This document shows, piece by piece, positions 1-37,078 of a DNA stretch of 37,078 nt (positions are counted from its first letter, which is position 1; each line of letters starts with the position of its first letter). Source of the stretch: Nitrospirota bacterium (GTDB lineage: Bacteria > Nitrospirota > Nitrospiria > Nitrospirales > Nitrospiraceae). Below the pieces are notes generated by a model that was not told the origin of the DNA, did not search any database, and saw nothing but the letters and a program-made list of their open reading frames with translations. Location of the stretch: the NCBI GenBank assembly GCA_963703955.1, contig CAVPGK010000002.1, positions 1-37,078 of the forward strand, in the 5' to 3' direction. Position numbers and translations under genes: made by a program.

Positions 1-209
1 ATTCGCTGCTGGACGTGAGCGCCGCGCGGCTTGCCGATATTCCGTTCGGCGCCGCCCTATGGTCGAAGTCGGCGAACGAGCAGGAGGCATTCCGAGCTGC
101 GGCGGTCCCCCTCGGTGTGGTCGAATACTTTACTGCTCCTTCCATGGTCGCGGCTCGGCTTGCCGCTCGCCGCCAGGAAGGCCTTCACTGTGGCGCGACA
201 CGTGACTGA
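1..209 (+). CDS. 3' end of a probable HAD-family hydrolase (truncated by the window edge)
   Basis: Frame 3 is open from the window start and reads (D)SLLDVSAARLADIPFGAALWS. This resembles HAD motif IV (GDSxxDxxAAxxAG...W). The stop TGA at 207-209 overlaps the next GTG start. Confidence 0.55.
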   Translation, partial: SLLDVSAARLADIPFGAALWSKSANEQEAFRAAAVPLGVVEYFTAPSMVAARLAARRQEGLHCGATRD

Positions 210-663
210 GGGTTGCACCTTTTGCCGCATCGTCCGACGAGAGCTTGAAGCGCCCGTCGTCTTTGAGAGCGAAGTCTCCGTAGCGTTCCTCGATCATCGG
301 CCCCTTTTTGACGGTCATTGTCTCCTGGTTCCGAAAGATCACTATGAAACGCTGACCGACCTTCCGCAGACGTTGATCGCGCCGCTCTTCACGCATGCCC
401 AACTGTTGGCTCAGGCCGTAGAAGAAGGATTGGCCGCGGACGGCTCGTTTGTCGCCATGAACAACCGCGTTAGCCAAAGCGTGCCGCATGTGCACCTTCA
501 CGTCATCCCCCGCCGCAGAAAAGATGGGTTGAAAGGGTTCTTCTGGCCCCGTCATCCGTACAAGGACCACGAATCGATGGTGAGGACGCTGGAGGCGCTT
601 CGGTCCAAGATTACCCAGCTTCAACAAGAGAGGACGTCGTCCATCGGCTCATCTCGAACGTGA
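202..663 (+). CDS. HIT (histidine triad) family nucleotide hydrolase
   Basis: N-terminal CTFCRIV zinc motif, FLDHRPLFDGHCLLVPK, and the triad QSVPHVHLHVIPR. Start is probably GTG 202 or GTG 190 rather than 31. Confidence 0.9.
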   Translation: MTEGCTFCRIVRRELEAPVVFESEVSVAFLDHRPLFDGHCLLVPKDHYETLTDLPQTLIAPLFTHAQLLAQAVEEGLAADGSFVAMNNRVSQSVPHVHLHVIPRRRKDGLKGFFWPRHPYKDHESMVRTLEALRSKITQLQQERTSSIGSSRT

Positions 664-673
664 CGGAGGAACT

Positions 674-1369
674 ATGAACGCGATCACATGCTTTCGGATG
701 CTGCTGATCACCGGGGTCGGACTGGCGCTGAGTGGTCTGAATGTGTCGGCCCTGGCTCAGCATGGTCAAGTCGAGCACCGGCGACCTGCCGACATCAAAG
801 AATATCTTGAGAATCTCGATCGTCCGGAGCGTGATCAGTATCAGAAGCCTTCGCAGGTCGTCGACGCGCTCGGGTTGAAAGCCGGCATGGCCGTGGCCGA
901 CCTTGGAGCCGGCTCAGGTTATTTCACTCGGCGTTTTGCGGAAGCCGTGACCGAAAAAGGGAAGGTCTATGCGATCGATGTCGAAACAGACATGCTCGCT
1001 TACGTCAAAGACAGCCTCGAGCACATGCATATCCCCTACACCGCCGAGTTCATTCTGGCTCGGCCTGATGACCCTAAGCTGACCTTGGATTCGGTCGACC
1101 TGATCTTTCTGTGCAATGTCTACCATCACCTGGACAATCGCACGACCTACTTTTCCAACGTACGATCGGCCCTCAAGCCCGGAGGCCGGGTGGCGGTCAT
1201 CGACTTTTATCACGACGAGCGCTCCGGAGATGTCGGCTTTCCCCGCCACCATCTGGTGCCCCGTGAAACCGTGGTTGATGAGATGACCAAGGCCGGCTAC
1301 TCGCTCATCCGCGAGCACACATTCTTGAGCCGACAGTATTTCCTGGAGTTTGCTCTCTCAGCTCAATGA
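674..1369 (+). CDS. Class I SAM-dependent methyltransferase with N-terminal signal peptide
   Basis: Motif I VADLGAGSGYF, motif VYAIDV and LKPGGRVAVIDF. RBS GGAGGA precedes the ATG. Hydrophobic N-terminus ends in ALA-Q. Confidence 0.88.
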   Translation: MNAITCFRMLLITGVGLALSGLNVSALAQHGQVEHRRPADIKEYLENLDRPERDQYQKPSQVVDALGLKAGMAVADLGAGSGYFTRRFAEAVTEKGKVYAIDVETDMLAYVKDSLEHMHIPYTAEFILARPDDPKLTLDSVDLIFLCNVYHHLDNRTTYFSNVRSALKPGGRVAVIDFYHDERSGDVGFPRHHLVPRETVVDEMTKAGYSLIREHTFLSRQYFLEFALSAQ

Positions 1370-1611
1370 GCCTGGTGGGCTTTTCAGCCGCTATTTCACC
1401 CTCCCAATCCCGAGCCGCGCTCCGAAGCCGCGAAGTCTCGGCTGATTGGCGTTCTCATAGACGCTCCTCTTCTTTGCACTCGCCCGCCCCAGGCTCGCCA
1501 TTCACCGACCCGCCCCGAGCCTGCCAAGACAGGCTCCTTGCCCGAGGGACGCGCCTCTTCCCGTACACCGATCGGGTTGCGCTCAGGCGGCAAGCATGAG
1601 AAACTAGGCCC

Positions 1612-2565
1612 ATGACGCTTTCGGTTTCCGCCTACGATCATCTTCGGCATCGCCTACACCTCGCGTTGGCGTTGAATGCGGTGATCATTCTGGCCGAATT
1701 TGTAGGCGGTTGGTTGATCAACAGCATGGGGGTGATGAGCGACGCGGGCCACAACCTGATCGATCAGGGGTCGCTGTTCCTTGCGTTATACGCCCACATT
1801 CTGGCCCGACGGCCGGCAACGGAGGCACGGACGTTCGGCTATCACCGTGCAGGCATCGTCGCCGCCTTCATCAATTCGTGTGTGCTGCTGCTGACGGCGT
1901 TGGCGATCGCCGTTCTGGCAGGGAAACGGATCATGGATCCGGTTCCGGTCGCAGGCGGATGGGTTATCGCCATCGCGCTCCTCAGCTTCGTCGCCAACCT
2001 CGCCATTGCCCAACTCCTGCAACAGGGCGCTCAAGATGACCTGAACATTCGGAGCGCCTTCTGGCACATGCTGGCCGATGCCTGGGTTTCCTTGGGCGTC
2101 GTGGCTAGCGGCGCCGCAATTCTATTGACTCGCTGGTCGGTGCTGGATCCCCTGGTCAGCCTGGTGGTCGTCGGGGTCATCATCAAGGGCGCCTGGCCGC
2201 TCTTGAAAGAGTCCATGGAGGTGCTCCTCGAATCCACGCCACCCGGCATCAAAACCGCCCACGTGGTCCAGGCGATTGAAAAGATCCCCGGCGTCAAGAA
2301 TGTGCACGATTTGCACATCTGGGCCGTCGAGCCTCGGCTGGTGATGCTCAGCTGTCACGTGATGGTGGACGGGGATGATTCGCAACTGACGGATGAGCTG
2401 CTGCGGACCATCAGGGGCTGCGTGGCCACCGAGTTCGGCATAAAGCATCTCACCATCCAAATGGAAACACAGTGTTGCCATCCGGATGCGGTGCACTGCG
2501 ATTTGAACCAGTTGACGGGAGACGGCGCGCTGCACAGGACGCAGCACACCGAACTGCAACGCTAA
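1612..2565 (+). CDS. Cation diffusion facilitator (CzcD/ZitB-like divalent metal efflux transporter)
   Basis: SDAGHNLID, TFGYHRAGIVAAFIN, NIRSAFWHMLADA, VHDLHIW and HLTIQME motifs; six hydrophobic segments. Confidence 0.93.
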   Translation: MTLSVSAYDHLRHRLHLALALNAVIILAEFVGGWLINSMGVMSDAGHNLIDQGSLFLALYAHILARRPATEARTFGYHRAGIVAAFINSCVLLLTALAIAVLAGKRIMDPVPVAGGWVIAIALLSFVANLAIAQLLQQGAQDDLNIRSAFWHMLADAWVSLGVVASGAAILLTRWSVLDPLVSLVVVGVIIKGAWPLLKESMEVLLESTPPGIKTAHVVQAIEKIPGVKNVHDLHIWAVEPRLVMLSCHVMVDGDDSQLTDELLRTIRGCVATEFGIKHLTIQMETQCCHPDAVHCDLNQLTGDGALHRTQHTELQR

Positions 2566-3118
2566 CCTCTCGCCTCACGACTCTCGCCGGCTCTGAAGAC
2601 GGGCCAGCGTATCAGTAGTAAGGCCGCCCCGACCCCCAGCAATGCCCCGATGACCCAGCCGCCCACGACGTCGCTGAAGAAATGCGCGCCCACGTACACT
2701 CGCGACACTCCGATCACGGCAACGAGGGGCCAGGTGACCCACCCGGTCGAGGGATACAGCACCTGGGCAAAAGGCGGCGGCCGCGGCAGTGTTCAATGCG
2801 TGATTGGAAGGGAAGCTATACGTACCGCCGCATCCGGCGAGCTCATGAATACCCTCCAGCACCCAACAGGGCCTCGCTCGTTCCACAAGGAGTTTGACCT
2901 GCGCCCCCACCACATCACAAAGCAGCACGAGTGTGGTCAGCACGGCAGCACCGACCAGGGCTTCGCGTCTGTCGATCCAGAGCCAATATCCGAACAGACA
3001 GAGGCCAGGGACCAGTAAGCTCTCCGGGCGCGCGAGCCCCAGCATGGCCCAATCCAATGCGGCTGACTCGCTCAGCCAGCCCGTTGATGGCGTGGAATAT
3101 GTTAAGGTCCCAGTTCAC
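2562..3118 (-). pseudogene. PAP2-family phosphatase (undecaprenyl-PP/lipid phosphatase-like) split by two apparent +1 frameshifts; pseudogene or sequencing error
   Basis: Three consecutive ORF pieces: MNWDLNIFHAINGLA; LDWAM...KLLVERARP...SFPSNHA; QVLYP...SRVYVGAHFFSDV. Together they give PAP2 motifs C1, C2 and C3. Shifts are near 3066-3072 and 2765-2772. Confidence 0.85.
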
Positions 3119-3207
3119 GAAGCGTGCTCGCGTCTTTTATGACTCATGGTCGATGACATGCTGCACGCAGGTGACACGCACGAGAAGGTGTTAGGAGCTT
3201 AGCCCGG

Positions 3208-3645
3208 CTATTGCGTGCGGAAGTGGATACGTACCGTCAGTTCCCCATCAATCAGTTCATCTCCCCGCATCTGCGGATCGAAGGTCCACTTGTTGAGCGC
3301 CGCAATACCTGAGACCGTGAGCTCCCGGTGCTTGGCCGGTTCCAGCACGACTACCGTGACTTTGGCTTCTTTTGAAACCAGCATCCGGGCCTTCATCCAA
3401 TCATCGATCACCTTACCCTCCAACGCCGGCGGGATCGCCGGCCAGGGCGTGGACTTCGGCACCGGCCCCAATTGCTGGTCTTTGTTGAGCGGAAGCCCAT
3501 GAACATGAACCTCGGGCACGACCACGATATCTTCGTCGTGGTCCGACTGATGCGTGGCTCGGTCTCCCTCCGCTGTCCCGCCATGAACCGGCCACAGCCC
3601 AATAACAACGGCGAGAATCCAAGTGGAACCGTGAAGCCGGTTCAT
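3208..3645 (-). CDS. Small exported protein with TonB C-terminal-like domain
   Basis: ATG 3645 lies 13 nt after the receptor stop. It has a hydrophobic N-terminus. The C-terminus (ARMLVSKEAKVTVVVL...AALNKWTFDPQMRGDELIDGELTVRIHF) fits the TonB_C pattern (W-x-F-x-P). Confidence 0.75.
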   Translation of the reverse strand: MNRLHGSTWILAVVIGLWPVHGGTAEGDRATHQSDHDEDIVVVPEVHVHGLPLNKDQQLGPVPKSTPWPAIPPALEGKVIDDWMKARMLVSKEAKVTVVVLEPAKHRELTVSGIAALNKWTFDPQMRGDELIDGELTVRIHFRTQ

Positions 3646-3658
3646 CCGACACTCCCAA

Positions 3659-6101
3659 TTAGAAGAACCATTGCACGCGCCCAAAGAACGACCGCGGTGC
3701 GCCGGCGTGTGCGATACCCAGGCCGATGCTACCTTCACCGCTATTGTAAAAGTAGTTCCGATCAAACAGGTTGATGATATCAAACCCCAGCAATAGCTTT
3801 TGTTTATGCCACGGGAGCGGGATCACATGAGTAATGGAGGCATTATAGATCGTATAAGACGGTTCATGCGAAGAATTCGTCTTGGCTCCCTCTGCCGCCG
3901 TGCGCAAGCCATAGCCATAGAGCATCTGCCCGGTGATCGTTGTCCGCTCCAAAAACTTATAGCTGAGCACTGCCGAACTCGTCATGAATTGCGAATGATC
4001 GCAGAAGATACCACCCGGGGAATTGATGTCATTGATTTCCTGTTGGTCCAACAGAAATTGACCTGACTGCAACCCGAACCCCTTACATTGCCCCCAGGAC
4101 ACATTGCCCCGCCCGGTCAGGTTGTCGGTGAACTGAACCTTTAGGGCTCCATCAATCCCGCGCTGCCAACCATTATTGAAAGCAAAGAAATTGAGCAACG
4201 GTGTGCTCCCAAACTGCCCAGCATCAGAAAGAAAGTTCGCCAACTTGTAGTATCCAGCCACTTCTAATGTGGCGTACCGGCTGATCGCATGGTAGCTGCC
4301 AACCTCAAAGTAATGCGCCCGCTCAGCGCGCGGTCTGAAGCCGGTCGGATCGTCTGGTTCGGCAGTGGTCCCTGTCGTATTGAGATTGATGAACGCGATC
4401 TGCTCCACGTTGGGCGGCGTGAACAGGCGACCGTAATAGGCGTGGAAGACATTCGACTGATTGTACTTGTACGTGACGCCGACCCGGGGACTGACCTGTC
4501 CTTCGTTGTAGAACCCCTGGATCTGGTCGAACCGAAGACCCAGGTTGAAGGTCCACTGATCTGTCAGGCTCCACTGATCCTGCACCCAGAACTCTTCGCG
4601 CCATTGGATGTTCCGATTCGAGGCCTCGCGGGTGATGGCCGGACCAACGGGGAGGTCTGTGTCCGGATCGATGTCGAAGGCGAAGAGTAGCGCCGTGTTG
4701 TTGGCATTGGTGTAATCGATCTGAAACCCCGTTTTCACCAGATGTTGGTTGTTCGGCACCCAGGTGTAATCGAGTCGGACACCTCCGGAATAGGCCCGGC
4801 GCTGCTGGCTGGCTGTTTCAGCGCTGTCCGCCTCGGGCGCATACGCCAGTGCGTTCGATGGATCGGTCTGAAAGTTCGCATAGCCGGCCCGGAAGTAGCC
4901 GCCCAGACTGAAAAAGTTCGACGCATTGACATCATGCCGCCAGACCAGTTGCGTATATTGGTTGTTCTCTTTTTGGAACTGATTGACAGCCTGAGAGGTC
5001 ACAGGGGTGAAACTTGGATCTCCCGTCTGCAGGAGTGCGAGCACGTCCTGGTTCACCTCCAGGTTCGGGTTCGTTGGGATTTGGTACTTGGCCACGGACC
5101 CCAAGAAGATCCAGCTGAAGTTATTGTTATTGTCGCGTTGGTAATCTCCCCTGAGATAGGTGTTGTTCTTCTCGCTCTGGTTATGAAAATTCGTCCTGCC
5201 CAAAGTGGGCGGCTCGATGCCCCGACTCGTGGTCACATAGCTGTTCAAAACATAGTAGCGAAACTTCTCCCCTACCGTCCCGCCGTATTCGAACGAGGGA
5301 TTCACTGTTTCATTCGAACCGCCGAACATCTGCAACGACCCGAATCCTGGTTTGGTTCCGCTCTTGCTGGTGATATCCAGAATAAGAGCGGTCTTGTTGC
5401 CGTACTGCGCTTCCATGCCACCCAAGATGATATCGGCGCGTTCCCAGGCCCTCGGTGGCACAATGTCGGCAAACGCCCCGGTGACCGTATCGGGAATGGG
5501 AATCCCGTCAATGCGAAACTGCTGATTGGCATGGTCCTGCCGGATGTGAGTTTGCTTCAGGGCTCCGTAGACCACGCTCGGCACGGTCAGGAGTACCTCG
5601 TACACTTCGTTGTTGTTGCCCTTCGGCAGGATTTCGACATCTTTGCGGCTCAGCTGGTAGGTTGTGCTCGACGCCTTGTATTGAATCGCCGGCAGCGTGG
5701 AAACAATTTCCAATGCGATCTCTTGTGTGAGGGCCAGCGTCAGGGTGACCGGGGCGCGGCTTTTCCGTTCCGACCCTAACCACCACATACTCGCTCTTGA
5801 AGGTGTCTTGAACCGCACTGACGGAATACGTTCCTTCGCTCGGGGCCGTGACGGAAAATTCTCCGGCCTGGTTCGTGACGCCTTGTGCCACGACATTGCC
5901 TTCCTGGTCGCGAATCTGAACAATCGCCTGATCGACTCGCCGTAGGTCCTGGTTCTGAACCGCTCCGGTGATCGTTCTCGCTGTGACAAAAGCCGCTGGT
6001 TCCTGGGCCAGGACCGACTGCTGTTCCTGAAACAGTATTCCAGTGACCCACAGCATTGCGCAGACGAACAAACGGGACCACCTTACCCATGAGCGCCTCA
6101 T
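3659..6101 (-). CDS. TonB-dependent outer-membrane receptor with N-terminal carboxypeptidase-regulatory-like domain; one apparent +1 frameshift near 5757
   Basis: RBS GGAGGAG and ATG 6101; signal peptide; ITGAVQN...TNQAGEFSV...GTYSVSA domain. The frame switches at EKP|APVTLTL. Plug motifs FRIDGIPI and GGMEAQYGNK follow, then a beta-barrel (SPRVGVTY, INLFDRNY) and C-terminal QWFF. Confidence 0.9.
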
Positions 6102-6196
6102 GATCTCCTCCGATCATCAAGACGGGTCGTTGACGCGCGCGAGCGACGGCACCGTCAAGCAGACGTGCCGGCCGACGGCGGTGACTGTCTCCGAGA

Positions 6197-6529
6197 TTAG
6201 GAAAGCGGAGGCGCGCGGGGTGGACCGACTGTGATGATGCGAGGGGAAACCAGCAGAGGGATCGAAGGACTTTCATGCTGCTCGACGGCGAAAGTGGAGG
6301 CGGCAGTGGGCACACCGGCCAGCAGGGAACTGCCGGCATGGTGCTGGACCCATTGGCATAGGTCGGAGTCGGAATGCTGATGGTCGTCGTGATCCGCCGC
6401 CGCCAAGGCATGGTGCACTTCTAAGGCCACGGCGAATGGAGAGAGCGCCAATAGGATAATCACCAGCGTGAATGCTCCCGCGCCGGGGAGGGACCGGTAG
6501 GACGGAGTCTGAGGAAGACGAAGTATCAT
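6197..6529 (-). CDS. His-rich exported leader peptide with C-terminal RAPP motif (DUF2946/CruR/CutF-like uORF)
   Basis: Signal-like segment FTLVIILLALSPFAVA, then LEVHHALAAADHDDHQHSDSDLCQWVQHH, a low-complexity linker and the C-terminus GPPRAPPLS. It ends 95 nt upstream of the TonB-dependent receptor start. Confidence 0.8.
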   Translation of the reverse strand: MILRLPQTPSYRSLPGAGAFTLVIILLALSPFAVALEVHHALAAADHDDHQHSDSDLCQWVQHHAGSSLLAGVPTAASTFAVEQHESPSIPLLVSPRIITVGPPRAPPLS

Positions 6530-6539
6530 GAGCGGGGCG

Positions 6540-6569
6540 CTTCTACCACACCCATTCAGAAGTTGTCAA
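6540..6569 (-). promoter_or_regulatory. Putative sigma70 promoter for the RAPP leader/receptor unit
   Basis: On the - strand: TTGACA (6569-6564), 18 nt ending in TGTGG, then TAGAAG (6545-6540). This lies 10 nt before ATG 6529. Confidence 0.5.
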
Positions 6570-6661
6570 TTTGGACGCTGCTTCTACCCTCGGACTGGTG
6601 TCTTCACCTGCGCCATGCTACGATTCGGTCGAATCACCAGCGCCCTCAATGGGCGGAAGCC

Positions 6662-7438
6662 ATGCTGATCGACACCCACACGCATCTGGACGACTCGCGC
6701 TACGACGCCGATCGCGAGGCCATGATCCAGCGTGCCCGTGAGGCGGGGGTGGACACGTTCGTGACCATTGGATGCGATCTGCCCACGAGCCGGGCGGCAG
6801 TGGCGCTGGCCGATCGCCATGCCGATGTCTATGCGACGATCGGCGTACACCCACATGAGGTCAAACGGATCGAGGAGGACTGGTACAACGAGCTTCGCCG
6901 ATTAGCCGAGCATCCGAAGGTGGTCGCATACGGCGAAATCGGGCTGGACTATCACTACAACCACTCCGCCCCGGAACAGCAGCGAGCCCGCTTTCGCGAG
7001 CAGGTGAGCTTGGCGCGTGAGCTTCGCCTCCCTATCGTGATCCACACCCGGGAGGCGCAGGACGACACGATCACGATTTTGAAGGAGGAGAACGCGGCGG
7101 AGGTCGGCGGCGTCTTTCACTGTTTTTCCGGCGACGCATGGCTCGCGAAGGACGCGCTGGACCTGGGTTTCTACCTTTCGTTTTCAGGGGTCATCACATT
7201 TCAGAATGCCACCATGCTCCGGGATATCGTGAAAACGGTGCCCCTGGATTGCATTCTGATCGAGACCGACTGCCCGTATCTGACCCCGGTGCCATATCGC
7301 GGCAAGCGGAACGAACCGGCTTACGTGAGGGCGGTTGCAGAGAAGATCGCTGAAATCCACAAGACCAGCGTAGACACAATAGCGGAAATCACCTGTAAGA
7401 ATGCCCGCGATCTCTTTCGGATTACACCGCCTTCCTAA
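6662..7438 (+). CDS. tatD: TatD-family hydrolase/deoxyribonuclease
   Basis: MLIDTHTHL, IGVHPH, GEIGLDY, IHTREA, GVFHCFSG, ETDCPYL and RGKRNEPA motifs. Confidence 0.95.
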   Translation: MLIDTHTHLDDSRYDADREAMIQRAREAGVDTFVTIGCDLPTSRAAVALADRHADVYATIGVHPHEVKRIEEDWYNELRRLAEHPKVVAYGEIGLDYHYNHSAPEQQRARFREQVSLARELRLPIVIHTREAQDDTITILKEENAAEVGGVFHCFSGDAWLAKDALDLGFYLSFSGVITFQNATMLRDIVKTVPLDCILIETDCPYLTPVPYRGKRNEPAYVRAVAEKIAEIHKTSVDTIAEITCKNARDLFRITPPS

Positions 7439-7692
7439 GCCACGAGGTCCCGATTCAAACGTCCCTCCTCATGAAGCAGTATTGTCCTAGGAGCCAGAGC
7501 TGCTCAAGTTTCAGTTGGAACTGGACCTCGTCTGGAGGTGTCACCAGCGGGCATAAAGACTTGTGCCCACGATTGAGGGTGATCAGGTGCCGGCGATTCG
7601 GCGTGCCAGCCCCTACAACTTTCGGACCCCCCCGCCTTCTTCTTCTGAATAATTGTTTCACTCCGAGTTTTTCAGTCATGTTAGGTTCTGTG

Positions 7693-7911
7693 ATGCAGGG
7701 GCAAAGGCACGACGTGTCTGTCTATACGGACGAAGAACGGCGGATTGCGCTGGTAGAGTTGGGCATCTGCATCAACATCGTGGAGCAGGTCCTAGCGGGT
7801 TGGCCCAGCCCCGACTTGTGCGCCTATGAGATTGCCCACACGTTGCGTGATCGCCTCGACATCCTGATCTCATTGGTCAACCAATCCGGCCCATCGCCGC
7901 GTTCCTGCTAA
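7693..7911 (+). CDS. Possible small hypothetical protein
   Basis: Distal part of ORF 7471..7911 (MQGQRHDV...EERRIALVELGICINIVEQVLAGW...LRDRLDILISLV) looks like amphipathic helices. No family recognised; start uncertain. Confidence 0.35.
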   Translation: MQGQRHDVSVYTDEERRIALVELGICINIVEQVLAGWPSPDLCAYEIAHTLRDRLDILISLVNQSGPSPRSC

Positions 7912-7973
7912 CGAAGCCCTCGCGTTCGTTCCCGAACGGTTGCCCGCCGGAGACCTAGTGGGCGCAGAGAATG

Positions 7974-8501
7974 TCAAAATCCCCTGAGTTCGCGATTCCG
8001 CTTCCTTAGTGCCTTCGGCAATTTCCGCGGGTTTCCTTTTTTCTCTCGGTGGCGTTCCAGAAGGTCATCCTTATCTAACACTCGCCGCGACGGAATGAAT
8101 GCCATCCGCGTACCGACCGGCGCGCCCTCGCGAAGCCTCGCCTCAAACTCTCCCGCACCGATCACGAACGCGCCTTGTGCTTTGGCAAAGTCGGCGACCT
8201 CTCGATCCGAAGAGACGACCGCGCACTCGCGCCCGAACTCCGAGGCAAGCCGCTGAATGACCTGGTCGGCTCGCTCGCCTTTCTTGGAATACACCACCTG
8301 AACGCCGGCGCGATGTTCATGGTGTTCTGTGCCCTGACCTTGCCGCCAGCCGTCGAAGACTACCGTGATCGGATGGCCTTTCCGTTGCCGATACGCCATC
8401 AGATCACGAAGGAGGTATTCTCGCGCCATCTCAGACTCGGGCCCAACCTGGCCACGTTTACCGAGTAGATTGTATCCGTCCACGATCACATGCCTGGTCA
8501 T
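7974..8501 (-). CDS. NYN-domain (YacP/Rae1-like) PIN-fold nuclease
   Basis: VIVDGYNLL, ITVVFDG, VVYSKKGERADQVI and VVSSDREV match the NYN_YacP acidic motifs. Basic tail KKGNPRKLPK. Confidence 0.88.
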   Translation of the reverse strand: MTRHVIVDGYNLLGKRGQVGPESEMAREYLLRDLMAYRQRKGHPITVVFDGWRQGQGTEHHEHRAGVQVVYSKKGERADQVIQRLASEFGRECAVVSSDREVADFAKAQGAFVIGAGEFEARLREGAPVGTRMAFIPSRRVLDKDDLLERHREKKGNPRKLPKALRKRNRELRGF

Positions 8502-8637
8502 TCAGCAGAGCCTAGATATTGCCAGCGGGTATGTCAATTCCCGAACTCGAGCTCTCGTTTAGAGAGCTCAAAGGTTTCTTTCCGTTTCGCATGGTATCTC
8601 TTGACAAGAGCGGCGTCATCTGACACAAACACAGAAG

Positions 8638-9957
8638 ATGCGGCGAGGCGCCTCACCAATGACAAAAACGCTGTTCTGCGTATGGCTCTGGCTGGCTACC
8701 TGTCTACCGAGCCTTTCTGGGTTCGATATCGGACCCGCCGACGCCGCCCCCTTGCACTTCTCACAAGATCATCGACAGCACACCGCCACTAGCCATACGG
8801 TCAAGAAAAAAGGGAAAACCCCTGCGCGCGCGCCGGCCATCCCAACGATCGTGCAGGACGTGCGAGTGGTGCCGTACCTAGACCACACCCGTCTCGTCTT
8901 GGATCTTCAACGAAGCGTCACCTTCACCCAAAATCGTCAGAAACACCCGGACCGGGTCATCATTCAACTCCACAACTCCCTGCTCGGCAAGACGGCCCTC
9001 GCCAGCTTGACTGATGAGGGTTTTCCCAACGAGGTCGTCATCACCCAGGCCAACCAAACGGTTCCCCATTCAGTGCTGATTGCCCTGGATCTTGCGAGGA
9101 TCAGCGACTATAAGCTGCTCCCGCTGAACCGGCCAACCCGTCTGGTGGTAGACCTCTTTCATCGTCAACTGCATGAAGACATTGAGCCTGTCAGCTCGAC
9201 TCCCCCGCCGACTGGCGGCGCCCTGCAGAAATCGGCGCCACGGCAGCCTCGCACGGACATCAATACGATCGTCATCGATGCTGGCCATGGCGGGAAAGAC
9301 CCCGGCGCTATCGGAAGAGGCGGCACCGCGGAGAAGGATATCACGCTTGAAGTCAGCCTGATGCTTCGCGATCTGATCGTCAAGCACCTCGAGAAGCGCG
9401 TGCTGATGACGCGCGATCGAGACGTGTTCATCGAGTTGGAGGATCGGGCAAAATTCGCCAATAGCCAAAACGCCGACCTGTTTGTATCCGTGCATGTCAA
9501 CTCACATCCCCAGCGAGCCACAAAAGGCCTCGAGATCTATCATTTCGGCGAAGCGACCGATCCTCGCGCGTTGGCCGTGGCCGCACGAGAAAACGGGACG
9601 CCTATCGAGAATACGGGCGTCGGGTGGCAGTATCTGGTCGCGGACCTGCTCACGACAAAGAAAATGGAGGAGTCCCTGGAGCTGGCGTGGACGACAAAGC
9701 AGGCCATGGTCTCACATCTCGACACGCATTACGACATCGTCGATCACGGGGTCAAGACCGGTCCGTTTTATGTACTACGCTTCACGGCGATGCCCAGCAT
9801 TCTGGCCGAGATCGCATTCATTTCCAATCTCACCGAAGAGCGGTTGATGCAAGGTCGCGCGTTCCTTTCCCGCATTGCCGAAGGCATTTTCGAAGGGGTA
9901 AAAGCCTTCATCAGTCCGCCACAAGCTGGAGCCCAAGGAGGGATACAGGGCTCGTAG
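8638..9957 (+). CDS. N-acetylmuramoyl-L-alanine amidase (AmiC-type, AMIN plus Amidase_3)
   Basis: Signal peptide, AMIN-like TRLVLDL / PTRLVVDL, IVIDAGHGGKDPGAIG, EKDITL, FVSVHVNS and PSILAEIAFISN. Start is 8638 or 8659. Confidence 0.93.
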   Translation: MRRGASPMTKTLFCVWLWLATCLPSLSGFDIGPADAAPLHFSQDHRQHTATSHTVKKKGKTPARAPAIPTIVQDVRVVPYLDHTRLVLDLQRSVTFTQNRQKHPDRVIIQLHNSLLGKTALASLTDEGFPNEVVITQANQTVPHSVLIALDLARISDYKLLPLNRPTRLVVDLFHRQLHEDIEPVSSTPPPTGGALQKSAPRQPRTDINTIVIDAGHGGKDPGAIGRGGTAEKDITLEVSLMLRDLIVKHLEKRVLMTRDRDVFIELEDRAKFANSQNADLFVSVHVNSHPQRATKGLEIYHFGEATDPRALAVAARENGTPIENTGVGWQYLVADLLTTKKMEESLELAWTTKQAMVSHLDTHYDIVDHGVKTGPFYVLRFTAMPSILAEIAFISNLTEERLMQGRAFLSRIAEGIFEGVKAFISPPQAGAQGGIQGS

Positions 9958-9991
9958 TACGGGGGGCAAGGGCTATGCCTACCCTTCTTCC

Positions 9992-10726
9992 ATGGCGACC
10001 TTCAAGCTAACGATCGAATACGACGGCAGCGCCTACGCCGGATGGCAACAACAGCCTGACCAACCGACCATCCAAGCTGCGATCGAAGCGGCGCTGCAGC
10101 GCATCACCCAGACACACATCCCGGTGATCGGCGCCGGGCGAACCGACGCCGGGGTACACGCCCTTGGCCAGGTCGCCAGCTTTCGATCCGACCGAACGAT
10201 GGCCCCACACGAATGGGTGAAGGCCCTGAATGCCGTCCTGCCTGCCGATATCAGCATCCGGTACGCCGAGCACGTTTCTGAGGACTTTCAGGCTCGCTAT
10301 TCGGCGCGCTCGAAGGTGTACCGCTATCGCATTCTCAATCGTCGAGAACGGTCGGCGTTCGAACGGACTCGGGCTTGGCATGTTCGGAAGCGATTGGACG
10401 TGGACGCGATGTGCAAGGGAGCCGGATGGCTCATCGGTTGCCATGACTTCTCTTCGTTCCAAGGTTCGCAGACCGACAGTAAAGACCCGATGTGCGATCT
10501 CCGGCGGCTGGATATAACCCAGGCGAGGGTCATCATCAGGATCGACGCGGAAGCCGATCGGTTTCTCAAACAGATGGTTCGCACCATCGTCGGCACGTTG
10601 GTTGAGGTCGGCATGGGGAAGCGGTCACCCCACGCGATGAAGCAGATCCTCGACGCCAAGGACCGCCGCGCCGCCGGATACACGGCGCCGCCGCAAGGGC
10701 TCTATCTCGTCGGGGTCGATTACTAG
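9992..10726 (+). CDS. truA: tRNA pseudouridine(38-40) synthase
   Basis: IEYDGSAYAGWQ, GAGRTDAGVHALGQV, FLKQMVRTIVGTL and TAPPQGLYL motifs. Confidence 0.97.
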   Translation: MATFKLTIEYDGSAYAGWQQQPDQPTIQAAIEAALQRITQTHIPVIGAGRTDAGVHALGQVASFRSDRTMAPHEWVKALNAVLPADISIRYAEHVSEDFQARYSARSKVYRYRILNRRERSAFERTRAWHVRKRLDVDAMCKGAGWLIGCHDFSSFQGSQTDSKDPMCDLRRLDITQARVIIRIDAEADRFLKQMVRTIVGTLVEVGMGKRSPHAMKQILDAKDRRAAGYTAPPQGLYLVGVDY

Positions 10727-10889
10727 ACTGTCGTCGTATTTTTAGCCACACATCAGGATAGCCCAGACAGGCAGCCCTCACGCAACCAGAATTCCTTCGT
10801 CGATTTTCTGAACAAAAAACGCTATGCTTCGACGAGCTTCACAGTAGGCGGATCAAAGAAGGTCGTCTTCACCCTAAGATCTGTCGTCC

Positions 10890-11621
10890 ATGCGCACGTT
10901 AATCTTTCTGGCCTCTCTGTTCGCATGCCTGGGAGTCATTGGCGCAGTGTTGGTTGGCATGAGTTTTTCAGAGAGCCACCGGAAACAGCATCAGTTTCTC
11001 AACCTGCTGTATGAGGAGCAAACGCAGTTGTTGACGATCACCGTGGTTCTGTGGGTGATGGCCTATGGAGCAAAGCTGTGGAAAGATCTGTTAGGTTCGA
11101 AACCGCAATTGGAGTCCATTCAACTGTATAGTGGGCAACTCTCTCAAAAGGTCACCCGGCACGGGGTCAAGCAGGAGTTGGAGGAAGCCGACACCGAGGT
11201 CGCTCAAGAAGCCGGAGCGTATCTTGCTGCCGGCGAGAAGGATTTTGCGGGGAGACGTTTTCGAGAAGCCGCCGACAGCTTTCAAAAGGCCAATGATGTG
11301 CTGCCTACGATGTCCGGCTACATGAACCTAGGCGTGTCGCTCGTGTGTGTGTGGGAATTCCGCCAAGCCGAAGACGCCTTCATTTCTGGGATTCAGATTG
11401 CCCACAGAAAAGGGAATCTGGAGTTCGAGGGCGCGTTCTTTACCAACTTGGGCAATACATACTATCGCCAAGGTAAGTATGAGAGAGCGCTCGAGATGTA
11501 CCGGTCGGCGCTTAAGTTCTACGAACAGAGCGGCGATTCCGTCGCTCAATCTGCCATCTTCCATAACAGCGGCATGGTCTACCATGCGCAAGGGAAGTTG
11601 GACGAAGCGTGTAGGTCTTGA
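10890..11621 (+). CDS. Membrane-anchored TPR-repeat protein; probably frameshifted near 11618 and continuing to 11757
   Basis: Two N-terminal hydrophobic segments; TPR repeats (YMNLGVSL, FTNLGNTYYRQGKYERALEMYRSAL, FHNSGMVYHAQGKLDEA). The last repeat stops mid-helix. Confidence 0.75.
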   Translation: MRTLIFLASLFACLGVIGAVLVGMSFSESHRKQHQFLNLLYEEQTQLLTITVVLWVMAYGAKLWKDLLGSKPQLESIQLYSGQLSQKVTRHGVKQELEEADTEVAQEAGAYLAAGEKDFAGRRFREAADSFQKANDVLPTMSGYMNLGVSLVCVWEFRQAEDAFISGIQIAHRKGNLEFEGAFFTNLGNTYYRQGKYERALEMYRSALKFYEQSGDSVAQSAIFHNSGMVYHAQGKLDEACRS

Positions 11622-11745
11622 ACGTGCAACGCTTGTCCACCTCGAGAGCCGCCTTCAGCGCGGGCGCCCGACGAATTTCGCAGTCCCCGGGCCTCATCCC
11701 GTCGGCCAAACCTCGATAATCCAAGGACAATCCTTCGCATCGCGA

Positions 11746-12387
11746 TCACTGGTTTGACCGATTTTCTAGTTGCTTGCGAAGTTCGATCAATTCCTGCTCA
11801 AGAGCGGCAAAGCGATCGCTGATGGGATCCGGCATATTGATGTGATCCATCGTGGCTTCAGGGAGGCGTCCGCCCTCCGTTTTGATGACCCGCGCAGGTA
11901 CTCCGATCACGGTGGAATTGGGGGGAACAGACTTCAACACGACGGAGTTGGCGCCGATCTTCACATTGTCGCCAATTCTGATGCCGCCCAGAATTTTCGC
12001 GCCTGCCCCGACCACCACGTGATTGCCTAGCGTAGGATGGCGCTTCCCACGCTCCTTCCCGGTCCCGCCCAAGGTCACCCCTTGAAACAGCGTGACGTAG
12101 TCGCCCACCTCAGCCGTCTCCCCGATCACAACCCCCATGCCGTGATCGATGAAAAACCCTCGTCCGATCGTGGCGGCCGGGTGGATCTCGATCCCCGTCA
12201 GCCACCTGGCAATCTGTGAGATAGTCCTCGGAAAAAACGGAATCCCCAACCGATGAAGAGAGTGCGCCAGACGGTACGCGAGGAGGGCATGGAAGCCCGC
12301 ATAGGTGAATATCACCTCCAAGCGGCTGGTCGCCGCAGGATCACGTTCAAAGACTACCGCCAAGTCTTCCTTAAGAAGGTTGAACAT
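11746..12387 (-). CDS. cysE: Serine O-acetyltransferase
   Basis: [35 protein letters not shown] and [15 protein letters not shown]; hexapeptide repeats. Confidence 0.97.
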
Positions 12388-12427
12388 CTCGTCTTATCAA
12401 CATGATGACATTCTGACTTGAGGACTT

Positions 12428-12901
12428 TCAGACTCGCTCGATCAAACAAATCGCCTGAGCCGCAATGGCCTCTTCTCGTCCGATGGCGCCCAACCCCTCG
12501 CCGCTCTTGACCTTCACATTCACGATGCCATGTTCCACTTTGAGCACACTGGCGATCGTCGCCGCCATGCTGCCGAGGTGCGGGCTCAGCCGGGGCGCCT
12601 GCGCGACAATGACGGTATCCACATTGACCACGCGATAACCGTTCTTACCCAGCAACCCAGCAACATCGTCCAGCAACCGGAGGCTTGACACATCTTTAAA
12701 CCGCGGGTCAGAACTCGGATAATGGCGTCCGAGGTCACCTTCGCCCATGGCCCCGAGCAGGGCATCGCACACGGCGTGGACCAACGCGTCGGCATCCGAA
12801 TGCCCCACCAAGCCTTGCGTGTGCGGAATCTCGACCCCGCCTAGAATCAGCTTGCGACCTTCGCCCAACGGATGAATGTCATATCCCAATCCGACACGCA
12901 T
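12428..12901 (-). CDS. ispF: 2-C-methyl-D-erythritol 2,4-cyclodiphosphate synthase
   Basis: MRVGLGYDIH and GHSDADALVHAVCDALLGA; RBS GAAGGA before ATG 12901. Confidence 0.96.
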   Translation of the reverse strand: MRVGLGYDIHPLGEGRKLILGGVEIPHTQGLVGHSDADALVHAVCDALLGAMGEGDLGRHYPSSDPRFKDVSSLRLLDDVAGLLGKNGYRVVNVDTVIVAQAPRLSPHLGSMAATIASVLKVEHGIVNVKVKSGEGLGAIGREEAIAAQAICLIERV

Positions 12902-12923
12902 GGTTCTTCCTTCGTATGAAGCT

Positions 12924-13811
12924 TCACGATGCACGATTCAATCTGGCAACCAATATGGCCTCTCCGATGGCCAGATCTTCCGGCCGCGTGATCTTGATGT
13001 TTTCCCCGGTTCCCTCCACGATCGCCACTCGATGCCCGAGCCGTTCGACCAATTGAGCGTCGTCGGTCGCCTCGAAACCGTCCTCTTGCGCCTTGCGGTG
13101 GGCTTCTTCGAGGAGCGCGCGCCTGAAGACCTGCGGTGTTTGCGCTAACCAGAGCCGGCGGCGATCCACGGTGTTCTCGATCAAGTTGTCAGCGCCCACG
13201 CGCTTGACCGTATCGCGCATCGGAATCGCGACTACAGCCGCACCGTGTTTTGCCGCCTTCCCGACCACTCGATTGACCAGGTCAGGCGTGAAGAACGGCC
13301 GTACCGCGTCGTGTACAAGAACCAGATCGGCGCTCTCCTCCACCGCGGCCAGGCCTAGACGGACGGAGTCCTGCCGCTGCGTTCCTCCGGCCACAACTTG
13401 TCTCACTTTGGCGAATCCGTGGCGGGATACGATCTCAGTGAGACAAAACTCACGGTCCGCCTCTGCGACCGCGAGAATCACGCCCGTGATGGACTCCGAC
13501 TTCTCGAGCACACGGAGGGAATGAACAAGAACGGGCAGTCCCCCAAGCGCAAGAAACTGCTTAGGAGTTCCGCTTCCCATGCGAAGTCCCCGTCCGGCGG
13601 CAGGGACCAGCGCCACGGTACGAGGAGACTGCCAGACAACTGCTTCGTCACGAGGCGAAGGAGACGGGGTTAGATGCAAGGTTTCTGGATCGGATAGAGA
13701 AGGCGTCTTCTTTGCAATACGTCGTGAATTGTTTCCTGCCGAGAACGTTGCAGGTGGTGAGGGATCCTGTGCCACAGTAGAACGGTGAGTCTCCGACAGG
13801 CTCCTAACCAC
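12924..13811 (-). CDS. ispD: 2-C-methyl-D-erythritol 4-phosphate cytidylyltransferase (start uncertain)
   Basis: VPAAGRGLRMG..PKQFL, GGTQRQDSV, LVHDAVRPF, AQTPQVF, TDDAQLVE and NIKITRPEDL motifs. Confidence 0.95.
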   Translation of the reverse strand: MVRSLSETHRSTVAQDPSPPATFSAGNNSRRIAKKTPSLSDPETLHLTPSPSPRDEAVVWQSPRTVALVPAAGRGLRMGSGTPKQFLALGGLPVLVHSLRVLEKSESITGVILAVAEADREFCLTEIVSRHGFAKVRQVVAGGTQRQDSVRLGLAAVEESADLVLVHDAVRPFFTPDLVNRVVGKAAKHGAAVVAIPMRDTVKRVGADNLIENTVDRRRLWLAQTPQVFRRALLEEAHRKAQEDGFEATDDAQLVERLGHRVAIVEGTGENIKITRPEDLAIGEAILVARLNRAS

Positions 13812-14886
13812 GCGCGACTTGGAACTCCTCCTTATCGGTTTCTTCCTTGAGCCGGGTAAAAATCATCCGGCCAGCCGTCGTTTGCAAGACGCTGGTGACG
13901 ACGACATCCGTGTTTCGTCCAATACAACGTTTTGCGTTGTCTACGACGATCATCGTTCCATCGTCCAAGTAGGCCACCCCCTGCCCGGCTTCCTTGCCTT
14001 CCTTCAAGACAAAGACACGGATCGTCTCGCCGGGCAGAACGACCGGTCGCAACGCGTTGCACAATTCATTGATGTTCAACACGCGCACTCCCTGCAGCTC
14101 GGCCACCTTGTTTAGGTTCAGATCATTGGTTATGACCTTGGCCCCGACCTGCTTGGCAAGCACGACGATCTTGGAATCTACGTCCTTCACATTCGGGAAG
14201 TCGTCATCGACGATACGCACGTCAATATCGACCATCTTTTGAATCTTGTTGAGAATGTCCAAGCCTCGCCGGCCGCGCGCGCGTTTGAGCGCATCGGATG
14301 AATCCGCGATATGCTGCAACTCTTGCAGGATGAACTGAGGGACTAGAAATGTGCCTTCCAGAAAGCCGGTCTCGCAGAGGTCGGCCACGCGTCCGTCGAT
14401 GATGACGCTGGTATCCAAAATCTTGTGATTGGCAACCTCCGGACCATGCTCGACACGTTTCATCGGAGCGGAAATCTGCTCATGCCCGAACTTGGCGCCC
14501 AACACCAATCCCAAGTACGGCAGCCCTAGGAGAAAGACGAGGCCGCCGATGTGAAACAACACGGTTTCCATATCAAACACGACACTGCCGACCCATTCGA
14601 CCAGTCCAGTGAGCAAGAGTCCGACCGCCAACCCGACGGTACCTCCCACAATAATGCCGAACGACATATTTTGAAGCGCATACTCTCCGAACAAGATCAA
14701 TCCGCCGGTCGCGGCGCCGATGAGAAAACCTTGGAGAAGGAACGCCCCATTGGGTTCTTCCCCGCGCATAAAGAGGGCCATGCCCGCCAGGGCGCTCAAA
14801 AACACAAAAATCACTCTTAGTGCAATCTGTGCCACCCGCTTTTGATTTATCATGAGATCACCCGACTCTGTGAACCGAGTCCTCAT
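13804..14886 (-). CDS. PIN/TRAM-domain membrane protein (YacL family)
   Basis: Four N-terminal TM segments, ILDTSVIIDGR, RGRRGLDIL, ITNDLNLNKVA and QGVAYLDDGTMIVV...VLQTTAGRMIF. Confidence 0.93.
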   Translation of the reverse strand: MRTRFTESGDLMINQKRVAQIALRVIFVFLSALAGMALFMRGEEPNGAFLLQGFLIGAATGGLILFGEYALQNMSFGIIVGGTVGLAVGLLLTGLVEWVGSVVFDMETVLFHIGGLVFLLGLPYLGLVLGAKFGHEQISAPMKRVEHGPEVANHKILDTSVIIDGRVADLCETGFLEGTFLVPQFILQELQHIADSSDALKRARGRRGLDILNKIQKMVDIDVRIVDDDFPNVKDVDSKIVVLAKQVGAKVITNDLNLNKVAELQGVRVLNINELCNALRPVVLPGETIRVFVLKEGKEAGQGVAYLDDGTMIVVDNAKRCIGRNTDVVVTSVLQTTAGRMIFTRLKEETDKEEFQVARG

Positions 14887-16442
14887 TAGGGTTTCAAGGT
14901 CACGAAACTGGTCCTGCCTTGACGCTTGATGAGAAGCAACACCGGCTGATCCTTATTTAGCTTTGACGTGGATTGTTCAAAGGCCTTGAGATTAGCGACG
15001 GGCCGACGATTCACCTCCAGAATCACATCGCCCTCTCGCAGGCCTGCTTCCTCAGCCACACTGCCTGATCGGACACGTACGATCACCACCCCCCTCTCAC
15101 CGCCGGACAGACCGAGACGGCGCGCGAGGTCGCTATCCAGCTCGCGCACATCAAGACCGGACAGCAGACTCGCCGGGGTGCCCGAGTCCTCCGTCTCTTC
15201 ACTTCCCGCTTGAGCCACGGTCTTCGGTTGCTCGACGACCGTAACATCGACCGTTTTGGCGCGCTTGTCCCGGATAAATCTGACCGATGCCTTCTTACCT
15301 ATGACGGTTTTCGCTACAGCATTCCGGAGTTGCGTTGGATTCTCAACGACCCGCCCCTCAAATTCCACAATCACATCGCCGCGTTCGAGTCCCGCCCGTT
15401 TGGCGGGACTATCATCCAGCACCTCGCTGACCAATACGCCTTTGGGCTCGGTGATGCCGAATTGCTGCGCCAGTTCCGGCGACAGCTCCTGAATCGAAAC
15501 ACCCAACCATCCGCGGACGACCTTCCCGCTCTTCGTGAGTTGCTCAAGAATGGAACGGGCCATGCTGCTGGGGACCGCGAAGCCGATCCCCATGTTGCCG
15601 CCGCTCTGGCTAAAGATCGCCGTATTAATCCCGACCAGCTCACCGCGCGTATTCACGAGCGCTCCGCCTGAATTCCCGGGATTGATCGCGGCATCAGTCT
15701 GAATAAAATCCTCATACTCGGCAATGCCCATGCTGGCGCGGCCGACCGCACTGACAATGCCCATCGTGACCGTCTGATTCAACCCGAACGGATTCCCCAC
15801 CGCCAGAACGAATTCCCCGACCTCCAGGGTATCCGAATCCCCCCACGGAATCGTGTGCAAGCCATCAGCCTCTACCTTCAGCACCGCAAGATCGGTCTTG
15901 GAATCAGTGCCGATCAACTTGGCCTTGAACTCACGCTTATCTGACAGGAGGACCTTGATCTCGTCAGCCTTGTTCACGACGTGATTGTTGGTAATGATGA
16001 GACCGCCCGCGTCCACGATCACACCCGATCCCAAGCTCCGCTCCTTGCGCTCACGCGGCGCTTCAAAGCGCCGAAAGAACTCTTCACCGAAGAACCTGCG
16101 GAAGAATGGATCGTCGAACGGCAGACCGTGCTGCCCCTCCTTTCCCGACCCGTTCCGTTGCGTAGAGATATTGACGACCGCTTGGGTCACCGCCTTGGCA
16201 ATCTGGACGAAGTTGCGATCCGTCCCTGGGAGCACCGTCGCCGGAGGCACCGCTGTCGGGGTAGCCGGCGACGTCGTAACCGACACGGTTGGTTCAGGCA
16301 CAGCGTGACCGAACGGCAGCCACCCCAAATCCGAGGCTACGGCGAGGCCGATCAGGATCCCCACTCCGACCAGCAGCGCGTTGAGCCAGAATGAGGATCG
16401 AGTCTGAACGCGGGGGGGTCCCGGCGTTTCATATCTGTTCAT
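14886..16442 (-). CDS. Do/DegQ (HtrA) family serine endoprotease with two PDZ domains
   Basis: SLGSGVIV, ITNNHVV, DLAVLK, IQTDAAINPGNSGGAL, RGWLGVSIQ and two PDZ domains. Confidence 0.96.
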   Translation of the reverse strand: MNRYETPGPPRVQTRSSFWLNALLVGVGILIGLAVASDLGWLPFGHAVPEPTVSVTTSPATPTAVPPATVLPGTDRNFVQIAKAVTQAVVNISTQRNGSGKEGQHGLPFDDPFFRRFFGEEFFRRFEAPRERKERSLGSGVIVDAGGLIITNNHVVNKADEIKVLLSDKREFKAKLIGTDSKTDLAVLKVEADGLHTIPWGDSDTLEVGEFVLAVGNPFGLNQTVTMGIVSAVGRASMGIAEYEDFIQTDAAINPGNSGGALVNTRGELVGINTAIFSQSGGNMGIGFAVPSSMARSILEQLTKSGKVVRGWLGVSIQELSPELAQQFGITEPKGVLVSEVLDDSPAKRAGLERGDVIVEFEGRVVENPTQLRNAVAKTVIGKKASVRFIRDKRAKTVDVTVVEQPKTVAQAGSEETEDSGTPASLLSGLDVRELDSDLARRLGLSGGERGVVIVRVRSGSVAEEAGLREGDVILEVNRRPVANLKAFEQSTSKLNKDQPVLLLIKRQGRTSFVTLKP

Positions 16443-16524
16443 GTTTCCTCATGAGAAGAACGCTGAGGTTGAGCAGTTCTTTCTCTGAATCAAGAGCCCT
16501 GAACCTCAACCTTGACACTCACGA

Positions 16525-17448
16525 TCACGGAATCTCTCCCGCATAGATCCCCATGACGGTTCGGAGAAACTTCACGGCATCCGCTTGGGGACGCTGGAAC
16601 GAGTTCCGTCCGATAATGGACCCGAACCCTCCCCCGTCACGGATGGCACGCGCTTCTTCAAACACATTCTGATCCTCGCTCTTGGCGCCGCCGGAGAAGA
16701 TCACGATCCGGCGACCGGCAAACGCGCTCTGAACTACATGTCGCACCCGTTCGGAGAGCGTCTTGATCGGAACCTGTTCGGATTCGTAGACCTTTTTTGC
16801 CGCGGCCTGCTCCAGATGCTCGGTCGGCAGCTTGACCTTGATGATATGCGCCCCAAGCTGCGCGGCAATCTGCGCCGCATAGGCCACCACGTCGATGGCC
16901 GTCTCACCCTGTTTGCTCAACGCCGACCCTCGCGGATACGACCATACGACCACAGCCAAGCCGTGGGCTTTGGCTTCTTCAGCAATTTTGCGAAGCTGCT
17001 CGTACATGGTCGTACAGTGAACCGACCCCGGGTAAATGGTGAACCCGACCGCCGCACAACCGAGCCGAAGCGCGTCCCGCACGCTTCCCGTCACGGATGG
17101 AAGCGGATCCTTGTCATCGTGCAGCACATCATGGTTGTTGAGCTTCAGAATCGTCGGGATCGCTCCCGCATACTGATCCGCGCCGGCTTCGAGAAATCCC
17201 AGCGGCGCGGCGTAGGCGTTACATCCGGCTTCCACCGCCAGCCCGAAATGATAGAGTGGACTATATCCGGGCGGATTGGAGGCGAAGCTTCTGGCCGGAC
17301 CGTGTTCGAATCCTTGGTCCACCGGGAGGATCACCAACCGACCGGTTCCCGCTAGCTTGCCATGCCCCAACAGACGAGCCAGATTGGCCTTTGTTCCAGG
17401 ATTATCGCTTCCGTACCAACCGAGCATTTCTCGGATGCGAGTATTCAT
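16525..17448 (-). CDS. fbaB: Class I fructose-bisphosphate aldolase (DhnA/FbaB type)
   Basis: ILPVDQGFEHGPARSF, AVGFTIYPGS, WSYPRG, GAHIIKVKLP (Schiff-base Lys) and GSIIGRNSFQ. Confidence 0.93.
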   Translation of the reverse strand: MNTRIREMLGWYGSDNPGTKANLARLLGHGKLAGTGRLVILPVDQGFEHGPARSFASNPPGYSPLYHFGLAVEAGCNAYAAPLGFLEAGADQYAGAIPTILKLNNHDVLHDDKDPLPSVTGSVRDALRLGCAAVGFTIYPGSVHCTTMYEQLRKIAEEAKAHGLAVVVWSYPRGSALSKQGETAIDVVAYAAQIAAQLGAHIIKVKLPTEHLEQAAAKKVYESEQVPIKTLSERVRHVVQSAFAGRRIVIFSGGAKSEDQNVFEEARAIRDGGGFGSIIGRNSFQRPQADAVKFLRTVMGIYAGEIP

Positions 17449-17541
17449 GATCCCCCTCCACCAACGTTACTCGTGACACGTGACGTTTATCGCCAAGAAG
17501 TCAAGACGGTCTCTCGCTGAACGGTCAATGACATTGTCTCG

Positions 17542-18561
17542 TTATGATCGTTTTCCCTGAATGAAGTCTTCAGCCAACCGGACGTCTTCCGGGCTCCCGA
17601 TGATGAGCGGCACGCGTTGATGCAGCTTGGTCGGTTGTATGTCCAGAATCCGCTGGGTGCCGGTGCTGGCACTGCCGCCGGCTTGTTCCACAATGAATGC
17701 GAGCGGCGCCGCCTCATACATCAACCGCAGCTTTCCCTCCGTCTTTCCCTCTTCCGCCGGGTAGAGGTACACTCCTCCCACGCTCAACAAGCGATGAACG
17801 TCGGCGACCAGACATCCGGAGTATCGCCCTGAATAGGGTCGTCCGCTGGCCGTGTCCTTTTCCTGCAGTTGGGCGATGAACTGTTGCACCCCTTGGGACC
17901 ATTTTCGACGATTGCCCTCGTTGACGCTATAGAGTTTCCCCCGAGCAGGCATCTTGAGGCAATCGTTCGATAACACGAATTCGCCGATCCCCGGATCCAG
18001 CGTAAACTGGTGGACCCCGGCTCCTCGCGTATACACCAGCACCGTGCTCGGCCCGTACAGGACATAGCCGGCGGCGACCTGCTCGGAGCCGGGTTTCAAC
18101 AAATCGGCGTCAGGGACGGTGTTGGCGCGATCGGACACGCGATGTACCGAGAAAATCGAGCCTACCACGGCGTTCACATCCACGTTGGACGATCCGTCCA
18201 GTGGATCAAAGAACAGCGCATAATTGCCACGCCGAGCGCCGACAGGCAACCGGCCGCCCACATGGAGCGGATTGTCCATCTCCTCCGAGATGAGGGTTCG
18301 GACGGAGCCGCTGTATTCAAAGGCACGAACGAAACTGTCGTTCGCCTTCTGGTCCAATTTCTGCACCGCCTCACCCTGGACATTGGTCTCACCAGTCAGA
18401 CCCAGTACGTCAATGAGACCCGCGTGGCTCATATCTCGGGCGATGACCTTGGCGGCCAGCGCAAACTGAGCCATGATGGCGGCGAATTCCCCGGTGGTCG
18501 CCGGCTCGCCGGCCTGTTCTTCAATGATATGTCGAGTCAAAGTGACTGGGGAATGATCCAT
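17542..18561 (-). CDS. fbp: Class 1 fructose-1,6-bisphosphatase
   Basis: NVQGEAVQKLD, FDPLDGSSNVDVN, AAGYVLYGPST, RYSGCLVADVHR and GKLRLMYEAAP. Confidence 0.96.
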   Translation of the reverse strand: MDHSPVTLTRHIIEEQAGEPATTGEFAAIMAQFALAAKVIARDMSHAGLIDVLGLTGETNVQGEAVQKLDQKANDSFVRAFEYSGSVRTLISEEMDNPLHVGGRLPVGARRGNYALFFDPLDGSSNVDVNAVVGSIFSVHRVSDRANTVPDADLLKPGSEQVAAGYVLYGPSTVLVYTRGAGVHQFTLDPGIGEFVLSNDCLKMPARGKLYSVNEGNRRKWSQGVQQFIAQLQEKDTASGRPYSGRYSGCLVADVHRLLSVGGVYLYPAEEGKTEGKLRLMYEAAPLAFIVEQAGGSASTGTQRILDIQPTKLHQRVPLIIGSPEDVRLAEDFIQGKRS

Positions 18562-18586
18562 GGAATATCTTCCAGGTGGTCTTGAG

Positions 18587-18616
18587 ATTATAACGGTTTT
18601 ATGAAAGAAGGCGCAA
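18587..18616 (-). promoter_or_regulatory. Putative sigma70 promoter for fbp-fbaB
   Basis: On the - strand: TTGCGC, 18 nt, perfect TATAAT (18592-18587), about 25 nt before the fbp ATG. Confidence 0.6.
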
Positions 18617-18692
18617 TCGATTCACAACTATGCGGGGATTTCTGCTCTCCCGAGTGGGTTCTGTCGTCGGCGCCTTCGTCGATCTAGCTGGG

Positions 18693-19520
18693 TTATTGGT
18701 CGGTCCTGATCTCCGTTGCTTCGACGAGACGGGCAACCACAGACCCAATGATGACTTTGGCTTTCATCATGACCGGTATGCGGCGGGTGTCGCGGGTCAA
18801 CCACACTCGAATATTCCCTTCGTTGAGGAAAATTCCCTGGAACGGCATGATCACCAGGACCCGAATGGCCTCCACCTCTCCCCACGGAGCTCTGACCCGA
18901 TCGGTACCCTCCACGCGGACCTCTACGCGATAGTTCTTCTTGTCGTGGTGCAGATTCAACGTGATGGTCGAGCCAGGCTCGATGGACGGCAAGCTTCTGA
19001 CGTAATACAGACAGGAGACAAGATCATGGGTCTCACGCGGAATCTGGAGGGTTTCCGCAACTCCATCTTTGATGTCAAGACTCGTGCCGTCACGGTGCCG
19101 GAAGGTCACATCGAAATCGTTCTTCCTCTTACCTTCCCGCCGCTGGAAGATCATCCGGTATGGTGCCAGAGTCTCGGCGTCGACCAGCGATTCCACTCGG
19201 TTATCAATCGGGTACACTTTGGAGATCACCGAGTTGGACTTGGCCGTGGTGAGGAGTTTCAACGCGGCACGTCCATCGATCGGCGAGGTGCCCGAGACCC
19301 CCATGACAGCGGTCCCCGCGCGGATGTTCAACCAAGAGAGGGAATAGGTGAGACGTTCGCCGGGCGCGAAAGGGCGAGGAGAAAGGTCAGGGCTTATCGC
19401 GGGCGAGTTAGAAAAAGCCGGGGAGTAACACAGAAGGAGCGTAGTAAAGAAGAGGAGAAGACCGCCGACTATCCAACCGTGACCCCTCTCGTATCGCGCC
19501 AATGCCGGTCCCTTCATCAC
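18693..19520 (-). CDS. DUF3108-like exported protein
   Basis: N-terminal hydrophobic segment, PFAPGERLTYSLSWLNIRAG, DLVSCLYYVR and IRVWLTRDTRRIPV. Its start overlaps the algC stop (ATGA). Confidence 0.75.
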   Translation of the reverse strand: MMKGPALARYERGHGWIVGGLLLFFTTLLLCYSPAFSNSPAISPDLSPRPFAPGERLTYSLSWLNIRAGTAVMGVSGTSPIDGRAALKLLTTAKSNSVISKVYPIDNRVESLVDAETLAPYRMIFQRREGKRKNDFDVTFRHRDGTSLDIKDGVAETLQIPRETHDLVSCLYYVRSLPSIEPGSTITLNLHHDKKNYRVEVRVEGTDRVRAPWGEVEAIRVLVIMPFQGIFLNEGNIRVWLTRDTRRIPVMMKAKVIIGSVVARLVEATEIRTDQ

Positions 19521-20917
19521 GACGTCAGGGCCCGCCGTGACCGCTCCAGTTCGGACTCAATGAAGGTCCGGATGGCGGCTAGGCGGTCGGGTGACGAAGC
19601 CTCAAACCGAAGGACCAGGGCGGGCTGGGTGTTGGACGCCCGGATCAACCCCCAGCCGTCTTCAAAGATCGCCCGGATGCCGTCGATGGTGACGACCTCC
19701 CGAATGGTTAATCCGGATGCGTTCACGGCGGACCCAGACTTGGCATGTTCCACCAAACGTGCCTGGACATGGTTGACCAGGTCGAACTTGATCGTATCCG
19801 GGCAATCTACACGGATCTCCGGTGTCACCGAGGTCGACGGCAAATCGGCGATCAACGAGGACAGCGGCCGACCGGTTTTCGCCAGGATTTCAACCAGCCG
19901 GCAGGAGGCATAAATCGCATCGTCATATCCGAAATACCGGTCGGCAAAGAACATGTGGCCTGACATCTCTCCGGCGAGCACCGCCGACTCCTCCCTCATT
20001 TTGGATTTGATCAATGAATGGCCTGTCTTCCACATGATCGGTCGGCCTCCATGGCGTCGAATATCGTCATAGAGACTCTGCGACGCTTTGACCTCTGAGA
20101 GAATCGTGCTCCCCGGCCGATTCGCCAGGATGTCTCGAGCAAAAACCACCATCAACCGGTCTCCCCACAGGATGTTTCCCCGCTCATCGACCGTGCCGAT
20201 ACGATCGGCATCGCCATCGTACCCAATCCCGACATCGGCGCGGGTCTCTGTCACCGCCTCGATGAGATCGTGGAGATTCTCGACGACGGTGGGGTCCGGA
20301 TGATGATTTGGGAACCGCCCATCCAGGTCACAATATAATCCCGTGACGCGACAGCCCAGTTGCTCTAACGCTTCCTTCGCCACCAGCGCCGCTGCGCCGT
20401 TCCCGCAGTCGATCACGATATGCAGCCGGTTCCCTTGGACTGACGCAAAACTGTTTTTCAAATAGGCGAGATAGTCCGGGATGGTCGGGTGCATCGTGAC
20501 CGTCCCGGTTCCCGAAGAAAACTGCCCGCTTTCCATGACCCTCTTCAGGTGCTGGATGTCTTCGCCATGAATCGCGTCCTTTCCGATGCACAGCTTGAAG
20601 CCGTTGTACTCGGATGAGTTGTGACTCCCGGTGATCATCACACCGCCGCCGACCGGAAGGTGAAACAAGGAAAAATACAAGACCGGGGTGGGGCATACTC
20701 CAACATCCACCACGTTCAGTCCGCCTTGGGTCAGGCCACGGACCAGCCGGTCCCGGAGCGCCGGGGAGCTCGGGCGACCATCGCGGCCCACGCTGACCGT
20801 CTTGACCTGCTTACCCTGTGCGACTGTGGCATAGGCGCGACCGATCTGTTCGGCCACGGGTTCGGTCAGTTCCTGTCCGACGATTCCCCTGATGTCATAC
20901 TCGCGAAAAAGCGCCAC
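19517..20917 (-). CDS. algC: Phosphomannomutase/phosphoglucomutase
   Basis: FREYDIRG, MITGSHN (phospho-Ser), FPNHHPDP, DGDADR, AGEMSGH and RASNTQP. Confidence 0.93.
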   Translation of the reverse strand: MALFREYDIRGIVGQELTEPVAEQIGRAYATVAQGKQVKTVSVGRDGRPSSPALRDRLVRGLTQGGLNVVDVGVCPTPVLYFSLFHLPVGGGVMITGSHNSSEYNGFKLCIGKDAIHGEDIQHLKRVMESGQFSSGTGTVTMHPTIPDYLAYLKNSFASVQGNRLHIVIDCGNGAAALVAKEALEQLGCRVTGLYCDLDGRFPNHHPDPTVVENLHDLIEAVTETRADVGIGYDGDADRIGTVDERGNILWGDRLMVVFARDILANRPGSTILSEVKASQSLYDDIRRHGGRPIMWKTGHSLIKSKMREESAVLAGEMSGHMFFADRYFGYDDAIYASCRLVEILAKTGRPLSSLIADLPSTSVTPEIRVDCPDTIKFDLVNHVQARLVEHAKSGSAVNASGLTIREVVTIDGIRAIFEDGWGLIRASNTQPALVLRFEASSPDRLAAIRTFIESELERSRRALTS

Positions 20918-20973
20918 GATTGGTTATTCGTTAACCGTCATGATTAAACACAAGGTTGGCTTCGTGCTTTGAC

Positions 20974-21002
20974 TACATAGCGAGCAGGGCCATTGTTGAC
21001 AA
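20974..21002 (-). promoter_or_regulatory. Putative sigma70 promoter upstream of algC
   Basis: On the - strand: TTGTCA, 17 nt, TATGTA. Confidence 0.4.
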
Positions 21003-21065
21003 CCAAATCAGCCCTCAATCCGTCTTGTCGCATTTTATCGGTCCGACCGATTGACGATTCACGCT

Positions 21066-22517
21066 TCACAAGTCACGTTTTGTACCCCGGCCGTAATCGT
21101 CCTGAAACCTGACAATGTCGTCTTCACCGAGGTACGGCCCATTCTGCACTTCGATGATATGGAGCGTGTCGGAGCCAGGATTTTCTAGCCGATGACGGGT
21201 CTCTTTCGGAATTGCCGTGCTCTGCCCGACCGTCAGATCATAGACCCGCTCTCCACACGTAACGCGCGCCGTCCCGGAAATCACCACCCAATGTTCGCTG
21301 CGCTGATGATGCAATTGCAGAGATAGGCGCCCACCGGAATTGACGGTCACGCGTTTCACCTTATAGCCGGTGCCTTCTTCCAGCACCGTATACGATCCCC
21401 ACGGACGAAACACGGTCCGATGCTCCAGATGCTCCGGAGCGCCCTGTTGCTTGAGAATCTCCACGACCTTCTTGACGTCCTGAGCCCGGGACTTGGGACA
21501 GATCAAGGTGGCATCAGGCGTATCGACCACCACCATGCCGGACAATCCGATGGTCGCGATCAGCCGTTGATCGGCATACAGAATCGAGTCGTGGCTGTCC
21601 AGATCCACGACCTTGCCGCTGACGACATTGTTCGAGGCTGTTCGCGCGGACACTTCCTCCAAGCTGCTCCAGTTGCCGACATCGGACCAAGTGAAATCGA
21701 CCGGGATCATCGCCGCTCTGGACGATCGCTCCATGACGCCGTTGTCGATGGAGACCGAAGCCAGGCGACGATAGGCATGGGTGAACTCGTCCGAGGCCGA
21801 CGGTGAGTCCAACAGAGGCGCCATTTTCTGGATCCTACGGGCCAAAGCTGGCTGGTGCGCAGCGACCTCTTCCAAAATGGTCGAGGCCCGCCACACAAAC
21901 ATGCCGCTGTTCCAATAGTAGTGGCCTGAACGAAGATACCGGGCGGCTGTCTCCGCATCGGGCTTTTCCACGAAGCGGGCGACGCGATACCCACAGAGCT
22001 TGCCATGCACTCCGAGACGAGCGCGACGATTCGGTTGAATATACCCGTATCCGGTTTCCGCACGAAGAGGTTTCACTCCGAACGTGACCAGATATCCGTC
22101 CTCCGCCATCTCGGACGCGAGCGCCACGGCGGCCCGAAACCGCTTCTCTTCCTTGACGACATGGTCGGCTGGCAGCACGACCATGACCGCATCCGGGTCC
22201 CGCCGGGCGAGGTGCGCGGCGGCCAGCGCGATCGCCGGGGCTGTGTTGCGGCCTTCTGGCTCGATGAGAAAGTTGTCCCGCAATTCTTCTTTCCATTCAT
22301 TGAGCTGGAATCGGATCGAGTCAGCTTGAGCCACATTCGTTGACAGGAAGACCCGATCAGCCGTGACGCATCGCAATACCCTGCGCATCGTCTGCTGGAT
22401 CAGAGTCTCTCCCCCCATGATCCGCAAAAGCTGCTTGGGGTAGAGGTGTCGACTGAGAGGCCAAAAGCGAGTGCCGCTTCCGCCGGCTAAAATCACCGCA
22501 TAGAGATGCTTAGTCAT
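21066..22517 (-). CDS. manC: Mannose-1-phosphate guanylyltransferase / mannose-6-phosphate isomerase (bifunctional)
   Basis: ILAGGSGTRFWPLSR..PKQ, EPEGRNTAPA, FVEKPD, WNSGMF and WSDVGNW; C-terminal cupin RPWG...SLQLHHQRSEHW...GEDDIVRF. Confidence 0.95.
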   Translation of the reverse strand: MTKHLYAVILAGGSGTRFWPLSRHLYPKQLLRIMGGETLIQQTMRRVLRCVTADRVFLSTNVAQADSIRFQLNEWKEELRDNFLIEPEGRNTAPAIALAAAHLARRDPDAVMVVLPADHVVKEEKRFRAAVALASEMAEDGYLVTFGVKPLRAETGYGYIQPNRRARLGVHGKLCGYRVARFVEKPDAETAARYLRSGHYYWNSGMFVWRASTILEEVAAHQPALARRIQKMAPLLDSPSASDEFTHAYRRLASVSIDNGVMERSSRAAMIPVDFTWSDVGNWSSLEEVSARTASNNVVSGKVVDLDSHDSILYADQRLIATIGLSGMVVVDTPDATLICPKSRAQDVKKVVEILKQQGAPEHLEHRTVFRPWGSYTVLEEGTGYKVKRVTVNSGGRLSLQLHHQRSEHWVVISGTARVTCGERVYDLTVGQSTAIPKETRHRLENPGSDTLHIIEVQNGPYLGEDDIVRFQDDYGRGTKRDL

Positions 22518-22699
22518 GCCGTGGTGGTTGGATGATCATTCGTTCAGTGTCCGTTCACGCTGTCGGTGCCGCTCCAACTTTTTTCACCTCGCCTTGGGAC
22601 GCATTCAGTGAGAGTCGTTAGCCGTGTTTCGCTGGACCGAGTTTCTACCCGGAATTCTGGCGAATCGTTGGAACGGCACCTCAACAAGTATAGCTCGGC

Positions 22700-23260
22700 T
22701 CACGCATGAACGAGGAGACTTTGCGCGGAAATTCCCCGTGCGGTCAGAATGAGATCGACGACTTCACGAACCGCCCCCTCTCCGCCTTTTTTTCGACAGA
22801 CGTAATGAACCGCCTCCAGCACCGTTGGAAGACTGTCCGCGGGAGCCGCCGAAAATCCCACGGCCTTCAGCGTCTCCAGATCATTGACATCATCGCCGAT
22901 ATAGGCGACTTCTCGAAGCGAGAGGCCATGTCTGGCAATAATGCCCCGCATCACGGCCAGCTTATCGCGGGCTCCCTGATGGATTTCTGGGATGGCGAGC
23001 TTTTCTCCCCGTCGCGCCACGAGTTTCGTCTCCTCTTGCGTGATCAAGGCGGTGAGAAGCCCAATGCGCTGAAGCAATTTGATGCCCATGCCGTCATGGG
23101 TATTGAACTTCTTGAGTTCATCTCCGGACTCGGAATAATACATCCCGGCGTCCGTGAGCACTCCATCCACATCCGTCGCCAGAAGGCGAACGCGCTTCAG
23201 GGTTCGATAGATGGACGCACGATCGGCGTGAACCCGTTTATTGGATCGGGGGATGGGCAT
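22700..23260 (-). CDS. KdsC-like HAD phosphatase (KDO-8-P / nonulosonate-9-P phosphatase family)
   Basis: LLATDVDGVLTDAG, KKFNTHDGMGI, AYIGDDVND and GGEGAVRE motifs. Confidence 0.88.
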   Translation of the reverse strand: MPIPRSNKRVHADRASIYRTLKRVRLLATDVDGVLTDAGMYYSESGDELKKFNTHDGMGIKLLQRIGLLTALITQEETKLVARRGEKLAIPEIHQGARDKLAVMRGIIARHGLSLREVAYIGDDVNDLETLKAVGFSAAPADSLPTVLEAVHYVCRKKGGEGAVREVVDLILTARGISAQSLLVHA

Positions 23261-23350
23261 AGCGCGTGAGGTCGCACACGCGGATGATCTTAACAGAGGG
23301 GCTCCGGCAAAGACAACCGGGGCGACCGATCCTGATATCGGTCAGGTCGG

Positions 23351-24337
23351 CTAGGTCGGCTTGGACTTCCGGGACAACGCCTGGAGGTCCGCCTCAACCA
23401 TTTCCTTGACCAGATCTTTAAATTTCACCCGACAGGACCACCCCAGCTTTTTTTTGGCCATCGTCGCATCGCCCAATAGGATCTCCACCTCGGCGGGTCG
23501 CAGAAACTGGGGGTCCACAACGACATGGTTTTGATAATTGAGGCCGACGTGAGAAAATGCCGCATCGGCGAACTCTCGAACCGTATGTTGCTCGCCCGTC
23601 GCGACCACATAATCTTCGGGGGTTTCCTGCTGGAGCATGAGCCACATGGCTTGCACGTAGTCCAGCGCATGCCCCCAATCGCGCCGCGCGTCCAAATTGC
23701 CCAATCTCACTTCCTTCGCCAGCCCGAGCTTGATCCGCGCGGCGTGCGAGGTGATTTTTCTCGTGACGAATTCAAACCCGCGCCGGGGCGATTCGTGGTT
23801 GTACAGGATGCCGGACGACGCCTTGATGCCGTACGCTTCCCGATAGTTTCTCGTCAAATGAAATCCCGCAACTTTCGAAATGCCGTACGCCGAGCGCGGA
23901 TGAAACGGAGTCCGTTCATTCTGCGGTACCTCCGCCACCTTCCCAAACATTTCACTCGACGCCGCAAAGTAGAACCGGCAACCGGGCGCACAGTCCCGCA
24001 ACGCGGTCAGGACGTGGTGCGTGCCGTTGATATTGGCATTGAGGGTCGAATATTCGTCTTCAAACGAATAGGTCACAAAGCTTTGGGCGGCCAAGTGATA
24101 GCACTCATCCGGCTTGACGGCATGGAACACGCGGTAGACGCTGGGCAGGCTTTCCACCGAGGCGGCATGCAAATGGAGACGATCCTTTACGTGCAAGATC
24201 CGCCAAAGTCGGTGCTCGGGATCTTCGATCGCCACTCTCCGGACGATCCCGTGCACTTCATAGCCTTTGTCCAGCAGTAACTCGGCCAAATACGAGCCGT
24301 CTTGCCCGGTAATTCCGGTTATCAGTGCGCGCTTCAT
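23351..24337 (-). CDS. gmd: GDP-mannose 4,6-dehydratase
   Basis: ALITGITGQDGSYLAE, HLAAQSFV, PRSAYGISK, NHESPRRG..FVTRKIT and LGNLDARRDWG. Confidence 0.96.
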   Translation of the reverse strand: MKRALITGITGQDGSYLAELLLDKGYEVHGIVRRVAIEDPEHRLWRILHVKDRLHLHAASVESLPSVYRVFHAVKPDECYHLAAQSFVTYSFEDEYSTLNANINGTHHVLTALRDCAPGCRFYFAASSEMFGKVAEVPQNERTPFHPRSAYGISKVAGFHLTRNYREAYGIKASSGILYNHESPRRGFEFVTRKITSHAARIKLGLAKEVRLGNLDARRDWGHALDYVQAMWLMLQQETPEDYVVATGEQHTVREFADAAFSHVGLNYQNHVVVDPQFLRPAEVEILLGDATMAKKKLGWSCRVKFKDLVKEMVEADLQALSRKSKPT

Positions 24338-25192
24338 TTACACCTTGGCCGGTGTCGAAGGCGTTCGGACCGCTTCCATGAATCTCATCAAGGCGTCTCT
24401 CCAATGAGGGAGAACAATGCCGGCTTCGGCAAGGACTCGATTGGCCAGCACCGCGTATGCCGGACGAGACGCCGCTCGCTTCGCCTCGGCCGTCGAAATG
24501 GGATGCACCGACACTGAAACGTCCATCGTCGATATGATGGCGCGCGCAAATTCATGCCACGTGCAATCGCCGGTTCCGCAGGCGTGGACGACGCCGCGGA
24601 TCTCCACAGAGAGGACCCGGGCGATCGCCGCCGCCAGATCTTCGGCATAAGTGGGGCATCCTCTCTGATCTGCCACCACACGGAGTTCCCGTTGCTCGTG
24701 GGCGAGCCGCATGATCGTTTTGACGAAATTATGGCCATGCACGCCGTAGAGCCATGAGGTCCGCAGAATCAGCGTATTTCCGCAGTGGGCCAACGCTTGC
24801 TGTTCCCCCTCTAGCTTGGACCGCCCATACACGCTGATCGGGTTGGGCTCATCCGTCTCGCCATACGGGGTCTGCTTCCAACCGTCGAATACGTAGTCTG
24901 TCGACAGATAGATCAAGCGAGCGCCCGCCTGAGATGCGGCTCTGGCAACGCGACGAGTCCCTTCCGCATTGATCGCCATCACGTGTTCCGGTTCCTCTTC
25001 CGCTTTATCGACCTGCGTATAGGCCGCGGTATGGATTACCACATCCGGTCGTGCAGCCAGCACCTGTTGTCCGACATCCGGGTTGAGAAGATCGAATGCC
25101 GGCCAGACGGCGCACAGGAGCGTCTCGGCCGCCAATACCCGCTGCAGCTCATGGCCTAATTGGCCGTCCGCGCCTGTAATCAGGATGCGCAT
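24338..25192 (-). CDS. rfbD: dTDP-4-dehydrorhamnose reductase
   Basis: ITGADGQLG, AAYTQVDKAE, STDYVFDG, YGRSKLEGE and RTSWLYG..NFVKT. Confidence 0.94.
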   Translation of the reverse strand: MRILITGADGQLGHELQRVLAAETLLCAVWPAFDLLNPDVGQQVLAARPDVVIHTAAYTQVDKAEEEPEHVMAINAEGTRRVARAASQAGARLIYLSTDYVFDGWKQTPYGETDEPNPISVYGRSKLEGEQQALAHCGNTLILRTSWLYGVHGHNFVKTIMRLAHEQRELRVVADQRGCPTYAEDLAAAIARVLSVEIRGVVHACGTGDCTWHEFARAIISTMDVSVSVHPISTAEAKRAASRPAYAVLANRVLAEAGIVLPHWRDALMRFMEAVRTPSTPAKV

Positions 25193-25255
25193 CGTTCGAG
25201 TGAGACTACGGGGTAAAGAAACAAGGCGATCACACCGTGTTTTACACTGTGTAAC

Positions 25256-26296
25256 CTACCCCCTTTTCCCTTCTATTCCCACTTCCCCTTCCTTAAGCCG
25301 GTGTCCATAGGCTTGAGCGTAGTAGGTGACAAACTCACCGGCTTTGATTTTTTTCCACCATCGCTCGTTCGTGCGGTACCAGTCAACCGTCGCCCGCAGC
25401 CCCCCTTCGAACGGAACGGCCGGACTCCAGCCGAGCCCGCGCAGACGGCTGCAATCCACAGCATAGCGGCGATCATGGCCGGGACGGTCCTTCACGTGAC
25501 GGATCAACGAGGCCGGTTTGCCCAGATGTTCAAGGATCGCCTGTGCCACGATAATATTTTCACGTTCGTTGCCCCCACCGATATTGTAGACCGTCCCGGG
25601 CACGCCGTGCCGCAAGACGTGCTCGATACCGGCGCAGTGGTCGAACACCGAGAGCCAATCACGGCGGTATCGTCCATCCCCATACAGAGGCAACGGCTGG
25701 TTCTCAATCGCGTTTGTCACAAACAGCGGGATGAATTTTTCCGGGTATTGGTTGGGGCCGTAGGTGTTGCTGCCGCGGGTGATAAGGACAGGAAACCGAT
25801 AGGTGGTCCAATAGCTCCGAACCAACAGGTCGGCTCCCGCCTTACTTGCCGAATACGGACTGCGAGGGTCCAGGGCATCATCTTCCTTCGACGAACCGGT
25901 TTCCACGCTGCCATATACCTCATCCGTGCTGACTTGCAGAAATCGCGCGACCTTCGCCTTTCTGGCTTCGTCGAGCAGAACGGCCGTCCCGACGACATCG
26001 GTTCTTGCGAAATCCCCAGGTTGGAGGATGGAACGGTCGACATGGGTTTCAGCCGCGCAATTGATAACGGCTTCAACGCGATGCTGCTCGAAAATCTGCT
26101 GAACCGCTTTCGCATCACAGATATCACCATGCACAAAGGCATAGCCCGGATGACCGGAGACGTCTTCGAGGTTTTCCAGATTACCGGAATATCGAAGCGC
26201 ATCGAGGTTGATCACCTGATGGCCGTCGTTCGTCAACAGTCGGCGCACCAAATGCGATCCGATAAAACCCGCTCCTCCTGTCACTAGAATGAGCAT
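25256..26296 (-). CDS. rfbB: dTDP-glucose 4,6-dehydratase
   Basis: VTGGAGFIGS, AAETHVDRSI, STDEVYGS, PYSASKA, QYPEKFIP and DRPGHDRRY. Confidence 0.96.
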   Translation of the reverse strand: MLILVTGGAGFIGSHLVRRLLTNDGHQVINLDALRYSGNLENLEDVSGHPGYAFVHGDICDAKAVQQIFEQHRVEAVINCAAETHVDRSILQPGDFARTDVVGTAVLLDEARKAKVARFLQVSTDEVYGSVETGSSKEDDALDPRSPYSASKAGADLLVRSYWTTYRFPVLITRGSNTYGPNQYPEKFIPLFVTNAIENQPLPLYGDGRYRRDWLSVFDHCAGIEHVLRHGVPGTVYNIGGGNERENIIVAQAILEHLGKPASLIRHVKDRPGHDRRYAVDCSRLRGLGWSPAVPFEGGLRATVDWYRTNERWWKKIKAGEFVTYYAQAYGHRLKEGEVGIEGKRG

Positions 26297-26408
26297 GTGG
26301 CACTGAAAGGGGTACTGGGATAGAGAGGCAGCGGACTACTAACATAAGATGAATGACACATAAACACCCCCACAACGTCCGTTTACTACCCTTACTGTCC
26401 CTTACCCT

Positions 26409-27140
26409 TTACCCCATCTTGTTCGCGCCGGTCCTGGCCACGAGTTGATTGGCCAGGAAAAGAGACTCAATAGTCCCGGCATCCGTCCACCATCCCTCCA
26501 GGAGGTCCCACGTCAGCCCTCCCGCCTCAATGTAAGCATTGTTCACATCCGTAATTTCGAGTTCGCCTCGGCTCGATGGTTTCAGCGTCTCGATAATCTC
26601 GAACACGCGGGCGTCGTAAAAATACACGCCCGTCACGGCATACGGAGAGTGGGGACTCGCCGGTTTTTCCTCGATCTTGACGACACGGTTGCCGTCCAGC
26701 AGGGGGACGCCGAAGCGCTGGGGATCTTTAACTTCCTTCAGGAGGATTTTCGCCCCGACTTTCTGCTCTCGAAACGAGGTCGCGGCCCGAAGAATGTTAC
26801 GTTCAATGATATTATCTCCCAGGACGACACACACAGGCTCTCCGTCGGCAAAGAACTCCGCCAGCCGAAGCGCGTCCGCGATGCCTCCCTCCCCTTCCTG
26901 GTATGTGTAATCAAGATGCCGGAGTCCGAACTCTTTGCCGTTCCCCAACAGTTTGAGAAAATCTCCAGCGCTGTTTCCACCGGTCACCAGCAGGATTTCC
27001 CGGATGCCCGCGTTCACGAGCGTCTGGATCGGATAATAGATCATCGGCCGGTCATACACCGGCAGCAGATGCTTATTGGTAACCCGTGTTAGCGGAGAAA
27101 GCCGCGTCCCGAGGCCACCCGCAAGTACGACACCCTTCAT
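26409..27140 (-). CDS. rfbA: Glucose-1-phosphate thymidylyltransferase, short (SpsI-like) form
   Basis: VLAGGLGTRLSPLT..NKHLLPVYDRPMI, LGDNI, EEKP, PSSRGELEITDVN and WTDAGT; 243 aa. Confidence 0.88.
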   Translation of the reverse strand: MKGVVLAGGLGTRLSPLTRVTNKHLLPVYDRPMIYYPIQTLVNAGIREILLVTGGNSAGDFLKLLGNGKEFGLRHLDYTYQEGEGGIADALRLAEFFADGEPVCVVLGDNIIERNILRAATSFREQKVGAKILLKEVKDPQRFGVPLLDGNRVVKIEEKPASPHSPYAVTGVYFYDARVFEIIETLKPSSRGELEITDVNNAYIEAGGLTWDLLEGWWTDAGTIESLFLANQLVARTGANKMG

Positions 27141-27246
27141 CGCTTCTACAGGATTGGGTTTGAGGCTTGACGTTCGACGCGAAAGAAAATCGAGCTGTCG
27201 AACCGGGGATTCTTATGGGCTGATCATAAGAGCTTTGAATATCGAA

Positions 27247-28257
27247 TTATCCTTGCAGGACCGTGCGAAAGTAGTCGATCGTCTTCGCAAGACCGTCTTC
27301 CAACTCGATCTTCGGCTCCCAACCGAGCAGCGCCTTCGCCCGTCTAATGTCGGGACGCCGGACCTTGGGATCATCGACCGGGAGGGGATGCTGTTGTATG
27401 GCGCTCCGGGAGCCGGTCAGCTTCAGCACGAGTTTCGCGATCTCCACGACCGTCAGCTCCCGCGGATTCCCGATGTTCACCGGATTATGCACGGTGTCGA
27501 GGTCCGGTTCGGACCGCTTTGAGAGAAATCCTGCCCGATCCGTGCGTTCGGCGATGCTCCGATTCGATTCGATCATCAGCAGGGTGCTGATCCCCCAAAT
27601 GAGGTCATCCACATAACAGAAACTTCGCGTCTGAGATCCGTCGCCAAAGACAGTCAGGGGTTTACTCTGGAGAGCCTGAACGATAAAGTTCGAGACCACC
27701 CGACCGTCGTTCGGCCTCATGCGCGGCCCAAAGGTATTAAAGATCCGAACGATCCTGGTATCCACGCCGTGATAGCGATGATAGGCCATGGTCATGGCCT
27801 CGGCGAAGCGCTTAGCTTCGTCATAGACTCCCCGCGGGCTCATGGGATTCACGTTACCCCAATACGACTCGGGTTGAGGATTGACCAGCGGATCGCCATA
27901 GACCTCGGACGTGCTCGCCAAGAGGAATCGCGCGTTCTTGGCCTTGGCCAATCCCAGCGCCTTGTGCGTGCCCAGAGCGCCTACCTTAAGAGTGGCGATT
28001 GGAAACTCCAGATAATCCTGAGGGCTTGCTGGCGAGGCAAAATGCATGACCGCATCGAGCGGCCCGTCGACATGGAGGTAATCGCACACATTGTATTTTA
28101 CGAAGCTGAATCGTTCGTTCCCCATCAAGTGGGCGACATTCTCGGGACGTCCGGTGATGAGATTATCTAGGCACCTCACCTCATGGCCTTGCGCGACGAA
28201 CAATTCGCACAAGTGGCTCCCAAGAAAGCCCGCGCCGCCCGTGATGAGAATACGCAT
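27247..28257 (-). CDS. UDP-glucuronic acid decarboxylase (UDP-xylose synthase) family SDR
   Basis: [61 protein letters not shown] and [10 protein letters not shown]. Confidence 0.9.
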
Positions 28258-28389
28258 CGCGTCACTCCTTTAGCTGGGTCAACGATAAAGAGGAAGCAGG
28301 GACACCGCAATCCTTCAAAAGAATGAGAACGACCCTTCTCTTCTTGCTATCCTCCCGGTACGAATCAGGAGCGTAAAATACGAACCCTC

Positions 28390-28418
28390 AAGATACGCGA
28401 AATTCCATTTTGACGCAA
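28390..28418 (-). promoter_or_regulatory. Putative sigma70 promoter for uxs-rfbABD-gmd
   Basis: On the - strand: TTGCGT, 17 nt, TATCTT. RBS AAGGAG lies before the uxs ATG. Confidence 0.5.
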
Positions 28419-28463
28419 GTATTCCGCTCTCTGCGCAGTCTTCACCCTTCTCACGTCTCTCCC

Positions 28464-29561
28464 TCACATTTCTCCGACGACCTTCTTGTACACGGCGACA
28501 GTGTCTCGGGCGGTGCGGTCCCATGAAAACCTTCTGGCCTGATCGAGTCCTCTTTTGCACAACGAGGCCCGGAAGTCCGGATCCTTCAACACTTGCTCCA
28601 TCGCCGCGGAGAACCCATTCACATCCGTGGCATTCACAAGCACGGCCCCGTTTCCCGCCACCTCCGGAAGCGACGAAGCGTCCGAGCTGACGACCGGACA
28701 TCCACACGCCATGGCCTCCAGGACCGGTAGTCCAAATCCCTCGTACAGCGACGGAAAAACAAAGACAGCCGCGCGCCGGTAGAGGTCAATCAGTCGCTCG
28801 TCGCTGATGATCCCCGCAAATCGGGTGTTCGTCCCGATTCCCGACCGGGTCACTCGGTCACGAAGGTCCTCTCGTCTCCGAAAGTCACCGACAAGGATGA
28901 GATCATGGGCCGCGCGAACGGCCGGAGGAAGCCGCCCAAATGCATCGATCAAAACCCCGACATTCTTGGTGGGATCGGCTCCGGCCACACACAGCACATA
29001 CGGCCGTTCCGGTTGGACGCTCACGGCATCAGGCGACAGCGGTCGAAACCGTTCCAGGTCGATACCGGGATAGACAACCGTCAGACGTTCCGCCGGAACT
29101 CCAAGATGGGCCATGATATCGCGTCTGGAACACTCCGAGTCTGTCAGGACATGATCGATCTCTGCCCACTGGTCTCGCACCAGCATCCGCTCAATCAGAT
29201 AATTGAGGTTTGTCCGCTGACGTCCGGTATCAAATAACAGAGGTTTGACGTCGTGGATCGTGGTCATAAACTTCGCGCGCTTCCACACCACCCGAGAGTC
29301 ATACGGGAAATGCAACAGATCGTGGCGACCGGCCAGCACCTGGGCCATTTGTTCCCAGAAGCGTCTTTTGAAGAGTGGAAATCGAATCACTCGATAGGTC
29401 ACATTCGGCCGGGTTGGGAACCCATGGGCGTTGTGGGGAACGAGAATGTCATATCGATTTTCGAGGTCCACACGACCGATTGCATCGATCAAACCGCGAG
29501 TGTAACGCCCGAGGCCGACGTTCGGGTTCCTCACATGCCAGGCCGCAATCACGATCTTCAT
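28464..29561 (-). CDS. GT4-family glycosyltransferase
   Basis: GLGRYT, TIHDV, TDSECSRRDI and FVFPSLYEGFGLPVLEAMACG...SSLPEVAG. Start MKIVI at 29561. Confidence 0.92.
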   Translation of the reverse strand: MKIVIAAWHVRNPNVGLGRYTRGLIDAIGRVDLENRYDILVPHNAHGFPTRPNVTYRVIRFPLFKRRFWEQMAQVLAGRHDLLHFPYDSRVVWKRAKFMTTIHDVKPLLFDTGRQRTNLNYLIERMLVRDQWAEIDHVLTDSECSRRDIMAHLGVPAERLTVVYPGIDLERFRPLSPDAVSVQPERPYVLCVAGADPTKNVGVLIDAFGRLPPAVRAAHDLILVGDFRRREDLRDRVTRSGIGTNTRFAGIISDERLIDLYRRAAVFVFPSLYEGFGLPVLEAMACGCPVVSSDASSLPEVAGNGAVLVNATDVNGFSAAMEQVLKDPDFRASLCKRGLDQARRFSWDRTARDTVAVYKKVVGEM

Positions 29562-29944
29562 AGGACGGACAGGGAAGGAAACGGTCCGAGAACAGGACCG
29601 GCGGGTGAGACGGCGGAATCCCGGCAACACGCTTGGACGGGGCTAGCCCGGATCATTCATGAGTACCTTCGCGACGCGGCTGACACCGAAGATCGCCGGG
29701 AATTCTCGCAGGCGCACGACGGGATGAATAAAGAGCGCCATGCCTGTGCGCGCCGCCGACGTGCGCGACGAATAAAGGAGCCTCACGTTTGCGCACGCCC
29801 GCGAGCCGGTGAGCGGGCAGTGTCTTCGTAAGCCCCCGGTTCCGAAATATCCACTCCTTCGAATACGGTCGAGGACCGAACGAGAAAAAGCCCCGCTGGA
29901 CAGGAGGATCGACTGTTGCAGTAGGGGTTCACGGACGATCAGCG

Positions 29945-31345
29945 CTAGTACGCATTCTTGTGGAACATGCCTTTCCACACCGTGAGCCAGAGAATCTTGA
30001 GGTCGAACAGGATCGACCAATGGTCGATATAGTAGAGATCATACTCGACGCGCTTTTCCAGTGAGGTGTTTCCCCGCCAGCCGTTCACTTGAGCCCAGCC
30101 GGTAATTCCCGCCTTCATCTTGTGGCGCAGCATATACTGAGGCAGACTTTGTCGAAAGCGGACAATAAACTCGGGACGCTCCGGACGCGGTCCGACGATA
30201 CTCATCTCTCCTTTCAGCACATTCCAAAACTGGGGTAATTCATCCAGGCTGGTCCGCCGGAGAAAGGCGCCGATTTGTGTCCGTCGCCGATCATCGGCCC
30301 GGGTCCAGACCGGGCCGGTTTCAGATTCCGCATCCCACCGCATGGAGCGGAACTTGAGCATATCAAACCCACGCCCGTCCAGGCCCATCCGTCGCTGCCG
30401 GTAAAAGATCGGCCCGGGAGAAGACAGCTTGACGAGCGATGCCAGCAGCAGGAAGAACGGAGACATGACGATCAGGGTCACGGAGGCACCGACCAGATCA
30501 AGCCCTCGCTTGATCACGAGATTCCATCCGTGCAGCGGAGACCCCTGGAGTGTAATCACGGGCAGGCCCTCGAACATCTCGGCCTCCGCCCGAAGCGTGA
30601 TAAACTCGTAAATCGAGGGAACGACTTTGACTTCCACCATGGTGGTCGCGAGATACGGCAGAATTTTCTCCGCCTGCCCTTCCACGTCAGGCGGGAGGCA
30701 GACGAACACCATGTCGATTCCCGTGCCAAGGGTGTCTTTCAAGTCGACATACGTACCGATGACCGGCGCCCCCTCGAGCACCTGTCCGAGCTTTTGAGGC
30801 CGGCGGCTCAAATACCCCCGGACCTGGAACCCGAGTTCAGGATGCTCGTGCAAGCACTGCACCACTTTCTGTCCCAGTTTTCCCGCCCCGACGATCAGCA
30901 CATGCCGTTGATTGAACCCGCGCCGCCGAAAGAACCGCAGCCCCTCACGAAAGGCCATCCGCGAAAAACCGAGCGCCAGAAGATTGAACAACCAAAAATA
31001 CAGAACAACCAGCCGCGAGAATTCAAACTCCCGCACAAAAAACGTCACCGACAAGAGGATCAGGACGGACAGGGTGTCGGCCTTCGCCAGGTCAATAAAC
31101 TCGGCGAAATGAGATCCCATGCGGCGCGGTCGATACAGATTGAACGCCTGGAAGGAAAATCCCCAGACCGCCACGATGGGGATCAGGATCCAAAGGTAAG
31201 GCGCCAGCGGTGGGATCCCTTTGGTGACCGGCTCCCCGATCCCTTCAAATCGGAAGAAGTAGGCGCCAAGCCAACAGGCGCAAATGAGCACCAGGTCAAA
31301 CAGGAAAAGCAGGCTTTTCAGAAATTCAGAGTGGCGCTTCAGCAT
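29945..31345 (-). CDS. Undecaprenyl-phosphate glucose phosphotransferase (WcaJ/GumD-like priming transferase)
   Basis: N-terminal TM segments, VLIVGAG, KRGLDL, KFRSM, LDELPQFWNVLKGEMSIVGPRPERP, GITGWAQVNG and DLYYI. Confidence 0.93.
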   Translation of the reverse strand: MLKRHSEFLKSLLFLFDLVLICACWLGAYFFRFEGIGEPVTKGIPPLAPYLWILIPIVAVWGFSFQAFNLYRPRRMGSHFAEFIDLAKADTLSVLILLSVTFFVREFEFSRLVVLYFWLFNLLALGFSRMAFREGLRFFRRRGFNQRHVLIVGAGKLGQKVVQCLHEHPELGFQVRGYLSRRPQKLGQVLEGAPVIGTYVDLKDTLGTGIDMVFVCLPPDVEGQAEKILPYLATTMVEVKVVPSIYEFITLRAEAEMFEGLPVITLQGSPLHGWNLVIKRGLDLVGASVTLIVMSPFFLLLASLVKLSSPGPIFYRQRRMGLDGRGFDMLKFRSMRWDAESETGPVWTRADDRRRTQIGAFLRRTSLDELPQFWNVLKGEMSIVGPRPERPEFIVRFRQSLPQYMLRHKMKAGITGWAQVNGWRGNTSLEKRVEYDLYYIDHWSILFDLKILWLTVWKGMFHKNAY

Positions 31346-32513
31346 GGCGCGTCACGTGCCCCGCGTAGGCCTGATGGATGACTCGTTGGATTCGTCTCTT
31401 GAAATGGTCTCGATCAAACGGTTCCACGTGCTCCCGTATCGCTTTCGGATCAAAGACGGACTCATTGCGCTCAAAGATCTGGATCGCCTCCAGCAGCGAC
31501 ACCACTGTCTGCTCGTAGAAAAAGAGGCCTGTCGGCGCACCGGGACGACACACAGAGCCGGCTCCTTCCGCCCCGCCTCCCCTCGGTCGCGGATTCAACG
31601 GGACAACGGTTTCAAGTGCTCCGCCCTTGCCATAGGCGATGACGGGCTTTCCACACGCCATCGCTTCAAGTGGGACAATACCAAAATCTTCTTCGCCGGG
31701 AAAGAGCAAAGCTCGGCACCGGGCGTAGTGCTCCCGGACAACCCCGTCAGGCTTCCAGCCTAGAAATTCCACGGTCGGCCCCGCCATGCGGATAAGTCGC
31801 GCCTCGTCTTGCCCAGAACCGATGATCTTCAGCCGAAATCCCAGCCGGTTCGCCGCGTCGATCGCCATATCGACCCGTTTGTAGGGCGCAAAGGCGGTGA
31901 CCATCAGATAGTACCCTTCATGGTCCATGGACACCTGAAAAGACTGCCAATTCACCGGGGGATAGACCACCGTCGCTTGTCGCCCATAGATGCCGCGGAT
32001 CCGCTGAGCGACGTGATCGGAGATAGCCACGAACTGGCTGACGCGTCGGCTCGAGGTAACGTCCCATGCTTGCAAGCGTGGTCGCATCATGCGCATGAGC
32101 GCACGCGTCAGCAATCCGGCCTTCTCCCGCGCAAAGTACGTCTCGTATTGGTCCCAGATGTAGCGCATGGGGGTGTACACATAGGAGAGATGATACCCAC
32201 CGGTCGGAACGCAGACTCCCTTGGCGACACAGTGGCTCGAGCTGATCACCAGATCGTAACCTTGCACATTTAATCGTTCAATGGCCGCCGGAAAGAGGGG
32301 TAGATAGTACCGGTACCGTTGGTTGGCCATTGGAAGACGCTGAATGAATGAGGTCGTGATTCGCCGCTGGGCGATGATGGACGACACGGTGCCAGGAACG
32401 TACAAGAGCGTAAAGAGATCGGCTTGAGGGAACACCTCACAGAAGCTCTCAAGGCAGCGCTCTCCCCCACGCATGCCGGTGAGCCAGTCATGGACGAGCG
32501 CGACTTTCATCAT
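31326..32513 (-). CDS. GT4-family glycosyltransferase (mannosyltransferase-like)
   Basis: MKVALVHDWLTGMRGGER, SSSHCVAKG, TPMRYIWD and EEDFGIVPLEAMACGKPVIA. Start overlaps the upstream stop (TGATG). Confidence 0.92.
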   Translation of the reverse strand: MMKVALVHDWLTGMRGGERCLESFCEVFPQADLFTLLYVPGTVSSIIAQRRITTSFIQRLPMANQRYRYYLPLFPAAIERLNVQGYDLVISSSHCVAKGVCVPTGGYHLSYVYTPMRYIWDQYETYFAREKAGLLTRALMRMMRPRLQAWDVTSSRRVSQFVAISDHVAQRIRGIYGRQATVVYPPVNWQSFQVSMDHEGYYLMVTAFAPYKRVDMAIDAANRLGFRLKIIGSGQDEARLIRMAGPTVEFLGWKPDGVVREHYARCRALLFPGEEDFGIVPLEAMACGKPVIAYGKGGALETVVPLNPRPRGGGAEGAGSVCRPGAPTGLFFYEQTVVSLLEAIQIFERNESVFDPKAIREHVEPFDRDHFKRRIQRVIHQAYAGHVTRHAEAPL

Positions 32514-33508
32514 CAGCCCCGTACCAACATTTGCGCCTTTTTCCACAACAACTCTTTGCTGAAGATCGGAGTCAACATGGACTTAACATACTGATTCGGC
32601 ACTTGTTTGTGCCGTTGGATGGCCCTGCGCTTTTTGAGCATTCGGGGCAGCATCTTCAACGCATCCCGCTTGGCCCGAAAAAACGGCGCCCATTTCCCAT
32701 GACGGATGCAGACGTAGCAAAAGCTGGCGATTTCCTGGATGAGCTTGTGATGAAAAAACCGTAGCATGAGCGTCGCCGGCATATTCTTCACCCAGAGAAA
32801 CTCCAGATTTCGGTGGTGATAATACACGTGGAGGTCACTGAGTCGGCCGATGGTCGCATTGACCTTGTGATGCACCACGGCATCGGGAACATATCGACAT
32901 TTCCAACCGGCAAGCTGAGCGCGGAAGTTGAGATCGGCGTCCTCGTCGTTGAAAAAGAAATCCGCGTCGAAGAAGCCGATGGCCTCCAGCATGGCCCTTC
33001 GATACAACGCCGCCGCCGCACAAACTCCGAAGACGTCCTCCGGCGCGCCGTAACACGCGGCGTTCTTCCCGGTCCCCCGTTTGTATCCCACCCCTCCCGT
33101 CCCGATGCCGTCACCGGATGAATCAATCACTCTCGTCCCGTCGACGATCAATTTAGACGCACACATTCCGATTTGGTCATCGTCCAGCATCGGTTGAATC
33201 AAATGCTCCAGCCACACGAGCTCCGCCCGCGTGTCATTGTTGATCAGGGCGACGAATTCCCCCTGAGAAGCTGCCAGCCCCGCCAAGTTCCCTCCGGTAA
33301 ACCCCCTGTTCTCGCCGAGAGGGACCAGAATCACGGCAGGGAATGTCTCCTTGACGAACTGCACCGATGAATCTGTGGACCCGTTGTCGACGAGAATGAT
33401 TTCCAACGGGCCATACGTCTGGTGACAGATAGATTCAAGGCATTCTCCAAGGAGACCCTGCCCGTTCCAGTTGACAACGATGACGCTGATGGTCGGCTTC
33501 GAACCCAC
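32513..33508 (-). CDS. GT2-family glycosyltransferase (rhamnosyltransferase-like)
   Basis: SVIVVNWNG, VDNGSTD, ENRGFTGGN, LINND, AAALYRR and FDADFFFNDEDADL. Confidence 0.9.
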   Translation of the reverse strand: MGSKPTISVIVVNWNGQGLLGECLESICHQTYGPLEIILVDNGSTDSSVQFVKETFPAVILVPLGENRGFTGGNLAGLAASQGEFVALINNDTRAELVWLEHLIQPMLDDDQIGMCASKLIVDGTRVIDSSGDGIGTGGVGYKRGTGKNAACYGAPEDVFGVCAAAALYRRAMLEAIGFFDADFFFNDEDADLNFRAQLAGWKCRYVPDAVVHHKVNATIGRLSDLHVYYHHRNLEFLWVKNMPATLMLRFFHHKLIQEIASFCYVCIRHGKWAPFFRAKRDALKMLPRMLKKRRAIQRHKQVPNQYVKSMLTPIFSKELLWKKAQMLVRG

Positions 33509-33565
33509 GGCTCCCGTCTACTGGATGACAACGATTGAGGCAACGAGAAGAAGGGACGCGGCGTC

Positions 33566-34858
33566 TCAGTGGACCAATTCTCGTAGGAATTTGTCAAGGC
33601 GAGCGGTCTGTTCTTCGCGGGAAAGACCTATCGCAGCTTCCGGCGGAAGAGCGGGGATCATCCCTCGCGTCTCTTTTTCTCGGAGCCATTGATCGAGAAG
33701 ATCCGCAACATGATCCGGATGGTTCGCGACAACTCCGGCGCATTGTTTTTGGATGAGATCCGCCGCTACATTGTCGCGTGGGCCGATGGCTAAGATAGGC
33801 CGGCGAGCCCCGATGTACTCGAACAGTTTTCCTGTGTACACGCCCCGCTCATCTGGATTATTCCACAAAAAAATGAGGAGTATGTCCGCCTCTTGCTGAA
33901 TTCGCAAGGCCGTGCGATACGGCACCTGATCATGAATTTCGACAAGATGTTCCACCCCTTTGGACATTGCCATCGCGCGCGCCTCTGCTAATCGGCGGCC
34001 ATAGAAAACCAATCTCACCTTGTCTCCCCGAGGTCCGAGCCGTCGCAGCGCTTCGAACAACGGGGTAGGATCCATTCCTCTTCGAGCACCCGCCCACATG
34101 AGCATCCCTGTGTACACGATGCGAAGACCGTCGTTCGGCGAAGACCCGTTGGGACGGGGAGGGTAATCATCGGGATCGAAACCGTTCAGAATGACTCCGA
34201 CCGGCATTTGGTACTTCGCCCGCAAGACCTCAGCGAGCGGCTCCGATACGGTGATCAATCCCCCAGCGGTACGAAGGGTCCTCAGTTCTAGTCGATCATC
34301 TAATCTACGGCGCCACTCCGGCAACTCATAATAGTGGCTCTCCGCCCATAGATCTCGCAGTTCCGCGACCCACGGAATGCGAAAGGCATGCGCCAGCCTG
34401 TGCGCGACGAGTAAAGAGGTATGGGGCGGGCCGCTCCCAAAGATGAGATCCGGGGTCCACCCACGAATGAGGGTTGAGGCAGCTCGTAGCGCGAACGGGA
34501 GCCACCCGACCTGATCGTCCGGAAACGCAGCCAGACTCTTATAGAGAGTGCGGTAGAGAAACCGTAGCCCGTTCACCACGCGGCGGGAACGAAGAGGAAG
34601 CTCATGCCCCTTGGCTGCCACCCTCACGGATCCCCCAGCCATGATTTCCGCCGGCTTGTTGATATTGATCCATTTCGTGCTGACCACGTGGTCCCGAGGA
34701 ATCTCCAGAGGCAGCGTCGGTTGAAAAGGTTGTGAGTCCGCGGTGACCACCCGAACGTCATAACCGAGCTTCATGAGATATTTAGCGGTCTTTCCCAGGC
34801 GGACGGCCCCCATATTGTTAAAGGGAGGGAAAAAATAGGAGATGAGCAAGAGACGCAT
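33566..34858 (-). CDS. GT-B (GT4-like) glycosyltransferase
   Basis: ISYFFPP..GAVR, GPPHTS, PWVAELRDLW, NGFDPDD, YTGM and TGKLFEYIGARRPILA. Confidence 0.85.
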   Translation of the reverse strand: MRLLLISYFFPPFNNMGAVRLGKTAKYLMKLGYDVRVVTADSQPFQPTLPLEIPRDHVVSTKWININKPAEIMAGGSVRVAAKGHELPLRSRRVVNGLRFLYRTLYKSLAAFPDDQVGWLPFALRAASTLIRGWTPDLIFGSGPPHTSLLVAHRLAHAFRIPWVAELRDLWAESHYYELPEWRRRLDDRLELRTLRTAGGLITVSEPLAEVLRAKYQMPVGVILNGFDPDDYPPRPNGSSPNDGLRIVYTGMLMWAGARRGMDPTPLFEALRRLGPRGDKVRLVFYGRRLAEARAMAMSKGVEHLVEIHDQVPYRTALRIQQEADILLIFLWNNPDERGVYTGKLFEYIGARRPILAIGPRDNVAADLIQKQCAGVVANHPDHVADLLDQWLREKETRGMIPALPPEAAIGLSREEQTARLDKFLRELVH

Positions 34859-34869
34859 TCGAAAAAGCT

Positions 34870-35967
34870 TCAGGATGAGACAGGGTGAAGAGACACGGCA
34901 ATCCGCTCCGCCGCTTGTCCACCGCCGTACAGATCAGCGGGCCCTTCGCGGCGTGCATGCTCGTTCCAGGAATCCACAAGCGCGGTCCGAATCGAGGCGG
35001 CATCAACGGGTGGCGCCAGCCGATTCCAACCGAGCTCCACCAGTTCCACCCACTCGGTTTCATTTCGTAAGGTGACACACGGAACGCGATAAAAGAATGC
35101 TTCTTTCTGGACCCCACCCGAATCGGTCGCAATCCGATAAGCATGTTTTTCCAGCATGACCATGTCGAGGTATCCGACGGGATCGATCACGTGCACGCCT
35201 GTCGAGATGTTGTCGCTCATGCCTTCCCTGTCCAATGCGTGTCTGGTTCGCGGATGGAGAGGCAAGACAACCGGCATGGTCTCGGCCGCTGCGCTAAGTC
35301 CACGCATGATGTTGTGAAGACGGCCGAGGTCATCGGTATTCTCCGCCCGATGGACCGTCGCCAGAATGTATGCGTTCCGCTTCAGTTCCAACTGTTTTAG
35401 GATTCGGCTCTGACGCTCAGCTTTCTCCCCGTAGTAGAGCGAGGCATCATACATGACGTCGCCAACCAGTGAAATGCGATCTTCTGGAATTCCCTCTCGC
35501 CTCAGGTTGCTCACTGCAGCCGAGGTGGGTGCAAAGAGACGCTCCGAGACATGGTCTGTGAGCACCCGATTGATCTCCTCCGGCATCCGGCGATTGAACG
35601 ACCGCAATCCGGCCTCGACATGGGCGACCGGGATGTGCAACTTCGCTCCTGCCAGCGCGCCGGCGAGCGTCGAGTTGGTATCTCCATAGACCAGCACCCA
35701 ATCCGGTTTTTCGTCAACCAAGACGATCTCGATGGCTTCCAACATGCGACCCGTCTGCGCCCCATGGAGATTGGAGCCGATGCCGAGATGGTGATCCGGG
35801 GTTGGGATCTCAAGTTCATCAAAAAACACCGCCGACATATTCTCATCGTAATGTTGTCCTGTATGAACCAGCACTTCGCTGACATTTTGCCGGCTCCGTA
35901 AGACCCGCGAGACGGCGGCCGCCTTAATAAACTGCGGCCGAGCGCCGATCACCGTTACGATATTCAC
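34870..35967 (-). CDS. wecB: Non-hydrolysing UDP-N-acetylglucosamine 2-epimerase (WecB/WbpI family)
   Basis: GARPQFIK, HTGQHYD, GDTNSTLA, HVEAGLRSF..MPEEINR, TVHRAEN, TDSGGVQKEA and LRNETEW. Confidence 0.93.
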   Translation of the reverse strand: MNIVTVIGARPQFIKAAAVSRVLRSRQNVSEVLVHTGQHYDENMSAVFFDELEIPTPDHHLGIGSNLHGAQTGRMLEAIEIVLVDEKPDWVLVYGDTNSTLAGALAGAKLHIPVAHVEAGLRSFNRRMPEEINRVLTDHVSERLFAPTSAAVSNLRREGIPEDRISLVGDVMYDASLYYGEKAERQSRILKQLELKRNAYILATVHRAENTDDLGRLHNIMRGLSAAAETMPVVLPLHPRTRHALDREGMSDNISTGVHVIDPVGYLDMVMLEKHAYRIATDSGGVQKEAFFYRVPCVTLRNETEWVELVELGWNRLAPPVDAASIRTALVDSWNEHARREGPADLYGGGQAAERIAVSLHPVSS

Positions 35968-37073
35968 CGCGTCACCTCTTCATAAAACCGAAGAAGTTTG
36001 TTCGCTTCGGCCTCCCAGTTGAAGCGAGTCCGCACTGCCTCCTCTCCACGTTGGCCCATCATCTCTGCTTCCCGAGGATGGGTCAGCACCCACTGAATCG
36101 CTTCCGCGATGGCGGAGGGATCAAGCGGGTCGACAAACAGACAGCATCCGATTGGCTCGTACATCTTGCGCCACAGAGGAAAGTCGGAGGCAATGATGGG
36201 GATGCCAGCCGCCATGTACTCATATAACTTATTTGGTTGCGCCTCGATGTGATCGGGAAGGGGGTGAAAAAGCACCAGGCCGACTCTGACCTGTGCAAGC
36301 AACGATGTCACATCTTTCCGTGAAAGCCACCCAAAGAACTCAACCCGTCCCCAACCAGGCATCCTGCGCACCTCTTCCTCAATCTGTGGTGGCAAGAACT
36401 TGCCGGCGAGAGTCAATCTTGCGCAGGGGTCTTTCAGCAATGCCATGGCCTCCATGATCTGTCTGACGCCACGAATGAGCGAGATGCCGCCGACGTATGC
36501 AATTAGTGGAAGCCTTTCCGAATTCGGCAGAGACTTCACGTCATCCGTCCTTTCAACAATGGGAAAATTTTGTACAAGGACGGTCTTCTTGACAGGGAAG
36601 AGGTTGGTAATCGCTGGAGTCGCTGCAACCATTCCATCCAAGAAATGCTTGGCCAACCATTCACAAACCGAGTAAAAAACAAAATACGCCCACCCTCGCC
36701 ATGGATTCTTATTGTTGAGGGAAAGAGCCTCCTGTGGAGAGTCTTCATGGACATCATAAACGACCTTGGCGCCTCTTAATTTTAGAAGAAGTCCTATTGG
36801 AATCAGTTCAGGGTCGTGAAAGTGATAGAGGTCGGCACGCAAAGGCTTTGCAGTTTCATACGCGCGGCTCAAGCGTGAAAAGATCCGGGGAAAATACTTG
36901 GCCTCAGTCTTCTTTCGAATCCCGTGAAAGGTGACCCTATCCACTGATGCCGTGGGGGGGTCAAATATGACAAGGTGCACCTCGTATCCGGCATTAGCCA
37001 GAGTCCGACACTCTTTGTAAAAAATACGCACGTCCAGAGGGCCATGAATCGTGGAAATGTGCACCACCCTCAT
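35964..37073 (-). CDS. GT4-family glycosyltransferase (WbpH-like)
   Basis: HISTIH..DVRIFYKEC..LA, YHFHDPEL, VYDVHED and PNKLYEYMAAGIPIIASDFP. Its stop overlaps the epimerase start (GTGA). Confidence 0.88.
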   Translation of the reverse strand: MRVVHISTIHGPLDVRIFYKECRTLANAGYEVHLVIFDPPTASVDRVTFHGIRKKTEAKYFPRIFSRLSRAYETAKPLRADLYHFHDPELIPIGLLLKLRGAKVVYDVHEDSPQEALSLNNKNPWRGWAYFVFYSVCEWLAKHFLDGMVAATPAITNLFPVKKTVLVQNFPIVERTDDVKSLPNSERLPLIAYVGGISLIRGVRQIMEAMALLKDPCARLTLAGKFLPPQIEEEVRRMPGWGRVEFFGWLSRKDVTSLLAQVRVGLVLFHPLPDHIEAQPNKLYEYMAAGIPIIASDFPLWRKMYEPIGCCLFVDPLDPSAIAEAIQWVLTHPREAEMMGQRGEEAVRTRFNWEAEANKLLRFYEEVTR

Positions 37074-37078
37074 TCGAA

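Follow-up and report, generated by a model that had tools for sequence, protein, structure and literature searches.

The window, that is, the whole stretch of 37,078 nucleotides analysed from contig CAVPGK010000002.1 of a Nitrospirota bacterium (assembly GCA_963703955.1), carries on its minus strand a 110-aa open reading frame (6529..6197) composed of an export signal, a His/Asp/Cys site, a linker and a terminal RAPP-Leu-Ser-stop, which stands in front of a TonB-dependent receptor gene. The sequence-only reading had pointed to a signal-like segment ending in AVA, seven His and one Cys, a 40-residue linker, RAPP two codons before the stop and a receptor 95 nt downstream, and all of these are present: the His residues are H39, H40, H47, H50, H52, H63 and H64 and the single Cys is C58, exactly 40 residues separate H64 from R105, residues 105-108 (codons 6217-6206, minus strand) form the RAPP arrest motif followed by Leu-Ser-stop, and the receptor ATG lies at 6101. 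The His/Asp tract is equally real and reads DHDDHQH, with one Asp fewer than in the peptide first quoted for it. The hydrophobic signal segment (residues 17-35, 6425..6481, minus strand) ends in P-F-A-V-A and has a Kyte-Doolittle peak of 2.5; from the hydropathy and the conserved AxA, a Sec/SPI cleavage after A35 is probable. Residues 36-64 (6338..6424, minus strand) make up the candidate metal site, with invariant H39, H40, D48, H50, H52, D56, C58 and H64. The AlphaFold model of the leader consists of a helix at 15-45, a loop, a helix at 54-71 and a linker of low confidence (mean pLDDT 65). The leader and its region gave no match in Pfam (E 0.01), NCBIfam or Rfam, and a search of the ESM Atlas returned unnamed Nitrospirota clusters together with one cluster carrying DUF2946 on 16% of its members.

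On the 5' side, a -35-like TTGACA (6564..6569, minus strand) stands about 40 nt before the leader ATG, which implies a very short 5' UTR; TTGACA occurs within 60 nt upstream of the leader in 50 of 79 loci, and a generic promoter scan of the window made no call at this site. On the 3' side, the 95-nt intergenic region (6102..6196, minus strand), whose hairpins are predicted folds only, contains the receptor Shine-Dalgarno sequence GGAGGAG (6111-6105).

The receptor (3659..6101, minus strand; N-terminal CarboxypepD_reg domain by Pfam) is divided into two ORFs by a +1 frameshift near 5756, and is followed on the same strand by a protein with a TonB C-terminal domain (3208..3783; true start probably near 3650, the orthologue in locus L006 matching TonB_C weakly) and by a PAP2 phosphatase (2562..3057) with a +1 frameshift near 2769. 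A CDF transporter gene (1612..2565, plus strand), whose closest named model is ZitB, below its cut-off, is convergent and lies outside the operon. Since the extra base at 5756 is absent from close-relative contigs in 4/4 sequencing runs and that at 2769 in 3/4, the fourth run having no cover there, and since the receptor is intact in relatives (800-816 aa), both frameshifts are probably assembly errors. These single-base insertions, together with a fur-iron-ABC locus present twice in the genome (contigs C8 and C20), are signs of assembly error or contamination.

The same gene order recurs widely. The TonB-dependent receptor follows the leader in all 76 loci with enough sequence, the intergenic region measuring 81-174 nt across loci; a TonB-like gene comes after the receptor in 56 of 57 loci and PAP2 in 51 of 53, a ZitB-like CDF gene is nearby in 31 of 45, and tatD lies upstream in 42 of 49. 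Comparison of the receptor with solved structures, by sequence and by fold, yielded no more than generic matches to TonB receptors (10-15% identity), none of which indicates a substrate, and the plug of the receptor model is poor (pLDDT 63). Of the other three TonB receptors of the genome, one belongs to a cobalamin (B12) cluster, one adjoins NikR and one follows a CxWxC leader. As regards the rest of the window, positions 11746-37073 encode, by Pfam, a serine acetyltransferase, IspD/IspF, a PIN-TRAM protein, a DegP-like protease and FBPase/aldolase, as well as a long rhamnose/mannose glycosyltransferase cluster.

Conservation of the leader and its relation to known arrest peptides

A protein search yielded 155 leader homologues, the best 120 of which were analysed, a selection made partly on similarity that includes RAPP itself. 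Among these 120 of 155, R[AG]PP is kept in every member (113 RAPP, 7 RGPP), the Cys-to-Arg spacing is always 47, without indels, and L42, Q59, W60 and Q62 are invariant together with the eight residues listed above for the metal site, H47 (53/120) and H63 (111/120) being the variable His. At the signal end of the same 120 sequences, P31 is found in 120, A33 in 115 and A35 in 112. Mean modal-residue conservation is highest in RAPP (0.99) and the metal tract (0.90), intermediate in the signal region (0.72) and lowest in the linker (0.43). A genome scan seeded only with patterns of the N-terminal tract gave 332 loci, and in the best 80 of these, ranked by full-length similarity, RAPP and the spacing of 47 were present in 80/80, with R-x-PP placed 2-3 codons from the stop in 79/80; by their record titles the 80 loci are from Nitrospira/Nitrospirota, except for three from uncultured bacterium records. 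A conserved His cluster, spacing and RAPP beside a diverging linker is thus what the comparison returned, as had been anticipated. RAPP is otherwise strongly under-represented in Nitrospirota proteomes, with a mean frequency bias of 0.14 (source data of PMC12992588).

When a profile of the leader was run against 251 genomes of the phylum, it was found in 46/46 members of the own family (Nitrospiraceae), in 10/22 and 1/1 members of two sister families and as two weak matches elsewhere; a profile search of 1.84 billion representatives gave 94 proteins. Judged from these sequence comparisons, the leader is very probably a real and strongly conserved arrest-type leader of Nitrospirales. In the genus designated g11, 12 of 16 genomes keep the receptor, with no leader detected. 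The leaderless receptor loci of this genus (L224-L236) show a non-coding motif, TTCATG...TTGAAAA...CACGAAA...GTGTATAA, about 50-130 nt before the receptor start in 12 of 13 cases, which is probably a promoter that also contains an operator; in the remaining case, L230, a Zur-type box takes its place.

The HMM search against DUF2946 that the sequence-only reading had proposed gave the leader as the best match in the whole genome (15.3 bits), and against PF11162 it scored 16.7 bits (E 0.013), below the gathering cut-off of 23.7 bits; 66 of 102 family members match PF11162 at E up to 1, the best at E 7.4e-5. As in the DUF2946 protein CruR, there is a C-terminal RAPP, 46 residues intervene between Cys and RAPP where CruR has 45 (a gap of about 45, +/-1-2, being characteristic), and an export signal, seen in the hydropathy and AxA, is combined with the first position in a metal operon and a long intergenic region. 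The CXXC is lacking, as the window protein has one Cys and any C-x-x-C occurs in just one of the best 120 of 155 homologues. Because there is no CxxC and the score falls below the Pfam cut-off, the leader is, by profile and alignment, a divergent DUF2946 relative and not a canonical DUF2946 protein. CxxC-type RAPP leaders do precede the same receptor family in five distant Nitrospirota genomes and in Bradyrhizobium, where the leader carries a DUF2946 annotation and scores 29 bits; profile alignment with these CxxC leaders (67.5%, against 0.7% for a reversed control) places C58 on their second Cys; the paralogous CxWxC and CAWLDH leaders align with the main leader at 94% and 98.5%, respectively. 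The earlier proposal that CxxC is replaced holds, none being conserved, and its C-x4-HH site gives way to a conserved site H39/H40-H50-H52-D56-C58-H64.

CruR of Bordetella pertussis (Bp2923, PF11162; PMC9426467) resembles the leader in its export signal, metal site and approximately 45 residues to RAPP, as well as in the long intergenic region, the TonB-dependent importer downstream, the predicted polarity (stall = ON) and a C-rich 3' end fitting Rho control. In CruR, the spacing of 45 residues from CXXC to RAPP matters for regulation (PMC9426467), and the ribosome has been shown to arrest with its P and A sites on the two Pro codons (PMC12992588). The leader differs in having a His/Asp tract and, in place of CxxC, a single Cys corresponding to the second one, in its zinc context, copper being the metal of CruR, and in the predicted masking of the downstream ribosome-binding site (RBS) by its own last codons. 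CutF of Rhodobacter capsulatus (PMC9973294; bioRxiv 2025.02.05.636593) shares the signal and a stem-loop over the downstream RBS; copper induces its stall and thereby switches on a detoxifying oxidase, whereas the targets of the leader are importers and the probable metal is zinc. CruR can do without its signal, which CutF requires (bioRxiv 2025.02.05.636593). The leader falls within the rule-based definition of CutF-like proteins (bioRxiv 2022.11.11.516240), being shorter than 150 aa, with an N-terminal signal, PP in the last 15 residues, a same-strand neighbour within 1000 nt and a Cys/His site, and departs from strict CutF in showing C-Q-W-V-Q and RAPP instead of CxxxC and PPP, CxWxC being found only in the paralogous leaders. 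Therefore, the first description as a CruR/CutF-like RAPP leader with a non-CxxC site is upheld by the comparison, except for its portrayal of CutF, which has CxxxC and PPP, as a CxxC/RAPP protein. Three supplementary text files of PMC9973294 contain no Nitrospira entry, the protein list and logos apparently being placed elsewhere.

With SecM, ApdA and ApdP, the leader shares an export signal and, as predicted, RAPP-type arrest, and in SecM the stall opens the downstream RBS, as is proposed for the leader; it differs from them in possessing a metal-ligand tract and in being followed by a receptor or a porin-ZnuA operon, not by Sec/YidC components or another protein-localisation gene. A published class, the RAPP/RGPP uORFs before TonB receptors (PMC12992588, Fig. 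4 class), contains orthologues of the leader from Nitrospira genomes: these account for 27 of 30 source-data rows inspected, all before TonB-dependent receptors and given as hypothetical proteins, and some other rows precede receptors annotated as zinc-regulated. The passages of PMC12992588 on RAPP uORFs neither assign a metal to these orthologues nor describe a motif, a link to Zur or an RNA-based mechanism.

Predicted masking of the receptor ribosome-binding site

Folded from RAPP onward, the window sequence pairs the last leader codons, with those of RAPP in the predicted anti-RBS strand, to the Shine-Dalgarno sequence and start codon of the receptor; folding of the window region alone gave z -1.4, which is not significant. 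For tests across loci, seven of 81 were dropped for short or unassignable downstream sequence, leaving 74, which were dereplicated to 49; as the loci are related, the counts overstate their independence. In a first and cruder masking test on the 74 loci, the Shine-Dalgarno sequence was paired with the RAPP region at P >0.5 in 36, and the mask cut this pairing by >0.2 in only 18. In the 49 dereplicated loci, the mean energy needed to open the receptor RBS was 15.1 kcal in the free RNA, 8.4 with the mask of a stalled ribosome and 11.1 after synonymous recoding; it exceeded the mean of the synonymous controls in 46/49, and the stalled-ribosome footprint lowered it by >2 kcal in 43/49. The window itself is weak in this test, with 13.0 vs 11.2 kcal and 7/20 controls as strong.

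The same behaviour was found in nine distant leaders whose downstream genes differ from the receptor, being a porin gene in five, for which a downstream ORF within 210 nt was required, four CxxC leaders lying outside this limit: the mask produced a drop of at least 5 kcal in 9/9, and in 5/9 no control reached the real opening energy. The CxxC leader of Bradyrhizobium gave no excess of RBS energy, 9/15 controls being as strong. Moreover, the codon for P107 is CCT in 57 of 74 loci against a background of 13%, so that CCUCC is written into the 3' end of the leader; this 3' end also shows an excess of C over G above the synonymous control in 74/74 loci, and Rho is present in the genome. The last codons of the leader are thus predicted, by these folding models, to mask the receptor RBS.

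Gene context and the probable metal

As the receptor has no informative solved relative, the metal was judged from gene context. The earlier suggestion of a metal other than copper, namely Ni, Co or Zn, is narrowed by this context to zinc, which is probably the sensed metal, the receptor being a probable zinc importer on the same sequence-based grounds. Six plasmid homologues of the receptor were examined out of 19 matches, at about 30% identity. The one from Paraburkholderia lies among zur-like, zigA (above its cut-off) and zinc-ABC genes, that from Methylocystis is accompanied by genes for an AztC-like protein and a Zur-like regulator, that from Polymorphobacter adjoins nikR, merC and a Zur-like regulator, and a true DUF2946 leader precedes the sixth. 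Judged by eye, five of the six have upstream boxes similar to the proteobacterial Zur sites in Table 1 of PMC4176598, an automatic pattern having flagged only one. Within Nitrospirales, the same leader heads a porin and ZnuA/AztC-AztA-AztB operon in six loci of other members of the order, and COG0523-WD40-COG0523-ZIP genes stand behind the CAWLDH paralogue. A Zur-linked subfamily of COG0523, encoded beside WD40 and znuABC, has been described (PMC2770081), and gene classes of the COG0523, ZIP and znuABC type are typical Zur targets (PMC6103462).

A possible regulator has been found in a third Fur-family clade, present in 7/31 relatives, whose gene is preceded in 7/7 by a TGCAA-N5-TTGCA palindrome which fits the Desulfovibrio Zur box ATGCAACnnnGTTGCAT (PMC545781, Table 5), a box that is itself a prediction. 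The Zur-type box precedes the main leader in 10 distant loci, one zur-then-leader operon, and zur-then-CAWLDH operons in 6/6; all 10 genomes with a boxed leader encode the third Fur-family regulator, which was found in 29 of 120 own-family genomes. Its best NCBIfam matches are Bacillus Fur and PerR, below cut-off, so that it is not called Zur by these models, and in the tree it joins proteobacterial Zur only through very long branches. There is no Zur-type box within 250 nt in 108/119 main-leader records (partly redundant), the window included; the own genome has no perfect copy of TGCAA-N5-TTGCA and no detected Zur-like gene, an absence which is unproven because the genome is 82% complete, and a palindrome scan of 57 promoters gave no family-wide operator. 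A complementary distribution, in which a genome would have either Zur or the leader, was considered and ruled out, as many genomes have both and some of g11 have the receptor with neither detected. Next to tatD, loci L139, L141, L174 and L178 present a zur-like gene, a leader, COG0523/WD40/ZIP genes and then the main leader and receptor, an arrangement which is a probable ancestral zinc island; unlike in these islands, the promoter of the window abuts the leader directly.

The best-surviving alternative, although unlikely, retains the arrest-release switch and changes the metal sensed or imported to Mn, Co, Ni, Fe or Cu. In its favour, His-only CutF-like leaders preceding HupE/UreJ genes have been proposed for Ni/Co (bioRxiv 2022.11.11.516240), the ABC binding proteins also match Mn (MntC) models and the COG0523 proteins match CobW, the Polymorphobacter homologue adjoins nikR, and the Zur assignment derives from context and a predicted box. 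Nevertheless, ZigA, the Zur-like regulators, the best matches to AztABC/ZnuA, ZIP, COG0523-WD40 and the Zur-type boxes all point to zinc, this genome has distinct receptor genes for Ni and for B12/Co, and the CxWxC leaders head other operons. Two such leaders, His-rich, with RAPP and a C-to-R spacing of 46, are encoded on contig C6 (L083:2562-2969 and L083:6687-7091), one in front of a TonB/BNR/thioredoxin operon, the other in front of a second TonB-dependent receptor; they are possibly the copper counterparts. On contig C17, the genome also contains a separate AztC/ZnuABC-type operon (L246:632-3418), with no RAPP leader and no perfect Zur-type box detected. Furthermore, a 175-aa ORF on contig C23 (L084:4974-5501), with a hydrophobic segment, HxH and a C-terminal RAPP, has no Pfam match and no close downstream ORF, and is possibly another leader type.

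Proposed mechanism and its alternatives

The preferred reading, to which a probability of about 0.6 is given for the full mechanism, is that of a cis-acting arrest leader coupling zinc supply to a zinc-importing receptor, together with its TonB partner and PAP2. The operon would be transcribed from a promoter just 5' of the leader, and the ribosome would stall at RAPP by analogy with CruR; in this position it is predicted from folding to cover the strand that pairs with the receptor Shine-Dalgarno sequence and start codon, so that the receptor would be translated; a C-rich Rho site, predicted from base composition, might be shielded as well. The distance to P107 at the stall is 43 residues for H64 and 49 for C58, against the 30-40 residues or so that the ribosome tunnel holds, so that the metal site would already have emerged. 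When zinc is sufficient, Zn would bind the His/Asp/Cys site, 43-68 residues from the stall and outside the tunnel, folding or export would pull the chain, and with release of the stall the hairpin would reform and the importer be turned OFF; at low zinc the stall would persist and the importer stay ON. This polarity is proposed because the targets are importers behind a repressor-type box. Sensing might take place in the cytoplasm, like CruR, or in the periplasm, like CutF. Where a Zur-type repressor exists, the leader would act as a second check; roughly three quarters of the own family, this genome included, have no detected Zur of this kind, and there the leader may be the only zinc control on the receptor.

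A different explanation, with a low probability, is that of a constitutive stall or a Sec-export monitor coupling receptor translation to translation of the leader or to secretion capacity, the His tract being structural or vestigial. Signal-bearing RAPP leaders are classically Sec/YidC monitors (PMC12992588) and the signal region is conserved (0.72), which would suit such a role; against it, the metal ligands are the most conserved part after RAPP (0.90), stand at a fixed distance from it, and the genes downstream serve metal uptake, not sec. A reversed polarity as in CutF, where periplasmic metal binding induces the stall and turns the downstream genes ON, is highly improbable: the conserved signal peptide, the RBS-masking hairpin and one copy in front of a CDF-like exporter agree with it, yet nearly all targets are importers or starvation genes behind a repressor-type box, which metal induction would oppose. 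Equally remote is a secreted periplasmic metal-binding peptide with an incidental RAPP, for despite the cleavable-looking signal and His-rich mature N-terminus, R-x-PP is invariant at a fixed distance from Cys, 2-3 codons from the stop and rare in these proteomes, the codons used favour pairing with the RBS and the model of the linker is of low confidence.

A broader version of the zinc-sensing leader is put forward tentatively, at somewhat less than even odds. According to it, the leader would be a zinc-sensing arrest peptide whose RAPP codons double as the anti-Shine-Dalgarno strand, paralogous leaders would be tuned to their metals by the Cys/His motif (CxWxQxH and CAWLDH for zinc, CxWxC for others), and the leader would have outlived Zur as the sole zinc switch in most Nitrospiraceae. 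In the papers found, copper is the metal for which sensing by an arrest leader has so far been shown (CruR, CutF), other metals having been proposed only. A literature search, with partial coverage of subscription papers and supplements, in which a prior metal assignment may exist, found no zinc-sensing arrest peptide and no discussion of this leader family. The family offers a sharply defined test case: its non-CxxC site is invariant, the 47-residue ruler is free of indels, an RNA switch is predicted and the Zur-type context is independent, and natural controls are at hand in the paralogous CxWxC leaders, the CxxC leaders on the same receptor family, and lineages with and without Zur. It bears on how the binding of a metal by a nascent chain leads to release from a RAPP stall, and on how metal selectivity is encoded; in addition, it gives a probable role in zinc import to a near-universal receptor of Nitrospiraceae (45/46 genomes), which is relevant to the physiology of nitrifiers and comammox organisms.

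Two loci of a single genome, G228, concern the range of targets and the fate of the leader. At L247:6375-9019, an intact leader copy is followed by genes for an outer-membrane-like protein of 318 aa and a His-rich CDF-like transporter (assigned by inspection), and such a position before an exporter speaks against a role in uptake only. At L137:8467-8779 the receptor gene is missing and the syntenic leader is frameshifted, its RAPP reading RAFP, which suggests decay after loss of the target, or a sequencing error.
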